Source: a virus
Taxonomy: Duplodnaviria; Caudoviricetes
Reading direction: 5' to 3' (one strand)
Virus record (IMG/VR): IMGVR_UViG_3300032250_000391
Location: 1-64,000 of that record
DNA length: 64,000 bases
Part shown: positions 1-64,000 of the stretch, in pieces
Layout of the letters: each line of letters begins with the position of its first letter
Numbering within the stretch: position 1 is the first letter of the stretch
The notes under the pieces: model-generated
Told to the model about the DNA's origin: nothing
Seen by the model: only the letters and a program-made list of their open reading frames with translations
Database searches by the model: none
Made by a program: the position numbers and the translations under genes

Positions 1-2268
1 GGCAAAGCTTTGTGTTAAGCCTGTCACGGTGTCTTCACCACCCACTAGGCCAGTGGTTGTAACCGTGGCTGATGAAGTGGTATTTCCGTCATAGATCTTG
101 CTATCGGTGACCGCATTCAAATAGAGTGTGGCCGCGTTCACCGTTAAATTGCCTGCATTCGATTTATTTAAGGTATATCCATTTACTGAAGTAATTGGCG
201 TAACATCAATCGCATAACTATTTACATTTACCGTTGTTGCTGATCCAACTGAAGTTGCTGATCCTATGAGTGAGTTTGCAATAGTGTCTTGCGTAAATAC
301 CCCACCAGATGCGGCAGCATCAACAAAAGTAGTTGCTATAAAGGCATTTGCAACTGAAGCAGTAGCATCTTGACCATAGGTTTTGCTTTGATTGGTTGAA
401 GTCACATTTAAAGTGGGGCTATCAGAAAATACATAGCGATTGCCTGATTCAGGCGTTCGTGTTCCTAATGCCCGACCATAAATAGCCTGATTTCCGCTAG
501 CCAAGCCGCCATAGGTATTGCCCGTAACTTCAGATGTATGCACTACCCAGCGGCCATTTGCAGATTTTAAGGCATTTGCGCCGACATAATTAATAAAAGC
601 ATCGCTAGTTAACAAAATGTCGCCCGTTGCAGTGATACCACCGCCTGCTTGCAAAGTAATATTGTTATTAGCTTTTAATTCCAAACTACTATTGGCTGAG
701 CCAGTTGCGGTTTTCACATCAAATGCATTTTTAATCGTAATATCATTATTAGCTTTTAAGGTGATGGTATTGCCTGCGGTAATTCCTGCAAAACTGCCAC
801 CTGCCGCCACATTAAATATGCTATCTAAGCTAAGGTCATCCGCAAATGCTTCTGTAATGTCAATGTTAGGAGTAAAACCATTTGTATTTGTATCATCATT
901 CTCTTTTTCGATAAATTCCGGGTTAGCTTGAATAAGAGTAATATTTTCAGAATTAAGTAATATATTACCCCCCACGCCATTGGCTGCGCTTAAATCCACG
1001 CCACCTAAAAAATTCAGCAAGCGCTTGCCTGAAACTTCTACAAAGCCACCGTTGCCCTCTACTGCGCCACCTTTGGCAGAGGTGCTACCGTAGTAACGCG
1101 TAATATCATCGGCCCAAACAATCACTTTACCGCCATCACCACTAACAGTAGCATCCGCAACCAATTTGGCATCGCTACTCACAAATGTTTTAATTGCATT
1201 TTGAATACTGGTATTTTTACCTTGAGAATCGCCACCCACTAAAATGGTGCCGCCGCCTGTTTTGCCCGAAACATTCACTGTGCCCGCGCTGAAGATACCC
1301 ACATTTTCGCCCAACAGGTGTACCGTGCCGCCTTTTTGGCTAGTTGAAGTTGCCGAAATTTCGCCACTATTGATTACTGTTTCAGCACCAGTTAAGCGAA
1401 TCGTGCCACCATCGCTTACCATACTATTGGCTTCAATTTTGCCACTATTATTAATCACCGATGTAATTAATCCATCGGCTGCTTTTGTGCTCATCAGCAC
1501 TTGGCCATTACCCACTTTAATCAAATGTTTATTCTCAACTAAGGTATTCACGCTAGCGCTATCCACTTGCACACTAATTAAACCGCTACCATTAAAATCC
1601 AGCGTCATGGCATTGCCAGCATGCATTGCAACTGTACCCTGCATGGCAGAAATCACACCTTCGTTTCGCACTTCTGGCGCCAGCATTGCCACATAACCAC
1701 CTTGGCTTACTTTAATACTGCCCATGTTAACAACGCTACCATTAGTGCCAGTAAACTGGTATTTTCCGCTCATAAAATCATCATCAGCAATATTCAAAGT
1801 AGAAGCTAGTAGCCCACCCACATTCACTCGCGCACCTTGGCCAAATAGTACGCCGTTAGGGTTAATCAGCCATACTTGACCATTAGAATTGAGCTTACCA
1901 AAAATCGCACTAGGGTCGCCTGTCACCACACGGTTGACTGAAATTGCACTGGTGCTATTTTGAATATAATTGACTTCAGCATTGATACCAATATTATAGT
2001 TTTGCCAATTAATAATCGATTTTTCTGTGTTTTGTACGATATTCAATTTATTGCCTTTTTGCGTAATTGCCGATTGCCCTGCAATCACCTGCCCACCAGA
2101 GGGCAGCGCATTGGCTGCAGGCTCAGCCCAAGTGTCTGATTGATTCACCAAACTAAGCAAAGGAAGCAAAACGATAGCGACCGATTTGCTGTGCGATTTA
2201 GCAATTTCAGACACCACTTGCCATACCTGAGTTGATCTATTAAACACTAAGCGATAACAATGATTCAT
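1..2268 (-). CDS. Host filamentous hemagglutinin-like TpsA exoprotein, 5' part (runs off left edge)
   Basis: Manual translation from ATG 2268 gives MNHCYRLVFNRSTQVWQVVSEIAKSHSK (ESPR-type extended signal peptide), then NPNGVLFGQGARVNVGGLLASTLNI (haemagglutination activity domain) and a KIYDG repeat motif near base 100. Absent from the ORF track because no stop lies in the window. Confidence 0.9.
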   Translation of the reverse strand, partial: MNHCYRLVFNRSTQVWQVVSEIAKSHSKSVAIVLLPLLSLVNQSDTWAEPAANALPSGGQVIAGQSAITQKGNKLNIVQNTEKSIINWQNYNIGINAEVNYIQNSTSAISVNRVVTGDPSAIFGKLNSNGQVWLINPNGVLFGQGARVNVGGLLASTLNIADDDFMSGKYQFTGTNGSVVNMGSIKVSQGGYVAMLAPEVRNEGVISAMQGTVAMHAGNAMTLDFNGSGLISVQVDSASVNTLVENKHLIKVGNGQVLMSTKAADGLITSVINNSGKIEANSMVSDGGTIRLTGAETVINSGEISATSTSQKGGTVHLLGENVGIFSAGTVNVSGKTGGGTILVGGDSQGKNTSIQNAIKTFVSSDAKLVADATVSGDGGKVIVWADDITRYYGSTSAKGGAVEGNGGFVEVSGKRLLNFLGGVDLSAANGVGGNILLNSENITLIQANPEFIEKENDDTNTNGFTPNIDITEAFADDLSLDSIFNVAAGGSFAGITAGNTITLKANNDITIKNAFDVKTATGSANSSLELKANNNITLQAGGGITATGDILLTSDAFINYVGANALKSANGRWVVHTSEVTGNTYGGLASGNQAIYGRALGTRTPESGNRYVFSDSPTLNVTSTNQSKTYGQDATASVANAFIATTFVDAAASGGVFTQDTIANSLIGSATSVGSATTVNVNSYAIDVTPITSVNGYTLNKSNAGNLTVNAATLYLNAVTDSKIYDGNTTSSATVTTTGLVGGEDTVTGLTQSFA

Positions 2269-2352
2269 GGTAAAAACTCCAATCAGTCAATCTTTAAAAT
2301 TAATTATGGTTTAAGGTGCACCACCAAAAAATTGGTGCTTAAAATATTTGAA

Positions 2353-2416
2353 TGCAAATAGCATGCCATTCATTATTTTTTAGCTGCTTGAAATATTAAA
2401 AGCAAATAGCATGCCA
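2353..2416 (-). promoter_or_regulatory. Two tandem sigma54 (-24/-12) promoter motifs upstream of tpsA
   Basis: TGGCATGCTATTTGCA (2353-2368) and TGGCATGCTATTTGCT (2401-2416) on the minus strand match TGGCACG-N4-TTGCW and sit within a ~48-bp direct duplication. Confidence 0.65.
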
Positions 2417-2697
2417 TTAATTATTTTTAAGCGTAAAAAAACACGCCACCTTGATAATCAATATTAATAATTTGACAGAACCGGTAAAAATTGCCCAAAA
2501 AATTAAGCACATAGAATCATCCATTTGAGCTGATAGAACATAAAATAAACCTGTCCGCCAGCATTGGCATATGCGTTAAACCAGAACACAGCGCAAAAGC
2601 CGATGTGTTAGTGATTAGAGCCGATAGTTGATATGGCTGGATTTTCACTTTAAGAAAAGTGAAAGATTAATAGCTTGGAGGGGTATAAAAGAGGTAT

Positions 2698-2712
2698 TGG
2701 AGGCGCGAGCCG
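2698..2712 (-). mobile_element. Prophage att core: duplicated 3' end of tRNA-Cys
   Basis: Minus strand reads CGGCTCGCGCCTCCA, matching the T-stem/acceptor/CCA end of proteobacterial tRNA-Cys. The rest of the tRNA is absent. It lies exactly at the host/phage gene-content boundary. Confidence 0.75.
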
Positions 2713-2818
2713 CCCTCACAACTTCTTTATTTACAGGAACTTACAATACTCATACCTTGTTTTATGCCTGATAGTGCCATAAAAAAGGACTTTTTTGATG
2801 TTTTTGGAAATTTGAAAC

Positions 2819-3448
2819 TTAGTTCAATTTTAAATTTAAGGCTTGCTGAAGAGTCAATTCAAAAGCCTTCATTTCGGCGTCGTAATCATACATCACATAA
2901 TTTGACCACTCATCCTCTAAGATATGTTTTGACTCTTCGATGAATCCTAAAATTGGCATAGCGTTAGCTTTGTTTCCATATTCCCAAAAAACAAAGTCAG
3001 ACCTAATATGTCTTGGCAAGCTTCTTAATATAGTTGAGGCTGTGTCAGTCAGTTTTTTAAGTCTTGCTTCGTGCCATTTAAGTTTAACTATCTCTTGCGG
3101 AGTCAAACCAGTATCAAGCATAAACATAAAAGCCTTACGACGTACCAGCGATAGCTTAAGCAACCTATCTTTAATCTTGCCAAAGTCTGCCTTGGCTGTT
3201 TCAGAGAATATTTTAATTAGCTCCACAGACTTTATATTATCCTGAATGATAGCTTTAAATATTTCATTGACGGCTAACTCAACGGCTCTGGATGCCTGAG
3301 CCTCATAGCCGCGTTCCTTCATGCGGCGAATAAAGCAAGTAAACTCTATTGCCTTAATTGTCTCTACGTCTCGCTCCCAAAGGCGCGAGATAGCCAAAGG
3401 AGAGTCACTTAATAATGCTTTGATATTGCCTACTTCTTTTAACAGCAT
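2819..3448 (-). CDS. Degenerate tyrosine-recombinase-like protein
   Basis: MLDTGLTPQEIVKLKW resembles integrase box I (TGxRxxE) but lacks the Arg; no HxxR or catalytic Tyr box is seen. Confidence 0.5.
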   Translation of the reverse strand: MLLKEVGNIKALLSDSPLAISRLWERDVETIKAIEFTCFIRRMKERGYEAQASRAVELAVNEIFKAIIQDNIKSVELIKIFSETAKADFGKIKDRLLKLSLVRRKAFMFMLDTGLTPQEIVKLKWHEARLKKLTDTASTILRSLPRHIRSDFVFWEYGNKANAMPILGFIEESKHILEDEWSNYVMYDYDAEMKAFELTLQQALNLKLN

Positions 3449-3520
3449 GTTAGCCCTTTCTAGTATTAGAATAGGCTAACATCTAGGTTGCTAACTAAGC
3501 AATTAGTGACTTTACTTTGA

Positions 3521-3772
3521 TTATTCTTCCTCTAAAATTTCATTGCTTCTTCTTAGTTCGTCTTCGATGTTTTGGCTTTCTTCACGCTCTTGACGACGGT
3601 ATCGTTCCAAGTCCTCTCGTCTGGTATTGTATTGCTTTTGCTCACGATTAAAATCACCACAATCGCTACCCTTACATGTATAGCGTCCATCGCCTACGTA
3701 AGTTATTTCTTTAGCCTGAACTTGAAGCGTGGCTAAAATACTCAACAACAATATTGCTTTCTTCATAATCAT
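3521..3772 (-). CDS. Small secreted protein
   Basis: Signal peptide MKKAILLLSILATLQVQA followed by a charged C-terminus. Confidence 0.6.
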   Translation of the reverse strand: MIMKKAILLLSILATLQVQAKEITYVGDGRYTCKGSDCGDFNREQKQYNTRREDLERYRRQEREESQNIEDELRRSNEILEEE

Positions 3773-5067
3773 TTCTCCTTGTCATCTCTAAACCTAATAA
3801 AGCGCGGATGACGAAGTGAACCGTCAGGCGTCTTTTCGTGAAACTCAACCTCAACTAAGCGTCCAATCAACTCGTCTTTAGCTTCCCAAAATGACGCACG
3901 TTGCTCGTCTGATAAACCCGAACCAACATTTACTTTTACGCCATCTACATTTACTACAAAAGCGCCAAGCTGATTAACGTACTTACCTGTCCCTTCTTCG
4001 ATTGCAATAATTGGAACGTCTACACTCTCTTCGTTTTTAATCTTCATCCAACCATGATTGCGTCTGCGATGATATAAACCGTCTAAGTCCTTGACGATTA
4101 GACCTTCCAGTCCACGCGCTCTTACTCTGTCATAGATAGTTAAAATCTCAGTTGGTGAGTTTACAATGTATTTAGGTGTTATTTTTATTGCCTCGCTTGT
4201 TGCTTTGCTGACCACAAATTCTAATAAGTTACGTCGGTAAGAATATTTTCCAGCCAATAGGCAGCCAGCTTTATCTTCCTTTTGAAATGTTCGAATTGGT
4301 AGTATATCGAATACGTGAAACTCCGCATCGGTAGCCTGACTGTCTTTTCGTCTGACTTCGGATACCGTCTTGTTAAAGCTTCCTGACACTATTTCACCAT
4401 CAAATACCATGTGTAACATAGTGTCATACTCTGCCTCGTCATCTACTTTGTCTGCCCTTGCCGCACTCAGCATATCAATAATTGGCTGCTTTAAATGGTC
4501 AAACGTAGAAAACTCCTTGCCACTTCTTGAGTAGAAGAATACGGTCTCGTTTGTTAGGTTAACAAAAGCGAGAACTCTTACGCCATCAAGTTTAGCCTCG
4601 ACAACTTGAGGCCAACTCTTGACGCGACTGTCTTCGTATTTGTGAGCCAACATACAGTCAAAGGTAGGTACTAATCCTGGAATTGCTTTGTTGATTGTCG
4701 ACTCTGAAAAGCCACCACGAAGGTCTTTGGTCAAAATACGCTTTAAGAGCTGAGAGGAGTTCTCGTCCAATCGGTTAATTTCCTTTTCAACCGCCTCTCT
4801 AGCCGCGTTACCTGTTAGTTCTTTTTCCGCAAGCTTATCTAAAATTGTCCATGTATGACCGCCTTCGGTAAAGGTTCCCGCTCCATAGGTTGAGCGTTCT
4901 GGCACTTTAGCAATGCCAAAGCGAGTAAATGGGTCATAGGCATATTTAAGTGTCTTTTCGAATTCTTTGTCGCCACTCATGTTAGCAATCAAAGCTTCTT
5001 TATCGTTCTTGCCTGAGACTGCTCCAATCTGCTCAATCTTTTCAAAAATTAAATCTGAACTGGTCAT
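3769..5067 (-). CDS. ATP-dependent DNA ligase
   Basis: Motifs EAKLDGVR, FDGEI, EGLIVK, WMKIK and SLRHPRF. Confidence 0.97.
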   Translation of the reverse strand: MTSSDLIFEKIEQIGAVSGKNDKEALIANMSGDKEFEKTLKYAYDPFTRFGIAKVPERSTYGAGTFTEGGHTWTILDKLAEKELTGNAAREAVEKEINRLDENSSQLLKRILTKDLRGGFSESTINKAIPGLVPTFDCMLAHKYEDSRVKSWPQVVEAKLDGVRVLAFVNLTNETVFFYSRSGKEFSTFDHLKQPIIDMLSAARADKVDDEAEYDTMLHMVFDGEIVSGSFNKTVSEVRRKDSQATDAEFHVFDILPIRTFQKEDKAGCLLAGKYSYRRNLLEFVVSKATSEAIKITPKYIVNSPTEILTIYDRVRARGLEGLIVKDLDGLYHRRRNHGWMKIKNEESVDVPIIAIEEGTGKYVNQLGAFVVNVDGVKVNVGSGLSDEQRASFWEAKDELIGRLVEVEFHEKTPDGSLRHPRFIRFRDDKEK

Positions 5068-5621
5068 TACGATGCCTTTCTTGCATTCATCATTCGTTTA
5101 GCAAAATCAATCATTGACTCGCCCTGTTCTGGCTTAAGAGCAGTAGCAGTCGGCTTACTAACTGGCTTGGGTGATTCTTTAGCCGCAGTGCTGATGACTG
5201 CCGCATAGTCCATGCTTGCAAACGTCTCTTCTTTTTTCGGCACTGGAGTCGAAGGTCTCTCCATTGGAACAACGTTGTTGACTGTAGATTTAGAGCGCTT
5301 GCTTGCAACCACTGCCGCACGTTGCACGATGTTGCTATCGCGAATATTGGACGCGTCTTGTAGTGCTTTGCGTGATATAAAATGTATTGAGCGACCCTCT
5401 TCAAGCTCTTGCTTTCGCATCTTAATTGCAGGGCATGTTTTCTTACTGATAGATACAGAGCACTCTTCGTACATGGCGCTAAGTCTGCCTTGTTTGCGTT
5501 TGTCAATAAGATGATTGCAAACGGCGTAATTCTTAAAATGCCCTACTTGCGGACAGTAATGACAAAAAGCGTTTTCTTTTGCATCAATAGATAGCTCTAC
5601 TGGCAAATTGTGTTCATTCAT
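5067..5621 (-). CDS. Hypothetical Cys-rich phage protein
   Basis: 184-aa ORF with RBS, coupled to the ligase gene. Confidence 0.7.
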   Translation of the reverse strand: MNEHNLPVELSIDAKENAFCHYCPQVGHFKNYAVCNHLIDKRKQGRLSAMYEECSVSISKKTCPAIKMRKQELEEGRSIHFISRKALQDASNIRDSNIVQRAAVVASKRSKSTVNNVVPMERPSTPVPKKEETFASMDYAAVISTAAKESPKPVSKPTATALKPEQGESMIDFAKRMMNARKAS

Positions 5622-5708
5622 AAATTATCTCCTTAGTTGCTACGTGTTTGTCTCAGTTGTTATATTAACGAGACAACTCAGGCAAGTAAATCACGAGTGA
5701 CTTATTGC

Positions 5709-5918
5709 CTAATTTTCAAAAAAACCGACACTATCTAAATCCTCCGCCACCCAAGAGGCTGGCACATGACTGTCATAAACCCCGATAACGTTCGTCATTT
5801 TCACAAGTTCATTTTGACTTTTAATTCGAGTACATGAAAGCTTGCCTTTTATAAGCCTTACAACAGTTTTGCCGCCTTCGTTTCTTTTTATATTGTCAAT
5901 TACCCTTGCATAGCTCAT
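5709..5918 (-). CDS. Hypothetical protein
   Basis: 69-aa ORF directly after the primase gene. Confidence 0.6.
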   Translation of the reverse strand: MSYARVIDNIKRNEGGKTVVRLIKGKLSCTRIKSQNELVKMTNVIGVYDSHVPASWVAEDLDSVGFFEN

Positions 5919-5919
5919 G

Positions 5920-6993
5920 TTATTCCTTTCTACGTGCTAGTTTAAGTCTAGTAGCAATAGTAGCGTTATAAGGTAGGGCTTTATAGTAAGCCTCAACAAC
6001 TGCCTTTGCTGGAATTTCATTTGGGTCTTTGTTTTTTGGCAAATAAGCTATCCTTACATTGAACCCATAATCTTTCAGCGTTTTCGCGGTAACTAAAGCA
6101 TCGTCTGTGGCAGCAATTTCTCCGTCCCACATGATGACAATATTCTTTAATCCCTCTTCTTGAAGCCTTAAGAATTGCTTTACTTGCGTCTCGCCCTCTC
6201 CATGAGAAAGATGCTTGCCAAAACTACCCAATGCGCCAACTGTGCGAAGTTCTGTGTCGGTATCTAAAGCCATCTTAATTGCAATAACATCAAAAGCGCC
6301 CTCACCCATGACCACCGTATCTAGACCTACGCAGTTTTGACCGTTATACAGATACTTACCCGTAGAGGCGTATCCTGGCGGAAACAGATATTTCTTTTCG
6401 GCTTTGTCAGTAATGTCTCGACCCTGAAAACCAACTAGCTCGCCTTCTAAATTAAATATTGGAATAACGATGCGGTTCGAATAATCTTGAGCGCACTTCT
6501 GACCCTGCATTTCGTACCAATATTTGCCTTCTAAACTTAATCGCAAATGAAAAAATTTGGCAATGTCGCTTGTAATTCCCCGATTTTCCAAATACTTTAG
6601 GTTCTTGTTACGAATTGGAATAGCGTAAGAGGCTGGTAGTTTTAGCTCTGAAACATCTAGCTTAACTTCCTTAGAAATGCGTTTTGGCGGTCTCCAGCCC
6701 ATCTCACTGGCAACTTGCTTAATGTGTTCATAAGTTTGATGCTTGCTTAAACCTAAGTAGCCGTCAATAAAAGACCACTTATTAAATTTAAACTCACATG
6801 ACCCTGAAAAGCAGTTACCTAAACCTGTATCTGCATTTAAAAAAACTTTCCACTTGTCACCGCCGCACTTAGGGCACTCTTTAACATTTAGTTGCAAGCC
6901 TCTACTGCCGTTGGTCACACGATATTGAATGCCTTCTCTGTCTAGATAGCTCTCCATGTCAACGCGCTCTAGAAGCTCTTTTAACTCTTCCAT
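5920..6993 (-). CDS. DNA primase (Zn finger + TOPRIM)
   Basis: CPKC...C..C zinc finger, FQGR, EGAFD, WDGE and KDPNE motifs. Confidence 0.93.
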   Translation of the reverse strand: MEELKELLERVDMESYLDREGIQYRVTNGSRGLQLNVKECPKCGGDKWKVFLNADTGLGNCFSGSCEFKFNKWSFIDGYLGLSKHQTYEHIKQVASEMGWRPPKRISKEVKLDVSELKLPASYAIPIRNKNLKYLENRGITSDIAKFFHLRLSLEGKYWYEMQGQKCAQDYSNRIVIPIFNLEGELVGFQGRDITDKAEKKYLFPPGYASTGKYLYNGQNCVGLDTVVMGEGAFDVIAIKMALDTDTELRTVGALGSFGKHLSHGEGETQVKQFLRLQEEGLKNIVIMWDGEIAATDDALVTAKTLKDYGFNVRIAYLPKNKDPNEIPAKAVVEAYYKALPYNATIATRLKLARRKE

Positions 6994-8345
6994 TATTCTG
7001 CTCCTATAATCTCCGAGATAAATCGCATACGCTCCATGTCTTGCTTGATGCGTATTGTGAATTGCCCTGCTTGATTGCGTGAGGCTGCAAAATAAAGTCG
7101 TGCCTGCCCTACAGCTCGCTCTTCATCTGTTCTGTTGATTGAGATGACAATATCGGCAATACGTATCTTGTTAAAGTCTTCCGATACGTGCTCTGCTTTG
7201 GCTACCGATGATTTAAAGCCTTCACGATTGGTTTGAGTTGCCGTCAGTAATGCCACATTTTCCTGCATAGCAAGCCCACGTAAACCTACATACACGTTCT
7301 TTGAGTTCTCAATGGAGTTATCCGTATAGCGTTCTGGCGCCATTAAGTCAGCATAGTCAACAATCACCATGTCATAAACAACGCCTTTTGATTTTTGACG
7401 TTCCAGTAAGCGACGTAATTCGGCTACAGTTAAAGAGCCTGTTGGAAACTCCATAATATGAAAGGTGCCCGCTTTAAGCTTCATGGCTTCAACCTTGCGA
7501 TTAATTTCCATAATTTTTTCGCCAAGCTCGTCCATAGATACGTCTGCAATATTGGCATCAATACGTTCGGAAATAATTCTTGCGGCTACCTCCAGAGTGA
7601 CGTAAATCACATTCTTGCCAGCCATTGATGCGGCTCTGCCAAACTCAAGCAAAGCCGTAGACTTACCCGCTTTAGCCCCGCCCATTATTACTGATAGTTC
7701 GCGCTTACCCCAACCCTTGTGATAAAGAAACCTGTCTAAAGCTGGAAAGCCAGTTGAAATGCCAGTGGGCGGTGACTTCCCTGCGGCTTTATCTTTTCGG
7801 TCTAGTGTTCTGCTATTAATCTCTTCATAATAGTCATACAGTTCAGCATCAACATTTGCACCTACATTAAGTGCGTCTTTAACTACTTTTTCAATCTTAA
7901 GAAAGTCGCGTTTATCTAGGTGACCTACCGATTGTTCGATTGCGCCAATAACAGCTTGATGCCGTGCGAACTGTGCCACTTTTTCCACAACATAGTCGCG
8001 GTCTGAGATATCGCTTCTTAAAAGTTCTTCGACTTTAGCTTTGACCAAAGGCATCAATTCATCGCGAATAATCTTTGCTTTTCTGTCTTCAAGAATAAGA
8101 CTAATCATTGTCACTGGGTCTGGTGCTTTTTTGTATTTCTGATAATAGCGTTGCACGATATTAACAAGTGCGCCTTCTGCCGAGTTTTCAAAATACTCAG
8201 GGCGAACTAGCCCATCTGTTCGCTGTAAAAATGATGTGTCCCTAATGCTTAGTGAGGCAATTTTGCTTTGAAACTTGTCATCAAAGTCGTAAATAATGGC
8301 CTCTGCTACTGCCTCAGCAGTAACAATCTCCTCCGTTGCTACCAT
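6993..8345 (-). CDS. dnaB: DnaB-like replicative helicase
   Basis: Walker A GGAKAGKST, plus TLE, IVDYADL and TATQTNR. Confidence 0.93.
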   Translation of the reverse strand: MVATEEIVTAEAVAEAIIYDFDDKFQSKIASLSIRDTSFLQRTDGLVRPEYFENSAEGALVNIVQRYYQKYKKAPDPVTMISLILEDRKAKIIRDELMPLVKAKVEELLRSDISDRDYVVEKVAQFARHQAVIGAIEQSVGHLDKRDFLKIEKVVKDALNVGANVDAELYDYYEEINSRTLDRKDKAAGKSPPTGISTGFPALDRFLYHKGWGKRELSVIMGGAKAGKSTALLEFGRAASMAGKNVIYVTLEVAARIISERIDANIADVSMDELGEKIMEINRKVEAMKLKAGTFHIMEFPTGSLTVAELRRLLERQKSKGVVYDMVIVDYADLMAPERYTDNSIENSKNVYVGLRGLAMQENVALLTATQTNREGFKSSVAKAEHVSEDFNKIRIADIVISINRTDEERAVGQARLYFAASRNQAGQFTIRIKQDMERMRFISEIIGAE

Positions 8346-8354
8346 GTTAACTCC

Positions 8355-8711
8355 CTAGTTTAGTGCTGATAAATTCTCTAGTACCGCAAATCCTCTAATT
8401 GCGTGCTTGTATATAGTCCAGTCTGGAGTATCTATCTTGCCGCCTGCGTCGTCTTCTACAGAGATGGTGATTGTGAATTTATCCATACGAAGAATCTTTC
8501 CACGCCATTTATCGCTCTCTTGGAAAAATAATAGAATCGGTTTGTTTGTGTCCATCGCATCTTTTAAAATGTCTTCATGCGTTGGCTTTGCTGGTGGTTT
8601 AGGCTTGCTTTGAAAGTTAGTAGAGCGAGGCTTATACTCTTTCTTAGGGTGAATGGTACTGCGACGAGCCGCATCCCGATTTTGATTGCTACGCTCTTGT
8701 TCGTATGACAT
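8355..8711 (-). CDS. hfq: Hfq-like Sm-fold RNA chaperone with basic N-terminal extension
   Basis: RGKILRMDKFTI (Sm1) and IYKHAI (Hfq Sm2 signature). Confidence 0.75.
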   Translation of the reverse strand: MSYEQERSNQNRDAARRSTIHPKKEYKPRSTNFQSKPKPPAKPTHEDILKDAMDTNKPILLFFQESDKWRGKILRMDKFTITISVEDDAGGKIDTPDWTIYKHAIRGFAVLENLSALN

Positions 8712-8783
8712 TAATTTCTCCTGTTTGTAATCGCTAAATTTAAAAAGCGCGATACTATATTATAACTCACTAATGACTTATAT

Positions 8784-9470
8784 TTATAGGCAATTTAATC
8801 GAACTGCTTTTGTTGCCACAGCTTCGCTTAATCCGTCCGCTATTTCTAATGCTGTTAATATTCCAGTTTTGATTAGTTTGCTTGCGCTATACGCTGGACT
8901 GGCTCGAAACTTTAATTGTCTAATATACCAATCACTCAGCTCTTTAGTGCCATACTGAGATTGGTCTTTTACAATCTGCAAAATATCTTTACAGTAAATT
9001 TCCCAGGCGTCCGTAACTTCGTCAATCATGGCTGAAGAATAGATTTGATTTGGTCTTGGTAAATATCTCCATCCGCCTTTATAACAAACTTCTAAGGCGT
9101 GTTTAACGTAGAACTCGTAACTTACTCCTGCGCTATCGCAAGCCTGTCTAGCACGCCATACAGCATTGATGTCGGAAGAATTAAATACATCGTCCACTCT
9201 AAAAGGTTTAATTGTTTTTGAGGCTTCTAAATCTCGCGTTGTTGCGTATGCTCGTTTATATGCAACTACAAAACAATGTGCAAAGTAATAAGTCGCTTTA
9301 ACAGGATGAAGACCGCGATAATCAAACCACTTAGATTTAAAAAGACAAATTTCATCCTGTCTAATCTCTTTAGGCAAAGTGAACATTAAGCCATCGCATT
9401 CTGCTGTGTCTTTTTCTTTCCCTACAAATTCATCTAACCAGCAAGTGCCCATATTTCTCCAACAACCCAA
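8784..9470 (-). CDS. Conserved phage protein upstream of hfq-dnaB-primase (possible initiator/loader); true start may be ATG 9452
   Basis: 228-aa ORF at the head of the replication operon; function inferred from position only. Confidence 0.6.
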   Translation of the reverse strand: MGCWRNMGTCWLDEFVGKEKDTAECDGLMFTLPKEIRQDEICLFKSKWFDYRGLHPVKATYYFAHCFVVAYKRAYATTRDLEASKTIKPFRVDDVFNSSDINAVWRARQACDSAGVSYEFYVKHALEVCYKGGWRYLPRPNQIYSSAMIDEVTDAWEIYCKDILQIVKDQSQYGTKELSDWYIRQLKFRASPAYSASKLIKTGILTALEIADGLSEAVATKAVRLNCL

Positions 9471-9564
9471 TATTATTTGTTATATGTTTTAAGTATATAA
9501 GTAAAAAATGTTAAATATATAAGGGACTTCCCAAGTAAAACCACACAAGTAAATAATCGCGGTA

Positions 9565-10311
9565 TTAAATTGTTATTCCAAGTACATCTACCTCGTATGC
9601 TTGCACAATTTCTTGTACCAATCCCGACCGTACAATATCACTACGGCTAAACTCAACTACTTTGACGCTTGGAATATAAGATAATCTTCTGATTGCATCG
9701 TCTAATCCGCTTTGTCCAGTAATGTCTTTTTGGCTAATATCGCCATTCACAACTACACGACAGTTTTCACCAACTCTAGTAAGAAATAATTTCATTTGGT
9801 TAGGAGTTGTATTCTGCGCTTCGTCGAGAATGACGATACTATTCTTGAATGTTCGGCCCCGCATGTAAGCCATCGGTGCTGCCTCAATTCTGCCTGCTTT
9901 TACTAGGTAGTCTACAAAGGTTTTGCCTAATCGCTCGTCAAGCACGTCACGGAATGGACGCAAAAACGGTTCGAACTTTTCATCTAATTCGCCAGGCAAG
10001 AAGCCAAGACTTTCTCCTGCTTCTACTGCTGGACGAGTAATAATTAATTTTTCAATTGTTTGGTTTCTTAAAGCATCTGCTGCCACTGTACCGCAGATGA
10101 AAGTCTTTCCTGTTCCTGCTGGGCCAGTCGCAAAGACTAGTTGGTAACTTCTAAGTGCACTTAAATATCTTTTCTGTGAATCATTTTTAGCCACTAAAGG
10201 CTCTGTGTTTCCTCGGCAACTGAGCGGTACTCTGAGTTCTTCTACTACTACTTCTTGTTGTTGATGGTTTCTTTTATAGTCATTTTGCTTTGCTCTGTTA
10301 GACCTAGCCAT
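9565..10311 (-). CDS. phoH: PhoH family ATPase
   Basis: Motifs GPAGTGKT, RPAVEAGESLGFLPG, YMRGRT, DEAQN and GDISQ. Confidence 0.97.
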   Translation of the reverse strand: MARSNRAKQNDYKRNHQQQEVVVEELRVPLSCRGNTEPLVAKNDSQKRYLSALRSYQLVFATGPAGTGKTFICGTVAADALRNQTIEKLIITRPAVEAGESLGFLPGELDEKFEPFLRPFRDVLDERLGKTFVDYLVKAGRIEAAPMAYMRGRTFKNSIVILDEAQNTTPNQMKLFLTRVGENCRVVVNGDISQKDITGQSGLDDAIRRLSYIPSVKVVEFSRSDIVRSGLVQEIVQAYEVDVLGITI

Positions 10312-10402
10312 ATCTCAACTTTATAAAGGTTAAAAGGTAAATAAATAATAACTCACTTGTGACTTATTAACCATATAAGACCTAAAAATAAATATCTTGA
10401 CT

Positions 10403-11149
10403 TTACTTTTGTAAATTTTTCCAATAAATGATTTCCCATCTACCGTCGTAATGCTCCACCAATGCAGAGCAGGACTCTACCCAATCTCCATCGTTCATAT
10501 AAATAACCCCGTTAATGTTTTTAATTTCTGGCGTATGAATATGTCCACAAATTACACCATCGTAGCCACGGCTTTTGCAGTAATCTGTTACGGTCTTTTC
10601 AAAACTAAAAACAAAACCCACCGCTTTCTTGACTTTGTGTTTTAGAAATTTGCTTAAACTCCAATAGCCAAAACCTAATCTATGCCGAATGTAATTAAAT
10701 TTAGTATTAATCCATAACACAAAATCGTAAGCTGAGTCGCCTAATAAGCTTATCCATTTAGCCATACGAGTAATGCCGTCAAACATGTCGCCGTGCGTGA
10801 TAAGAAATAAATTGCCGTCTACATCTCTGTATTCCGCTTGATTGCATATTGAAATGTTTCCAAGGCTAAACTGATTAACAAATGGACGCAAAAACTCGTC
10901 ATGATTGCCTGTTACAAATGTTATTTTGGTGCCGTTTTTACTTAAGCTTAGTATTCTACGAATTACTTCTGTATGCGATTGTTTCCAGCGCCATTTATTC
11001 TGCTGTATTTTCCAACCATCAATAATGTCACCTACTAGGAATAGGTTGTCGCATTTATTATGCTTAAGAAAGTTTTCAAGAAGCGCAGCCTGACACTCCG
11101 TTGTGCCTAAATGGAAGTCCGATATGCATATCGTTTTGTACTTTGTCAT
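10403..11149 (-). CDS. Metallophosphoesterase, LpxH2/PlcP-like
   Basis: Motifs SDFHLG, GDIIDGW, GNHD, HGD, CGHIH and NDGDWVESCSALVE. Confidence 0.85.
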   Translation of the reverse strand: MTKYKTICISDFHLGTTECQAALLENFLKHNKCDNLFLVGDIIDGWKIQQNKWRWKQSHTEVIRRILSLSKNGTKITFVTGNHDEFLRPFVNQFSLGNISICNQAEYRDVDGNLFLITHGDMFDGITRMAKWISLLGDSAYDFVLWINTKFNYIRHRLGFGYWSLSKFLKHKVKKAVGFVFSFEKTVTDYCKSRGYDGVICGHIHTPEIKNINGVIYMNDGDWVESCSALVEHYDGRWEIIYWKNLQK

Positions 11150-12300
11150 TAAAGACCTATTAGCATGTCAGGAGTACAGATTTCAGAGGCATCACGGTGA
11201 TACCATTTACCACCAGAGATGGCAAAGTCTGTAATCTGAATGTAGTCAAAATTTACACCACGGCGTTCTGTATCTATATTGACGATTGCGAATCCATTAT
11301 GCCAACGTTCGCCCTCGCAATAGCTTGCCGAACGCTTGTGCCCTGAACCCATTTGATGCCATTCGTAAGCGCCAAATACTGGATTAAATAATGACCAAAC
11401 TTCGTGTTTGTGATGATGCCCATTCACGCCAGGAATGCCCATTGTCTTGGCGTGCGGGAAATGATGAGCCATAAAACAGTCCCAATAAATCTTGTAGTTT
11501 TTACCAAGTTCTTTATTAAGGTCTGCCTTACTGTAAGCAGCCAAGTCACACTTAGCAATATAGTTAATTTGAAATTCATCTAAGCCGAGTAATCGGGCGA
11601 CGGTAAAGCCGTGCAGTTCGCTCAGGACAGCTTTTAAAGCGGGTGTAGAGTCGCCAAGATGACGAAGTAGTCTTGCTTCATGATTGCCCTCAATAAAGTC
11701 GATTTGGACATCAGGAAGCGCTTCTCTGATAGGTCTGAATATCTCATCATGGACAAACTTAATACGCCCTACTACGTCCCATTCACGAGGGTCTACGCCG
11801 TACTTTCCAAACTCTGGTAGGTCAAAGATATCTCCATCAAAAACTACAACGTCTGGCTCTACTCTGATAACGGTGTCTAGGAATACTCTAAGGAAAAATG
11901 GGTCAATTTCAATATCATGTAAGTCTGAGGCTGTCACAATCGTCTTAAAACGGGTTGAATTTTCTCGGATATACTTTGACTCATAATCTTGTCGTTCGAT
12001 GTTCATCTTGCGATAGTGGTCGACTGAGGCGTGCTTTGCGATGTTTTTTTCCAGTTGATGTTGCTGCCTGCTTAAAACAATCCCTGACTGGCGTTTAAAC
12101 TCATCAAAAGTACCGAAATATCCATTCCATACCGATTCGGCAAACTTGCCATTAACGCGGTAGTAATTGCGTGAAATAACCATCTCTGGGTTATCTAAAG
12201 CAATTTTACGAATATCTTCAATACATTGTTCTCTAGTTCCGTCCTTGAGCTTGATAATTAAGGACTCTGAAAGTGGTGTTTCAAATTGATTTGCAGTCAA
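11149..12300 (-). CDS. Calcineurin-like metallophosphoesterase
   Basis: Motifs SDLH, DGDIFD, EGNHE and GHHH. Confidence 0.85.
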   Translation of the reverse strand: MTANQFETPLSESLIIKLKDGTREQCIEDIRKIALDNPEMVISRNYYRVNGKFAESVWNGYFGTFDEFKRQSGIVLSRQQHQLEKNIAKHASVDHYRKMNIERQDYESKYIRENSTRFKTIVTASDLHDIEIDPFFLRVFLDTVIRVEPDVVVFDGDIFDLPEFGKYGVDPREWDVVGRIKFVHDEIFRPIREALPDVQIDFIEGNHEARLLRHLGDSTPALKAVLSELHGFTVARLLGLDEFQINYIAKCDLAAYSKADLNKELGKNYKIYWDCFMAHHFPHAKTMGIPGVNGHHHKHEVWSLFNPVFGAYEWHQMGSGHKRSASYCEGERWHNGFAIVNIDTERRGVNFDYIQITDFAISGGKWYHRDASEICTPDMLIGL

Positions 12301-12324
12301 ATTAATTACTCCTATAAAGTTTTA

Positions 12325-12343
12325 AGCCCGCTTTTGGCGGGCT
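12325..12343 (-). terminator. Intrinsic terminator-like hairpin
   Basis: AGCCCGC/GCGGGCT inverted repeat just after the 12349 ORF. Confidence 0.55.
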
Positions 12344-12348
12344 ATGTG

Positions 12349-12717
12349 CTATTTAAGGGTCAGTAAGAAAGCGGTTCTTTGATACTGATTTAAAATGCCA
12401 TCGTAAAGACTTGATAGCGCTTGGTTGTCTTCAACTACTGAAGCTCTCATAGAGCCAATTAGTACACGCTGTTGTTCTAGCGCGTTCACAATGTCGGAAT
12501 CAAAGTCTTCTGTTTCCATATACTGAATAACAACTCTTTCACCAAATTCACCCTGATAGCTCTCTGTAAATTCATCAGTCAAATCTGTTATGGCTTCATA
12601 AAAATTGCCTAGCGTAATATGTTGCGCGTAGCTAGTTGTAGCCAAGTGAGCGCGATGGCTTATGTCACGGGCTAAAAATAAAATACCGATAAACTTTCCT
12701 GCGTCTTTTGCTGCCAT
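12349..12717 (-). CDS. Ferritin/Dps-like four-helix protein
   Basis: Pattern HxxHL..TSYAQH..L..FYE...DEFTESYQG. Confidence 0.65.
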   Translation of the reverse strand: MAAKDAGKFIGILFLARDISHRAHLATTSYAQHITLGNFYEAITDLTDEFTESYQGEFGERVVIQYMETEDFDSDIVNALEQQRVLIGSMRASVVEDNQALSSLYDGILNQYQRTAFLLTLK

Positions 12718-12746
12718 TTTTTACTCCTTAGTCATCACTGACTTAG

Positions 12747-13196
12747 CTATTTAGATAAATTTTTTCCAGCTTGAAAATCGGCTAAAACCAGTCCGCCGGT
12801 ATATTGACAATGCGCCATTTCTTTAAAAGACTTCCAGCGCCCTGCCCATTCAAGTCCTACTGATTCAGCAATTTGACCGCACCTTGTGAATAACTTGGTA
12901 TCATTCCAGACTGCTTTACCGTGAATCAACGGTACGAAATCAAAAGCAACTCGCCAGTTATGAAAGCTTTGTCCTGCTTTTGCATTTGTAACAATGTCAC
13001 CAAAGGGCTTGCTTGGTTTCGAGTTGTTTCCTATTACCGTTCTTCCTAAAGCGTACAAAGCCATTTGACTTTCGCCATCTCGGTAGGTACTGGTAATAAG
13101 TACATCAATATTTTCTTGCTTGCATTTGGCAATAAAGCTTTCGCATAGCGCTTTTACTGTTGGGTGCAAGTCATTTAAGCTACGACTGTTAACCAT
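12747..13196 (-). CDS. Endolysin, peptidase M15 (L-Ala-D-Glu) family
   Basis: Motifs STYR..Q..LY, VTNAKAGQSFHN..AFD, WAGRW and E.AH.Q. Confidence 0.92.
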   Translation of the reverse strand: MVNSRSLNDLHPTVKALCESFIAKCKQENIDVLITSTYRDGESQMALYALGRTVIGNNSKPSKPFGDIVTNAKAGQSFHNWRVAFDFVPLIHGKAVWNDTKLFTRCGQIAESVGLEWAGRWKSFKEMAHCQYTGGLVLADFQAGKNLSK

Positions 13197-13251
13197 AATA
13201 AACCTTTATGTTAGTCACTTGTGACTTATTTATAATAGCAATATACCACAT

Positions 13252-13503
13252 TTACCTAATTACAGCATCATTTCCTCTATCGTGCTCAATCGACTCTTCA
13301 CAATGATTGGAATCAAGCTTATCAAGCAATTTGCATATCAACTTACAAAGCAAACATTTGCGCTTCATGATTAACTTGCCCATACGTGAGCTTATTGTCT
13401 CGTCTGGGTCTCCGCCTATTAATACATTAATTAGCTGGTCTATAGCTATTAATATATTCCATATATATTTTCTTAAATTATTCATGTAAATCTGTAATAT
13501 CAA
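13252..13503 (-). CDS. Small conserved phage membrane protein
   Basis: NILIAIDQLINVLIGGDPDETISSR motif typical of small phage proteins near fibre genes. Confidence 0.7.
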   Translation of the reverse strand: MILQIYMNNLRKYIWNILIAIDQLINVLIGGDPDETISSRMGKLIMKRKCLLCKLICKLLDKLDSNHCEESIEHDRGNDAVIR

Positions 13504-16500
13504 AAAGTGGGGTTTCTTGTTTAGTAATAACAGAAATCGTCGGCTCTAAATTGACCTCGATATAAGAAACAGGTATGTCCTGTTTTGTTATTTCTGACAC
13601 TGAAATCTCTCGGAAAAAGATTACTGATACAGGAATGTTGTAAGGAGTTAATGTGTTGAGCGACGTTTGAACTTGTATTGGTACGTATTTGGCTACTCCA
13701 GTTGTTAGAACTATTGGAACAATAGTCGCAACAACAATCGCGGAAGTTTGTAAGAAAATACTTGTAGAAATATTTGCCTGAGAGTTTGAGTTGCCTTGCA
13801 CAAACCCTAATAAATTTATTCTAGTAGAAAGTGTCGGAACTGCACTGCTCTGACTAAAGGCATTTGCATTTAATCGTATAGCCGTGTTAATTGAACTTTC
13901 AATGCTTACTGCGTTATTTAGTGAGCCAAATAAACGAATACTTGTATTTAAAGCGGCTAACGCTGTAGTTAAATTGCCAATTGAACCTACCACTTGAATT
14001 GAAGTGGTTAAAATGCCCGTGCTTGATACTGTGTTAATCAAGCTACTTGATAGTCTAATGGCGGTAGAAATATTGCCTGTTATAGACGCGACGTCAGCAA
14101 TGTTGGCAAATAACGGAATGCCAGTATTTAAACTGCTTACTACCGTATTTATATTGCTACTAGAAGCTACTAATCTAATTGCAGTGCTTAGGTTAGCTGT
14201 CGATGTGGATTGAATGGCTAAATTGCTTGCCAATTTTATTACAGTAGTAGCAGAGCTTGCGGCGCTGACTGTATTGTTTAGTGAAGCAAGTAAACGAATG
14301 CCAGTATTAATGTTTGCATTAATACTACTATTATTTGTTGAACTACCTTCTAGCCTTATTGCTGTTGTTAAATTTGCCGAGGCGGCACTAATCGCGCTAA
14401 TGCTTCCAACAATTAACTCGCCTGAACTCAGAGTTGCATCTGCCGTAACTCTATTGGTTATCGAACTATTAAGCCTTATTTGTGCGCTTAAGTTGCATGC
14501 AGAAGTGCTGATTACACTAACAGATGAGGACAATCGTATCGCTGTAGCAATTAAACCTGTAGCACTTACCACATTGGTAGCGGATGCGAATAGCGGTATA
14601 CCTGTATTTAGGCTGGTAATTACAGTGTTTAAATTGCTACTAGAGGCAACTAATCTAATCGTTGTACTTAAATTAGCTGTTGCTGTTGCCACATTGCTAA
14701 CTGACGCCAGAACCGCTTTGCTATTAGATATAGTTAAAACGACAGCAGATAGAGCTACGTAAGATTCATAAGCACTTCCATTTTCGGACGCTTTTATTGC
14801 TTGAACGGTTAGTGTTTGCCCTGCTGTCGCGGAGTTAAAATTAATGGTAGCGGTGAATGAGCTTTTTCCATCATTACCTACAGGAACAGGATAAACAGCC
14901 GTTGTTGCGGTCTGCGTTGGAAAACCGCCGCCCGATAAACTTGCTACAATTGAATACGAACCTCCGGCACGTACAGAGCAAATAACTTTTAATTGACTTG
15001 TTGCTATTCCCGCTGGAACAGTAAAGCTACTGCCCATGCCTACATTGACAAGACCGTCGCCATTGTCGCCAAAAAGTCCTGCATCATAACCAAATTGAGG
15101 AAGAAAATACGTATTACTGTCAACTAAGTTTGGCGTGCCATCTGTCCAGTTAATTATTCTCGGCGTAGTATCAGTGCGGAAATTATCGGCTATTAAATTT
15201 GGATATTGAATTAAAGAGCCACCGCCTCTTTTACGAGTGGTTACATTAGACGCACTATAAAGAAACCAATCTGTGCCGTTAAAGGCAGTTAAGTTGACAG
15301 TATCTGTATTAAAGGGGCTTAAATCTACTGATATGAAAGCCGCCGTTGTCAGAGTTGCAGAAGCGGTGGCTACGTTTGCAACGCTACTAGCTATTGGGTT
15401 TCCTACGCTAAGACTGGCACTTGCCGTAGATTGAACTGCTCTGCTACTTGCTAATCTAATATTGGTACTTAAACTGGCCGTTGCACTCACAACGTCACCG
15501 ACCGAAGCTAAAACTGCTTTACTATTTGATATAGTTAAAACAGCCGCTTGGAAAGCTACATATCCTTCTCCTCCGCCATCTTGCGACGCTTTAATGACCT
15601 GTACGCTAAGAGTTTGCCCTACAGTTGATGAGTTATAGTTTATTGTGCTTGTAAACGAATATTTAAAAGCATCGGCTACAAACGTCGTCGTCGCGGTCTG
15701 TGGAGGAAAGCCACCGCCTGATAAAGTGGCAATAACTGAGAATGTACCGCCGCCACGTACAGAGGAAATTACTTTTACTTGGCTTGTTGCTATTGTTGCC
15801 GGTACGGTGAAACTAAATCCATAACCTACATTGACAACATAATCTCCGTCATCACCGTAAAGTCCTGCATCGTATCCGTTGGTGCCAACTAGAGTTGGAA
15901 AACCATCTGTCCAAGTGATGTCTCTATAGGTCGTGTCATTACGATAACTTGGAGCATTAAAGTCAAGGTTGGTAATTAAAGAGCCACCGCCTCTTTTACG
16001 CTGACCAGGAGGAACTGAATAGTTACTATAATGAAGCCAGTCTGTGCCGTTTAAGGCGGTTAGATTAATAGCGTCATTATTGAAAGGGCCTAAAGCTACG
16101 GATATAAATGCGGCTGTTGTTAAGTTGGCTGTAACAGTTGTAACTGAGCTAACATTGCTTGCTAATCTAATTGAGGTATTTAATTCAGAATTGGCAGTTA
16201 CAAGGTCAGTAAAGTTAGCAAATAACGGTATGCCTGTATTTAAGCTAGAAATTACGGTATTTAAGTTGCTTGATGAGGCGACTAACTGAATTGCCGTGCT
16301 TATTGTGGCTGTAGAAGTTGAGCCATATTTTAACTGATTAAATGAAAAGTTATCTAAATGAGGGCCTGTAGAATCAAAATCAGGGCTAGATGAAAATACT
16401 CGAATTCCAGCAAATCCAGCCGCAGATATTTGCGTGTCGTTAGCAGATATACTTAAAACGCCATTAATGTAAACTTTTTGACTAGTACCCTCAACGTCTA

Positions 16501-19500
16501 GTCTTATAGTGGCTGTATTATTGACCGCTAACGGCTGTTCAAGAGTACCTAATAATGTTACGGCTCCATTAACAAAGGCATACAGCTCATATCTGCCAAT
16601 TGACACATTGTATCTAGCAAGATAGGCTGTAGTGGCTGTACTGCTAGTCCTAGCGGTTACGCCAAATGCTGAATTGCCAAACTCTTTATTAATAATGGTA
16701 CAAGAAACAGAATAGTCAGCAGAAGTTAGTGCGGTATTAAAATAGTAAGCCGCCGACACGCTTGCGTCGCTATACACTCGACCTAAACTGGTTATTCTTA
16801 GTAGACCTGATGGAGTTAGTGGATGTTTTACCCAATCACTATTATAAGTAGATAATTCAGTATTAGCCGTACCATTAAAATTATCACTACCTGACTCGTA
16901 TATGGCCGATGCTTTTAATTTTATGGTTGTTAATAAATTACTTGTGCCAGTTGCATTGATTATTGCATTTGCAAATAGTGGAATTCCAGTATTTAAAGAA
17001 GTTATAACTGTGTTTAGATTAGCCGCGCTTGCTACCAATTTAATATTAGTTGTTAAGTTAGCCGTTACAGAGGATTGAATTACATTTGCTATTGCGACTA
17101 AATTAACAGGGGAAGTTAAACTTCCTGCAATGTTTGCTCCGTATCTCAGTTCTTTAACTAAGAAGTTATCTAGGTGAATGCCAGTAGTATTAGTATCAGG
17201 GGCAGGCGAGAAGGCTCTAACTGCCGCAAAACCAGCCGCAGTTACTTGCGTGTCATTTGTGGATATGCGCAATACATTATCGACGTAAACTCTTTGCGAA
17301 GTACCCTGAACTTCTAGTCTTAAATTGGTTACACTGCCAACTGTTAAAGTTTGTGCGAATGTACCTAATGTTGTAAACCCGCCATTGACAAATACAAAAA
17401 GCTCAAAAGCGCCGCTTTGACTGTATCTGACCATGTAAAGAGTATTAGCTGTGCTATTTACTCTTGCCGCTATGGCTGGTGCCGTAGCTGATGAACTTAT
17501 ATAGTGAAAATCAGCCGAAACTGAGTAGTCTGCGAATGTTGATTGTTTGTTGTAGTAGTAAAGTGTTGTTTGATTTGAAGAGCTATATACTCTGCCTGTG
17601 CTAGATAAAGCCATTGCTCCCAATGCAATTAAAGGATGCTTTGTCCATACACTGTTATAAGCAGATAAATCTGTGCCGCTTGTACCATTGAAGTCATCAC
17701 TGGCTAATACTTCTGTACTAGATGAATTTAACCGAATAGCCGTACTGATATTAGCTGTGCTAGTTACTAAGTCTGTCACACTGGCGAATATGGGAATGCC
17801 AGTGTTAAGACTTGTAATAACGGTATTTAGATTAGCCGCACTTGCAACTAGTTTAATCGAAGTCGTTAAGTCGCCTGTTACGTTTGCGTCATTGGCAATG
17901 CTAGTATTAACTTTTATTTCTGCGCTTAAATTTGCGCCAGATACTGCGTTTGCACTGGCGTTTGCGGCAAGATTAATTTGTGTTGTAATACTGCCGGTAC
18001 CCAGCACTGTACAATTAACTGAGCTGGCAAATCTTATAAAATTAGTTACGTTGCCTGATGATGTACTAATGGCAGTTGCGTTTGCATTTAATCTAATTGC
18101 CGTGCTTAAGCTGGCGCTTGTTGTTGTTGTGCTTGATATTGAAGATGCTAAAGCCGCCGCAACACTTGTAAAATAAGCAGATTGATTGCTTTCAATGCCA
18201 GCTCTAACCGCACTCTTATCTGTATCATAGACAACTATTTCAAAAATTATGTCGTTATACATCTCTTCAGTGCCAGAGGCTTCTCGACCAATAACGCTAA
18301 TAAATTTGCCTGAAGCGTCACTGGTAGTACCTACAATAGAGCCTTCAGCACGAGCTGTTAGTGAGTTTGTTACGCTGGATACTGTAGATTGTAATATTTT
18401 GTTAGCCGTAAACGACGAGCTATCTAGCAACTCAACTTGATAAGAGCTTGTAATATTGATATTAGCTTGGCCGCCACTTTGACCTAAAAATCGTGTAGCT
18501 AAACTACCATTACCGCCTGCAAGCACTGCTCGTGCAACACCATCGCCTACATCTGTGACATAAGCGACAATAAATTGATACAACTGATTGGTATAGTTTA
18601 ATTGGCTGAATGATAAACTTGTCGCTGATGATGCAATAAACTTACCAAAACCAGCAAAAGCTCCGCGTACATCTACTACGCCAGCCAAACAAATTCGCGG
18701 TTGACTTGAGACTGTTGTTTGTGTTGCGTTTAACCCAGTGGAGTCTTGACCATAAACGGTAGTTACAAAACCATTTGTACCGCTACAAAATGTAGCAATT
18801 GCGGCAGTGTCAAGGTAGTCGTTAACGAACCCTATATCTTGTTCTGCGTTATCGCTTGACCGTCTTACTCTTAAACATGGTCCTGTGTAAGTTGAGCTAA
18901 GTCTACGAGCTGACCATCCTAATTTGGCAGTGCCATACAAATCAAATAAAAGATTACCTGAATTTATACTGGCAGAAACTCTTACTGCTGGACTTGCTAC
19001 TAATCGTATGCTGGTGGTTAAAGATGCACTTGCCGTTGTTGTGCTTGACGCTGAGGTTTCTAAAACCGCCGCTGAAGCGCCTGCTACTTCAAAATCAAAT
19101 ATTAATTGTGGTCTTTGCCCGTTAGCACCTTCTTTTGAGCTGATGCTTGTGTTTATACCAGAGCCGCCAGTTTCAGTTGGCGATTTAATTAATATGCCGT
19201 GATTAGCGAAAGTACCGTTCAGCCAACCTTGTACTAATTGTGTAAGGGCAGTACCAGATATTTCAACGTAAGTGCCAATATTTGAACTGGTAATAGTTGT
19301 AGTGGCAATTACGGTAGCATTAAAGTCACCACCTTGAGTAGCCCAATTATTATTACCATCGTATTCGTCCCAGTTGAATCCGTTTTCTGTCCAAGACCGT
19401 GTAATTCTGTGGAAGTTAAAACTAGCATTTGCATTTACGGCTGTTACAAAAAGTCTTATTTTTGCGTTTGTAACAGTGCCAGCAGGGACAGAAGATAGCC

Positions 19501-19750
19501 CATCAAAAGCAAGAAAGCCTCTCCTTGTGTCTGCCCCATTAGCATCATCCCAATGGCCAATAGTCCACGTTGTACCTGTACCAAAGTTATTAGTTGACCT
19601 ACCCCAGTTGTTGCCATCTCTAGTGCCACTATAGGTTGCACCAGTGTTGTTACTGATGACTATTGGTGGTGGTTCTAGCAGTCGTCTACTAGTACCGTCT
19701 TCTAAAAGTCGCTTGGAGGTACCGTCCTCAAGTAAACGAAAGTCAGCCAC
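13478..19750 (-). CDS. Giant modular fibre/adhesin (2090 aa)
   Basis: N-terminal LLEDG repeats, a DNRLRE-like domain, a ConA/AbfB-like domain (LRVRRSSDNAEQDIGF), two pairs of duplicated domains, and ~22-aa T(A/S)IRL stalk repeats. Confidence 0.75.
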   Translation of the reverse strand: MADFRLLEDGTSKRLLEDGTSRRLLEPPPIVISNNTGATYSGTRDGNNWGRSTNNFGTGTTWTIGHWDDANGADTRRGFLAFDGLSSVPAGTVTNAKIRLFVTAVNANASFNFHRITRSWTENGFNWDEYDGNNNWATQGGDFNATVIATTTITSSNIGTYVEISGTALTQLVQGWLNGTFANHGILIKSPTETGGSGINTSISSKEGANGQRPQLIFDFEVAGASAAVLETSASSTTTASASLTTSIRLVASPAVRVSASINSGNLLFDLYGTAKLGWSARRLSSTYTGPCLRVRRSSDNAEQDIGFVNDYLDTAAIATFCSGTNGFVTTVYGQDSTGLNATQTTVSSQPRICLAGVVDVRGAFAGFGKFIASSATSLSFSQLNYTNQLYQFIVAYVTDVGDGVARAVLAGGNGSLATRFLGQSGGQANINITSSYQVELLDSSSFTANKILQSTVSSVTNSLTARAEGSIVGTTSDASGKFISVIGREASGTEEMYNDIIFEIVVYDTDKSAVRAGIESNQSAYFTSVAAALASSISSTTTTSASLSTAIRLNANATAISTSSGNVTNFIRFASSVNCTVLGTGSITTQINLAANASANAVSGANLSAEIKVNTSIANDANVTGDLTTSIKLVASAANLNTVITSLNTGIPIFASVTDLVTSTANISTAIRLNSSSTEVLASDDFNGTSGTDLSAYNSVWTKHPLIALGAMALSSTGRVYSSSNQTTLYYYNKQSTFADYSVSADFHYISSSATAPAIAARVNSTANTLYMVRYSQSGAFELFVFVNGGFTTLGTFAQTLTVGSVTNLRLEVQGTSQRVYVDNVLRISTNDTQVTAAGFAAVRAFSPAPDTNTTGIHLDNFLVKELRYGANIAGSLTSPVNLVAIANVIQSSVTANLTTNIKLVASAANLNTVITSLNTGIPLFANAIINATGTSNLLTTIKLKASAIYESGSDNFNGTANTELSTYNSDWVKHPLTPSGLLRITSLGRVYSDASVSAAYYFNTALTSADYSVSCTIINKEFGNSAFGVTARTSSTATTAYLARYNVSIGRYELYAFVNGAVTLLGTLEQPLAVNNTATIRLDVEGTSQKVYINGVLSISANDTQISAAGFAGIRVFSSSPDFDSTGPHLDNFSFNQLKYGSTSTATISTAIQLVASSSNLNTVISSLNTGIPLFANFTDLVTANSELNTSIRLASNVSSVTTVTANLTTAAFISVALGPFNNDAINLTALNGTDWLHYSNYSVPPGQRKRGGGSLITNLDFNAPSYRNDTTYRDITWTDGFPTLVGTNGYDAGLYGDDGDYVVNVGYGFSFTVPATIATSQVKVISSVRGGGTFSVIATLSGGGFPPQTATTTFVADAFKYSFTSTINYNSSTVGQTLSVQVIKASQDGGGEGYVAFQAAVLTISNSKAVLASVGDVVSATASLSTNIRLASSRAVQSTASASLSVGNPIASSVANVATASATLTTAAFISVDLSPFNTDTVNLTAFNGTDWFLYSASNVTTRKRGGGSLIQYPNLIADNFRTDTTPRIINWTDGTPNLVDSNTYFLPQFGYDAGLFGDNGDGLVNVGMGSSFTVPAGIATSQLKVICSVRAGGSYSIVASLSGGGFPTQTATTAVYPVPVGNDGKSSFTATINFNSATAGQTLTVQAIKASENGSAYESYVALSAVVLTISNSKAVLASVSNVATATANLSTTIRLVASSSNLNTVITSLNTGIPLFASATNVVSATGLIATAIRLSSSVSVISTSACNLSAQIRLNSSITNRVTADATLSSGELIVGSISAISAASANLTTAIRLEGSSTNNSSINANINTGIRLLASLNNTVSAASSATTVIKLASNLAIQSTSTANLSTAIRLVASSSNINTVVSSLNTGIPLFANIADVASITGNISTAIRLSSSLINTVSSTGILTTSIQVVGSIGNLTTALAALNTSIRLFGSLNNAVSIESSINTAIRLNANAFSQSSAVPTLSTRINLLGFVQGNSNSQANISTSIFLQTSAIVVATIVPIVLTTGVAKYVPIQVQTSLNTLTPYNIPVSVIFFREISVSEITKQDIPVSYIEVNLEPTISVITKQETPLFDITDLHE

Positions 19751-19753
19751 ACA

Positions 19754-20374
19754 TTAGCTCCAATCGCCAAATGAGTTCATATTGAGGTCGCCTACTCGTA
19801 TAACTCTTAAGTATGAGCCAGCAGTCACTGTGGCTGCGGAGGCTGTTACTAAAGCAATTGATGGAATTATTGTGCCAGCAGTCGCTACTTCGAAAGAACC
19901 TTTAATACTAAGTGTCATTTGGTTTGTTGTGGTGGGCGTTACAGCAGATGCGGCACTAGAATTACCTGTAGATATTGAGCCTGTCTGAGTAGTATTGCCA
20001 GATGTACCATCCACACCAGTAAAATGAGTTAAGTGTCCTTGTGTAACCGCGGTGCCAGCACCACGAATTAGGAACTGTGCGTTGCCGCTTGTGGTAGACA
20101 TACCTGTAATATTGAAAAGTCCTTCTATTACATAAGAACCTGCCTCCAGCGTGAGCGTGTCATTGGCGGCAGGAAATATTGGCTGTGCCGGTGTTTGGTT
20201 AGCAAGAGCAAATGATGAAACAATACGCGCTATGTGGCAACCTTGAGTAAACTGTGCCAGTTGAGCCAGTGTTACCTTTTCGTTGAGAGTGGCAGAAACA
20301 TCTACAATTTCAAAAAGGTCATCTTTGGCAAGGTCAGTCGCGGCGGTAAGCGCGGATAGTTTGGTATCTGGCAT
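19754..20374 (-). CDS. Short fibre-associated structural protein
   Basis: N-terminal DTKLSALTAAT..DDLF.IVD motif common in phage fibres; Thr/Gly-rich. Confidence 0.6.
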   Translation of the reverse strand: MPDTKLSALTAATDLAKDDLFEIVDVSATLNEKVTLAQLAQFTQGCHIARIVSSFALANQTPAQPIFPAANDTLTLEAGSYVIEGLFNITGMSTTSGNAQFLIRGAGTAVTQGHLTHFTGVDGTSGNTTQTGSISTGNSSAASAVTPTTTNQMTLSIKGSFEVATAGTIIPSIALVTASAATVTAGSYLRVIRVGDLNMNSFGDWS

Positions 20375-20751
20375 TACAGTGTTGCTCCAGTAATAAACAT
20401 CTGGTCAAGTTGCTCACTTGTTAAGCCAAGTGCGTTGGCAAGCATAAGTAGCGTTGAGTTATTGCGCTCAAAAGTTTCGCTGTCTTCCCAAGCCACCTGC
20501 ACCAGAAGGCGCTCTGTTTCGTCTGAAATAGAAGCAATAGCGACTTCTACATTCGTGTATAAACCGGCAAGTACAAGAGCTTGTTTAGCTTGTTTACGAG
20601 TTAGCGCCAGAGGCACTTCTACTGGCGGTACGTTAAGAATAGCCAGTGCCGCCTCATCCGTAATAGCTACGAGGTCGGCACGGATATTCTGCGGTTCTGG
20701 CACATAGTCAAAAAAGTATATTTGACCGTCTGTGTCTTGATAGTAAGGCAT
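20374..20751 (-). CDS. Tail-fibre assembly chaperone-like protein
   Basis: Motif LTRKQAKQAL...WE...FERN...LA.ALGLT.EQLD.MF. Confidence 0.6.
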   Translation of the reverse strand: MPYYQDTDGQIYFFDYVPEPQNIRADLVAITDEAALAILNVPPVEVPLALTRKQAKQALVLAGLYTNVEVAIASISDETERLLVQVAWEDSETFERNNSTLLMLANALGLTSEQLDQMFITGATL

Positions 20752-20764
20752 CGACTTTAATCAA

Positions 20765-21238
20765 TTAGTTATCAATTTGCAGTGTGAAAGCCGCTGGTGC
20801 GAATGATGGAGCCGCGTCACCATTGTTAATGGTTTTTTGCTGAGATAATGCACCCCAAAATAATAAGTTACCGCCCGTTAAAGCGTCGTAAATTCCAAAA
20901 TGAGTAACCACGCCCCAGTTAGCCGATGGGCCAGGATTGAATGTGATTGCATTATTGTTTGAAGTCGTGCCGTTAGTTCCTAAAGAGGCACTGGTTGATG
21001 CCGCCCCTTGTGTTCCTGCATAATTAAGTAAAGTGCTAGCCACGGTTACGCGAGCGTACGAACCGCCTGATACTTCGGTGCCACCGCCTGCGTCAGATGG
21101 AGCTGCCGTTAACAAGCCGAAGTATAGGTTGGTTGGGCCTGTACCGGCTGCCGCTGATGCGCCCGTTACACCTAAAGCTTGACCTCTGAAAAAGAAGTCA
21201 ATAAGTCTGTTTTCTAAAAAGTCACTCATAGCTGCCAT
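20765..21238 (-). CDS. Fibre attachment/structural protein
   Basis: MSDFLEN...LLTAAPSDAGGGTEVSGGSYAR...THFGIYDALTGGNLL, a widespread phage structural motif. Confidence 0.7.
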   Translation of the reverse strand: MAAMSDFLENRLIDFFFRGQALGVTGASAAAGTGPTNLYFGLLTAAPSDAGGGTEVSGGSYARVTVASTLLNYAGTQGAASTSASLGTNGTTSNNNAITFNPGPSANWGVVTHFGIYDALTGGNLLFWGALSQQKTINNGDAAPSFAPAAFTLQIDN

Positions 21239-21269
21239 TTTGTATTTCCTTTAATTAGTCTTTCGTTGT

Positions 21270-21623
21270 TTATCTAGTTACTTCTTTTGATACGGTTACT
21301 GAGCCACTTACCATTCTGTAAACATCACTATTGGGTGAAACTAACTCAATATCGTAAACACCTTTAGTCCAACTAAGAGCGGACGTTTGAATGCTGGAAA
21401 TATACAAGGACACAATTCCACCAATCTCATTTAAAATTAATCCACCGTTTGATGTAGTTAGCTCTACAAGAATTGGCACACTGTCAACTGTCGCTCTTAT
21501 TTGCATACGAGCGGTATATCCAGTTAAATTAATTGCGCGTTTTTTAGCATCCACCCAAGCGAACTTGTAGCGAAATGTTGCGCCCTGCTCTATCGTTAAA
21601 TTAATTTTTTGAATGTCGCTCAT
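21270..21623 (-). CDS. Ig-like fibre adaptor protein
   Basis: IEQGATF...INLTGYTARMQIR...GVYDIEL...G.VTVSKEVTR. Confidence 0.7.
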   Translation of the reverse strand: MSDIQKINLTIEQGATFRYKFAWVDAKKRAINLTGYTARMQIRATVDSVPILVELTTSNGGLILNEIGGIVSLYISSIQTSALSWTKGVYDIELVSPNSDVYRMVSGSVTVSKEVTR

Positions 21624-21683
21624 AGCAATTCAGTATAAAAGAATTATCCATTAAATACAAGTCACTTGTGACTTATATTATGG

Positions 21684-21965
21684 TTACTTTACATTCACTG
21701 CTGGAATGCCAGCCTTGGTATTTATTGTTGCTACTGCCGCTTCGATACCTAGATTTAAAGCCCATGACGCTGTGTTCTGAACAATAACGCCTACTTCACC
21801 TTTGATTGCTTTAATACTTGCTTCAACTGCGGCTTTCTTTTCGGCTCCGGTTTTGTCGGTAGAAAATTCTATTTGTACCAAATTTTTGATTTCATTAAAT
21901 ACGTTCGAACCAATAATGGCTTTAATTACGTAATTAAGTAGTGATAATAAAATTGAGTTAATCAT
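21684..21965 (-). CDS. Lysis-cassette small protein (holin-associated)
   Basis: Hydrophobic N-terminus, TGAEKKAAV motif, and position. Confidence 0.5.
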   Translation of the reverse strand: MINSILLSLLNYVIKAIIGSNVFNEIKNLVQIEFSTDKTGAEKKAAVEASIKAIKGEVGVIVQNTASWALNLGIEAAVATINTKAGIPAVNVK

Positions 21966-21976
21966 TATTTTTCCTT

Positions 21977-22171
21977 TTAATTTTTACAAGTTATTGAAAC
22001 AAATAAACCATTTAAACTTTTCCAATCATCTTCCTGTGAGCGGTGAGACGTTAGTAGAGTCATTCCTGGATGGCAGTCCAATTTTGTCTGAGCTGACGAT
22101 TGTTGCGGTTGTATTAATGAACAAGCCTGCAATAGCGACAATAGAGCCGCCAATAGTAAGAATCTGCTCAT
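21977..22171 (-). CDS. Lipoprotein (spanin-like) overlapping the holin in another frame
   Basis: MSRFLLLAALLSLLQA-C lipobox from ATG 22171; 64 aa. Confidence 0.55.
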   Translation of the reverse strand: MSRFLLLAALLSLLQACSLIQPQQSSAQTKLDCHPGMTLLTSHRSQEDDWKSLNGLFVSITCKN

Positions 22172-22334
22172 CAGTGAGAGGAAGCTCGTAGCCAAACGCT
22201 TTAGCAAGTGCAACCAAGGCGCCCAATAAACCAGCAACAATGGATGCAGTAATCTGACCGCTTTTCCATGCTGTCGGATTTGCAACCACGCTACCTTTAC
22301 GAAATACATCTAATCCTGCCAATAATTTATTCAT
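22026..22334 (-). CDS. Holin-like protein with two TM segments
   Basis: Two hydrophobic segments, 102 aa, in the lysis region. Confidence 0.65.
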   Translation of the reverse strand: MNKLLAGLDVFRKGSVVANPTAWKSGQITASIVAGLLGALVALAKAFGYELPLTDEQILTIGGSIVAIAGLFINTTATIVSSDKIGLPSRNDSTNVSPLTGR

Positions 22335-22351
22335 TGTTTGTCCTTTGATGT

Positions 22352-22744
22352 TTATAAAATTTTTCCATTACCTGTCATGAAATAACCAACAACAAATATA
22401 GCAAGTGCCCATTTAATGACGCCTGTTACAATCTGTCCCCAAAAATTATCTGAAATTTTGTCGAGCGAATTAAGTAGTTTGTCGATACGACTATGTTGGT
22501 TTGCATGGTCAAACGCTGACATGTCACCAAAATGTTGTTTAAAGCTGTTTTCGATTTCAGCTTTAATATCGTTTAGAACTTCTTTTCGAAGCTCAGATAC
22601 GGCGTCTTCTGCTGCCTGTTTAGAGATAACCGCTATAGTTTCTTTATCGAGCGCCATAAGAGACATTCCTTGTTCTTTCGTTAGATTTTGAATCATAGAA
22701 AAATCCATCAGTCTCTTGCGGATAAAAACAATTATAAACTCCAA
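22352..22744 (-). CDS. Membrane-anchored hypothetical protein
   Basis: Coiled region plus C-terminal TM segment. Confidence 0.55.
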   Translation of the reverse strand: MEFIIVFIRKRLMDFSMIQNLTKEQGMSLMALDKETIAVISKQAAEDAVSELRKEVLNDIKAEIENSFKQHFGDMSAFDHANQHSRIDKLLNSLDKISDNFWGQIVTGVIKWALAIFVVGYFMTGNGKIL

Positions 22745-22780
22745 CTACAAATAAATCAAGTCATTTGTGACTTACTTAAA

Positions 22781-23371
22781 TTACCAAACAATGGCATCTA
22801 TTTCTTCCAATGTGGTCGCTTCTGATATCTGAGATTGCAATAAGGCGTTTTTGCTTAATTGTGCCGTGATGTGAGCTTTTCCATCTGCGCCAGCTTTGCG
22901 AATTTGTTCGGCTGTGTGCTCTCGATAATCCCACACATCGTTTGCATCTTTACACCAAAACAAGGTTTTCCAATTTGAGTCATTGGCAGGATTGTAGCTG
23001 TCGGTGACAGATGCAATCATATTTACTTGGTCTTTATCGTTCGCAGGGTAATGATGCAAGCTGCCCAAGGCGGTTGATGAATAGCCCGCGTAAATTGCAC
23101 CTCTGCAACTTTTGTGCATATCGCCTTTTTTCAAATTCATAATTCTCAATAATGGTATATGCCAAACTTTATTTAAAAAATCCCATTCATGACGCTCAGA
23201 AGGACTAGGCGGTTTTTTTACTAGCCCATTTTCGTAATAATAATTTATTGCTATGTCGGCGTCATCAAGGTCTGTTTCTATCGGAATCATTCCTTCAATT
23301 TCTTCATCTATGAAAGAGTTTGCTACGATTACTATTTGGCCGTTCTCTTCTACTTTAAGTTGTTTTCTCAC
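22781..23371 (-). CDS. Tail fibre assembly protein (DUF4376-like); start probably GTG near 23371
   Basis: C-terminal DQVN...W...N...HTAEQI...EEIDAIVW pattern. Confidence 0.7.
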   Translation of the reverse strand: MRKQLKVEENGQIVIVANSFIDEEIEGMIPIETDLDDADIAINYYYENGLVKKPPSPSERHEWDFLNKVWHIPLLRIMNLKKGDMHKSCRGAIYAGYSSTALGSLHHYPANDKDQVNMIASVTDSYNPANDSNWKTLFWCKDANDVWDYREHTAEQIRKAGADGKAHITAQLSKNALLQSQISEATTLEEIDAIVW

Positions 23372-23372
23372 G

Positions 23373-24068
23373 TTAAATCTCCTGAAATGATAAAAATTCA
23401 AACTTATAATCATAAGCATAGTCATAAGTACCAGAGAGGTCATCTCCAACTCCAACTGATGGCGAAACACGATGCGACGCGTGATAAAGACTCATTTGCG
23501 TCTCACTTATTTTAAGGAATTCAAGGCAATAGTCTCCCTGATAGAATTGGTCAACAAAAGAGCCCAAGTAAGCACAGACAGAAGTTGGAAAATAAAGTGT
23601 TTTTGTTTTATCGGGATGCAAGAAATTAAAAGTATTTGAATTTAGCCATGTCATTGTAGCTGGAAATCTTTGAACAAGTCTTACGTATTTTCTATTTGAA
23701 GCAAATCCCAAAGTTCCACCTTGGTCGTAAACTTTTATTCCATAGGTGTCATTTGGCGTATCAACTGGAGTTTTTCCAATAATAATGTAGTCCGCATAAT
23801 GACTTTGTAAAGGTTTTTGTCCAAATGTTGCGACGAAAAGTCTTTCACCATCAGAGGCAATACAAGAATATGGAATAAAAAAACTTACTGGAACTCCTAT
23901 TAAACACATTTCAGTGCTTTTATTATATCCCGGCACATAAGCTTGATTAGGAACCTGATTATTCCAAGCGGGTGAGATTACTCCTTTTGTTTTTATACAA
24001 TAGTTTCCGTTTAAGTCTGATATACCTGTACTGCCTGAAGCGGTTGTAGAGAAGATTCCAAAAGACAT
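23373..24068 (-). CDS. Tail-tip associated protein
   Basis: MSFGI... and YGIKVYDQGG.L.F.SN motifs, following the central fibre. Confidence 0.6.
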   Translation of the reverse strand: MSFGIFSTTASGSTGISDLNGNYCIKTKGVISPAWNNQVPNQAYVPGYNKSTEMCLIGVPVSFFIPYSCIASDGERLFVATFGQKPLQSHYADYIIIGKTPVDTPNDTYGIKVYDQGGTLGFASNRKYVRLVQRFPATMTWLNSNTFNFLHPDKTKTLYFPTSVCAYLGSFVDQFYQGDYCLEFLKISETQMSLYHASHRVSPSVGVGDDLSGTYDYAYDYKFEFLSFQEI

Positions 24069-24398
24069 TTATGCTCCGTTAAATATAGTTATTACATAAG
24101 TTCGAAAAAAATAATTTGGAGAAACGTATGGATTATTTGTTGGTTGGTGAGATATAGTAAAAGTATTTACACCAAAGGATAAAGCATTTGGTTGATAAAA
24201 TATTTCCGCCGCAGTCCAAAAATTGTCGTGAAACGCATAAAAAGACACGCCTGGAATTATTCCTGGAATGTTATATGTTGCTCCAGTTGAATTATTGGTA
24301 AAATTATAAGAAACTGTTGCCAAAGAAATAATAGGAAATTTTTGGTCATCTAATACTGTATTCCCAAACTCGTCTTTAATTTGTATGCTGTAACTCAT
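24069..24398 (-). CDS. Tail-tip associated protein
   Basis: MSYSIQIKDEFGN..LD motif; overlaps the gpJ stop. Confidence 0.6.
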   Translation of the reverse strand: MSYSIQIKDEFGNTVLDDQKFPIISLATVSYNFTNNSTGATYNIPGIIPGVSFYAFHDNFWTAAEIFYQPNALSFGVNTFTISHQPTNNPYVSPNYFFRTYVITIFNGA

Positions 24399-27300
24399 GC
24401 TAAAAGATTTCCTATTTTTACCCTTAGTACGTTTGATGCGTCAAAAACTTTTATACACTCATTGGTCATTTCTAATCTTGCTCCCGTAGTTGCACTTTTA
24501 ATTGAGATTGCTCCTGTCGAACTTGCGCTAAAACCAGCGCCCAAACCAATTGAGCCAGCAACTAAATCGCCCTTAATAGTCAATGCGGAACCACTCCATG
24601 TCAGACCGGCGGTAGAAGTGCCAACGCTAAACTTGTAAGTAGTGCCGCTATAACCTAAGAAATAACCAGAGCCGGTGTTATAGTCGCTTTGTCCGCCACG
24701 TATAAATCCAGCGTTGTCCAGTACAATTGAGCCTGCCGTAATAGAGCCTAAATCTCCTGATATTGCAGACAAAGTGCCAACTTTTAATGCCGCTTGGTAC
24801 GGGATTCCCCAAACTGTGTTGCCCGTTGATGCGGAATATATTCCGTCTAGTTTGAATTGATACTGCCCTGAAGTTAGTGTTGATAGAGCGGCTGTCCATG
24901 TTTCGTTACCACCAAATGCGTTGGTTACTGGAAAGCTAGACGAGCCAACTGTCGTTGTTGTTGTTGGCGTTGCATTCAGCGAAGCTACAGTTGCTACGGC
25001 GTAGCAAACTCTATATGAGTCTCCTGTAGCGCCTGGAGTACCGACCGCAACGCCGTACTTACCAACTGTAATGTAATCAATTGCTACGGACGCACTTACT
25101 GCATTTATAAAATCAAAACGCAATCCAGTAACATTTCCGCCTGTCATGTAGTCTGTGCCGCCTATTGTCAGACTTCTCATATCAAGAGTTATTGTTGTCC
25201 ACTCTCCCAAAACTGGCGCAGGAATTGATTTATAGAACAAACCAGACCAACTATGACCGGCATTGGCTGTATAAACTATTCCTTCCCATGCTCCCGAAAT
25301 ATGCTTGATACGCATTGTTACCAAGTAACTATCTAACGGGTTTAAATTAATAGTTCCTGACAAAAGTTGCTGGTCAAGCACAGTATTGGTAATTGTTGTT
25401 GTAGTTGCTGAGTCGCTAGATGCTACAGTTCCCGGAAAAGTGAAGCCCCCTGGTAATGTTGAGCCAACAAAGTCGTAGTTTGCGCTTGGAACTATATTTT
25501 CTCCATCAGCTCCTGGAGGCCCAACAACTATACTATCCGCTCCTGTTGCTCCTTTAAATACCACTGGAATAACTTGTGTATCAAGAAGTGTTGCGCCAGA
25601 GACAGTTGCTTGGTTGTACATTTTTACGGTGTAGCTTGTTCTGCCTCCTGCATTTGCTATGCTCGTTGTAATCGTATTTGCTGTAGCGGTAGTAGCCTCA
25701 ACAAGTCCATCACCAGTCAGAGTTAAGAATCCAAATGTAGATTCCGTTCCTCCAACAACTCTTTTTCCGGTAACTGTTATATTGGTATGTGCACCAGATG
25801 TTGCGGCGTCTGGAGCATTTTTAAATATAACTGGCGATGTAGAATCAATGTAGTTATAAATGGCGTCGCCACCAAGTACGCCCGCTTTTGCTTTGCTTAG
25901 TGTCTGTACTATTGTTGCGGATATAGCAGTACCATTAGCACGCTGACCAGTGATGGCGTAGCTAACAGTGGCAGTATCGGCTGTCATTGATGAATGACTT
26001 GCAACTACAGCGGTTAATCCAGATGTTGTGATAGCACCAGAAGTTATTCCAGTTCCGGTCGCAACTGCTTTCCACTTTCCTGCGGTGGTTCCTACGCCGT
26101 CGTGTGTTAGCTCTGTAGCACCTTCGAATACCCTCAGAATTGTTCCTGAGTTTGTGTAAACGCCATTGTTGCCAGCACTGTCTGTTGGAATTGTATGAGA
26201 ATTATTTGTTGATACAACCGAAATGGCAGATACACCGTTCAAACCGTTTGTTCCGGCAGCGCCAAGTGCATACGCAACGCTAGTATTCCAAGTTACAGTT
26301 GAAGTGGTCGCTACTAAGGTATCAGAATAACTAACAGAGCATCCATAAAGTGTTTGACCGGCGGTTGGCGCTCCTGGTACAAGCGACCATGAGTTAGCCG
26401 TAGCTGGAGCTGTAAATTGTCCAGTAGACCAAGTGTATGTTGATGTGCCAGACGGGAACGAAGTAGGTGTAGCGGACGCCCACTGATATAGTTCCAGAAC
26501 AGCTGTACGTGCGCCGTTAGTACCGTTAGTACCGTTACTTCCGCTAACGCCCGCAACTACCGCAGCCGTAGCATTCCAAGTAACAGTAGATGTAGCCGAT
26601 GTTGAGCTGTCAACATATATTGTTCGTGTAACCCATAATGTTTGACCGGATACTTGTGCTGGAGGCGTTATTGACCAATTATTAACAGTTGCTGGCGCGG
26701 TAAACTGACCAGTAGACCAAGTGTATGTTGATGTACCAGACGGGAATGTAGTTGGCGCAGATGCGGCCCACTGATACATCTCAAGAATTGCAGTGCGTGA
26801 ACCGTTTGCACCAGTTGGACCGTCCGATACCACCGTAACGGTCTCTTCGTCTATCTTTTGCGTTACTCCACCAGCGGCATATAATTCAGCTTTAATTGAC
26901 GTAACGGATGAGCTAGAAGGGGTATAAGTTCTTGTATTTTCGTCTGCACTTGACGTGTATGACGCTGTTGCGCTTCCATTTTCAAAAATTCTAAATCTAC
27001 CAGAGTAAGTTGCTGAGGCACTCGTTCCCGTTTTAGAAGTTGCAGAGAACGTTACTGTTGCTGGCGTAAACGCTCCGGCAAGTGATTTGGTCAATACATT
27101 TGTTGACGCTAATAAAGAAAATGCAGTTGCGTCTACGCCATTTTTTGCACGACTAAATGACTGTGAAGTCGCAATTGAAATTGCCGAACCATCAGCGCGT
27201 TTACCCGTAATTTGATATGTTATAAATGCCGTGTCAGCGGATATTGCTGAGTGATTTCCTACTGTTACAAATAAACCCGAATCTGTAAATGTGCCGGTTG

Positions 27301-30300
27301 TTATATTTGTTGGAGTTGCGGCTACTGTCCATGTTCCATTCGCGGTCCCTACGCCGTCGTATGTTAGCTCTGTACCGCCCTCATATAAGCGTATCGTTGT
27401 TCCAGAATTGGTGTAAACACCATTATTTCCGGCGCTATCGGTCGGTATAACATGCGACTCATTTGTATTTGTAACAGTTAATGCAGAAACGCCATTTGTA
27501 CCGTTTGCGCCATTTTGCGAAACAGCCGTGATGGTGTATCCAGAAGTCCAACTTAACGAGGTTGTAGAAGCCGTTGCAGTGTCAACAACTTGCTTAACCG
27601 CAACCCACAAACTGGAAGCTGGAGTATTTGGATTGGCTGGAGCAGATGTTGTCCATCCATTGGTTCCCGTATACCCAGTATGAGCACCTGTTGTCCATGT
27701 AAAGGTACTTGCACCATTAGGATAACTTGATTCAGGCATGGTAGCCGCCCATTTGTACAGTCTTGCTTCTGCTACTTTATTGCCTAACGAAGCAAGTGGC
27801 GTTACGGAATATTCTGTAGAGAAATTTAAACCCGATTTACCATAGGTGTCATAATGTGCCGCTTTTATATACATTGTCGTCGATGCATATAAAAGATAAA
27901 AGTTTGCACCGCCCTCGTAAATTAAATTTTCTGGAGCTGGTGTAAATCCCTGAGTTGCCGATGCGTAAATCAGCGTACCGGAATAATCTAAGTCGTTCGA
28001 TTTTGAAACCGTAATTGAAATGTTGCCTGCGCCTGGAGTGACAATAAGCGTTGGCGCATTAGGAGCTAAATTACTACCATTTAATGTTAGCGGAGTAACG
28101 GAAAGCATCAGTCCTTTTCTTGATTGAATCTTAAACGTAACGACTCTCCACGGGCCACCGTCTGCAACAGCATTTTCAAGCGTGTATGCGAAGTTTGTTT
28201 TGGTAGTATTAAAAAAACGCTTTACAGAGCTGTCATATAAAACTTCAACGTAGTAACCGTCAGAGTCGGGCACTGTCTCCCAAACAACATCAAATGTTTG
28301 ACCATTGGCAACTACAGTTCCAGAAGGCACATTTGAAGGGGGAGGTATTAAACCAACTTCTATATATTTGGTTATGTAAGGGCCTAGCAAACCGCCAAAT
28401 GCGGCTACCCTCACATAAAGCGGCCCTATACTTGAAAGAAAGCTATAGTTGTTGCCTGTAATTTCCGCCACTGTTTCCCAGTTAATACTGTCGAGTGACT
28501 TTTCGATTACGTATTTGCTTGCACCCGCAGTAGTTAGCCAAGAAAGAGAAATACTAGGTGTATTTCCGCTTCCTGATTGAGAAAGAGTAAAGTCTTTCAG
28601 TATAGGTCTGACTTTTGGCGCAGGAAGTGAGTACAGGTATGTATCTAGTGGAATTGGCGTTCCATCTGCGGAATGAACGCGACCATCTTCGTTAATAGCG
28701 GTGACTTGAACAGTCATGCCTTCGCGAGGTGTTGTCGATAAAACTCTAGCAAGCTGAACTACATAGCCTGAACGTCCAAAAGTAATATGAGTTTTTTCTT
28801 TATCAAATCCTGCATAAACAGAAAAATCTAAAGTAGATTGATTAAACACTATAGTGCTGTCATTAACACCGCGAGACACTTCGACTGGTCCAAACGCAGA
28901 GCCATTCGCTCTTCTTAATAACACGAAGTGTGAAACGCCGTCTGTCCAAGTAAAAGGTTCTGACGAAATTATTGAGCCATTAAATGTAGTCGTGACAGCC
29001 GTGGCAACAGTAGGAACAAATTGATTGGAAACTGTACCGGCTTCATTTTGTGCATTTGTCGCATAAAACGTGAATCCGCTCGAAGGAACAGCGCTATTTG
29101 CTAAAATATTAAAATCAATTACGTTTCTGGAAGCTGCCAAATTGGCGTTTAATGAAACTCTTACCCAAGCGCCAAATACTGTGCTTGTTACGGTGTTGGA
29201 ATTTACGACGTCATTGTAATCACAACTTACAGCCCAGCTTGTAATTCCAGTCTGAGTAGGTACATAAACGTAAATAGAGGCATTTCTATTTCCAGTTAAA
29301 TTGGGAAACGAACTTTGCCTTGCAAATAAATTATCTGTTGTTGCTGTGCCATTTCTGACGAATCTAGTAACGGCATTTGCTTGTCCATTTGGGTCAAGAA
29401 CGGCAGTAGAAGAAGTGGCTGTATAAAATGCCGAAGCCCATCCTGTAGTATTGAAAAGTTGAGAACTGTATCTAAGAGAGTTGGTAACATTAACGTTACC
29501 AGTGCGCCCTACAACCTCGCCACTTTGTCCCCATTCAGGAATGTCAGACTGAATACCGATAAGGTCTCCTAGCGCTGGAATATGCCCTTCTAGCTCGGTT
29601 TCAAAGCTAATCTCTTTTCTTCTGTAGCGATTACTCGCGATAGCGGTCATGCCTTCGCGATAAGCTTGATTTCTATTGGTAATACCAAACGCTTTAATCT
29701 TGGCTGGCGTTTTTGCAAGAACTCCTTCATCTAGTTGGGCTCTTACAACTCTTGGCTTCCATGTTATTTCGTCAAAGTATTCAACGTCGACAGCATCTGC
29801 GCTATCATCCGAAGTCATAATGTAGGTGACTTTAAAGCTGTTTTTTACCATATTTCTGCTGGTAAACAGAGCTGTTGGTAAAGTCTGCAAGCTGTCACGA
29901 ACAAAGTGAATCATGCCGCCCTGAACGTAAGGTCTGGTTCGACCGGCTCTGCAAGCCATTGTTAGTGACTCCCAAAACGTCTGAGTAGAGTCAAATACGC
30001 AGTTTAGTGTATCTCCGCGAGACGTCCATATAGCGTCCAGCGCGATTAGTTGCGCCAAATTAAACCGAGCCTCTGTTACGCCTGCTCCGTAAGCGGCTCT
30101 ACACATATCTGAAATAGCCCATGCAATAGAACGTGTGAGCATAGGTATTGAAAATTCATAGCTATTTGTCGCCACATTAATTGAAGGAATAGGCAACATT
30201 CTAGTTGCAACAAGATTAACTTTTCTGGAAGACTGACTTGAAACTGTATTTGTCGCTTTTATTTTTATTGCTAAAAGCGTTCTATCTCCGTAAGTCCTAG

Positions 30301-31453
30301 TCACTGACGAATAGCATCTTGCTGCCGAAAATAGAACATCGTTTGAAACTCTAGCATTTGTATCTTTTGGTGTAACTCGATAAGCCGATATTTTGTATCT
30401 GCCAGAAGCAACATTATATTTGTACGTTCTTCTGATTGCAGTTGTAGTTCCTTCCGTTATTACCTCGTTCCCTAACGTAATTTCGTTGCCAATGTTATTG
30501 CCAGCGTTGTCAATTTGTTGTGCGTAAAATCTAACAGTTACCGAGCGAGTTTCATATCCTCCATAGTCATTTATGTAAGATAAACCTCTTGGCAGAACAA
30601 GGTCGAAAGCCAACTTATTAACAGTCGTTAATGCCGGACTTGCAATAAATGGACCTAATGTATTATCTCCAAATAGCTCTTGACCTGTTACCTCAACAAC
30701 GTTGTAAACGTCTGTCGGAAAAAGCAAAGATGCCGTGTTGGGCTGTACAACCTCAGACTGAAATTCAGCCGAAAAAGAACTTATAGGGCTATCTTCAATG
30801 TAAATCTCGTTTAAGTTGATAGCCGCTTTGCCCTGCGTAACGCAAAATAACTGATATAGATACTGTTCGTTATCTTCAAACTCAGCATAAGGCTGTGCGG
30901 CAAAATCTGGAAACAATTTCATTTTGCCGTAAAGAACAGGAATAGCCTGACCAATACGAGCACTGTTGCCTTGAGCTCCAATAGTGTATGTTGGACTTGG
31001 AGCTACTGCTTGTTGTTGCTGTTGTCCTTTGGGTAAAGAGGGCGGTGGAATTAAAGCATTAATAAGGGTGCTGCCTAAAAAGCTAATACCAGCTGTTAGT
31101 AACGAAGCTCCAAGAGTTCCTGCCGCTATACCTAAACTTGGGCCAATTACTCCAGCCAAGTAAGGCGCAAATGACGAAAGAGCAATCATCAAGATTAATT
31201 TTAATGGATTTGAACCACCGCCGCCTTCCGGTAAGCGCACAAAACTAACCACATCACCATCTTTGATGACCGTTCTAGACCAGTCCTTACGCAGTAAAAG
31301 CTCTCCGTTGTAATAACAGATGGTTGGTTTGCTTAAGTCGACTTTGTTTCTGTTAACAACAGTGCTTATTTTAAGCTTACGCTGAATAGGTTTTTGAATT
31401 CTATCCCTGCTTTGGTGAAACGGATTTGTTACAATATTAAGTGTTGCTAACAT
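24395..31453 (-). CDS. Central tail fibre/host-specificity protein (gpI-gpJ-like); likely start ATG 31453
   Basis: ARIGQAIPVLYG motif, tip-attachment domain, FN3-like domains, collagen-like GxxG linkers, duplicated modules and C-terminal RVKIGNL. Confidence 0.9.
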   Translation of the reverse strand: MLATLNIVTNPFHQSRDRIQKPIQRKLKISTVVNRNKVDLSKPTICYYNGELLLRKDWSRTVIKDGDVVSFVRLPEGGGGSNPLKLILMIALSSFAPYLAGVIGPSLGIAAGTLGASLLTAGISFLGSTLINALIPPPSLPKGQQQQQAVAPSPTYTIGAQGNSARIGQAIPVLYGKMKLFPDFAAQPYAEFEDNEQYLYQLFCVTQGKAAINLNEIYIEDSPISSFSAEFQSEVVQPNTASLLFPTDVYNVVEVTGQELFGDNTLGPFIASPALTTVNKLAFDLVLPRGLSYINDYGGYETRSVTVRFYAQQIDNAGNNIGNEITLGNEVITEGTTTAIRRTYKYNVASGRYKISAYRVTPKDTNARVSNDVLFSAARCYSSVTRTYGDRTLLAIKIKATNTVSSQSSRKVNLVATRMLPIPSINVATNSYEFSIPMLTRSIAWAISDMCRAAYGAGVTEARFNLAQLIALDAIWTSRGDTLNCVFDSTQTFWESLTMACRAGRTRPYVQGGMIHFVRDSLQTLPTALFTSRNMVKNSFKVTYIMTSDDSADAVDVEYFDEITWKPRVVRAQLDEGVLAKTPAKIKAFGITNRNQAYREGMTAIASNRYRRKEISFETELEGHIPALGDLIGIQSDIPEWGQSGEVVGRTGNVNVTNSLRYSSQLFNTTGWASAFYTATSSTAVLDPNGQANAVTRFVRNGTATTDNLFARQSSFPNLTGNRNASIYVYVPTQTGITSWAVSCDYNDVVNSNTVTSTVFGAWVRVSLNANLAASRNVIDFNILANSAVPSSGFTFYATNAQNEAGTVSNQFVPTVATAVTTTFNGSIISSEPFTWTDGVSHFVLLRRANGSAFGPVEVSRGVNDSTIVFNQSTLDFSVYAGFDKEKTHITFGRSGYVVQLARVLSTTPREGMTVQVTAINEDGRVHSADGTPIPLDTYLYSLPAPKVRPILKDFTLSQSGSGNTPSISLSWLTTAGASKYVIEKSLDSINWETVAEITGNNYSFLSSIGPLYVRVAAFGGLLGPYITKYIEVGLIPPPSNVPSGTVVANGQTFDVVWETVPDSDGYYVEVLYDSSVKRFFNTTKTNFAYTLENAVADGGPWRVVTFKIQSRKGLMLSVTPLTLNGSNLAPNAPTLIVTPGAGNISITVSKSNDLDYSGTLIYASATQGFTPAPENLIYEGGANFYLLYASTTMYIKAAHYDTYGKSGLNFSTEYSVTPLASLGNKVAEARLYKWAATMPESSYPNGASTFTWTTGAHTGYTGTNGWTTSAPANPNTPASSLWVAVKQVVDTATASTTSLSWTSGYTITAVSQNGANGTNGVSALTVTNTNESHVIPTDSAGNNGVYTNSGTTIRLYEGGTELTYDGVGTANGTWTVAATPTNITTGTFTDSGLFVTVGNHSAISADTAFITYQITGKRADGSAISIATSQSFSRAKNGVDATAFSLLASTNVLTKSLAGAFTPATVTFSATSKTGTSASATYSGRFRIFENGSATASYTSSADENTRTYTPSSSSVTSIKAELYAAGGVTQKIDEETVTVVSDGPTGANGSRTAILEMYQWAASAPTTFPSGTSTYTWSTGQFTAPATVNNWSITPPAQVSGQTLWVTRTIYVDSSTSATSTVTWNATAAVVAGVSGSNGTNGTNGARTAVLELYQWASATPTSFPSGTSTYTWSTGQFTAPATANSWSLVPGAPTAGQTLYGCSVSYSDTLVATTSTVTWNTSVAYALGAAGTNGLNGVSAISVVSTNNSHTIPTDSAGNNGVYTNSGTILRVFEGATELTHDGVGTTAGKWKAVATGTGITSGAITTSGLTAVVASHSSMTADTATVSYAITGQRANGTAISATIVQTLSKAKAGVLGGDAIYNYIDSTSPVIFKNAPDAATSGAHTNITVTGKRVVGGTESTFGFLTLTGDGLVEATTATANTITTSIANAGGRTSYTVKMYNQATVSGATLLDTQVIPVVFKGATGADSIVVGPPGADGENIVPSANYDFVGSTLPGGFTFPGTVASSDSATTTTITNTVLDQQLLSGTINLNPLDSYLVTMRIKHISGAWEGIVYTANAGHSWSGLFYKSIPAPVLGEWTTITLDMRSLTIGGTDYMTGGNVTGLRFDFINAVSASVAIDYITVGKYGVAVGTPGATGDSYRVCYAVATVASLNATPTTTTTVGSSSFPVTNAFGGNETWTAALSTLTSGQYQFKLDGIYSASTGNTVWGIPYQAALKVGTLSAISGDLGSITAGSIVLDNAGFIRGGQSDYNTGSGYFLGYSGTTYKFSVGTSTAGLTWSGSALTIKGDLVAGSIGLGAGFSASSTGAISIKSATTGARLEMTNECIKVFDASNVLRVKIGNLLA

Positions 31454-31886
31454 GCTTGTAATACTCCACACGACCCCAGCCGCTATTTTTAAGAGACGTA
31501 ACTGTACTAAACACAACGCCTTCGCCTTTAACACAGTGCAACACGCCACCGCCGTCTACATCTAACCAAAGACCTACATGAGAAGGATACTTAGCATGAG
31601 CCATTAATACGGCACAACCTTGTTTTGGATTGGTCACTAAAGTCCATTTGTCGCGCTCGTTTGCTTCGCCAATTGTATTGGCTACTTTTTTGAAATCACT
31701 TGCATCTACGTCATATTCGGGAACAACAATGCCAAAGTGATTTTCTTGAACATATTTGAAGAAGCTCCAGCAGTCGAACGAATCTGGACCAACCCCGCCG
31801 CTTACCCACGGGCGTCCAATATAGTCAAACGCCCAATGAACTTCTTGATTAATCTGCGATAAGTCCGGGGAATTTAGCTTCGTCAT
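31437..31886 (-). CDS. NlpC/P60 tail protein (gpK-like)
   Basis: YIGRPW..GG.GPDSFDCW and HVGLW...VLH motifs. Confidence 0.85.
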   Translation of the reverse strand: MTKLNSPDLSQINQEVHWAFDYIGRPWVSGGVGPDSFDCWSFFKYVQENHFGIVVPEYDVDASDFKKVANTIGEANERDKWTLVTNPKQGCAVLMAHAKYPSHVGLWLDVDGGGVLHCVKGEGVVFSTVTSLKNSGWGRVEYYKHVSNT

Positions 31887-32379
31887 ATTCTTCTCCTGGA
31901 AACTTTCTATTGATAAAGTCGGCAATTGATGCTTTTGCGTTTATGGACAACGCATCTGCTTCAATTGATACAATTGTCAAATGGAGAGGCGGGTCATTGT
32001 GTGGACCGCTCGCCAAATCGTTTGATAAGAAAGCTCTATATGTTAGCTCTAGTTTTTGAGGCAAATTAATAGCTAATTCAATGTTCTGCAAAATCTCACG
32101 CGATACATTGTCAATTTTTAAACCAAGTTCAGGCACGCCCTTTTCGGTCATTTCCGGCAAAGAAAGCTCAAAGGCAAAAGGCTGAAATTCAACCATTAGT
32201 CCTGCATCTTGCGGCGCTTCTGTCTCTAGTCTTGCAGTTACTGGCGTAAAGTCTGAAACAACTCTAATTGGCGCCGTAAATGCTGGGTGTCTAATTTCTA
32301 AAGTATTGACAACTACTACATCTGACGGAGCAGATGCGTATGCTTCTTTTAAAGCTTCGGACAAGGTGACATTTGGCAT
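31849..32379 (-). CDS. Minor tail protein (DUF1833/gpL-like)
   Basis: AYASA...TLEIRHP...IDNVSR...FPG; position. Confidence 0.8.
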   Translation of the reverse strand: MPNVTLSEALKEAYASAPSDVVVVNTLEIRHPAFTAPIRVVSDFTPVTARLETEAPQDAGLMVEFQPFAFELSLPEMTEKGVPELGLKIDNVSREILQNIELAINLPQKLELTYRAFLSNDLASGPHNDPPLHLTIVSIEADALSINAKASIADFINRKFPGEEYDEAKFPGLIAD

Positions 32380-32429
32380 TAATATCTCTAATTAATAAGT
32401 TACAAGTGACTTATTATAATTAATAAGAA

Positions 32430-32807
32430 CTAAGTTGGCAATGGTCTTGTTAAAACTTCCAAAGTTGCGGATACAGACCACCCAAATTCTCTGTGCGAGG
32501 CTTTTGCTTCGTATGTATCTTTAAATCTGGCAAGGTATGTAGTTTGACCCATACCATTAACCAAACTAATATAAAACCAATTAGCGCCGTTTAAACAATC
32601 CACTTCATAAAACTTTTCAAATATTGCAAGCTGTGCAATAGTAAATTGCCAAACAACTTTAATTTCTGTAGGCGCAGAAATAAAACGACGGCGTACTTTA
32701 GCTAAACCCGTTTCCATTTCCGTTCTGATATTAGTATTGCCAGGCTTAAAAGCGTAGTCATCCATTTGTACGTTTGGTAACGTGGTAGGGTAATTTGCTG
32801 GTGGCAT
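32430..32807 (-). CDS. Distal tail protein (gpM-like)
   Basis: IRTEMETG..KVRRRF motif; follows the tape measure gene. Confidence 0.75.
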   Translation of the reverse strand: MPPANYPTTLPNVQMDDYAFKPGNTNIRTEMETGLAKVRRRFISAPTEIKVVWQFTIAQLAIFEKFYEVDCLNGANWFYISLVNGMGQTTYLARFKDTYEAKASHREFGWSVSATLEVLTRPLPT

Positions 32808-35800
32808 TATCTATAGCTCCCCATTGCTCTGTTTAATCCGTATGTTTTTTCCATAACGCTAGAAAGACTGCCTCTGCCCTTTGCTAGATTTTGAGAAATC
32901 TTTCCTTCAACTTGCGCAATAATGACGTCAACATTCGTACTTCCGTCTGGATTTTGGCTTTCTCTTGTTTCTGTACCGGCTGGAGCATTGATAACATTTA
33001 CTGTTACGTTGCTTGCGCCTGAGTTGCCGCCTCTCATTGATACAGGTATTGTTCTGCCGTCAGGTAAAGGTACATAAGCTTCGTTCATGCTACCTTCGCC
33101 AAATAGTGCTAACTGAGGGCTTTTGGCAATGCCTCCGCTTGCGTACTTACGAAGCTTCATTGCGCCCATACTGGTCATAATTCCGCCATTGGCAAAATCT
33201 GAATATGACGGAACAAAGTCAGGTAACTCTTCATAACCGCTACCACCACCAAAGAAGTCAAGAATACCGTCTAAGAATCCACCACCTCCACCTCCGCCAC
33301 CACTCGCACCACCACCGTTAACTGCAATTTGATTTAATGCGACTGCGGCAGCATTTGCGGCATTAGCCACATAAGTCAAAGCGCCGGCTGCCGTTGATGA
33401 GGTTGCGGCTTGGGCAATACCTTCTATTGCTGATTGACCGAGACTGTCTGTAAGTACCTCTGCCTCGTCAGATGTGCCCTTGAAGATGCCTGTCAAATAC
33501 TCCATACCTTTGGCAAGTAAGCTTTGGCTTTGCGTTGTTCCACTTTCATCTGCAACTTCAGGAGCTTTAGTTTCACCAAACATTCCGCCCACGATTTTTG
33601 TTAACTCGTCAACTCCGGTTTTGACAACGGCAGCTAACTGTTTTTGCATCGTAATACGTAAGATGTCAGTTAAGATAGAATCAACCAAACTGCTGAAGTT
33701 TAATTTTCCAGTTTTAGTAAATTCCACGAAAGCATCAACTGAGGCATTTGCCCAATTGACAGAAGCTTCCTGCATTTGAGTAGTAACGTCTTGCCATTTT
33801 CTGCTCAATTGCTCCATTGGAGTTTCTGATTGGCGAGCAACATCTCTCTCAGTAGCCGCTCTAAGGCGATTATAATCATCTGTTAGTTTTTGTTTTGCCT
33901 GTTCGTGATTTGCCTGTAAAAGCATTTGTGCGTCGTAATTTTCTTTCAAGTTACGAAGACGAATTTCGCCCTCAGCACGAGCGCGTTCGGTAGCGTTCTC
34001 AATCATTGAGATTTCTAACTGCTCTGCTTGTTTTTTGAACCCCTGAGCCATCTCAAGAGCTTTTGCGCCTCTTGTATTGTTGACTGTTTCATTTGCCGTG
34101 TCGTTGAATAATTTCATAGCGACGGCAGCATTTTCGGCAGATTGAGCACTGCTGTCCAAATAGCGCTGTAGAGCTTGGCGCTTCTCTTCAATGCCTGCCA
34201 ACATTTTTGCATCAGCGCTTGAAGCGGCATTTGTGTCAGAATTATAGTTATCCAATGCCGCTTTATATTTTTCGTTGCCTTCTATCCACGCCGTTGTGAG
34301 CGAATCAAAAGCTTGACCGGCCTCATTAGCGGTTCTTTCAACGAAAGCTTTTGCATCTTGAATATCCTTAAGCATTCCTTGATTAATAATTTCTGCTCTA
34401 GCCGCGTCTATTTCTTGAGCGGTTGGCTTAACTTTTGTTTTCTTTTTGCCAACTTTAACTGTTTTATTGTATTCTCCGTTTTCTAAATCTGTGTTAAATT
34501 TAGCTAATTCTCCAAAAACATCATTTGTGTCTTTTATGGTTTCTGATAGCTTGGCGTTTTCCGCTTTTAAATTATCTGTAAATTCTTTAATTTTATTTAC
34601 TGTAGACCCATTTCCGTTGGCGTTAGGGTCAGCTTTTGGTTGAAACACCAAACCATCATAGGCTTCTTGAGCTTGCTTTTTAAAATCTTCCTGCTCGTTT
34701 ATTAATTTTCGATTTGCATCTAACAACGCATTGTAGTCATTAATGGCGCGAGCTTGTAAAGGTTTGTTTTTTGAATCAACGCCTGACGCAAGTGTTTTTT
34801 CAATCGCTTTGTTTTGGTCTGTATAAATTTTAATAGCAATGTCTGCCGTTTTTTTAGCAGATTCAATGGTCGCTTTACGAACTTCAATAGCCGCCTCTTC
34901 TTTATTTTTTGCGTTCTTTCTAATTAGCTCAGTTTCTTTGCCAAGTAAGCTTCTTGCGTTTACCTCAATTGCATCAATTTTTATTTCAGTTGCTCTAGTC
35001 TCTTGCGTTACGTAGTCTTTGGCTGAATTACTAATCGCTTGAGCTTCAGCTTTAGAAAGTGCATTTTGATTTTTTTCGAGTCTTGCGCTAATCTCCGATA
35101 ATTCGGCGCTAGTTTCTCTAATTTTGTAATTAGGCTTTGTTTCTTTTTTTGCATCCGCAATCTTTACAAGAGTGGCTAATTCGTAAGATAAAGTTTTAAC
35201 TCTTTCTTTGTCCGCTTCAATTCCTATTTTTAATTGCTGTACATTTTCAAAAGATGCGTAGCCACCTTTAAGTGCGGCTAATGCGTCTTCCGCGCCACTA
35301 ATAGCCTTTTTCGCTTTGGAACCCCAAGCGTCCCACAAAACTGCACCCGCCGTGAGTGCGATTGCGAGAATGCCAAGAGGCCCACCTAAAAACGCAATGC
35401 CACGCGAAGCAACGCCCATTGCTACAGCGCCGGCTCTCGCGGCAGTTCCCATTGCGGTAAGTGATACAGCAGTCCTTTGATTTGCGGCAACAATGGCAGC
35501 AGATGATGCATTTGCGGCAGCAGCCATTTGAGCTTGCGATATAGCAAATTGCCTTGCATTTTGTTGAGCGGCTAATGCCAAAGCTCTTTGTGAATTCATC
35601 GTTGCGGTCGCTCTTGCAACGTCTACTGGAGTACCTCTGGTAGTAAATCCAGTTTGTAAAGAGCGTTCTGCCGCTAATCTTGCCTGGTTTCTTCTTAACG
35701 CAATTGCCATTTCTGCGGCAGATGCCTGTGCGTATAATTCTACCCTAGCAAGAGAAATTGCTCTTTCGGCTGCTAAGGCGGCAACGTTTGCTTGATTTCT

Positions 35801-36967
35801 TGACACAAGTGCTTGACGGTCTAGCATTATTCTAGATGCTTGAATAGTTCGCTCAGAAGCCAATGCGGCAGTCGCACGTTGCGTGTATACACCCAAAGCT
35901 AATGTAAGGCCTTTAATGCCGTTATAAATGACTGAAGAGCCCCAAATAATTAGCAAGCCCTTACCAATCGATTTAATTTCTTCGCTGTATCGAATTACAA
36001 AGCTAATCGCCGCTTGTACTGCTTCCATCGTTGATACTAAAGCTTGACCAATATCAGATGCGAATTTTTTACCAGAATCGGATTGTAAAAATACGTTAAG
36101 ATTTCTTAACGATTCAGTAACGCCTTTGTAAAAACCACCCTCACCCACTTGATTGCCAAACAATGTAAAGTTAGTTTTTAACTTCTCCAATTGACCAAGC
36201 CACGTATCTGCAAAAGCTTTTGCTGAATCGCCGTTACGCACACGCATCACAAAAAACATACGCTCTAAAGCAGTTGTAGATTCCACTTCGCCTTTGGAAA
36301 TGTGTCTGACTAATTCTGCCATTGATAAGCCAGCGCCATCTGCCATATCCTGCATAGCGGTTGGAATTGCCTCACCAAGTTGTTGTCTCAATTCTTCCAT
36401 TGAGATGACGCCCTTACCTGACATTTGCTGAATGGCTACAGAAGAGCGTTTTAGTAATTCGGATGAGCCACCAAATTTAGCTACAGAATCCACAAGAGTT
36501 TGTAACTTTCCGTCCATTGGGTCTAATCCAGCGGATTTCATTTTTACAAATGCGTCTGTTAAGGCATTGACTTCAAATGGCGCATTTTTAGCCATCTTAA
36601 ATACAAACTCGCGACCTTGAATGGCGTCCAATGCTTTGCCTTGCTCGGTGGTCGCCTTGCTCAAGCCCTTCATCAGAAGTGTCATTTTTTCGATTTGCGC
36701 GGAGGCTTCAATTACCTTGCCGGCGGTTGCGCCAAACACGTCGCGAATATCGTAAAGGAAAAAGCGGAGCATACCGCCTGTGCGAATTAAGCTTGAGAAG
36801 GATGCGCCAAGTCCTGTATAGCGGTCTTCTAGATTTTTGACGGAAGTGGCTGATGACCTAATAGTCTGAGTCAGTTCGCGGATGAGTTTTCCTGAGTTCT
36901 GTACTTTGTAAGAGAACTCTTTATCATCAAGGGTCATTACTACTCTGATATCGCCCGCGACCGCCAT
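32807..36967 (-). CDS. Tail tape measure protein
   Basis: 1386-aa Ala-rich helical protein with GVISMEELRQQLGE and C-terminal FANGG/GEG..EAYVPL. Confidence 0.93.
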   Translation of the reverse strand: MAVAGDIRVVMTLDDKEFSYKVQNSGKLIRELTQTIRSSATSVKNLEDRYTGLGASFSSLIRTGGMLRFFLYDIRDVFGATAGKVIEASAQIEKMTLLMKGLSKATTEQGKALDAIQGREFVFKMAKNAPFEVNALTDAFVKMKSAGLDPMDGKLQTLVDSVAKFGGSSELLKRSSVAIQQMSGKGVISMEELRQQLGEAIPTAMQDMADGAGLSMAELVRHISKGEVESTTALERMFFVMRVRNGDSAKAFADTWLGQLEKLKTNFTLFGNQVGEGGFYKGVTESLRNLNVFLQSDSGKKFASDIGQALVSTMEAVQAAISFVIRYSEEIKSIGKGLLIIWGSSVIYNGIKGLTLALGVYTQRATAALASERTIQASRIMLDRQALVSRNQANVAALAAERAISLARVELYAQASAAEMAIALRRNQARLAAERSLQTGFTTRGTPVDVARATATMNSQRALALAAQQNARQFAISQAQMAAAANASSAAIVAANQRTAVSLTAMGTAARAGAVAMGVASRGIAFLGGPLGILAIALTAGAVLWDAWGSKAKKAISGAEDALAALKGGYASFENVQQLKIGIEADKERVKTLSYELATLVKIADAKKETKPNYKIRETSAELSEISARLEKNQNALSKAEAQAISNSAKDYVTQETRATEIKIDAIEVNARSLLGKETELIRKNAKNKEEAAIEVRKATIESAKKTADIAIKIYTDQNKAIEKTLASGVDSKNKPLQARAINDYNALLDANRKLINEQEDFKKQAQEAYDGLVFQPKADPNANGNGSTVNKIKEFTDNLKAENAKLSETIKDTNDVFGELAKFNTDLENGEYNKTVKVGKKKTKVKPTAQEIDAARAEIINQGMLKDIQDAKAFVERTANEAGQAFDSLTTAWIEGNEKYKAALDNYNSDTNAASSADAKMLAGIEEKRQALQRYLDSSAQSAENAAVAMKLFNDTANETVNNTRGAKALEMAQGFKKQAEQLEISMIENATERARAEGEIRLRNLKENYDAQMLLQANHEQAKQKLTDDYNRLRAATERDVARQSETPMEQLSRKWQDVTTQMQEASVNWANASVDAFVEFTKTGKLNFSSLVDSILTDILRITMQKQLAAVVKTGVDELTKIVGGMFGETKAPEVADESGTTQSQSLLAKGMEYLTGIFKGTSDEAEVLTDSLGQSAIEGIAQAATSSTAAGALTYVANAANAAAVALNQIAVNGGGASGGGGGGGGFLDGILDFFGGGSGYEELPDFVPSYSDFANGGIMTSMGAMKLRKYASGGIAKSPQLALFGEGSMNEAYVPLPDGRTIPVSMRGGNSGASNVTVNVINAPAGTETRESQNPDGSTNVDVIIAQVEGKISQNLAKGRGSLSSVMEKTYGLNRAMGSYR

Positions 36968-36976
36968 TTATTATCC

Positions 36977-37617
36977 TTAAAAGAGCATTTGTTTCAAATT
37001 ACTAAGACCTTCTTCATCGCGAACTGGCTTGTTAAAAACGACCATACCAACCTCGCTAATTAGAGAATCTCTCGTCTGTGCCGCAGACTCAGAATGTTGA
37101 GCACTGGCTGCGACAGTTAGCCTACGAATATCATTCTGAGCATTTATTCGCTCAATACTCGTATTCATTAGCCAAAAACGTTTAAGAGGCATTTTTAATA
37201 CTTCTAAATCAGTCATTCCATAAAAGGCACAAACACGACAAAAGAAGAAACCAAAATCAATGATTTCTTCTATTCCATCTGCGCCTTCTGTTAGTTTCCC
37301 GAAACTTGTGCCTCTGTTACGGCATTTTTAATTTCATCAGGAACTTCGCCTCTAATAAAAGCGGAAATTGCATTTAGCTGTTCAAACGGTAATCCGCGAA
37401 TCTCAGCTTCTTGCAAAGTAGGAATGGCGCGAGAAACCATTGTTACAATCGCATCTATCTGAGCTTTAGGACTTGAGTCTTTATCAAGTACATCTGCTGT
37501 ATTCATTGCTACCAGAAAGTCGTCTACCGACATTTCTTTAATTTCATGTGTTACGCCTTTAAGAACAATTTCTTTTCGCTCTTTTGCAAGACCATCCACG
37601 TTTAGAATTTTTGCCAT
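36977..37617 (-). CDS. Tail assembly chaperones G (37291-37617) and G-T via -1 frameshift
   Basis: Slippery G GGA AAC at 37294-37300 just before the G stop; the -1 frame is open into the 36977-37216 ORF. Confidence 0.85.
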
Positions 37618-37658
37618 TTTTTATCTCTCCAGTTAGTAAAATAAATCTTTAAATCAAC

Positions 37659-37680
37659 ATGTACCCCCGAAGGGGTACAT
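37659..37680 (-). terminator. Hairpin after the major tail gene
   Basis: ATGTACCCC-TTCG-GGGGTACAT on the minus strand. Confidence 0.65.
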
Positions 37681-37700
37681 TACACAGGGTTAGCTAGGTG

Positions 37701-38510
37701 TTATGAAAGTAAAGCCATTGATACGCCAGCGGCAAATGAACCTGTACCAACGCTTACAGCACCTGTGCCGGCAATTGCGGCATCGTATGAAAGATGCAAT
37801 GAACAGGTTGTCGCTGAAATGAACTTCATGTAATACAATCTACGACCAACAACTCCAGTAGGGAATGCGCCGGTGGCATTAACTGCGGCTAGCATGACCA
37901 TTTTGCCTGTCATCGCGTTAGTTAATCCTGTACTTACAGTCAATACGGTTGTAGCCATGGAAGTGACTGTGAATGTTTTAAGAACCGCGTCGGTAAATGG
38001 ATTTCCAGCGTAGAACAACATGTTTGACAATGGGTCAGGATAGCCAGTAAATTCTACGTTGAAAATACGTTCATTTTCTAACTGATAAGCAAACTGCAAT
38101 GCACCTGGAGTATTTGCCAAAGGAATGATTACTTCGTCTGAAAAGTCAAAGTCGTTCAATGATACTGGGTGAAGAGAAAGCAATTTAGAAGTAGAAAGTA
38201 AGTCAGCACCAATACCAGTGTCAACGCCTAAACGTTTATTAGTGGTACCTTCAATACCTACGGCGCCCACTCTTAATGGGAACATTGCAGCCATGTTTTC
38301 TAGAGTTGTTTCAGCTAAAGGCACTTTAACCTTTGCATCACGACCCATGATGAACTCGTTAATTGCGGTTTTACCGAATTGGTCTACTTCTATTCGATAA
38401 GTCATTGTAGCGACGCTGAATTCAACGCCGCCTTTAGTGTAACCAAGGTCTTCACCATTAAAGAAGACCTTGCAAACACCAAGTTTTACGTTTTTGGTAC
38501 TTGATGGCAT
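37701..38510 (-). CDS. Major tail tube protein
   Basis: VKLGVCKV...DLGYTKGGVE...VPLAETT; position. Confidence 0.85.
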   Translation of the reverse strand: MPSSTKNVKLGVCKVFFNGEDLGYTKGGVEFSVATMTYRIEVDQFGKTAINEFIMGRDAKVKVPLAETTLENMAAMFPLRVGAVGIEGTTNKRLGVDTGIGADLLSTSKLLSLHPVSLNDFDFSDEVIIPLANTPGALQFAYQLENERIFNVEFTGYPDPLSNMLFYAGNPFTDAVLKTFTVTSMATTVLTVSTGLTNAMTGKMVMLAAVNATGAFPTGVVGRRLYYMKFISATTCSLHLSYDAAIAGTGAVSVGTGSFAAGVSMALLS

Positions 38511-38599
38511 GATAGTTTTTCCTTTTGCAAAAGAGAAATGTTAATAAGTCATTGGTGACTTACAGAATATACCACAAAGACGACAATAAATCACTAACA

Positions 38600-39100
38600 T
38601 TATTCATCATCTTCGTAGTCAGAATCGTCGCCAGAGCTAAAGCCTCTGCTTTGTATTAAGAGCCTAGACCTAGCTTCACTAAGCATAGAACTTACAGTTT
38701 GAGAAGTGGTGTCATCAGCGGCTCTTTCAAGATATTTTGGGCCAACTGTAACGCCAAGAGTACCTTGTTTAGCCAGTGATTTTTGTCCAAGTTTGTAAAT
38801 GCCCTCGTGCATGCGCATTGCGTACTCGCCAACGGTATGTCCGCTTCTGTCATCTACGGGATAATTTTCGTCAACAAATACAAAAACATTTGTTCTGCCA
38901 TTAATTCCGCTTCTATCGGTTTCCATAGTAATAGCTTGTTCCAAATTGCCTTCATCTACCGGAGCGTAATCTTTGGCTTTTTCTCGCATATTTCTGCCGC
39001 CTTCAATCATTTTTTTGGCAACACCCTTCTTTACATATTCGCCAGTTTGGCTAATTATGGCGATTAAAGAATCTATATCTGTGTCGAGCTTAATACCCAT
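38600..39100 (-). CDS. HK97 gp10-like tail completion protein
   Basis: APVDEGNL, YA..MHEG and PKYLERA motifs. Confidence 0.8.
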   Translation of the reverse strand: MGIKLDTDIDSLIAIISQTGEYVKKGVAKKMIEGGRNMREKAKDYAPVDEGNLEQAITMETDRSGINGRTNVFVFVDENYPVDDRSGHTVGEYAMRMHEGIYKLGQKSLAKQGTLGVTVGPKYLERAADDTTSQTVSSMLSEARSRLLIQSRGFSSGDDSDYEDDE

Positions 39101-39491
39101 CGGCGTCTGTTACCACAAAACAAATATCAAAGTTAATACTAAATTCGATGTTATTGCCCGGAGAGCCTCTAAACGATACTGGCTCATGTCTTGGTCTAAC
39201 GTATTTAATATAAATGGCGTCAAGTTGAGTATCTTCAAAAGTCAAAACGCTAAAAACGGCTCTAGACAATGTATCGCCTTGAGAATAGTTTTGAGCTTGA
39301 GTTCTGACAATAGCTTGAAATGATGCTTTTCTAAATTCTGGCAATTCATAGTCAATCTTTGTTCCAGTAAGCGGCGAACGAAGCAATATTCCCGTCTCGA
39401 CCTCTGATGGAAATAAATTCAAGAATAAATTAGTGCCAGCTCTGGCTATGCCTGCATCTTCTATTACTCTAGCAATTGGAAGAAGGTTCAC
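39090..39491 (-). CDS. Tail terminator-like protein
   Basis: 133 aa; FQAIVR and FSINF motifs; position. Confidence 0.65.
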   Translation of the reverse strand: MNLLPIARVIEDAGIARAGTNLFLNLFPSEVETGILLRSPLTGTKIDYELPEFRKASFQAIVRTQAQNYSQGDTLSRAVFSVLTFEDTQLDAIYIKYVRPRHEPVSFRGSPGNNIEFSINFDICFVVTDADGY

Positions 39492-39494
39492 TGA

Positions 39495-39884
39495 TTACTC
39501 CCAGATATCACAAGTAATTTGATAGTGGTCTAAATTGCCAGATATTGAGTATCTTGGAAATTTACCGATAACTCTTAAATTTACGCCAGCAACGGCAACA
39601 AAATCGTCAACATCGGCCTTTGTAGTTGCGAGAAATAATAGCTCTGCATCCGCTAGTCTTTCTCTAGCTGAACCCCTTGAAGCTGAAGCGTCTGCTCGAA
39701 TAGGCGTTACGTCAGTAGTGGTAATTAATTTAACAATTGCGCACTTTTCTCTGTAAATAATGCCAACTTTAGGCTGACCATAGATATCTAGACCAGCATG
39801 TTTAGTTACCGTACATTTAAGATTAGGAATAAATAACATTTGCGACCACCGTAGCTTGGGAATATGGGTGAAATAATTGAGCAA
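39495..39884 (-). CDS. Head closure protein
   Basis: D.YGQP and LDHYQI motifs; position. Confidence 0.6.
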   Translation of the reverse strand: MLNYFTHIPKLRWSQMLFIPNLKCTVTKHAGLDIYGQPKVGIIYREKCAIVKLITTTDVTPIRADASASRGSARERLADAELLFLATTKADVDDFVAVAGVNLRVIGKFPRYSISGNLDHYQITCDIWE

Positions 39885-40467
39885 CCACTTTTACTTGCTC
39901 GTTGTCTTTCGGGTCAAAAACTGCTCCATTATTTTGATGATTTGGGTCTGGATAGACTATCTTTCCGTAGTGCCCGTTAGTGGCTAATAAATCTACCGAA
40001 GAAACAAAATAAGTGTCCGTAGCAAACGAGCGAACTAAACCAACTACATAATTATTTGGGTCTAGAGACCTACCGCGAGTATCTCTAACGCGATAATCAA
40101 ACTCTCTATCTGTAAAGCCAGCTTTCTGACCAAATAAAGCGCCATTACGCAGTTTTGATTGATAGTGTCGAATGGAATCTGTTGTTAAAGCGTCTAGCTT
40201 GTTAATTAGTATTTCACGTAGCCCGTTAACGCGGTTTTTAGCGCTCTCAGAGACGCCATTTGCAGAAAGCGTCACATAGTCATTAATATGTCTTAAATAT
40301 GCGTCATAGAAGCGATTAGACATGTTAGAGGCTTCTCTTGCAAACGTAGTTACAGTAAAAGCGTCTGTCTTGCCGTCGGCGGCTTTTTTTAAATACAAGG
40401 CATAAATTGAGCGATGAAATAACTCATAACCCATCGCAACATTGTTCGCTACAATATCGCGGCTCAT
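39823..40467 (-). CDS. Virion morphogenesis hypothetical protein
   Basis: ORF within the neck operon. Confidence 0.55.
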   Translation of the reverse strand: MSRDIVANNVAMGYELFHRSIYALYLKKAADGKTDAFTVTTFAREASNMSNRFYDAYLRHINDYVTLSANGVSESAKNRVNGLREILINKLDALTTDSIRHYQSKLRNGALFGQKAGFTDREFDYRVRDTRGRSLDPNNYVVGLVRSFATDTYFVSSVDLLATNGHYGKIVYPDPNHQNNGAVFDPKDNEQVKVVAQLFHPYSQATVVANVIYS

Positions 40468-40469
40468 AC

Positions 40470-41306
40470 TTAACCTCTGCCTACGCGTCTAGTAAACGAA
40501 ATGTAGTAGCTCAAATAAGACAGAGCTTTGCTACATACTGGTAATTGCATTGGCTTTCCCTCTCTATATCTCTGAGACACTTCTCCAATAGTTGAACTAA
40601 TTAAACCAGATTCTCTTTGGTCTTTGATAGGGTCGCTGCCAAGAATGGCGTCAGCTTCAGCCACTTGAGCCAATCTGAGCTTCTGTCTCATTTTTTCTGG
40701 CAGTGCCGCGTACTGAGCTGGCTTAAGTAAATCTAAGTTGCCGCCCAGGAACGCTACATTATTTTTAGAAATATACGGAGTCTCAAATTGCATATCGCCA
40801 AAATAAGCGATGTTTGATTGGTCAAAATATCCAGTCAGCAAAGTAAAGTGCAGTTGCACGATGTGATGTCGGGCATCCATAAGTGCCGTAAGTCTGTCTT
40901 GTTCTGAAGCCGCATTCCACGCAGGAATATCTGATATTTCCATTCCTGTTAAAAGTGCTTGAGCGTAGGTCTGAAAAGAATTTTCACCGACAACCAATAC
41001 TTGAGACGCCTCAATAACATAAGGGTATCTAATGGTTATTTGATTTTCGTCTTCAGTTAGATACAGTTCAATGTTGCGTAGCTCTCTAATACTGCCAGTT
41101 GCTAGAACGTTTTTTACGGCAAGCACCGTAATTGTCGCTTCACTACTGCCGGCAGAAAAGGAAGTTAAAGGCGTCAAGGCAAGAACTTCTACCTCGTCTT
41201 GGTTCACAACACGATAAGAAATCGCACTAACGTTGTAAGCATTACCTTCGGCGTCAGCGAGCGGAATAATAAGAGTTACATCTGAATTAGCGCGAAATAT
41301 GTCCAT
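40470..41306 (-). CDS. Head-tail adaptor
   Basis: GENSFQTY.QA, AQVAEA and S.TIGEVS motifs. Confidence 0.65.
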   Translation of the reverse strand: MDIFRANSDVTLIIPLADAEGNAYNVSAISYRVVNQDEVEVLALTPLTSFSAGSSEATITVLAVKNVLATGSIRELRNIELYLTEDENQITIRYPYVIEASQVLVVGENSFQTYAQALLTGMEISDIPAWNAASEQDRLTALMDARHHIVQLHFTLLTGYFDQSNIAYFGDMQFETPYISKNNVAFLGGNLDLLKPAQYAALPEKMRQKLRLAQVAEADAILGSDPIKDQRESGLISSTIGEVSQRYREGKPMQLPVCSKALSYLSYYISFTRRVGRG

Positions 41307-41308
41307 AA

Positions 41309-41734
41309 TTACTTACCTTCTTGAGCCTTTAAAATGCCGTCAATAAGTTCTTTGATTGATTTGCCTTTTACGCCTAAATTTTCAGCGATTGCACGCAAGC
41401 CACTAATTCCGTCTTTGTCTGCGACTTTGCCCAAATCAACTTCCGAATAGAAAGCTGTTGTCGCTTCAATTACGGGTGTTTTTTCTTTTTCTACAGGCTG
41501 TTCTGCGGTAGGTCTGCCGTCTCCGATTATCGGAGCTGGAGTATTTGCATTATCTAAAATGCTTTGCGTTATACTTGGAGAAGTACCGTCTTCCCATTCA
41601 ACGTACATAAAACAACTGAGCTTAACGGCGTCAATTGTCAAAACGTCTTTTAAGCTTAAGCCGTTTTCAAAATCCATTACGCCCATCTGCCCTGAGTAAG
41701 TTTCGAAACCAGGCTCTTTAAGTCTTAATTTCAT
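41309..41734 (-). CDS. Hypothetical protein with C-terminal HeH/LEM-like motif
   Basis: GISGLRAIAENLGVKGKSIKELID. Confidence 0.6.
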   Translation of the reverse strand: MKLRLKEPGFETYSGQMGVMDFENGLSLKDVLTIDAVKLSCFMYVEWEDGTSPSITQSILDNANTPAPIIGDGRPTAEQPVEKEKTPVIEATTAFYSEVDLGKVADKDGISGLRAIAENLGVKGKSIKELIDGILKAQEGK

Positions 41735-41753
41735 TTATCCTGTCCTTTATATG

Positions 41754-41786
41754 AAAAAGGGCGAGCCATTAGACTCGCCCTATTTT
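41754..41786 (-). terminator. Intrinsic terminator after the capsid gene
   Basis: AGGGCGAG...CTCGCCCT stem followed by a T-run. Confidence 0.75.
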
Positions 41787-41811
41787 GTCGTCACCAGTGA
41801 CTTACCACGTT

Positions 41812-42720
41812 TTAGATGTTTGTAACACCTTTAAGACGAGCAAGAGACTTAGTTGATTTTAGTGCCAAACCTGCATACCATTTCAAACGGATACGTGTAG
41901 CATCTTTGTTTTGAACAGTACCAATGTTTTCAACAACTAAACCAGCGTTTTCACCGCCGTACAAGCCATGTAAGCCGTCAACTTCGTTTAAACGAGCCGC
42001 GTATACAGAGCAAGTGTTAGAAACTGAAGTGCCTTGTGTTTCATCGCCTGGCAAGAATTCATTCATGATAACTGGAATGCCATTGTGAGTTAACATTGGG
42101 CGACCGAAGTTTTCCAATTGTTGCATCACAGCGTCAGTACCGTAAGTTGCACGTAACAAAGTGCGGAATGCACGAATAGTGCCACGACGCATTACGATAA
42201 CATCTGGGCCGTTAGGTACAGTGTCACATAATTGGTCAAGCATAGCTAATGTTAATGCACCGCCGTTAGTGCCAGCGCTAACTAATTGGTTAGTGTTGTC
42301 ATTTAATACAGACAAACCATCGAATTGCTTCGCGTTAGTACCAGAGTTACCAGTAGCTACAGTTTGTTGGAAAGCGTAAGACAAAGCTTTTGCTTTCTTA
42401 GCAATCTGAATCGCCATTTGGTCGTTGGTGTCACCCATTGTTGTTTGTAGGAATTTGTCAACGTCAACGTCACCAGCCAAGATACGTAACTTAGTAACAA
42501 CTTCAGTGAACGTAGCGGCGTTTTCGCTTACTGTGTCGTTAGGGTCTAAGAAATCTGCGGTTGGTAAAGCGTTTTCACGAGTATAGACATAAGCCTTACC
42601 GTTTACGCCAACAAAAGGCATTACTGCGAACAAGTCATCACGAGTGATGATTTGGTCAATTACACCAGAGATAAGCTGATTTGTACTCAGTTTCTCGGCT
42701 TCAACTCTAAGAAGAGCCAT
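41812..42720 (-). CDS. Major capsid protein
   Basis: 302 aa with GDVDVDKF, FDGL and RIRLKWY; strongly biased codons; follows the scaffold gene. Confidence 0.9.
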   Translation of the reverse strand: MALLRVEAEKLSTNQLISGVIDQIITRDDLFAVMPFVGVNGKAYVYTRENALPTADFLDPNDTVSENAATFTEVVTKLRILAGDVDVDKFLQTTMGDTNDQMAIQIAKKAKALSYAFQQTVATGNSGTNAKQFDGLSVLNDNTNQLVSAGTNGGALTLAMLDQLCDTVPNGPDVIVMRRGTIRAFRTLLRATYGTDAVMQQLENFGRPMLTHNGIPVIMNEFLPGDETQGTSVSNTCSVYAARLNEVDGLHGLYGGENAGLVVENIGTVQNKDATRIRLKWYAGLALKSTKSLARLKGVTNI

Positions 42721-42792
42721 AATTTACTCCTTGATTTTAAAAAAGTTAAATTTGGAAACAGTAAGTAACTCGCTTAACTCACTAATGACTTA

Positions 42793-43707
42793 CTATATCA
42801 CACTTCCACCTGGTTTGCCAAGAGTTTTAAGACCCGCAGCAATTCTTCCAATTCCATCTAATTCGCTTGCTTTGTTGTCTTGTCTGCCAGTAGGTTTATT
42901 ACTGTCAGAGCCAGCACCAGGCTTCGCTTTAGACTTAAACAAGAAATCTTTATCAGGGTCGGATTCGACTACTTTACGAAGCGCTTCATCAAAACCAACA
43001 TTGTTGCCATATTGGTCAACAATAGCTGTTCTGTTTTCTGCGCCTTTAGGCTTGTCGTAACCAATCACTTTACCGTCAACTACGTCAAAGTAGTCGCCGT
43101 AAATAACGCGAGCTTTACTAGGCGTTAGAGTAAGTTCTTCGCTAATCAATTTAGATTGACTAAACTGAGTACCAACGGACAATTCGTTAATAGTAGAAAG
43201 TGCTTTTTGAAGATTTGTCTGGTTTTCTGTTACGCTGTTTTTAAGAGAATCAATCTCTTTAGCGTGTTCTTCTGCCATTCTTTGCTTTAATCGTTCCCAG
43301 TCACCTTTGGCTTCGAGTTGTTGCTTTTCAGCAGACTCTCTTTCTTTCAGTAACGCACGAACAGAATCGGCATCAATGCCTTCAAATTTCTTGAGTTGCT
43401 CTTTCGCTTGAGCAAGCTCAGATTGTGTCTTGTCTAAAGATTCCTTCTTCTTCATTACTTCTTTAAGAAGTCGAGCCTCTTCGTCAGACAGCTTTCCTTT
43501 GCTATCGCTTTCGCCGCTAGTCTTACTTTGTTCGCCAGCTTTTTTACCTGTATCACCGCTTGTATTATTTGCGTCGCTCACGCTGTTTACAACATTGCCT
43601 GCGTCACTAGAATTATCACTAAGGCTACCGCCACTTGCACTGCCGTCTGCTCCATCACTTGCTTCGCTCATGTAACGAGCTAAGAAATTACGTGTAAATT
43701 TACTCAC
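42793..43707 (-). CDS. Capsid scaffolding protein
   Basis: Low-complexity N-terminus, coiled coil, and PGAGS C-terminus. Confidence 0.8.
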   Translation of the reverse strand: MSKFTRNFLARYMSEASDGADGSASGGSLSDNSSDAGNVVNSVSDANNTSGDTGKKAGEQSKTSGESDSKGKLSDEEARLLKEVMKKKESLDKTQSELAQAKEQLKKFEGIDADSVRALLKERESAEKQQLEAKGDWERLKQRMAEEHAKEIDSLKNSVTENQTNLQKALSTINELSVGTQFSQSKLISEELTLTPSKARVIYGDYFDVVDGKVIGYDKPKGAENRTAIVDQYGNNVGFDEALRKVVESDPDKDFLFKSKAKPGAGSDSNKPTGRQDNKASELDGIGRIAAGLKTLGKPGGSVI

Positions 43708-43777
43708 TATCGTGCCTTTCAGACCATTCTCTTGGTCTAGTTATTTAAAAAATACCAACGAGTCTCTTCGTCGGCGT

Positions 43778-45370
43778 CTACCGAGCGTTCTGACCACCAG
43801 TGTTATTTAACGCTGATTGGGCAAAACTACCCTGAAGATTGGACGCAACCTCTGATACTCCCAAAGGCCACTCATTTTCAATTTCATCTTCAATTTGTTT
43901 TCGCAAATCTTTAGATAATTGAGGAAATAATTTATTGACTAATGCAATCATTTGTTGCCTGCGTACCGTGTGCGGGCCTTCCACCAACAGTAATCTGGCA
44001 GCCATGTCGATTTCGTCAAACAGCGTTCTTGTGTCGAAGCTATCTGGATAACTAACTAAGTCATTTTTGACTAACTCGTATTCACCGTTCCAGATTGCAA
44101 CCAATAAAGTTAATTGATTTTCTACGCGCTCTAAGCTGTCTGCTTTAGTTGTTAATAGTGCGTTTACGCGCTCGAAGTCAAAAGCCTTGGCAACGCCAGA
44201 GCTATTATCAATACCGACTGCATTATCTTGCTTGGTGCGTTCACCGGCGAGACCTACAGTGTGGTAAATTTCATTAATAATCTTGTTAATAATGGAAAGA
44301 ATAAGTTCGGCTTGCTTGACGTCTGGAGACAAGTAAAAAGGCTGACTGCCGCTTTCACCGTCGTAAAGAAACACGCGTTTCGTGCCCATCTCAACTAATT
44401 TGGCATACATGTCTTCGCCAGGAAGAATGCCTTGAGCTGGCATTGCTAATTGTGAGAAAGTTTGGTCTTGTATAATGGCATCAAGGTTAGATAAGTAGTT
44501 TGCCACCGCTCTGTCTAGATAAGCGATGTCGTCAATCATTGACGAAGAGCCGTAAAGCTCATCCGTAATTGCATTATCGGCAAGAATCAACGGAACAACG
44601 CCAAGACCATGCACGCCGTTTGACTCCAGTAAAATAACTTTCCTTCTGCCTTCTTTAATTTCTTTAAAAAGAAACCATTCTGTTTTAGTCCACAAACGCC
44701 ATCTAACATCTTCTGAACCGCTCGAAACCATAGGGTCTTCGTCATCACGAACGCACTCCTCAATTAAAGCCCAGTTAAGTGCGCCTGAGCTATCGTAAGA
44801 ATAATCAAGTAACTGTTCGGGTCCGACAATGTATGCGTAGGTTTGAGCGCCTGCTCGTTTTTCGTCCGCAATAGAGGGACCTTCAATGGCTGGAGTTCTG
44901 TCAACAATAATGCCTATGCGACCAAAAATAGAAGTTTTCTTTGATACTTGGCGAATAAAATCTTTAACGTTTAGACCGCTACGGGTAGCGCTACTCCAGA
45001 ATTGCTTTACAGAGGCGGGAGCGTCTTCTTCATTCCGAAGAATGTTTTGCTTAAATAAATACTTGTTAACCAAGTCAACAACTTCACGCGTATGATTAAA
45101 GCGATAAGCGCGTTCTACGCGAGAGTTATACTCCAAGTCGCCTTCTTTAATGTAGCGGAAAATGTTGTCTTTAAACCATTCTCTACCACCTTCATAGGTT
45201 TCTTCTAAAAAATACCAATGCTTGCAGTTTTCTTCATACTCAGGATGACGACGGTCAACGAGTGTGCGAAGCTTTTTCTGGTCATCAGTTTGCGGCACAA
45301 CCGTAGACTGAAAATCATCAGATTGAGGATATATAAAGGCAACTTGGCCTGGTTTAATTACGCTTGACAT
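43778..45370 (-). CDS. Portal protein
   Basis: 530 aa after TerL; HPEY, YEGG, HGLGVVP and SGVAKAFDF motifs. Confidence 0.9.
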   Translation of the reverse strand: MSSVIKPGQVAFIYPQSDDFQSTVVPQTDDQKKLRTLVDRRHPEYEENCKHWYFLEETYEGGREWFKDNIFRYIKEGDLEYNSRVERAYRFNHTREVVDLVNKYLFKQNILRNEEDAPASVKQFWSSATRSGLNVKDFIRQVSKKTSIFGRIGIIVDRTPAIEGPSIADEKRAGAQTYAYIVGPEQLLDYSYDSSGALNWALIEECVRDDEDPMVSSGSEDVRWRLWTKTEWFLFKEIKEGRRKVILLESNGVHGLGVVPLILADNAITDELYGSSSMIDDIAYLDRAVANYLSNLDAIIQDQTFSQLAMPAQGILPGEDMYAKLVEMGTKRVFLYDGESGSQPFYLSPDVKQAELILSIINKIINEIYHTVGLAGERTKQDNAVGIDNSSGVAKAFDFERVNALLTTKADSLERVENQLTLLVAIWNGEYELVKNDLVSYPDSFDTRTLFDEIDMAARLLLVEGPHTVRRQQMIALVNKLFPQLSKDLRKQIEDEIENEWPLGVSEVASNLQGSFAQSALNNTGGQNAR

Positions 45371-45410
45371 ATTTCTCCATTAAATCACGAGTGACTTACT
45401 TTTGCAAGTC

Positions 45411-46640
45411 TTATATTGACAAACCACCAACATGAACTTTACGCAAAGAATATTGGTGCTCTATTGCATAACCGAGCGCATCAGTCGAGTGTTCCTTGCT
45501 TTGCGTTTTATCTACTTCGCGCTCACCTTTTTTGTAAATTGTTTCTTCCAATGACTCAATTAAGTGCTTACATCTTGAGTCCACTCTAAGTCTAACCTCG
45601 CCCTGTGCGTTTTTTAACAATGCGTTTACCGAGTTAATTCGGTCAGCTACCGCTGGATGCTTGCGTCTAAAAAGAATTCTAGTAAAGCCTTTTTCTCTAA
45701 AAATATCCAAGTCAGTTTCGCCGCGAGCATGCTGACGGCTGTTTGAAGCGGGGTCAGGAAAAATAACTATGTTGTTTTTTTGACGCCAATATTTTTTATC
45801 TAGCATGTTGCAAGTTTCTTCGGTGTTTGAACCAAAAAGAACAACTTCATCTATCGCCCATAGCTCGCCATTTGCTTGAGGCTGCAAAATAACGCTACTC
45901 ATTGGGTCAACGTTAAAGTCTTGTCCAACCCAAATTGGCAGTTCAGGATTAAACTCGTAATTACCGACATGCAGTTTTCTATCAAATGGATAATAAACTC
46001 GACCCGACATGGTTTCGAAAGACGCTTCAAACTCTTGTCTAAAACTTTTTTCATCCATGTCTCTTCTGGCAGCTTCAATTTCGGCAATCGGAATAAAAGG
46101 ACTGGTAATGGTTGGAAACTGCCAACTCATCCATTGATTTGTCCCTTGATTTTCGTCTTCCTGACCAAGAATATATAAATCGTGCAGATGATTGTAGGCT
46201 TTTGGCGTGCCGATAAATAAACCGTGTCCGCCCGTAGAAGCCAAAGTTGGGCGCAAAACCTGTGTCCAGGCTTCTGGCTCAATGTCTTGAATTTCGTCCA
46301 TAACAAGCAAATGAATTCCAACACCGCGAAGACTGTCTGGATTATCGGCACCTTTAAGCTCAATAGTAGTTTTATTGATTAAAGTAATTGTCATGGTCGT
46401 TTCGTTTAGCTTTTTAATCCACTTTTTAGGCAGCACATCAAGAATTTCTTGCCACATAATTTGTTTTGCCATTCGATAAGACGGAGCAACGTACCAAATT
46501 TTGCGGTTCTTGATAGAGGCGTACTTAATCATAAGAGTGCGAGATAAAGCGGTCTTTCCCCAACGACGACCAGCCACCACAACTCTAAAACGATGCGGGG
46601 ACTTATATACTTCCATTTGTTTTGGATGGAGCGAAATCAA
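45411..46640 (-). CDS. Terminase large subunit
   Basis: Motifs AGRRWGKT, LRG...MDE, GTPK, QEFEASF, GQDFN and DALGY. Confidence 0.97.
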   Translation of the reverse strand: MISLHPKQMEVYKSPHRFRVVVAGRRWGKTALSRTLMIKYASIKNRKIWYVAPSYRMAKQIMWQEILDVLPKKWIKKLNETTMTITLINKTTIELKGADNPDSLRGVGIHLLVMDEIQDIEPEAWTQVLRPTLASTGGHGLFIGTPKAYNHLHDLYILGQEDENQGTNQWMSWQFPTITSPFIPIAEIEAARRDMDEKSFRQEFEASFETMSGRVYYPFDRKLHVGNYEFNPELPIWVGQDFNVDPMSSVILQPQANGELWAIDEVVLFGSNTEETCNMLDKKYWRQKNNIVIFPDPASNSRQHARGETDLDIFREKGFTRILFRRKHPAVADRINSVNALLKNAQGEVRLRVDSRCKHLIESLEETIYKKGEREVDKTQSKEHSTDALGYAIEHQYSLRKVHVGGLSI

Positions 46641-47329
46641 TCTTCGTCCTCGTCAGATTCGGAATCATCAAATTTCATTTCATCCTTAGTATCAAGAACT
46701 TCTTCAAGAAGCTTTTCAGCGTCCCTCTGACCTGGCGCCGAGAAGTCTCTATTTCTAAGCTCTGCAATTTGTTCCTGACTTAGCTCGTTTACCACTAACT
46801 CTGGAATTACTCCGTCATCGTCTTTTTCGACATTTAAACCGAGTACAGCGTAACGCTCGGAGCGAGCTTTTTCTAATACACCCATCGCCAAATTTAAAGC
46901 CTTCATTGAGCCGGTAATAGTCGAAAACGCTCTGCCCTCTTTCTGAGATTTGGCAACTTCCATCCATGTCAACTTGGCAATTGCGGATGCCATGCGATAG
47001 TGGTCTTCTTTAGTCTCTTTAGTACGCTCGGCAGTAATAGAAGCCTCAGAAACAATTTTGTCTACCATCTTTTCGCGTACACGTTCTGTGATTTCTTCCG
47101 ACAATTCGCCCTTCTTAGCGCCACGAGCTTTCATCAGATTCATAATGGAGCGACCTGTACGTCCAAACTTCTTTCCTAATTGCTCAGACGTGTATTCGCC
47201 GCTCGCCCACATTGACTCTAATTGAATCAACTGACGTTCGCTTAATGGAGTTTTGCCAGTACCACCGCTACGCTTAGGCGTATGTAAGGTGTCTTCTGGA
47301 ATTTTAGTGTCTGCGGTTTTTTCGGTCAT
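46637..47329 (-). CDS. Terminase small subunit
   Basis: N-terminal HTH; overlaps the TerL start. Confidence 0.75.
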   Translation of the reverse strand: MTEKTADTKIPEDTLHTPKRSGGTGKTPLSERQLIQLESMWASGEYTSEQLGKKFGRTGRSIMNLMKARGAKKGELSEEITERVREKMVDKIVSEASITAERTKETKEDHYRMASAIAKLTWMEVAKSQKEGRAFSTITGSMKALNLAMGVLEKARSERYAVLGLNVEKDDDGVIPELVVNELSQEQIAELRNRDFSAPGQRDAEKLLEEVLDTKDEMKFDDSESDEDED

Positions 47330-47416
47330 ACGAGACTAAAAAAGTGGGCGCAAGAGAAGAAGCGCCCATATTGCACACTAGGAGGAGAAACTTCATCGTA
47401 TAGATGAGGCTTTTCT

Positions 47417-47444
47417 ATTATATTTAAAACGCCTAAAAAGTCAA
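47417..47444 (-). promoter_or_regulatory. sigma70 promoter of the late/terminase operon, overlapped by an operator
   Basis: TTGACT-16-TATAAT; operator at 47441-47458. Confidence 0.7.
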
Positions 47445-47604
47445 TCATTAATGACTTAACAATATTAACCATAAAACCTTTATTTCCGCTTGTTTTACTG
47501 AATTTGGATTAAAATACAATTACTTGGGGTTTCCCTTTATATATAATAAATTTTTAAATAAATAATATAAATAAATTATTAGATATAACATGGAAATAAT
47601 TGGG

Positions 47605-47928
47605 TTAAATGTCTAACTCAAGTTGCAAGTCATCATCGTAAAAGTCTTCCATTATAGAAGTTGGTGCAACTTTGTTACTTTCAAAGTGTTGAACGCCTAA
47701 CGGTGTTAATCCAATTAGCACGCGGTTTCTGCCTCTTCTTTTTTCCATACCAAGCTTTATTGCCCACTCATGACGAATCATAGTGCGCAAAGTAAACTGA
47801 AACGCTTGCTTGGTTGTTTTGTAATCTAGTCGTTCTAAAATTTGGTCAAGGTCAACTGAAGATTTATCTTCGTTTCCCAAACTTAATACTTTCATAACAT
47901 ACAAATGCTTTTCTGATGGGTATTCCAT
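47605..47928 (-). CDS. Winged-helix DNA-binding protein
   Basis: DLDQIL...TTKQAFQFTLR...LTPLG wHTH pattern. Confidence 0.6.
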   Translation of the reverse strand: MEYPSEKHLYVMKVLSLGNEDKSSVDLDQILERLDYKTTKQAFQFTLRTMIRHEWAIKLGMEKRRGRNRVLIGLTPLGVQHFESNKVAPTSIMEDFYDDDLQLELDI

Positions 47929-47929
47929 A

Positions 47930-48808
47930 TTATGCTTTCATTCTTAAAGGCTCATTAACGCCTTGTTTATCAAACTCTAAAACTGGAATTCTTTCTGGAA
48001 TCTTGCGACCGCAATCTGGGTTTATGTACACTCCATAAAGCGGGCAAGCAAAAATTAACTGTTGTAGATTTTTAAGTAAGGCACCAATCGGCATTTCATC
48101 AACGCGCTTAGTGCCATTCAGTCTAGCGTTTCCGCTTTTCTCCATAGAAGAGTAGCGGTAGTAAAAGTCACGCAAACCCTGTACAACGTTTTCACGAACG
48201 TGATTGGGCATTGCTTCAATTTCTTCCATTACCGCAACATAATCATTTGGATTGCTTACAATGTAGCGTGTAAACAACTCCACTCCTCTTTCGTAGTTCG
48301 CAGAGCGCTTAGGCTTTGTAAACCTAAAACCCGCCTTTTGAGCAAATGGGTTAAAGCGGCTCATTGAACTTTGAAACTCTATATACCGCCAACCGCTCAT
48401 GCGACACATAATGTTTTGCATGCGATAAGCAATACCTACGCCGCGATACATGGTGTCTAACACTAAACGACTGTTGGTTCGCATGTTGGCGTTTACCCAG
48501 TCGGCTCGATGTTGATTCATCATTCGAGTATCGAGACCGCTTTGATTAGGTCGCAAATGTGCAAAAACTTCATTCCTGCCAGAACTAAGCATCTTGGATA
48601 CTGTTAACATTCCAACGCCAATAGTCTGACCGCGCAATACACAACGATAAAACGCTGGGCCTACTGGAATTTTTTCAGCTTTATAGTGAAGCTCATGCAG
48701 TAAATTCCAGTCATCTTTTGTGCCTCGTTCAACATAAATTTCTTTAAGCAGTGAAAAGGCATGATTGGAAGGCACACTGCGGCGCTCAATAAAAATATCC
48801 TCAGTCAT
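47930..48808 (-). CDS. GNAT/Mom-like acetyltransferase
   Basis: LHY, SRLVLD.MYRGVGIA (acetyl-CoA binding motif A) and MSRFNPF..KAG. Confidence 0.75.
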   Translation of the reverse strand: MTEDIFIERRSVPSNHAFSLLKEIYVERGTKDDWNLLHELHYKAEKIPVGPAFYRCVLRGQTIGVGMLTVSKMLSSGRNEVFAHLRPNQSGLDTRMMNQHRADWVNANMRTNSRLVLDTMYRGVGIAYRMQNIMCRMSGWRYIEFQSSMSRFNPFAQKAGFRFTKPKRSANYERGVELFTRYIVSNPNDYVAVMEEIEAMPNHVRENVVQGLRDFYYRYSSMEKSGNARLNGTKRVDEMPIGALLKNLQQLIFACPLYGVYINPDCGRKIPERIPVLEFDKQGVNEPLRMKA

Positions 48809-49178
48809 TATTGGTTTTGGATTGTTTTAAGTTGAGACTGTTGCGCCATTCTTTTTTGTCAAAATTACTTGCCGTTAAGAATGAATCTATTCTGTGTGTG
48901 CGCATATTTTTTTGGTATAACTTTTCAATATGATGGTCATGCACGTAAATGCTAAGTGCAATTCCAATTGCACCGCCAATTGCCGAGACAATTAGCACCA
49001 AAATATTGCCATTGACCGCATATTTAACAAATACGAACTGCGCAATGCTAATTCCTACGCTAGTCATTGCGGCTGCAAAATATTTACTTTTATGTACGTG
49101 TTTGCTTTGTAAGCCAAGTAAAAAAACCACCACAAAGCTAGAAGTAAACATTGCTAAGTAATCAATTAAATCAAACAT
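48801..49178 (-). CDS. Small 3-TM membrane protein
   Basis: Three hydrophobic segments; start probably MFDL. Confidence 0.6.
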   Translation of the reverse strand: MFDLIDYLAMFTSSFVVVFLLGLQSKHVHKSKYFAAAMTSVGISIAQFVFVKYAVNGNILVLIVSAIGGAIGIALSIYVHDHHIEKLYQKNMRTHRIDSFLTASNFDKKEWRNSLNLKQSKTNND

Positions 49179-49839
49179 TGACTGTTTCCTTGTATTCTCC
49201 ATCTGCAAGCACTTTAATTTTTAATTTTTCTCTAAAGCGCTTTTCGATGTATAAAGTTGGCGCCAAATCATCAATTAAATCTGTATGTGTCGTTGCGACA
49301 AGCAACGTAACGCCTAAAGACCTGGCGACTTTCTGAATACTGAATGAAATGGCGGCAGCAGATACTCGGTCTAAAATGGCCATAAATTCATCCGCCACCC
49401 ATACCGTTGCGTTGGACTCAATAAGCTTGGCTAAACGAAAGCGGTATTTTTGCCCGTCTGATAACTCTGCTGGCTTTCTAACAAACAAATAAGCGTCATT
49501 TAAACCAGCAATGGATAAGTATTTCATGGCTTCGTTAAGGTCTTTGCCAATTTGGTCAATAAGCGGCTTATCTTCAAACTGAACATCGTCAATATTCATG
49601 ACATTTAAACCACTAATTTTCATTTGATTAGCAAGTTCACGAAGTAGAACGGTTTTGCCCGCTCCAGATTGACCCGTAATGTAAACAACATCGCCATCAA
49701 GCACTTCTAATTCAAGCTCGTTAAAAATAACAAACTCTTTATCATCAAGACCTAGCCCAAAAGCCTCTGCAATTTCTAATACTCTGGCGCTTCGCTCCAC
49801 ACGCGTTTGAAACTTTTTATTAATTACGTATTTAGTCAT
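49171..49839 (-). CDS. Stand-alone ABC-type ATPase
   Basis: Motifs GQSGAGKT, LSDGQ, ADEF and ATTH. Confidence 0.9.
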   Translation of the reverse strand: MTKYVINKKFQTRVERSARVLEIAEAFGLGLDDKEFVIFNELELEVLDGDVVYITGQSGAGKTVLLRELANQMKISGLNVMNIDDVQFEDKPLIDQIGKDLNEAMKYLSIAGLNDAYLFVRKPAELSDGQKYRFRLAKLIESNATVWVADEFMAILDRVSAAAISFSIQKVARSLGVTLLVATTHTDLIDDLAPTLYIEKRFREKLKIKVLADGEYKETVNV

Positions 49840-49846
49840 TCGTGAC

Positions 49847-50503
49847 TTACCAACTTACAGACAAAGATTCAGCAAAGCTAACTAACGCTTCTGCGCCTTT
49901 TTTGCCTGTGCTAGATTCAACTTCTGCCATAAAGCGCGTCAAAGTGCGCTGAGAAGAGCCTGGCACCGTCTTAAAGCCAAAAACTTTGTAAAGAGGTATA
50001 TCTTTGCTGTCTACGGCTTCGGCAGTCTCTCTGCTCGATTCTGTGTGCTTCTCAAGCTCATTATCAAGGTCATCTACAAAGCCGGCTAAATCTATCTCGC
50101 CTAAATCAGCATCCATAAAGTCTAATTCTTTGGAATCAAAAATTCCTTTAAGGTCGTATTCGAGCGAGGCAAGTTCTTGTTGTAGCTTTTCAGTGTCAAT
50201 ATCTGAGATTGCTACTCGATTGTCAGCCAGTCTGGCAGCCCTAACTGCTTCAGGCGATAAATCTGCTCTGACGACCACAGGGACGGTAGCAAGACCAAGC
50301 TTGATTGCCGCCAATCGTCTTCCATGACCCTTGATGACAACGCCGTCAGCGTCAACAACAATAGGCTGGTCAAAGCCAAATTCTTTGATGGACTTTGCAA
50401 TCTTCTCAATTTGCACATTGTCGTGATTTTTCGCATTAAGTTCGTATGGTTTGACATCATCAATTTTCCAATCTAATACTTTTATAAGTGTTTCTCTTGC
50501 CAT
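49847..50503 (-). CDS. ParB/Srx N-terminal domain protein
   Basis: PYELNAKNH, FGFDQPIVVD, GHGRRLAA and RLADN motifs. Confidence 0.88.
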   Translation of the reverse strand: MARETLIKVLDWKIDDVKPYELNAKNHDNVQIEKIAKSIKEFGFDQPIVVDADGVVIKGHGRRLAAIKLGLATVPVVVRADLSPEAVRAARLADNRVAISDIDTEKLQQELASLEYDLKGIFDSKELDFMDADLGEIDLAGFVDDLDNELEKHTESSRETAEAVDSKDIPLYKVFGFKTVPGSSQRTLTRFMAEVESSTGKKGAEALVSFAESLSVSW

Positions 50504-50667
50504 TAAGCGACTCTCTTCAGTAAAAGAATTTTTTTAGAAAATAAAGCGCCTTCTGAGTAGTCATCGGCGGCGGGTTCAAATTGGTCTGCATTTTCGCAGA
50601 ACTCACATACGTCTTCGTCTTCGCCATTAAATTGGCAATAATCACATTCTTCAAATCTATCAGTCAT
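50503..50667 (-). CDS. 54-aa Cys-rich acidic protein (not in ORF track)
   Basis: MTDRFEECDYCQ...VCEFCEN...; overlaps both neighbouring ParB genes. Confidence 0.65.
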   Translation of the reverse strand: MTDRFEECDYCQFNGEDEDVCEFCENADQFEPAADDYSEGALFSKKILLLKRVA

Positions 50668-51301
50668 CGTTAGTCACCAAGTAAACAAGAGCATTTCCAG
50701 CATTCATAAGAGAATCATCGTCCATAAAACCTTGCGTTTTCATAATTGACTCAATAACCGACTGGACAGCGGCGGCATCTTCCATCGGAACTTTAAAACG
50801 CATAATTTGATGGGTTTGTACCTTTGAGCTTGTCGGCAATATAGGCAGTTCATCGGAATCCGGTAATTCGAGTTCATCGAGCGATATACTAGTGCTAGAG
50901 AATATTGAATTTAAGTCGTCGTTCGAGTAAGGCATGTATGAAGAGATATCTTCAAACTCGCCAAGCTCTTTTAAAAGTTCAGCCAATTGCAAAGTGTCAT
51001 CAATGCCGTATCTGCCGTTATCAACTAAACTAATTTCTTTCGCCTTGTCGTCAGATATTTTGCCAAGATTTATAATGGGAATCTCTTTAAAGCCCAGTCT
51101 AATTGACGACTCAACTCGGTGTTCGCCGCCTAGAATCTGTAGCGCACCATTTGCCAACTCTCGACAAATAATTGGTTTAAACATGCCAAACCGCTTAACT
51201 GAGTTGTCCAGCTTTGTTTGGTTTTCAGGGTCGACCATATTTGTATTCCAAGGATTCTTGGTTAATTTTTTAGGGTCGATGGCTAAGTTTTTGATTTCCA
51301 T
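50660..51301 (-). CDS. ParB/Srx N-terminal domain protein
   Basis: NPWNTN, FGMFKPI, GGEHR and DNGRYG motifs. Confidence 0.88.
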   Translation of the reverse strand: MEIKNLAIDPKKLTKNPWNTNMVDPENQTKLDNSVKRFGMFKPIICRELANGALQILGGEHRVESSIRLGFKEIPIINLGKISDDKAKEISLVDNGRYGIDDTLQLAELLKELGEFEDISSYMPYSNDDLNSIFSSTSISLDELELPDSDELPILPTSSKVQTHQIMRFKVPMEDAAAVQSVIESIMKTQGFMDDDSLMNAGNALVYLVTNDD

Positions 51302-51373
51302 TAGGTTCCATATTGTTAATAAGTCATTGGTGACTTATACTACTCCAAATATTTTATAGAGGCAAGAGCTGAA

Positions 51374-52885
51374 TTGACTAAAAATATAACAATTGCTAAT
51401 AACGCCGTTACAGCGAAAGTCATGGACAACGACAAAGAGGCAAAATTTCTGGTTTCGTCCGCGCTTTCTTACAAAGTTTCTGGCTCAGAACACATGGATA
51501 TGTTTAAAACAGGCTCATGGGACGGTCGCTCTTCCTTTTTTGATTGGAAAACTGCCACATTTCCAGCAGGCTTTGTGTCGCTCGTTCATGCCGCACTTCA
51601 AAAAGGCGGTTACACGGTTAATCGAGTTAGAAATCCTTTGCCTGCTCCGCTTGGAAAAGAAGAGTTCTGGGAAATTGATGACTTCGGTCTAGACCCGATG
51701 TATGACTACCAGCCAGAAGTGGTTAATAAACTTCTAAAGTACGGTCAAATGATTGCACAGGTAGCAACGGGAGGCGGAAAATCACGAATTGCACGTCTTG
51801 CTTACGCCCGCATTAGACGCCCTACGCTTTTTATCACCACTCGCGGTGTTTTAATGTATCAAATGAAAGAAGCCGTCGAGGGTTACGGTTTTAAATGCGG
51901 AGTTATTGGTGACGGTACGCTTAGTGTAAGCCCTGAGTTTAATGTGGCGATGGTTCAAACAATCATTGCTCACATTAAAGCGCCTGATAGTTATGACTCC
52001 GTAGAAAAGCAAGCCGCTCAGGCAAAGCGCAGTGCTCGTATGATTAATTTCTTAGAGAAAATTGAGTTTATCATTCTAGAAGAAGCTCACGAGTCTAGCG
52101 GTAATAGTTACTACGACATCTTGCGCTATTGCAAGAACGCAAACTACCGTTTAGCACTTACAGCAACGCCATTTATGAAAGACGACGAAGAAGCAAACAT
52201 GCGTCTTATGGGTTGCTCAGGACCAATCGGTATTGAAGTTTCTGAAAAGTTACTTATTGACCGTGGCATTTTGGCAAAGCCGTATTTCAAAGTCGTCAAG
52301 CTTACTCAGAAGCCAACTAAGCTGTACAAATCAACTCCCTGGCAAAAAGCCTACACTGTTGGCATAGTTAATAACGAATTTCGCAACGCTCACATTGTAA
52401 AAGAAGTTCAGATAGCCGCAAAAGTAGGTTTAACAACGATGATTCTTGTTCAGCAAACCAAGCACGGCGTAATACTTAACGAGATGCTTAAAGAAAAAGG
52501 CGTCATGTCCGATTACATTCACGGCGAGCACGACCAGTCAGAACGTAAAGAAGCTTTGCGTAAATTAGGCTGCGGAGAACTTTCAGTATTAATTGGAACG
52601 TCGATTCTAGATGTAGGCGTAGATGTTCCAGCCGTAGGCGTTATTATTTTAGCTGGTGGTGGAAAAGCCGAAGTAGCGCTTCGTCAACGTATTGGTCGAG
52701 GACTAAGAAGAAAGAAAAAAGGAAAAAATGTTGCCTTAATAATTGATTTCTACGACGAACATAATAGCCATCTAAAAGACCACGCTAAAAACCGCATTAA
52801 TATTATTAAAAACACGCCGGGCTTTGGCGAAAATATAATGGAACCTAGCTTCTGTTTTTATAGAGATTTACTTTTAAAGAGGTGA
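51374..52885 (+). CDS. Superfamily 2 helicase (UvsW/DEAH-like)
   Basis: Motifs ATGGGKS, EEAH, LTATP and QRIGRGLR. Confidence 0.92.
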   Translation: MTKNITIANNAVTAKVMDNDKEAKFLVSSALSYKVSGSEHMDMFKTGSWDGRSSFFDWKTATFPAGFVSLVHAALQKGGYTVNRVRNPLPAPLGKEEFWEIDDFGLDPMYDYQPEVVNKLLKYGQMIAQVATGGGKSRIARLAYARIRRPTLFITTRGVLMYQMKEAVEGYGFKCGVIGDGTLSVSPEFNVAMVQTIIAHIKAPDSYDSVEKQAAQAKRSARMINFLEKIEFIILEEAHESSGNSYYDILRYCKNANYRLALTATPFMKDDEEANMRLMGCSGPIGIEVSEKLLIDRGILAKPYFKVVKLTQKPTKLYKSTPWQKAYTVGIVNNEFRNAHIVKEVQIAAKVGLTTMILVQQTKHGVILNEMLKEKGVMSDYIHGEHDQSERKEALRKLGCGELSVLIGTSILDVGVDVPAVGVIILAGGGKAEVALRQRIGRGLRRKKKGKNVALIIDFYDEHNSHLKDHAKNRINIIKNTPGFGENIMEPSFCFYRDLLLKR

Positions 52886-52913
52886 TAGAATAGTCACTAG
52901 TAACTTACTTTTA

Positions 52914-53156
52914 TTGGAGACCGTAATGCCATTCTCAGAACAATTTATTCAAAACATGGTAATTGTTATAGTCATAGCAGCCATTGCAATATTAATGACT
53001 CAGCCTTTAGCATTGTTTGGCATTCTTTTGCTAGGTCATCTTCCTCAAATTGAATACGAAGACCAAGAAGACGCCAGTTTAGTAGGCGAGCTTTTGCCAG
53101 GCGAGTATGACGGCGACGCAGTAGGATTCACTGGTAACATAAAAGATACCAAGTAA
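52914..53156 (+). CDS. Small membrane protein
   Basis: Hydrophobic N-terminus and acidic tail. Confidence 0.55.
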   Translation: METVMPFSEQFIQNMVIVIVIAAIAILMTQPLALFGILLLGHLPQIEYEDQEDASLVGELLPGEYDGDAVGFTGNIKDTK

Positions 53157-53239
53157 AAACAAGCAATATAAGTAAATATGAAAGTATAATAAGCGAGTAA
53201 GTATAATTTATTCGCTTTTACTTTTTATAGGCACAACAC

Positions 53240-53542
53240 ATGGAAAAATTCACGCTATCAATGGCGTTCAATACGACTGAACCACTAGAACAGGTCAACG
53301 AAATATCACGTATTCATAATTGCGCACGCACCGACACCGTTATGACGCTTTTAGCGATGTATGACGCAGACGCCTTCAGCAAACAACTCCCCAAGACGAT
53401 AGAGAAAAGAAAGCAAGAGAAGAAAATACTCATAGAGGAATCAAAGCGTAAGCGCAGAGAAACTCAAGAGCTTGCCGCATTGCTAAACAAGAATCCAGAA
53501 CTTCTAGAACGCTTAAGAAAGGAGCTTGCCAATGACGACTAG
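53240..53542 (+). CDS. Hypothetical protein
   Basis: ORF with an upstream TATAAT. Confidence 0.55.
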   Translation: MEKFTLSMAFNTTEPLEQVNEISRIHNCARTDTVMTLLAMYDADAFSKQLPKTIEKRKQEKKILIEESKRKRRETQELAALLNKNPELLERLRKELANDD

Positions 53543-53861
53543 AAGATTTCCAACAACACCAAGAGACTTCGTTCAATGGTGCGTAGATAACGGTCATAGA
53601 AACGTACTAACAGGCAAAGTACCACACGATATTAGAAACATTAAATCCATTGCCAATAGATACGGCTATGTCTGGAAAGATGACTTATTAAATCTGCCCA
53701 CAAATATTCGAAGCACAGCAATGGCTATCGAAGAGATATCAGGCAAAACAAGTGAAGTCCCTGAGAAAACAGAAATCAAACCTACAGAATTAAAAGTAGT
53801 AAAAAAAGAAAAAGAACAACTACCTCCCGCAGTTCGAAGCGAAAATTGGGGAAGCTGGTAA
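53526..53861 (+). CDS. Hypothetical protein
   Basis: Overlaps the previous ORF; RBS present. Confidence 0.55.
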   Translation: MPMTTRRFPTTPRDFVQWCVDNGHRNVLTGKVPHDIRNIKSIANRYGYVWKDDLLNLPTNIRSTAMAIEEISGKTSEVPEKTEIKPTELKVVKKEKEQLPPAVRSENWGSW

Positions 53862-53941
53862 CGGCTTTTTATTTATTCATTATGATAAGTCATTTGTGAT
53901 GTATCTAACTGGCTTACAAATTTTAAGGCGCTTTACATTAA

Positions 53942-54175
53942 ATGAGAAAATCTAGAACTACTATCAGAGGACCAAGAATGACCAAATTAGAAAAAATTGT
54001 GCAGTATCTACACATGCTTCCAAAGCCAGTAAGATACTTCTTTTACTTGCTGTATTCGTTTGCAGCCTTAACGCTTTTCATGGTGGCTCTACCATTCGTC
54101 ATCATCGGTATCTTTAGCGCCTATCTATACTGCTTTGTTGCTGACCAATTTGAATCAATGAATTTCCCAAAGTAA
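53942..54175 (+). CDS. Small membrane protein
   Basis: Long hydrophobic stretch. Confidence 0.5.
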   Translation: MRKSRTTIRGPRMTKLEKIVQYLHMLPKPVRYFFYLLYSFAALTLFMVALPFVIIGIFSAYLYCFVADQFESMNFPK

Positions 54176-54200
54176 CTCTATTGGGCTTTAAGGAATGTAA

Positions 54201-54446
54201 ATGACTAAAGACGAAGCGTTAAAGATGGCTATTGATTATCTTCATGGAAATTACGTCGCTCATAGCGTAAGAAAAGTATCTCAAGGAGCATTAGTAGAAC
54301 CAATCAACGAAAATGGTCACTCTAAAGACGAAGCATTAAAGCTTGCACTGAATTTATTAGAATCAATGAAGACCGGAGCAGAAACATTTAGAGAATCCAG
54401 TCTCTGTACAGTTTGTAGTGCCATAGAAGAAGCATTAGAGCAGTAA
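54201..54446 (+). CDS. Hypothetical protein with internal KDEALKxA duplication
   Basis: RBS AAGGA; repeated motif. Confidence 0.55.
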   Translation: MTKDEALKMAIDYLHGNYVAHSVRKVSQGALVEPINENGHSKDEALKLALNLLESMKTGAETFRESSLCTVCSAIEEALEQ

Positions 54447-54663
54447 CATAGTTCTACATATAAGCGTTTATTGCATGTATCACTTTTTTTGGATTTAATT
54501 GCGTATATAGAATGTATATACCTACTCATGTGTGCATTGGTCACCTATATAAGCGTTTATTACCGCTAGGTTTCTGTGGCTGTATAAGGGTCACTTTATT
54601 TAGCTAGGAAATTAGGCGCCTACCCCACCCTGTGCGGTCGCCCCTCCCTAAGAGTGACCGCTT

Positions 54664-54696
54664 GCTAAACAGTATAAACTATTTATACTGTTTAGC
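54664..54696. terminator. 15-bp perfect hairpin ending the 193-aa gene
   Basis: GCTAAACAGTATAAA-CTA-TTTATACTGTTTAGC. Confidence 0.7.
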
Positions 54697-54711
54697 GATA
54701 CTGCTTAAAAT

Positions 54712-55293
54712 TTAAGCAAAATGCACAATTTTAGCAAGACGGTCGCGCGTCGCGATATCTTTAAAAGCTTGTAATTTTGCTTTGTTGTCATAAGTGATTA
54801 AGTTAGCGTATTGTAGCATTTTGCGAGTGCTAGACGCTTGAGTGCTAGACGTCGAAGTCGCGATATGTAATTGATTTTTACGCAAGCTTAAGTCGCTATC
54901 ATTAAGCGCAATAGCTTTGCTCATACCTTTTTGTATTTGCTCATTAGTCGCGCTATCTTTAAGCAATAACATCGATGTGATGTAATTGCGCGTATATCTA
55001 TCAAGTGAGTCGATATTTTGAGATAACGTTTTTAAAAGCTTGAAATACTTGATAATTGCTTTTTGAGCAAAATAGTTTGTATTATTGTCATCTGTGATTG
55101 CGATGATTGACGCGATTGAATTAAAATCAATTTTTTCGTTATGCATAACAGTCGCAAGATGCACTGTAAATAATGATTGAGCTTGTTTTAATTCTTTAGT
55201 CATATTATCGTTTTTAGATTGTGCGATGCGTGAATCTAAAGAGTTATTGATAGCGTTGAAAATTGAGTTAATAGCTGATTGTGTTTTAGTCAT
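54712..55293 (-). CDS. 193-aa GG/CC-depleted gene (no Pro, no Trp, one Gly); candidate immediate-early regulator
   Basis: Has its own sigma70 promoter (TTTACA-16-TATAGT, 55349-55376), RBS AAGGTAG and terminator. Confidence 0.8.
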   Translation of the reverse strand: MTKTQSAINSIFNAINNSLDSRIAQSKNDNMTKELKQAQSLFTVHLATVMHNEKIDFNSIASIIAITDDNNTNYFAQKAIIKYFKLLKTLSQNIDSLDRYTRNYITSMLLLKDSATNEQIQKGMSKAIALNDSDLSLRKNQLHIATSTSSTQASSTRKMLQYANLITYDNKAKLQAFKDIATRDRLAKIVHFA

Positions 55294-55451
55294 TTTAAAT
55301 CTACCTTGTAATTAATTAATAAAAGTGTTGTTGTGTACAACAGTTATAACTATACGCTCATTTAAAAAAATGTAAATACTTTTAAGCATAAAAACACTAA
55401 AAAAAATAAAAATAAATTGCTTGACATGGTTTAAATTCTATGCGGCAAAAT

Positions 55452-55774
55452 ACGCTTAGGCAGTGCGGATGAGGAGTGTCCGCGTTTAGGCGTTGGATGA
55501 GGACGATTCGCGTTTAGGCACTCAAATGAGAATCGTCCGCATCGGCGGTAGGCATCAGCTGCCTACAAAAGCCTAGGCGGCTTTCAAGGACGCTACCCGT
55601 ACCTATAGGTCACCAGCTACCCTCACCTGTAGGTCACCAGCTGCCCATACATCCTTGGCAGTAGGAATAGATTGCTACCCATACGTCATTACACACCCAT
55701 ACACCAAGGACTGGCTGGCTACCCGCACCTATGCCCATCTATCCATAAAACAGGCATCACATAGCTACCCGTAC
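55452..55774. repeat. Repeat array: three ~29-bp TTAGGC..(G/A)ATGAG units, then GCTACCCRTAC-type repeats
   Basis: TTAGG at 55456, 55486 and 55514; GCTACCC-like copies at 55592, 55616, 55640, 55674, 55718 and 55764. Confidence 0.75.
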
Positions 55775-55883
55775 ACTCTACGGCTGGTTTTAGTGAGTAA
55801 GTGATACAAAGACCTAGGAAAAGTAAATGAACGCGTTCTAGGGCTATTACTGCAAGCCCTAGAGTATTAAATAACAGCCCTAC

Positions 55884-56129
55884 TTAAGCGAAGTGTAAGT
55901 CTGCGTAAGACCAATCGTCATAGCGTTGGCGATGTACTTTCTTGCTATTGAGGAATTTATCTGTATCGCATGCCCAATCATAGTCGTCCTCTTCAACATC
56001 AAGAATTGGCACTGCTTTAGCAATTTTAGGTTCTACTGCAAGAAAATCTACGTAGATAACGCTAGGCGGCTCTGCTAGATACTCCACTTCAACACCGTAG
56101 TTATTGGACTCGTTTAACTCTTGATTCAT
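55884..56129 (-). CDS. Acidic hypothetical protein
   Basis: RBS AGGAG and a GCC-class promoter upstream. Confidence 0.6.
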   Translation of the reverse strand: MNQELNESNNYGVEVEYLAEPPSVIYVDFLAVEPKIAKAVPILDVEEDDYDWACDTDKFLNSKKVHRQRYDDWSYADLHFA

Positions 56130-56361
56130 GATACTGCTCCTAGTAAGTGATTAAATATGTAGTGATTTGCTACAACTTCATTGTAAGCACTCAGTTTAGG
56201 CGCGTGGATGGCACTACTTAGGCAGAGTAAAAGCGATAGATAAAGGCTTAGGCGTTTAAGAATTGCGGATTGATTCCATGGCCTGCGGATGACATTAGAT
56301 AGCCTTGGCCGAGAGCCTGTGGCCTAAAAGGGAGAACCCTTTGGCCTGATACTGAAATAGC

Positions 56362-56970
56362 CTAGTTACTAATGCAGGCTCTAGTGATGATTGCCGTGCC
56401 TAGAATTACCATCATGAGCCAAAGCCAGCCTACGCCATTCTCTAGCAACTGTGAAACGCCAATGGTTAGAATAATGCCGCCTAGAACGGTTAAGGAATTG
56501 TTGTAGTTCATAGTATTACTCCTAAATAAACACCCAAGAAAATTGTTAAGTAAACGCCAATCATTAGTAAGGCGGCGCCATCGGTAAAATATCTGTTTCT
56601 CATTTTTCCTCCTAAGTCAGTAGTGACTTATCAATTAAAATAAAACTTTGGACATCACACGCTCATGAAATTTTCTTTCCCTACGTGTTCTGATTGCATG
56701 CTCAATAAGAGAGGCAATGCCAAGAAATCCGCATAAGCCTGTAATAAATACTAAAATTAAAATTAAGTTTTCCATCTTGTTTCTCCTTTTGTTTGTTTAA
56801 CCACAATTTCATTATATAGAGCGATGTCAGGCACGAGAACAGGCAGTTTAATTAAAAAGCAAGTAGCCTACGAAGTACAAAACAATCAAGGTAGGCAAAG
56901 ATACGACGATAACGTTAATTAGGGTGAAAATGGCGGTAAATAAATTGCCAACTTTGTCAAAAATATTCAA
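56362..56970 (-). CDS. Four tiny membrane-peptide ORFs: 56362-56511 (49 aa), 56508-56603 (31 aa), 56635-56775 (46 aa), 56848-56970 (40 aa, TTG start)
   Basis: Manual translation; each has a GGAG-type RBS and 1-2 hydrophobic segments. Confidence 0.65.
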
Positions 56971-57230
56971 TACATACTCCTATAGTCGTTTAACTGATGC
57001 TTCATTATATCGACAAAATTCAGGGAATTATCTTGGCAAAAAACACTGCCAAATGCCTAGGCAACTTTTAAGGCATTTTCATTCTTACTTTCCTATAGGC
57101 AACACCTTCAATTCCTAAGCCTGGCTTCATTCTTAAAAAACGCCTAATCTCTCACATAGGAGCTACCCATACAATTTTGTCACCACTCAGCCTAATATTT
57201 ATTTCATGGAAGCTAGCCGTACATCATTGA

Positions 57231-57398
57231 CTAGCCATACACGTCCATCTCCGTCTCCTCTTCCTCTTCAATTTCCTCAAGATAGTCAGGCTTATACTTG
57301 TCTTTGCGAATGTAAGTCTCCTTAAGCCGTAAGTCTTCCTCTACTCGCATACGGTATTTAGGCGTTCTTAAATCTTTGTGTATAAGTGACTGCTTCAT
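57231..57398 (-). CDS. ArfA-like 55-aa protein (not in ORF track)
   Basis: MKQSLIHKDLRTPKYRMRVEEDLRLKETYIRKDKYKPDYLEEIEEEEETEMDVYG; ungapped match to the ArfA core. Confidence 0.55.
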   Translation of the reverse strand: MKQSLIHKDLRTPKYRMRVEEDLRLKETYIRKDKYKPDYLEEIEEEEETEMDVYG

Positions 57399-57767
57399 GT
57401 GTTTAGTATAGAAAAGAAAGTTAGGGCAAGCTACAGGCGGAATAATGGCTAATGAATATATTGAGTTAATTGTTTTTAAACAAATAGAGGCTTCTGGGAG
57501 AGGAAACCTAAAACTGAAAGATAAGCCCCCCCAAACCCCCCATGCCTATAGACACGTTGACCGAAGGGTTCAAGGTATGCCATCTAGCGTTCTATTAGTA
57601 TCAATCCAAAAGCCTAGGCTTCTGTACAAGTCAAACCAACAAAACTGAAAGACAAGCCCCCAGAAAGAAAGAGAAAACTCCCTAGGCATTACATTTGGCT
57701 CTAATCAGGGCTTACACGTTGCCTGTGGCTCAATGGTTTAATGCTTCGGAAACCAAATCATGTTATT

Positions 57768-57796
57768 AGTATAAATATGGACTTTAGGTAAGTCAA
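57768..57796 (-). promoter_or_regulatory. Consensus sigma70 promoter overlapped by an operator
   Basis: TTGACT-17-TATACT; operator at 57789-57806. Confidence 0.75.
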
Positions 57797-57999
57797 TAGT
57801 GACTTATCAATTACCTAAAAATAGTTCACAACTGGTGCCATGGCAATGGCCTGCGATTACTGTCGCAGCCTAAGCCTGGTGGCCTGGCATTGGAATCTGA
57901 AACTGGCTGTAGGTGGCCTGTAGTGTGTAAGTGAAAATCTAATTAGCCTAACGATTGAAGAGAGGTTCACTCCTCACCCCCAATCACTTACATATCTGC

Positions 58000-58383
58000 C
58001 TAACCTTCTTCCTCTGTCCACTCTTTATATCTTAAGGCATCTATCTTGTTCACCATCCACATCAGTTCTTCTCTGAGGCTTTCAAACCGTTCTTTATTTT
58101 CCATGTCAATTATTGGTCTTTCATTACTGCCTGGAAACTTATAAAGCTCAATCATATCTAGGAGAATATTCTTTAAAGTAAACTTTGCGCCTACAATAAC
58201 TTGTTTGTATTCCTCATTATCAAAATGGCTGATGGCTTCTAACACTTCGTCCTCAGCCCATAGGCTTGAAATTGTGTAGCTAAATATGTTTTTGCCATCT
58301 ACAAAGTCCCTTTCTATCAGAACTCCTTCATCCTCAATGTAACGATAGGTGCCATTTTTAATTGTCTTTTTTCCACTTGCCAT
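58000..58383 (-). CDS. Early hypothetical protein
   Basis: ORF with RBS. Confidence 0.65.
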   Translation of the reverse strand: MASGKKTIKNGTYRYIEDEGVLIERDFVDGKNIFSYTISSLWAEDEVLEAISHFDNEEYKQVIVGAKFTLKNILLDMIELYKFPGSNERPIIDMENKERFESLREELMWMVNKIDALRYKEWTEEEG

Positions 58384-58433
58384 TTATTGCCCTCTTTAGC
58401 CTACGGTTTATTTATTGCCGTTGTTCTTTACTT

Positions 58434-58628
58434 TTAGTTTAGCCTTACGCCTTTTATTAAACTCAGCTCGTCATTCCTGTACTCAAGACGGCTTTCAGGA
58501 TATTCCCATTCCGAGTCCAAATCATCAATGACGATATTCCTACCGTGATTATAGACTTCAACTACTTTGCCTTTGATGTTTTGGTCTATTACTTCGACGA
58601 TATCGCCTAAGCTGAAAATATTGCTCAT
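58434..58628 (-). CDS. Small SH3/KOW-like hypothetical protein
   Basis: FSLGDIVEV..GKVVEV; RBS and GCC-class promoter. Confidence 0.55.
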   Translation of the reverse strand: MSNIFSLGDIVEVIDQNIKGKVVEVYNHGRNIVIDDLDSEWEYPESRLEYRNDELSLIKGVRLN

Positions 58629-58702
58629 GCCATCTCCTTAATTAGTTTTGTTTCGATAGTTTATTATCACAGTTAATTTCAGGCGAGAGAACCGGCACTT
58701 AA

Positions 58703-59029
58703 CTACTGCCTAGCTACCGTTTCAAAGGCTTTATTGATGTCTTTTAAATTATCGTAAGTCCAAGCATCAATAAAATCTACGCCTTCGGGCAGTTCATTAT
58801 AGGAAAAGTCCTCATCCGAAACGCAAATGCGCTCACAGGCGACGCCTTCGACATAATTGTTATACTCGTCCATTGAGCGAAAGACGTTGTAATAGCCATG
58901 CTTGTCCAAATAGACAAAGGCTATGGAATCCTTGTCCTCTACTGCCCTAGCAATTAAGAATTGTCCTACGCCGCAGTCCTCGCAATAAAGCCACTCGACT
59001 TTATCGTCAAAGTCCTTGTATGTGTTCAT
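58703..59029 (-). CDS. Early hypothetical protein
   Basis: Translationally coupled ORF. Confidence 0.6.
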   Translation of the reverse strand: MNTYKDFDDKVEWLYCEDCGVGQFLIARAVEDKDSIAFVYLDKHGYYNVFRSMDEYNNYVEGVACERICVSDEDFSYNELPEGVDFIDAWTYDNLKDINKAFETVARQ

Positions 59030-59352
59030 GCTATCTCCTTTGGAATATCAACTTCGTGTCCTAACTTATTTGCGACGTAGCACCGCATGGCGGCTATTAG
59101 TGGACTTGAGCCACAGAAAAAATCAGGCGTGTTTATGCTATTTCCAAAGGCAGCACACCATTCTTGACCTTTCCATATCTGCATGCCTTCATGCTCAATA
59201 ATTGGACCGCCTTGTGCCCAATCTTCTGTAGGCACATAGTAATCTCCGTTTTCTAAAATAATTACTTGGTCTATTTCTACATTTAGGCTTTGACACTTTG
59301 CCACAGCCCAATCAAGCGCCATGCCTGTTAGTTCTGATGTTTCAATTTTCAT
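59026..59352 (-). CDS. DUF2591/NinX-like protein
   Basis: ELTG.ALDWAVA, P.EDWAQGGPIIE and PLIAAMRC.VA motifs. Confidence 0.8.
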   Translation of the reverse strand: MKIETSELTGMALDWAVAKCQSLNVEIDQVIILENGDYYVPTEDWAQGGPIIEHEGMQIWKGQEWCAAFGNSINTPDFFCGSSPLIAAMRCYVANKLGHEVDIPKEIA

Positions 59353-59353
59353 T

Positions 59354-59683
59354 TTACTTCTCCTTTAGATAATCTTGCATTGCCTCAAAATAATTGTTCG
59401 CATCTTGCTCTAGGCTAAAAGTTAGCTTGTAGTCCAAAGCCTCGTACTGCACTTCACCGCTTGGCATTTCCTCATACTGAATTGCGATGTCTTGGCTGCT
59501 TTCCCAATACGGTGTGGCATAAACCACTTCCATGAACTCCTCTTCTGGCATTGGTCTGCACCAAAAGATTGAGCCTGTGTGTTCTTCGCTATCAATAGTC
59601 CAACCATGTAGCGATTTTCTTTGCCTTAGTAACTCTTTGAGTAGGCTATCTATGTATACTTCCAAGTCCTCTTGTGTGTTCAT
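59354..59683 (-). CDS. Acidic early hypothetical protein
   Basis: RBS and GCC-class promoter. Confidence 0.65.
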   Translation of the reverse strand: MNTQEDLEVYIDSLLKELLRQRKSLHGWTIDSEEHTGSIFWCRPMPEEEFMEVVYATPYWESSQDIAIQYEEMPSGEVQYEALDYKLTFSLEQDANNYFEAMQDYLKEK

Positions 59684-60138
59684 TTTCTCTCCTTTACTTG
59701 ATGCTTTTATTATCTCAAACAGACTTAGGGCGGTACACAGGCACTTGCTAGTTGCCTGACTTGATTTAAAGCGTTTTAAGCGTTTATTTTTTTAGCGTAT
59801 ACCGTCATATAGACTAACTTAGGTGGACGAGCTGTAGCGTTAGGTAGAGCGGTTCCTAGAGCATACTTATCGCTTGATGCATACGCAAAAAAGTGCTTGC
59901 CCTAAGTTGTATAATGCCTATGAAACGCAAACACAATTTAGGCTTCGCAAGTCATTGATTTTATTGGACAAATAAAAAGGTAGGCAAAAAAATGCCTGAA
60001 TAGACTCGGAGATGGCTAATTCAGGCTTATTTCGGGATTAAGGACTATAGCGTTTTACTGCTATATCTCATTATATACAGGGTTTTATTTATATTGCTAG
60101 GCAATGTGAATTTACGCTCCTAGGCAATGTATAGACGG

Positions 60139-60165
60139 AAAAAAGGCGGGGTCACAAGTCCCGCC
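60139..60165 (-). terminator. Intrinsic terminator
   Basis: GGCGGG..CCCGCC stem followed by T6 on the minus strand. Confidence 0.75.
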
Positions 60166-60265
60166 CTACTGCTTTTCCAACGGTAATCACTCCGTTATTT
60201 ACTTACAAGGTGGCAATTATACGATACCGCCAAAACGTTTTATTATTGTATTCCAAAAAGTGTTT

Positions 60266-60445
60266 TTATTGCAAGCCACATGCCTCTAAAAATGTGCTTG
60301 TTTGGAATGCGTAGTTGTCCTGTCTAAGTGCATACGCCACCTGCAAGACTGCATTTTTGTAGGCTTCGAGTTGTTGCTCGTTTGTCGGTCTTGCCTGCTT
60401 AACTTTTTCGGCTATTGCAATGTAGGTTTTTCTTGAAGCTGCCAT
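60266..60445 (-). CDS. Small conserved phage protein (start MAASRK)
   Basis: SRKTYIAIA...DN.AF...FLEACG; RBS AAGGAG. Confidence 0.65.
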   Translation of the reverse strand: MAASRKTYIAIAEKVKQARPTNEQQLEAYKNAVLQVAYALRQDNYAFQTSTFLEACGLQ

Positions 60446-60455
60446 AGTATTCTCC

Positions 60456-60731
60456 TTAGTAGTCGATTTCAGGAATGTTAAAACCTTTGGTCGCGGCATA
60501 CGCTTGAAGCTCGCCTACGACACCGTTTAGATAGCGAGCCTTCGCTATTATTTCACCGCGAGGCAATTCGCCATCGCAACTCAGATTTTCAGGGCTAAGT
60601 TTGGAACTCAAAGAGTTTGCCAAGCGTTTGCAGTCCTTCTCGCTCAAGTCGTAGGGATTGTAAGTAGCGTCTTTGCCAAAGATAGCGTCCCAATCGTTTT
60701 GTTGTTCGCAGTATTGGATTAAATTTCTCAT
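60456..60731 (-). CDS. Conserved phage hypothetical protein
   Basis: LSPENLSCDGE motif; RBS before MRNL. Confidence 0.7.
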   Translation of the reverse strand: MRNLIQYCEQQNDWDAIFGKDATYNPYDLSEKDCKRLANSLSSKLSPENLSCDGELPRGEIIAKARYLNGVVGELQAYAATKGFNIPEIDY

Positions 60732-60741
60732 GGTTTTCTCC

Positions 60742-61065
60742 TTATGCAATTACTGGCTTGAAGCCAAAGTTGTCGACGATGTAAAAGCCTTCGTTTTCGT
60801 CATTTTTGTTTAGCCAAATTAAATCTCCGACCGAAGTAGAGCGATAATTTTTCCTACCGCCCATCACTTCGACGCCTTCGTTTTCTGACCAATGCTCGTC
60901 AATGGAATTAGTCAAATCAAAGGCGTCAGCTAAAATTCTGTCCTTTAGCAAGTCACGATTATTAAGAAAGGCAACTGGCTCGTAATCGTTTAAGTCGACA
61001 CGCGTTGGCGTCTTGCCAAGATAACCTTCAAATTTTTTCTTTTGCATAACTATGGCTGAGTACAT
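60742..61065 (-). CDS. YodL-like protein
   Basis: RSTSVGDLI...YIVDNFGF. Confidence 0.6.
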   Translation of the reverse strand: MYSAIVMQKKKFEGYLGKTPTRVDLNDYEPVAFLNNRDLLKDRILADAFDLTNSIDEHWSENEGVEVMGGRKNYRSTSVGDLIWLNKNDENEGFYIVDNFGFKPVIA

Positions 61066-61139
61066 TTCCTTCTCCTTTATTAGTGTTGCTCTGTCGATTT
61101 AGTTATTATGACGAAGTAAGTCAGGCGTGACTAATGGCA

Positions 61140-61941
61140 CTAAGTAAATAAAGCAAGTTGCCAATCAGAGTCTTCTTTGATAGGGTCAAAGACAATTTCG
61201 AAGTCTTCGTTTGGCGGTCCAATTTCCATTGTAAAAAAGTCCTGCGCCCAATTCTGAGGCGTATAGTCGCGGTAAGCCCATAGAAGCGTGTCATAGAAAT
61301 AGCCTCTATCCTGCTCGCATGAATACATCACGGCATCTAGGACTAACTTTTTAGCCTCAGAAACGGTTATTTTGGTTTTAGGTCTACTCATGAGAGTGCC
61401 TCCTTTATTCTTTCTAAATTCACGCAGGAATAATTCATCGGATACTTTTCTTCAAATTTAGGGACGACGAGCATAGCCCATATATACGCCTGCTCCGTAT
61501 CTGTCAGTTCCGAAGGCTCGTATACGTTAGTCATGTCCATTTTCATATTTAAGCCCGCCTCTGACGAGAGAATTGGCGCCGCCCAAAGATAGTCCTCATA
61601 CGCGAAGTAGGCGTTACCGTCGTTATGATTGTAAAAAGCCTTAACAAAAGTTTTGTCAGTCATGATTTCTCCTAAAATGAGTAAGGGGCGTAATTGCGAA
61701 TTGGCGAGTCTTTGGAAAGCGATATATGCTCCTTAAACTCGTACTCAATTCCTCTGTCTTTGAGAGCGCCAATAAATAAAGAGGCGTCGCAGTCTTCCTC
61801 TAAGTAGACGTAATCGCCTCTGGCGTAAGAGTAGTAGGAAATCTTGTCATCAATTCCAAACTGCTCCAACATACGTTTCTCGACCTTGAGCCAACCATGT
61901 CCAGGGTCCGAATAAAAATCTAATTGCATTGTCATCTCCAC
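61140..61941 (-). CDS. Three small early ORFs (61140-61391, 61388-61663, 61672-61941; the last has FYSDPGHGWLKV)
   Basis: Coupled ORFs with RBSs behind a GCC-class promoter. Confidence 0.65.
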
Positions 61942-62010
61942 TCTCCTTGTGATTATTTGCTACATTTATAATTGTAGATATCCGATACAGGCGTGTAAAT
62001 CACGAATGAC

Positions 62011-62289
62011 TTACTGCCTAAGAGATGCCAATTTCACAAATCTAGGGCGCATATAATAGTTTTGCGCCTCGATGCAATTGCGGATACTGGCGGCAAACTG
62101 ATGCCTTTTGCCATCGGCATTAGCCAGCTCCATCATTGTGACTGCAATAAAGATGGCAACAAGAGGCTTTTTGTTGTGCAGATGCTCAAGGACTGCGCCT
62201 CGATTACCGTTAAGCCAACTCTCATAAAGTTCGGATATTTCCTCTTCCTCAATTTCAAACTCTGCAACTTTTTCTTTAGGCGATTTCAT
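62011..62289 (-). CDS. Hypothetical protein
   Basis: ES.LNGNR motif; overlaps the previous gene. Confidence 0.6.
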   Translation of the reverse strand: MKSPKEKVAEFEIEEEEISELYESWLNGNRGAVLEHLHNKKPLVAIFIAVTMMELANADGKRHQFAASIRNCIEAQNYYMRPRFVKLASLRQ

Positions 62290-62755
62290 GTAATTCCTCC
62301 ATCCATTCCGGTATGTTTCGATATTTCCAATGTGCGATATGTGCTTTGTGTAGCCTGTAATAAGTACGATAGGCTGTCACGGCGTCAGGATGCTTGCACT
62401 CGTCAGGCATCGCTTGTGCAAACGGTGTCATGCCAATGGGTATAGCTTTGGGTGGCGGACTCCAGATGCTTTCGATGACTGACTGACAGGCATGTCGCTT
62501 GTCGTAGCGGTAGGAATATTCTGCACACAGTTCCAAGCCCAACTCGACTAGCCACTGGTAATTTTCCTTGCTTTGCCTAGCCCAAACTGTGCAGGGATGA
62601 TTTGGATAGGCTGGCTTGTATTGAGAATAACCGCCAAGCAGATGATGGGCTGTGGACAGCATTTGTGCAGTTTCCAACGGCATTTTGACTATATGCTTGT
62701 CCAAGTGAAGCCTTGCGGCCTCAATCGGTTCGTAATCTAGGACAAAAATGTTCAT
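62276..62755 (-). CDS. Pyrimidine-dimer DNA glycosylase/endonuclease V family protein
   Basis: MNIFVLD, DKHIVKM.LE.AQMLSTA, NHPCTVW and F.QAMPD motifs. Confidence 0.85.
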   Translation of the reverse strand: MNIFVLDYEPIEAARLHLDKHIVKMPLETAQMLSTAHHLLGGYSQYKPAYPNHPCTVWARQSKENYQWLVELGLELCAEYSYRYDKRHACQSVIESIWSPPPKAIPIGMTPFAQAMPDECKHPDAVTAYRTYYRLHKAHIAHWKYRNIPEWMEELHEIA

Positions 62756-63481
62756 TGAAATTCGACTCCAACAAAGAAGCCCATCATGATTAAGGCGGCA
62801 GATACTTTTCTTGGTAATTCGTATACGCCATCGTAATCTCGTAGGGTGACTTGCGTTTCGTCAATCACACTTGTTTCATCCTCAAACCACAAGCCACCGC
62901 CTGTGCCAGTTTTTTGATGCTCAAAGAATCCATAATTAGCCTGTGAGTCAACTTGCACGTCCCAATCGCCAACTGTTAGTTTTTTGTCAAAGTTATATGC
63001 CATTTTGTTTCTCCTTGTAATTGATTAACCACAATTACATTTTAAAGATTAGATTCAGGCGCGTCGGGTGGCAGTTTCGCTAAATCGTAGGAATCACAGA
63101 TAGGTCATCGTCGCTTGTAAAGAGAGCGCCTGCGTTATTACCTTCATCGTCTTGGGACGAAAAAATATGCGAGCCATCGCTAAAGAAAATGACCAAAGAC
63201 CTTTGATACCAGCCTAAGTTGTCCATTTCGTCGCTTGTTAAATAGCGAACTGAGGCAACTGTTTTGCCGACTAGAAACGCAGAGGCAGACGCCTCCCAAG
63301 ATTTAATTAATTTGTCCAAAATTTACTCCTTTATATACATACGAACTGTGTCGCCAAAACCTAGCAACTTAAGGGCAAAAGCATCTGCTTCTGCCTGTGA
63401 GTCAAACTCTTCCTCACGCCACTTGCGAAGCTCTGTCCATGAATTTTTGGAATACTCAACTACATAATAAACTTTGGTCAT
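62752..63481 (-). CDS. Three small early ORFs (62752-63003, 63080-63319, 63323-63481)
   Basis: RBSs and coupled starts/stops; the last ORF (52 aa) was translated manually. Confidence 0.6.
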
Positions 63482-63690
63482 CTCATTGCTCCTTTATGTG
63501 AACTGTTTAAGCCTAGCAATAAGCTAGGGTCTGTTACTAAAATATAATTGCTTTTGGGCATCGGCACGACACAATGCTTTATTTTCCTAGCATTACTTTC
63601 GCCACAATCCATGCAGACCTTGTAGCCTAGCAAGCCTCGTCTGCCATCTACCGCCTCACCGCATTGCCTACAGTCAAACGACTCACTCAT
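63478..63690 (-). CDS. C4 zinc-finger protein (TraR/DksA-like)
   Basis: CRQCGE...R...GY..CMDC. Confidence 0.55.
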   Translation of the reverse strand: MSESFDCRQCGEAVDGRRGLLGYKVCMDCGESNARKIKHCVVPMPKSNYILVTDPSLLLGLNSSHKGAMR

Positions 63691-63863
63691 AACTCCTCCC
63701 ATCTAGCCATCATTTCGCCTAAATCTACTACTGGCGCGTCATCGCTGACGTTGTACCAGAGGCAATAGGGGTCGTTGTTTTGCTTTAAATTTGCTTGGCT
63801 AACATTCTGCTGCCAATCAATTTTTTCTTGCTCTGCCTGCCATACCGCTTTTACTCTACCCAT
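63687..63863 (-). CDS. Hypothetical protein (start MGRVK)
   Basis: RBS GAGGAG. Confidence 0.55.
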   Translation of the reverse strand: MGRVKAVWQAEQEKIDWQQNVSQANLKQNNDPYCLWYNVSDDAPVVDLGEMMARWEEL

Positions 63864-64000
63864 AACTGACTCCTCCTCTTTCGTAGCCAACTACATTAAA
63901 ATCGCCATGATTGCCAATGATTGAAAGATTAGGGTTGTCATCAAAGTAATAGAAAATGGCATCGTCATCCTCGCCTTCAACCCCGTTCCACTCGCCAATA

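Follow-up and report, generated by a model that had tools for sequence, protein, structure and literature searches.

A GGV-free transcription unit in a temperate phage and its relatives, and the candidate winged-helix regulator encoded within it

In a group of temperate phages and phage-plasmids, one short DNA word has been banned from a single gene over long evolutionary times. The word is GG followed by A, C, or G (GGV; BCC on the complementary strand), and in the genome considered here it is absent from both strands of a 798-bp island (54646–55444), where about 42 occurrences would be expected. The selection acts directly on double-stranded DNA, and neither protein composition, codon bias, mutation pressure, nor recent import accounts for the purge. 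The ban was strong enough to strip proline and tryptophan from the encoded protein and to fix the glycine codon as GGT. We propose, with a probability of about one half, that the island is the transcription unit of a winged-helix regulator whose recognised word is GGV and whose own gene avoids the core of the half-site. The exact word, the codon rules, the occurrence of the trait in cultured Acinetobacter plasmids, and the BCC-WW-GGV palindrome arrays that co-vary with the recognition helix are new here; no published description of such a purge was found in a literature search, although one may exist all the same.

The window analysed, a stretch of 64,000 nucleotides, is part of a 96,102-bp viral record (IMG/VR IMGVR_UViG_3300032250_000391) that represents a siphovirus-type temperate phage. 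The record encodes structural proteins (tape-measure protein, J-like tail protein, portal, terminase, and capsid), proteins of replication and metabolism (PolIII alpha, primase, DnaB, ligase, RNR, ThyX, RecA, and SbcCD), CobT/CobS-like proteins, and a sigma factor, with genes for a tyrosine integrase and a CI-like repressor at the right end. Its major capsid protein is 64% identical to that of Stenotrophomonas phages, 57% to that of Pseudomonas phage nickie, and 54.5% to that of Salmonella phage SSU5, and on these sequence identities the record is placed in the SSU5/Nickievirus/AB-group supergroup of phages and phage-plasmids. The core genes of the supergroup and their synteny were confirmed (capsid, terminase, ParB-ABC module, helicase, PolIII alpha, and CobT/CobS-like genes), and the Acinetobacter baumannii phage-plasmid pABA-1fe1 has the same gene order. 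No plasmid replication gene was identified in this record. Several relatives are classed as proviruses, and the records compared are proviral or circularly assembled.

Extent and composition of the island

Sites of GGV/BCC occur genome-wide at a density of 5.3 per 100 bp, for which a gap of 798 bp has a ln P of about -42; no other gap in the 96-kb genome exceeds 163 bp, and the island is thus unique in it. The initial annotation had noticed the locus by its dinucleotides, claiming three GG/CC, all in GGT/ACC context, where a few dozen would be expected. The recount bears this out: 54661–55427 (767 bp) contains three GG/CC against 38.3 expected from local base composition, located at 54741, 54926, and 55304 only and each in GGT/ACC context. 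These survivors are a Shine-Dalgarno sequence (AAGGT), the sole glycine codon (GGT), and a GAC|CGT codon junction. They leave GG/CC-free gaps of 378, 185, 124, and 83 bp, when the longest such gap elsewhere in the 96,102-bp record is 108 bp. The borders are as sharp as had been claimed, since the 150 bp on either side hold GGV at 1.4 and 2.0 times the locus mean.

The depletion is not a general avoidance of G+C or of palindromes, because CGCG (7 copies, 0.44 expected), GCGC (4 copies, 0.44 expected), and TCGA (3 copies, 2.2 expected) occur in the island at or above expectation, in agreement with the abundance reported for them earlier. Taken together, CGCG and GCGC are roughly tenfold above expectation. 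The restriction-type palindromes AAGCTT (three copies) and ATCGAT (one copy of the three in the genome) are kept as well, and the GA dinucleotide is not avoided. The G+C content of the island is 34%, compared to 41% in its surroundings; in the relatives, it is 33–52% against 46–61%. Three general causes of unusual composition were rejected: selection for Z-DNA or alternating purine-pyrimidine tracts, as AA/TT are abundant; silencing of the H-NS type, as CG and GC steps are enriched; and avoidance of primase sites, for which no benefit is evident.

The island comprises a complete transcription unit on the minus strand. Its gene (54712–55293) encodes the 193-amino-acid protein. A promoter scan found the sigma-70-type promoter that had been predicted (TTTACA-16-TATAGT, 55349–55376, minus strand), matching the consensus at 10 of 12 positions and free of GG/CC. 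The Shine-Dalgarno sequence AAGGT (55303–55307, minus strand), 9 nt 5' of the ATG, has the tolerated GGT in place of GGA. At the predicted transcription start, an inverted repeat TGTTG-TGTA-CAACA (55329–55342) was read by eye from the sequence; it is possibly an operator for another regulator. Downstream of the stop codon, an AT-rich hairpin devoid of GG/CC is predicted by folding (54664–54696), with about -19 kcal/mol for the region 54650–54715. Of the terminator claimed by the initial annotation, the GG/CC-free hairpin is therefore real; however, it has no U-tract and was not called by the terminator scan, and it is best described as a putative terminator. The right border is formed by a GGV-dense non-coding block (55452–55780) with direct repeats of 24–25 nt and one inverted repeat of 20 nt, and the first GCCTAGGC lies within this block, at 55571.

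The avoided word and its codon rules

Pooled counts over 15 purged homologues define the word and agree with the earlier proposal that GG(A/C/G) is avoided and GGT/ACC tolerated. GGG, GGC, and GGA occur at 0.05–0.09 of background, and GGT/ACC at 0.76; CGGT even reaches 1.46. Sense and antisense depletion are balanced in the purged genes, and because both strands are depleted equally, the reader of GGV acts on double-stranded DNA. The rule is visible in the codons. Glycine is encoded by GGT in 51 of 52 cases in the purged genes, compared to 26% in other ORFs of the same loci. An A stands before 16 of the 17 proline codons (16% elsewhere), and both tryptophan codons of the purged genes (2/2) are followed by T.

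Amino-acid composition alone does not explain the depletion. In 20,000 trials of synonymous resampling with this genome's own codon usage, the gene for the 193-amino-acid protein contained 19.4 ± 4.1 GG/CC and never fewer than 6, against the 2 observed. The same holds for synonymous sites in relatives; for example, counts of 14, 20, and 23 were found where 90 (minimum 68), 99, and 108, respectively, would be expected.

The 193-amino-acid protein

Translation confirms that the protein has neither proline nor tryptophan and a single glycine, as stated in the initial annotation; cysteine is absent too. It matches two families of phage proteins of unknown function, PHROG 4202 (E = 1.3e-07) and PHROG 9272 (E = 2.6e-07), over residues 8–166 and 55–169, and homologues from related loci score 1e-14 to 1e-20 with them. 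Searches of Pfam, a PDB sequence search, and Foldseek against PDB returned no family for it, and the ESM Atlas gave unnamed clusters only.

The fold was approached with an AlphaFold2 model of high confidence (pLDDT 96.9), in which a helical N-terminal domain is followed by a C-terminal domain with helices at 132–140 and 146–162 and strands at 166–169 and 174–177. Residues 83–193 superimpose on the winged-helix domains of RosR, MarR, ArsR, Fur, and ORC with Z of 7–8.4 and rmsd of 2–3.5 Å over 71–96 residues (VIA-align). Z values in this range are common; they back the fold and are silent on function. Based on the model, the product is a winged-helix DNA-binding protein of an uncharacterised family.

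An exhaustive, profile-free search for the family gave 39 relatives, mostly at 25–33% identity; the nearest homologues (P0002–P0004) are 68–80% identical. The stretch S-T-S/A-S-T-Q-A/x-S-S-T-R, corresponding to the predicted recognition helix, is conserved in the family. Direct searches gave no homologue, whether viral, metagenome, and genome contigs were scanned with the protein or the alignment as query or a phage collection was searched by tblastn.

Conservation of the purge

Relatives were collected through the neighbouring helicase gene, which gave 43 related viral contigs, and through a plasmid collection. A homologue of the family lies on the same strand, 2–5 kb downstream of the helicase, in 19 of the 43 contigs (profile search) and in pABA-1fe1. 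Of these 20 loci, 15 have a single strong GGV-poor segment, and it covers the homologue, extending over 0.4–2.3 kb with GGV at 3–16% of the locus mean; for the viral contigs alone the count is 14 of 19, and one locus (L032) has a second, short segment. The 150-bp flanks follow the same rule as in the window, with median GGV 1.7–1.9 times the locus mean. Depletion at both synonymous and intergenic sites, which had been named as a check, is conserved in distant homologues. Since the purged proteins share only 25–33% identity, the trait is maintained and not merely inherited.

The purge holds even at 57–61% GC. In the complete genomes G2 and G3 (110–113 kb), the island is again unique, and in G3 (113 kb, 61% GC) 2,295 bp pass without any GGC/GCC. 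The cultured phage-plasmid pABA-1fe1 carries the same gene, with the product WP_103270953.1, in the same synteny within a GGV-free gap of 1,154 bp, and the family is carried by 153 Acinetobacter plasmids. The trait is graded: G0, G2, G3, and pABA-1fe1 have a strong island, G1 has a moderate one, and those of G6 and G7 are weak. There is none in G5, G8, G9, nickie, or BUCTxx99. Homologues with normal GG/CC had been named as evidence against the idea; most homologues are purged, and the copy of the gene in G5 is unpurged. Both the gene and the island are missing from Pseudomonas phage nickie and Stenotrophomonas phage BUCTxx99. A Klebsiella SSU5-like element shows a partial island in the same place, and homology of its ORF is not demonstrable (hhalign probability 0.2). 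At two loci (L022 and L023), the island also includes, behind the regulator gene, small acidic cargo genes that are not homologous to each other.

Palindrome arrays beside the island

The region on the promoter side of the island is rich in the very word that the island lacks. Six of the seven CCTAGG palindromes of the genome are found within 4.6 kb on this side (55572–60124), at 55572, 55813, 57056, 57613, 57681, and 60119, and the half-sites TAGGC/GCCTA are enriched 4.7-fold in the wider early region (55445–64000). Over 11 loci, 83 copies of CCTAGG fall within 2.5 kb of the gene on its promoter side, compared to 18 in all other sequence. The arrays often start 50–150 bp from the border of the island, and some sites are 13 bp apart. 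Four other purged loci have CCATGG instead, in 8–16 copies and 16- to 105-fold enriched. T stands directly after the GG in 6 of 101 CCTAGG and in none of 58 CCATGG sites, and the CC has an A before it in 6 and 4 of them, respectively. As T rarely follows GG in these palindromes, the enriched site can be written BCC-WW-GGV, and the banned word is the core of its half-site.

The predicted recognition helix changes with the site. It reads T-(A/S)-S-(T/S)-Q in all loci with CCTAGG and T-A-D-T-Q in three of the four with CCATGG; the exception, L010, has CCATGG sites yet no Asp in the helix. The unpurged gene of G5 (L039) has an altered helix, G-T-A-G-S-Q, and no such palindromes beside it. The co-variation spans about two to three independent lineages. 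As far as sequence can tell, these adjoining arrays agree with the suggestion that GCC/CCT boxes in the early region are where the product acts, and the 193-amino-acid protein is a candidate for binding them; the purged loci L012 and L031 have no clear CC-WW-GG array. The arrays could also belong to another protein, such as the phage sigma factor or the CI-like repressor.

Proposed avoidance of its own word by a regulator

The word banned from the gene fills the adjoining arrays of binding sites, so the gene probably encodes the regulator that reads GGV. In the model that we favour, the protein would bind the early region, loaded with BCC-WW-GGV palindromes and single half-sites, and its own promoter, coding sequence, end hairpin, and co-transcribed cargo genes would be kept free of GGV/BCC. 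Lacking these words, the unit would offer the product nothing to sit on, block, spread into, or mis-fire from, and host sigma-70 RNA polymerase could as a result read the gene whatever the state of the rest of the phage. Harm from binding within its own gene would be the reason for the purge. The protein may either silence early genes in lysogeny or activate early promoters devoid of a -35 element after infection. The GGV-dense flanks of 150 bp would suit an abrupt change from a bound to an unbound domain. The model is supported by a purge that follows the gene across loci, by arrays that mirror it, by the common flank rule, by a helix that changes with the site, and by the fold of the protein.

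Ordinary sequence-specific regulators have no need to clear their own genes of a 3-bp core, and self-avoidance would consequently require an unusual mode of binding, such as binding of half-sites, spreading, or roadblocking. It is also worth noticing that a 6-bp palindrome is small for two winged-helix domains. The data would then point to a DNA-binding mode of very low specificity that extends over kilobases and is undescribed for phage regulators.

A broader statement, somewhat doubtful, is made more tentatively: in a superfamily of phages and phage-plasmids, to which plasmids of about 110 kb that are common in Acinetobacter baumannii belong, a small winged-helix reader of GGV may coat or license the early domain and split the genome into a word-rich controlled domain and a word-free master gene. 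The lysis/lysogeny switch would then be chromatin-like, written in dinucleotide content and paid for by the amino-acid alphabet of the regulator. In the alternative form of the statement, an enzyme of an unknown class may mark phage DNA at GGV. From sequence alone, the purge makes it possible to locate a master regulator, together with the domain that it targets, in these temperate phages and phage-plasmids, a large group that is poorly understood and has members in clinical Acinetobacter and Klebsiella.

Alternative explanations

The initial annotation had proposed as the reader of the word either a DNA modification or a DNA-bound protein. The evidence favours the DNA-bound protein, and no known modification enzyme was found that would set a covalent mark. 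In the covalent version, which we regard as unlikely, GGV/BCC in the phage's own DNA would carry a mark, set by the phage, that impedes host RNA polymerase, and the unmarkable unit would be read first after injection. DNA-modifying enzymes typically recognise short degenerate words of the GGV kind, and the unit has a good sigma-70 promoter. A phage sigma gene is present in the island-bearing genomes and is missing precisely from the island-less G5 and G9, and phage SPO1 pairs its own sigma factor with modified DNA. However, DpdA, QueC, and FolE were not found in the genome, and DpdA was not found in five relatives either; searches with PF01702, PF06508, and PF01227 (E ≤ 0.1) picked up nothing here and did give matches in control genomes, and PF01702 is absent from five complete relatives. 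No N6/N4 or C5 methylase was found in the genome, and no domain of a modification type was detected among the approximately 45 larger ORFs scanned. The 7-deazaguanine systems that depend on DpdA are similar in that a short guanine-centred word of phage DNA is concerned, as in phage CAjan, in which preQ0 is placed at GA and GGC (PMC7544227); in the present island, GA is not avoided. Furthermore, GGCC, CCGG, GGWCC, and CCWGG are strongly avoided genome-wide (GGCC, 54 against 293 expected; GATC, 4 against 215 expected), and the avoidance of GGCC and CCGG suggests that GG/CC sites are unshielded and exposed to restriction. Nor does a covalent mark predict BCC-WW-GGV arrays with matching changes of the helix.

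The ParB/ABC/GNAT module, to which the initial annotation had linked the mark, did not hold as a cause of the purge: it occurs in each of the nine complete or near-complete relatives that were compared, with or without the island, including the island-less G5, G8, and G9. The sigma factor gene co-varies with the island, as does a gene (genome 68798–69259) for a 153-amino-acid protein that has no recognisable family.

The phage sigma factor might be concerned in another way. The unit would then avoid its promoter determinants, as GG/CC boxes (GCC...CCT) would turn any AT-rich -10-like hexamer into an active promoter, and both strands would be kept silent to the phage holoenzyme. The antisense strand of the island has six -10/-35-like matches, and the sigma gene is present in G0–G3, G6, G7, and pABA-1fe1 and absent from G5 and G9. 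However, this distribution covers nine genomes only and is phylogenetically confounded, and G6 and G7 carry the sigma gene yet have weak islands. Dodging promoters does not require the removal of every GGV, and the co-variation of helix and palindrome points to the winged-helix protein. We consider this explanation improbable.

Escape from a host defence that requires GG/CC, such as the CC PAM of type I-F systems, the NGG PAM of Cas9, or restriction, is very improbable. The unit would in this case be the first-entering DNA or an anti-defence locus, and the cargo genes of L022 and L023 do resemble anti-defence operons. The first-step-transfer DNA of phage T5 is a precedent: it lacks EcoRI sites and lies at the physical end of the genome. 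It is, like the island, local, sharply bounded, and motif-free, and it carries the first-expressed genes. However, T5 avoids a host restriction site, and here a three-letter word is avoided, with restriction-type palindromes such as AAGCTT, ATCGAT, and CGCG retained. In species carrying type I CRISPR-Cas, about 18% of spacers match phage-plasmid-annotated genes (PMC10038342). For the type I-F PAM, only positions -2 and -1 matter, and even NC is functional (PMC7296934). ACC would therefore still serve as an I-F PAM, and a PAM cannot explain why GGT/ACC is tolerated. Cuts elsewhere in the genome would kill the phage anyway, so a local purge gains little, and the trait is constant across hosts of 41 to 61% GC.

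The G+C content of the island, lower than that of its surroundings, agrees with a footprint of mutation, such as CC-specific deamination under heavy transcription, or with a unit recently imported from a donor of odd composition, but this explanation is scarcely credible: such deamination can neither turn GGC into GGT nor set A before proline codons, the untranscribed promoter is purged as well, the depletion is strand-symmetric, and recent import is ruled out by a fixed syntenic place across lineages whose proteins are 25–33% identical.

Comparison with known systems

In anti-CRISPR/Aca-type operons, a strong promoter active early in infection is combined with a conserved HTH autoregulator and with small cargo genes that vary. 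The L022 and L023 islands are comparable, each being one strongly promoted unit in which small, variable acidic genes accompany a conserved gene for a DNA-binding protein; in the unit of this window, however, the regulator stands alone, and no known Acr or Aca family was matched.

The activators of the T4 MotA type are early proteins of about 200 amino acids, expressed from a sigma-70 promoter, which act on short boxes of middle promoters that lack a -35 element. The 193-amino-acid protein is alike in its size, its sigma-70 promoter, its modelled arrangement of a helical N-terminal and a DNA-binding C-terminal domain, and the putative boxes in the early region. There is no match in sequence or fold, however, with a predicted winged helix here and a "double wing" in MotA, and silencing is here as possible as activation. 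We know of no purge of the motA gene.

The closest precedents for a word kept out of a gene concern RNA. The mqsR/mqsA messages are free of GCU, the triplet cut by the toxin MqsR, and ACA-poor messages are similarly related to MazF. In those systems, as is proposed for the island, a three-letter word is excluded so that expression is immune to its recogniser. They differ in that the word is read in RNA, on one strand; in the island both DNA strands are purged, together with promoter and hairpin, and the presumed reader is a DNA-binding protein rather than a nuclease.

The island and its surroundings in related genomes

In two related viral contigs with 60% GC (loci L022 and L023), the stretch depleted of GGV/BCC trinucleotides (GG followed by A, C or G, on either strand) is not confined to the winged-helix regulator gene and extends across a cargo gene as well. 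This second gene, small, acidic and located behind the regulator on the minus strand (L022:12242-12826 and L023:11782-12222), is dissimilar between the two contigs; neither copy matched a PHROG family, and both may represent anti-defence cargo. At L022, the left border of the island is abutted by a gene for an HNH/NUMOD-type homing endonuclease (L022:11126-11653, plus strand). A third related contig encodes a second regulator paralogue within the CCTAGG-rich early region (L032:13924-14526, minus strand), whose recognition helix is canonical, yet its GG/CC content is normal (75 observed vs 61 expected).

The right border of the island in the present genome is directly adjoined by a non-coding block (window 55452-55780) in which three repeats of 24 nt, two of 25 nt, and one 20-nt inverted repeat are present. 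Candidate functions for this block are operator field, origin, and boundary element. A partial GGV-poor island was found at the syntenic position of the SSU5-like Klebsiella phage GArcari-2022a (L105:12300-13250), with 5-8 GGV sites per 400 bp vs a median of 32. The ORF that this partial island carries, 216 aa long and encoded on the opposite strand, has no demonstrable homology to the regulator family.

Other genes of the phage genome

A 225-aa phage sigma-70-family factor is encoded on the minus strand at genome positions 89276-89953 (L004:5276-5953), between CobS-like and PolIII alpha genes, and it is precisely absent from the matching position in G5 and G9, the complete relatives without a GGV-free island. 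The DNA polymerase III alpha subunit gene (genome 85323-88745, L004:1323-4745, minus strand) specifies a uracil-DNA-glycosylase-superfamily domain (residues 970-1099) fused to the C-terminus of the protein.

The operon located upstream of the terminase genes (window 47605-51301, minus strand) encodes ParB, a Cys-rich 54-aa protein, ParB/Srx, an ABC-type ATPase, a membrane protein, and two further proteins, one of 292 aa carrying a YRGVGIA motif and one of 107 aa. Conservation of the operon extends to 9/9 genomes compared, and a link to the GGV depletion is not supported.

Restriction-type words

Across the whole genome (window 1-64000, L003 and L004), GATC occurs in 4 copies vs ~215 expected and GGCC in 54 vs 293; CCGG, GGACC, CCAGG, GAGCTC, AGTACT, ATCGAT, and CTGCAG are likewise avoided. 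This genome-wide avoidance, extreme for GATC and GGCC, is consistent with heavy restriction pressure on unmodified DNA.

Follow-up and report, generated by a model that had tools for sequence, protein, structure and literature searches.

We identified a class of promoters in a phage genome of 96,102 bp (97% complete, a prophage) in which a short box ends exactly 10 bp before a -10 hexamer. The arrangement is specific both in spacing and in strand. Its full form reads YGCC (-41 to -38), a degenerate TTnACn, (C/T)GCCTRW (-29 to -23), 10 unspecified nucleotides (N10) and nAtAAT, and some sites of this phage carry the inverted AGGCAG at -55 to -50 as an extra element. Direct YGCC repeats (-41 to -38 and -29 to -26) with a period of 12 bp thus flank a weak -35 element. 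Start codons with a Shine-Dalgarno sequence before them follow 25-50 nt downstream of the sites. We consider it an even question whether these are promoters of the host sigma factor that depend on a box-binding factor, probably encoded by the phage. What the data show is the motif with its statistics, its placement relative to genes, its conservation in other genomes and the low expression of the matching genes in a lysogen of the E. coli phage-plasmid Cyrano; we infer that a protein reads the boxes, that it activates transcription, and which protein it may be. Sites were counted genome-wide; the window is a stretch of 64,000 nucleotides.

The first-pass annotation had listed ten -10 hexamers, each with a CCT(G/A)(A/T) box. 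All of them are present on the minus strand at the coordinates given, and in every one the CC lies exactly 13 nt before the -10. It had also described a second GCC upstream of eight sites, and in those eight we found YGCC 9-10 nt further up. They are class A promoters. The highest score (31.4 bits) is that of 56811..56845 (TGCCTG, TGCCTGA, N10, TATAAT), which precedes a 46-aa gene (56635-56775). Two more lie ahead of an 81-aa gene at 55884-56129 (56180..56214: TGCC, 9 nt, CGCCTAA, N10, TACAAT; 26.8 bits) and a 40-aa ORF at 56848-56970 (57004..57038: TGCC, N10, CCTGA, N10, TATAAT; 24.8 bits). At 57405..57439 (CGCC, N10, CCTAA, N10, TATACT; 16.1 bits), the ATG of a 55-aa ORF (57231-57398) stands 6 nt past the -10, so that this ORF may be leaderless. 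All three boxes occur at 58663..58711 (AGGCAG, N8, TGCC, N8, CGCCTGA, N10, GATAAT; 26.2 bits), before a 64-aa gene (58434-58628), and 59709..59757 (AGGCAA, N8, TGCC, N8, GCCCTAA, N10, GATAAT; 19.6 bits) serves an operon from 59683. The last two are 61105..61139 (TGCC, N10, CCTGA, N10, CATAAT; 25.9 bits), upstream of a 107-aa gene at 60742-61065, and 63039..63073 (TGCC, N10, CCTGA, N10, TAAAAT; 26.1 bits), upstream of an operon (63003-62011) that contains a Pyr_excise-family gene.

The remaining two listed sites, which are class B promoters, carry a palindrome where the second GCC would be. One is 61971..62019 (AGGCAG, palindrome 61996-62013, CGCCTGT, N10, TACAAT; 26.7 bits), in which the right arm of the palindrome supplies TTTACA 17 bp from the -10. 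The other is the promoter of the ligase operon at 5662..5710 (AGGCAA, palindrome 5687-5704 with TTTACT, TGCCTGA, N10, TAATAT; 28.5 bits). Its orthologue in the close relative L152 (76% nucleotide identity in the region), the sole orthologous promoter available from a close relative, keeps the boxes, and its N10 spacer and 5' UTR have diverged. In total, five sites have the palindrome, TAAGTCA-N4-TGAYTTA, in place of the distal GCC box. A canonical-looking promoter on the same strand, 57768..57806 (TTGACT-17-TATACT; 15.9 bits), shows a weak CCTAA at the class position; its -35 lies inside a perfect palindrome (57789-57806), and the stretch downstream is non-coding.

CCTRA-Nx-NANAAT occurs 8 times on the minus strand at x=10, against 0.9 expected under a first-order Markov model, and 0-3 times at other spacings; the plus strand has 1. 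A relaxed box-N10-(-10) form gives 17 sites where 2.8 are expected across the 96,102 bp. A weight-matrix scan also returned 17 strong sites, every one on the coding strand, and one of them, 66213, left out when the matrix was built, scored 27.9 bits (the mean maximum in simulated sequence is 12.7). The two-box pattern matches 12 times in the phage genome, and scans of other phage or metagenome DNA (1.96 Mb plus 0.61 Mb) returned no match. When k-mers were searched without bias by their offset before genes that have a Shine-Dalgarno sequence, GCCT emerged at offset 12 (11 versus 0.5 expected), TGCC at 25 and AGGC at 39.

The composition of the -10 is typical of the primary sigma factor: A-11 and T-7 are found in 16/16 aligned sites and T-12 in 11/16. 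The first-pass annotation had denied the class a -35. TTGACA as such does not occur, but at the canonical 17-bp spacing there is a degenerate TTnACn (T-35 in 13/16 sites, A-32 in 11/16, C-31 in 13/16), and by our own count from the aligned sites the region averages ~3.0/6 matches to the consensus, against ~1.6 expected. Across the sites of this phage, the distal GCC box goes with a consistently weak -35; a good -35 is seen only at sites that have the palindrome instead of that box, with TTTACA at 61971 and TTTACT at 5662. These are not canonical sigma-70 promoters (TTGACA-like, 16-18 bp, TATAAT-like): 8/10 listed sites fail the consensus scan, which only 61971 (10/12) and 61105 (9/12) pass, and the overall yield of the scan is not above that of shuffled sequences (24 versus 21.6). 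The host primary-sigma holoenzyme would use the -10 and the weak -35, and a putative box-binding protein, probably phage-encoded, would occupy the spacer and the -35 flank and be required for activity. Such a factor would resemble class II or sigma-appropriation activators (T4 MotA, lambda CII, PhoB).

The palindrome appears to belong to a separate regulatory system. TAAGTCA-N4-TGACTTA is present in ~40 intergenic copies, placed across -35 elements, where transcripts start or immediately ahead of ribosome-binding sites. It co-occurs with an HTH_3 repressor in 4/4 repressor-bearing relatives, and both are missing in the one relative without the repressor. In all likelihood, the CI-like repressor of the phage has TAAGTCA-N4-TGAYTTA as its operator. 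As dispersed sites, the palindromes (not the GCC boxes) are comparable to the C1 operators of P1 and to the gp71 stoperators of mycobacteriophage L5, although these are asymmetric and the palindrome, a putative operator, is symmetric. In the relative G001 the operator slot is taken by another palindrome and a CI-like HTH_3 homologue is missing, yet AGGCAG and the CCTG box are retained. Something other than the CI-like repressor therefore reads the boxes.

The boxes could instead be operators of a second clade-conserved repressor, or of an early shut-off protein, at promoters that are self-sufficient with the host sigma factor. We consider this unlikely. In its favour, the boxes extend over the -35 flank and the spacer, so that a protein bound there would block RNA polymerase; the -10 elements are good, the -35 partial, and the class members of the relative G003 have a proper TTG at -35 to -33. 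Expression in the E. coli phage-plasmid Cyrano bears on the same point: the genes directly behind its sites have values of 5.7-25 in lysogen RNA-seq, near the detection floor of ~5, and lysogen-expressed genes reach 57-148 (PMC9928086 S1 table). Hence, the promoters are not constitutive. This low expression fits repression as well as missing activation. Against a second repressor, an operator system already exists in the palindrome and its HTH_3 protein, most class members fail the sigma-70 scan, and the coincidence of a weak -35 with the distal GCC box is a pattern typical of activated promoters.

The class extends beyond this genome. Seven related IMG/VR phages (GC 55-67%) have the proximal box at an unchanged offset, and its YGCCTT variant recurs in Cyrano, with ~14 sites placed 35-55 nt ahead of annotated starts. 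These genomes are kin, and the following counts are not independent samples. In the k-mer search, CCTG at the class offset is enriched in G001 (8 versus 0.37 expected), G003 (7 versus 0.60), G004 (7 versus 0.5), G007 (7 versus 0.74) and G008 (10 versus 0.68), and GCCT at the offset of our genome is enriched in Cyrano (7 versus 0.45, z = 7.6). Spacing scans peak at the class spacing on the coding strand only, with 15 sites in G000, 22 in G001, 11 in G003, 9 in G004, 7 in G006, 13 in G007 and 15 in G008; detection in the high-GC relatives uses a loose -10 definition, the counts of G006 and G007 are small or noisy, and the peak of G007 is weak, its plus strand reaching 12 at a neighbouring spacing. 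Under a stricter box scan the peaks of G003 and G008 are weak, and G006 and G007 have practically none. The same kind of scan detected no class signal in the related Rhizobium phage RHph_X66. The promoters may form one class common to a clade of large temperate siphophages and SSU5-related phage-plasmids, a view that we hold with moderate confidence; for the class as a whole the box reads (C/T)GCCT(G/A/T)(A/T) at -29 to -23, with a housekeeping-type -10 (nAtAAT) and a -35 that is weak or degenerate. The fixed-spacing class that had been proposed from this genome is real. Most of its members fail the sigma-70 scan, and it is retained in relatives of quite different base composition, which points to a dedicated reader.

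That reader might belong to the host and be shared by many Proteobacteria, as a global DNA-binding protein or RNA polymerase itself would be, in which case the phage would contribute no factor. The box is kept across phages of 41% to 67% GC, one of them from E. coli, and we found no phage protein combining a matching distribution with a proven DNA-binding role. We nevertheless think a host reader very improbable: the two-box pattern is missing from the 2.6 Mb of other phage and metagenome DNA, RHph_X66 is related and has no class signal, and growing E. coli lysogens do not express the Cyrano genes in question. Moreover, we know of no E. coli promoter element or regulator with such a sequence at -29 to -23.

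Among phage proteins, the sigma factor and a winged-helix protein were the obvious candidates. The genome encodes a 225-aa sigma factor (89276-89953, outside the window) with a Sigma70_r2 match of 32 bits, above the cut-off, and homologues occur in most clade relatives checked. In alignment it lacks equivalents of W433, W434, Q437 and T440 of E. coli sigma-70 and differs in the region-4 helix, so it should read something other than TTGACA/TATAAT. Direct recognition of the class by this sigma factor is, however, hardly to be expected. The -10 resembles that of the primary sigma, and regions 2 and 4 of a sigma factor are separated by 16-19 bp, which suits neither the box (10 bp from the -10) nor the distal box (25 bp). 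The distribution also fails: Cyrano carries the class and lacks a sigma gene, and in RHph_X66 a sigma is encoded but the class is not detectable. We therefore rejected phage-sigma-dependent promoters, and E. coli sigma factors must serve the sites of Cyrano.

The first-pass annotation had suggested a 193-aa protein (gene at 54712..55293, minus strand) as a possible activator. As an early product of its own host-type promoter, it would switch the class on. That promoter (TTTACA-16-TATAGT, 55376-55349) is sigma-70-like and, with 10/12 matches, among the three best canonical ones of the region. In the protein, a helical N-terminal part is followed by a winged-helix domain at the C-terminus. The structure was modelled with confidence (pLDDT 96.9), and each of the 50 best structural matches is a winged-helix DNA-binding domain aligned to residues ~85-193, with Z scores of 6.9-8.4, which are middling by the comparison tool's own notes; a Foldseek search of the model gave no significant match. 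The most conserved segment, STxSTQxSSTR, begins the predicted recognition helix. Members of the family occur in each of the eight class-positive IMG/VR genomes checked, and the gene adjoins the promoter-rich small-gene region in G000 and G001. Yet no member was found in Cyrano, which bears the class, and RHph_X66 has two members despite having no detectable class. Nothing ties the protein to these boxes, and its role as the reader is doubtful. The box motif had also been described as purged from this gene; the purge is real and recurs in G003 and G004, but it removes nearly all GG/CC dinucleotides rather than the box specifically, and a link to the promoter boxes is unproven. The 107-aa product of a gene just upstream of terS (47605..47928, minus strand) is homologous to CYRAN_123, annotated in its record as a DNA-binding-domain protein, and is the only DNA-binding candidate with tblastn matches in every class-positive genome and none in RHph_X66. 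As a candidate box reader it is a lead only.

SSU5-like phage-plasmids, which are common in Enterobacteriaceae, bring with them genes for resistance and toxin-antitoxin systems (PMC9600943, PMC9928086). The timing of their expression is essentially undescribed, and the literature searched contains no description of this promoter type. What is new at the level of sequence is that seven IMG/VR relatives share the offset of the proximal box and that Cyrano has a variant of it. This defines a cis-element with single-base spacing rules, present in a lab-inducible E. coli phage-plasmid, which makes the switching-on of the accessory and early-gene region directly testable and lets annotators locate transcription units in the clade. 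Going further, we suggest tentatively that the spacer element (-29 to -23) is read by a putative phage protein that retargets the host primary-sigma RNA polymerase, a sigma-appropriation-like switch common to the SSU5 supercluster, unrelated to MotA/AsiA, CII or Lpa, and combined modularly with immunity operators. It is with similar reserve that we include the E. coli phage-plasmids in this switch, and those of Klebsiella and Salmonella by extension only. Should the reader prove to be a polymerase-retargeting protein of a new kind, the short list of known sigma-appropriation systems would be extended.

In geometry the class comes near to factor-dependent phage promoters, among them the T4 middle promoters, to which it had been likened. 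In both, the -10 is of the housekeeping type, the -35 is poor or absent, a phage-specific box stands a short, fixed way upstream of the -10, and many copies precede early and middle genes. However, the MotA box, (a/t)3TGCTTtA, is centred at ~-30 and lies 12 +/- 1 bp from the -10, whereas the box described here is SCCTRW, ends 10 bp from it, is accompanied by distal and inverted boxes, and belongs to temperate phages and phage-plasmids that are not T4-like. Neither MotA (MotCF, PF09158) nor AsiA (PF09010) has a profile match at E <= 1 in the 96-kb genome. We rejected membership in the MotA/AsiA class. Lambda CII promoters (pRE, pI, paQ) also have direct tetranucleotide repeats straddling a weak -35. 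Their repeats are TTGC-N6-TTGC with a period of 10 bp, against YGCC with 12 bp here, and they are three lysogeny promoters rather than 17 or more promoters of accessory and replication genes. With no match to Phage_CII (PF05269) at E <= 1 in the 96-kb genome, CII dependence was rejected as well. The Pho box of PhoB spans ~18-20 bp, with two direct repeats ending 10 bp upstream of the -10 and replacing the -35. Class A sites match this geometry, but the sequence is unrelated, the -35 is only partly lost and the class is phage-borne and clade-specific; no OmpR/PhoB-family response regulator was seen among the phage proteins scanned. Finally, the late promoters of the phage-plasmid P1, which use Lpa and the host SspA, likewise combine a -10 with a phage-specific element in the low -20s in place of the -35. 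That element is an inverted repeat centred near -22, whereas the core box of our class is asymmetric and the genes that it serves are not late structural ones.

The first-pass annotation had proposed a class of promoters in which a GCC/CCT box stands at a fixed distance before the -10 hexamer. All the sites it named are present when the minus strand is read, and the fixed spacing stands: the pattern CCTRA-N10-NANAAT occurs 8 times on this strand, where a Markov model predicts 0.9, and once on the plus strand, whereas the remaining spacings between 0 and 25 yield 0–3 minus-strand occurrences. For a relaxed form of the pattern, the figures are 17 vs 2.8. Start codons with a Shine-Dalgarno sequence lie 25–50 nt downstream of the sites. 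We seeded a weight matrix with 16 sites, in which C-27, C-26, T-25, A-11, and T-7 are invariant and G-28, A-23, and T-41 each occur in 13/16. Scanning the genome with this matrix resulted in 17 strong sites, all 17 on the coding strand. Besides the ten already proposed, the strong members are at 64406, 65131, 66213, 67151, 68427, 68520, and 70601, and weaker ones are at 72796, 80754, 81296, 91187, and 93356. The site at 66213, which was outside the seed set, scores 27.9 bits, compared with an average maximum of 12.7 in simulated sequences. The two-box pattern, with a distal GCC repeat at -41..-38 ahead of the proximal box at -29..-23, occurs 12 times in the genome, and other phage and metagenome sequences (1.96 Mb plus 0.61 Mb) contain no copy of it.

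The two GCC boxes enclose a degenerate -35-like hexamer, which has the canonical 17-bp spacing (T-35 in 13/16 sites, A-32 in 11/16, C-31 in 13/16). By our count, its average match to TTGACA is ~3.0 of 6 positions, with ~1.6 expected by chance. Hence, the boxes straddle a weak -35 and do not replace it. Eight or nine sites also have the box in inverted form, AGGCA(G/A), at -55..-50. Sites with the distal box form class A; in the five class B sites (5667, 61976, 65131, 68427, and 70601), a palindrome, TAAGTCA-N4-TGATTTA, replaces it at -49..-32, and its right arm supplies TTTAC(A/T), a good -35. A generic sigma-70 scan passes 2 of the 10 sites of the annotation, and its overall count is not above that of shuffled sequences. 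Sigma-54 (-24/-12) promoters, LexA boxes, and lux boxes were rejected by eye because the sequences do not fit. At the class promoter near 57398-57410, an ATG follows the TATACT -10 by 6 nt, so that the 55-aa ORF at 57231-57398 may be translated from a leaderless mRNA.

The record of 96,102 bp, whose first 64 kb make up the window, is estimated to be 97% complete and has almost all its genes on the minus strand. They encode CobT- and CobS-like proteins, a DnaE-UDG fusion, a gp32-like SSB, RecA, and a ribonucleotide reductase. The portal and DnaE share 45–55% identity with their counterparts in Rhizobium RHEph10-like phages, ~110-kb Pseudomonas/Stenotrophomonas phages, and SSU5-like phage-plasmids such as Cyrano. 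Among 50,697 phage records, blastn found no match to the region, and related-locus searches gave nothing with the phage sigma factor or with the 193-aa protein (as a single sequence or an alignment). The Pyr_excise gene retrieved only distant phages lacking the motif (at most 60% identity) among viral and metagenome contigs, and a single match, a Betaproteobacteria MAG (66% identity), among genome contigs. A homologue of UFOVP26_57, 80% identical, is carried on a contig of 101,713 bp.

The promoter class is real and conserved. The strict CCTRA-N10-NANAAT pattern seemed to be negative in relatives, because it demands an AT-rich -10 in genomes of 55–60% GC; offset and spacing analyses overturned this result. 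In the offset search, we took ORFs with a Shine-Dalgarno sequence, located the best -10-like hexamer 12–75 nt upstream, and counted 4-mers at every offset. This recovered all three boxes in the studied genome: GCCT at offset 12 (11 observed vs 0.5 expected), TGCC at 25, and AGGC at 39. Among the IMG/VR phage genomes of comparison, the corresponding offset is enriched for CCTG in G001 (8 vs 0.37), G003 (7 vs 0.60), G004 (7 vs 0.5), G007 (7 vs 0.74), and G008 (10 vs 0.68). Spacing scans have their only peak at the class spacing on the coding strand, with 15 sites in G000, 22 in G001, 11 in G003, 9 in G004, 7 in G006, 13 in G007, and 15 in G008. In G007, the opposite strand reaches 12 at the neighbouring spacing, and under a stricter box scan the peaks of G006 and G007 are slight or absent. 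The GC content of these related genomes is 55–67%, and the members in G003 have a clear TTG at -35..-33.

The class extends to Cyrano, a phage-plasmid of E. coli (OV696614), where the offset search places GCCT at offset 12 (7 vs 0.45, z = 7.6). Its ~14 sites, with the box variants CGCCTT and TGCCTT, lie 35–55 nt upstream of annotated starts, and their -10 is mostly GATAAT, GAAAAT, or CAAAAT. Several of them carry TG at -15/-14, resembling an extended -10, together with G or C, not T, at -12, and two have a second GCCTG 21 bp upstream of the proximal box, compared with 12 bp in the studied phage (sites at 93146, 95782, 97222, 97921, and 98405). A search of the whole genome of the Rhizobium phage RHph_X66 revealed no class signal. 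In L152, a close relative (76% nucleotide identity), the one orthologous promoter available keeps AGGCA, the palindrome arms, TTTAC, and GCCTGA, while its N10 spacer and 5' UTR differ.

At the right end of the genome are genes for an integrase and, on the opposite strand, a CI-like HTH_3 protein (genome 93885-94304, plus), together with a small cro-like ORF and a tRNA-Cys of the host, showing that this is an integrated temperate phage. The tRNA-Cys(GCA) and the 3' end of a second tRNA (genome 95892-96102, L002:15892-16102) adjoin the integrase at the contig end and mark the prophage–host junction; the window contains no tRNA genes. The palindrome TAAGTCA-N4-TGACTTA is found in ~40 intergenic copies over the whole genome, in the window for example at 5687-5704, 38545-38562, 51320-51337, 56613-56630, 57789-57806, and 61996-62013. 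Individual copies cover a -35 element, coincide with a predicted transcript start directly ahead of a ribosome-binding site, or separate a TTGCCT box from a TATAAT. The palindrome recurs in G003 (~30 copies), G004 (~19), and loci of G002 and G005, and is absent from G001. Homologues of the CI-like protein (37–50% identity) are present in exactly G002–G005 and absent from G001, a provirus of 99,100 bp that has another palindrome, CTAGTAA-N4-TTACTAG, between AGGCAG and the CCTG proximal box (for example around 2397, 8529, and 92435). Given this co-occurrence and the swapped palindrome of G001, we read the palindrome as the putative operator of the CI-like repressor, in a system separate from the GCC boxes. 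The latter we read as putative sites for something else, conserved across immunity types. As a set, the palindromes resemble dispersed repressor operators or stoperators. The different palindrome of G001 in the same slot suggests that immunity operators are swapped modularly on a conserved promoter scaffold. Replication-module promoters (genome 84619, 85290, 76525, 91208; window 8763-8780) have the arrangement TTGCCTRW-N5-palindrome-TAAT: the palindrome occupies the slot of the class proximal box, and TGCC lies 28–29 nt from the downstream TATAAT, the distance of the class distal box. Searches of the literature on SSU5 promoters, the palindrome, and P1 Lpa turned up nothing on this motif, and we found no description of the class in the searchable literature.

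In RNA-seq of a Cyrano lysogen, the genes directly behind class sites (CYRAN_59, 101, 105, 108, 110, and 111) read 5.7–25, with a floor of ~5 and values of 57–148 for genes expressed in the lysogen (PMC9928086, S1 table). These near-floor values show that the promoters are not constitutive in E. coli; either they depend on a factor of the lytic cycle or they are under repression. Most likely, the host primary-sigma polymerase would use the class promoters in dependence on a putative box-binding factor. The main rival is that the box would be an operator for negative control.

Several candidate readers of the box were considered. The phage's own sigma-70-family protein (225 aa, genome 89276-89953, between the CobS-like gene and DnaE) is a poor one: Cyrano has the class without a Sigma70_r2 match at E <= 1, whereas RHph_X66 carries the sigma, with gene order conserved, but no detectable class. 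Boxes 10 and 25 bp from the -10 do not fit sigma geometry, and the class -10 resembles that of the primary sigma. In an alignment, the phage sigma lacks equivalents of W433, W434, Q437, and T440 of E. coli sigma-70. Its gene overlaps a downstream 175-aa gene of phrog_3616 with a Cys-rich N-terminus (genome 88767-89953, L003:596-1782, minus); this pair between CobS and DnaE is annotated in RHph_X66 and missing in Cyrano.

The first-pass annotation named as a possible activator the 193-aa protein (54712-55293, minus), and described the box motif as purged from its gene. AlphaFold models it with a pLDDT of 96.9 from a 42-sequence alignment (42.7 with 4 sequences). The best 50 VIA-align matches of the model are all winged-helix DNA-binding domains, over residues ~85–193 (Z 6.9–8.4), and the predicted recognition helix begins with the most conserved segment; Foldseek against the PDB gave no match at E <= 0.001. 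The protein is thus plausibly DNA-binding, as judged from its predicted structure. Yet its occurrence does not coincide with that of the class: the family is present in 8/8 class-positive IMG/VR genomes checked, but absent from Cyrano and represented by two members in RHph_X66. The purge is real, with 3 GG/CC dinucleotides vs 38 expected in the transcription unit (window 54661-55427), the genome-wide minimum. It recurs in the G003 and G004 homologues, which are the GG/CC minima of their own genomes and lie 10–23 GC points lower than those genomes; Pro, Gly, and Trp are scarce or absent in proteins of the family. The link of the purge to the boxes is unproven, because all GG/CC dinucleotides are affected and not the class motif specifically.

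Profiling 130 ORFs across nine genomes showed that terS, a 107-aa protein, and an ASCH protein alone match the class distribution; the annotation of RHph_X66 also includes an ASCH protein. The 107-aa protein, encoded just upstream of terS and homologous to CYRAN_123, is the sole DNA-binding candidate among them. It is only a lead as a possible reader, because tblastn may miss a diverged copy in RHph_X66. No function could be assigned from Pfam or PHROGs to the 193-aa, 175-aa, and 107-aa proteins or to most small proteins, and Atlas gave no named family.

The box sequence also occurs away from promoters, in three ~29-bp units at window ~55461-55530 that each end in GCCTAA(A/G)CG. The stretch to which they belong (55440-55800) looks like a putative origin of replication and also includes GGGTAGC within a 24-bp tandem repeat (55592-55646). 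Two non-coding stretches carry promoter-like and terminator-like signals, such as TTGACT-17-TATACT (57796-57768) in 57450-57990 and, in 59750-60260, hairpins that precede T runs (near 60150 and 59990). They may encode small RNAs; Rfam gave no match over 55300-64000.

The phage has no homologues of MotA, AsiA, or CII. The analogy with T4 middle promoters drawn in the first-pass annotation is fair in the sense of "works like", but fails as membership in the T4 system.
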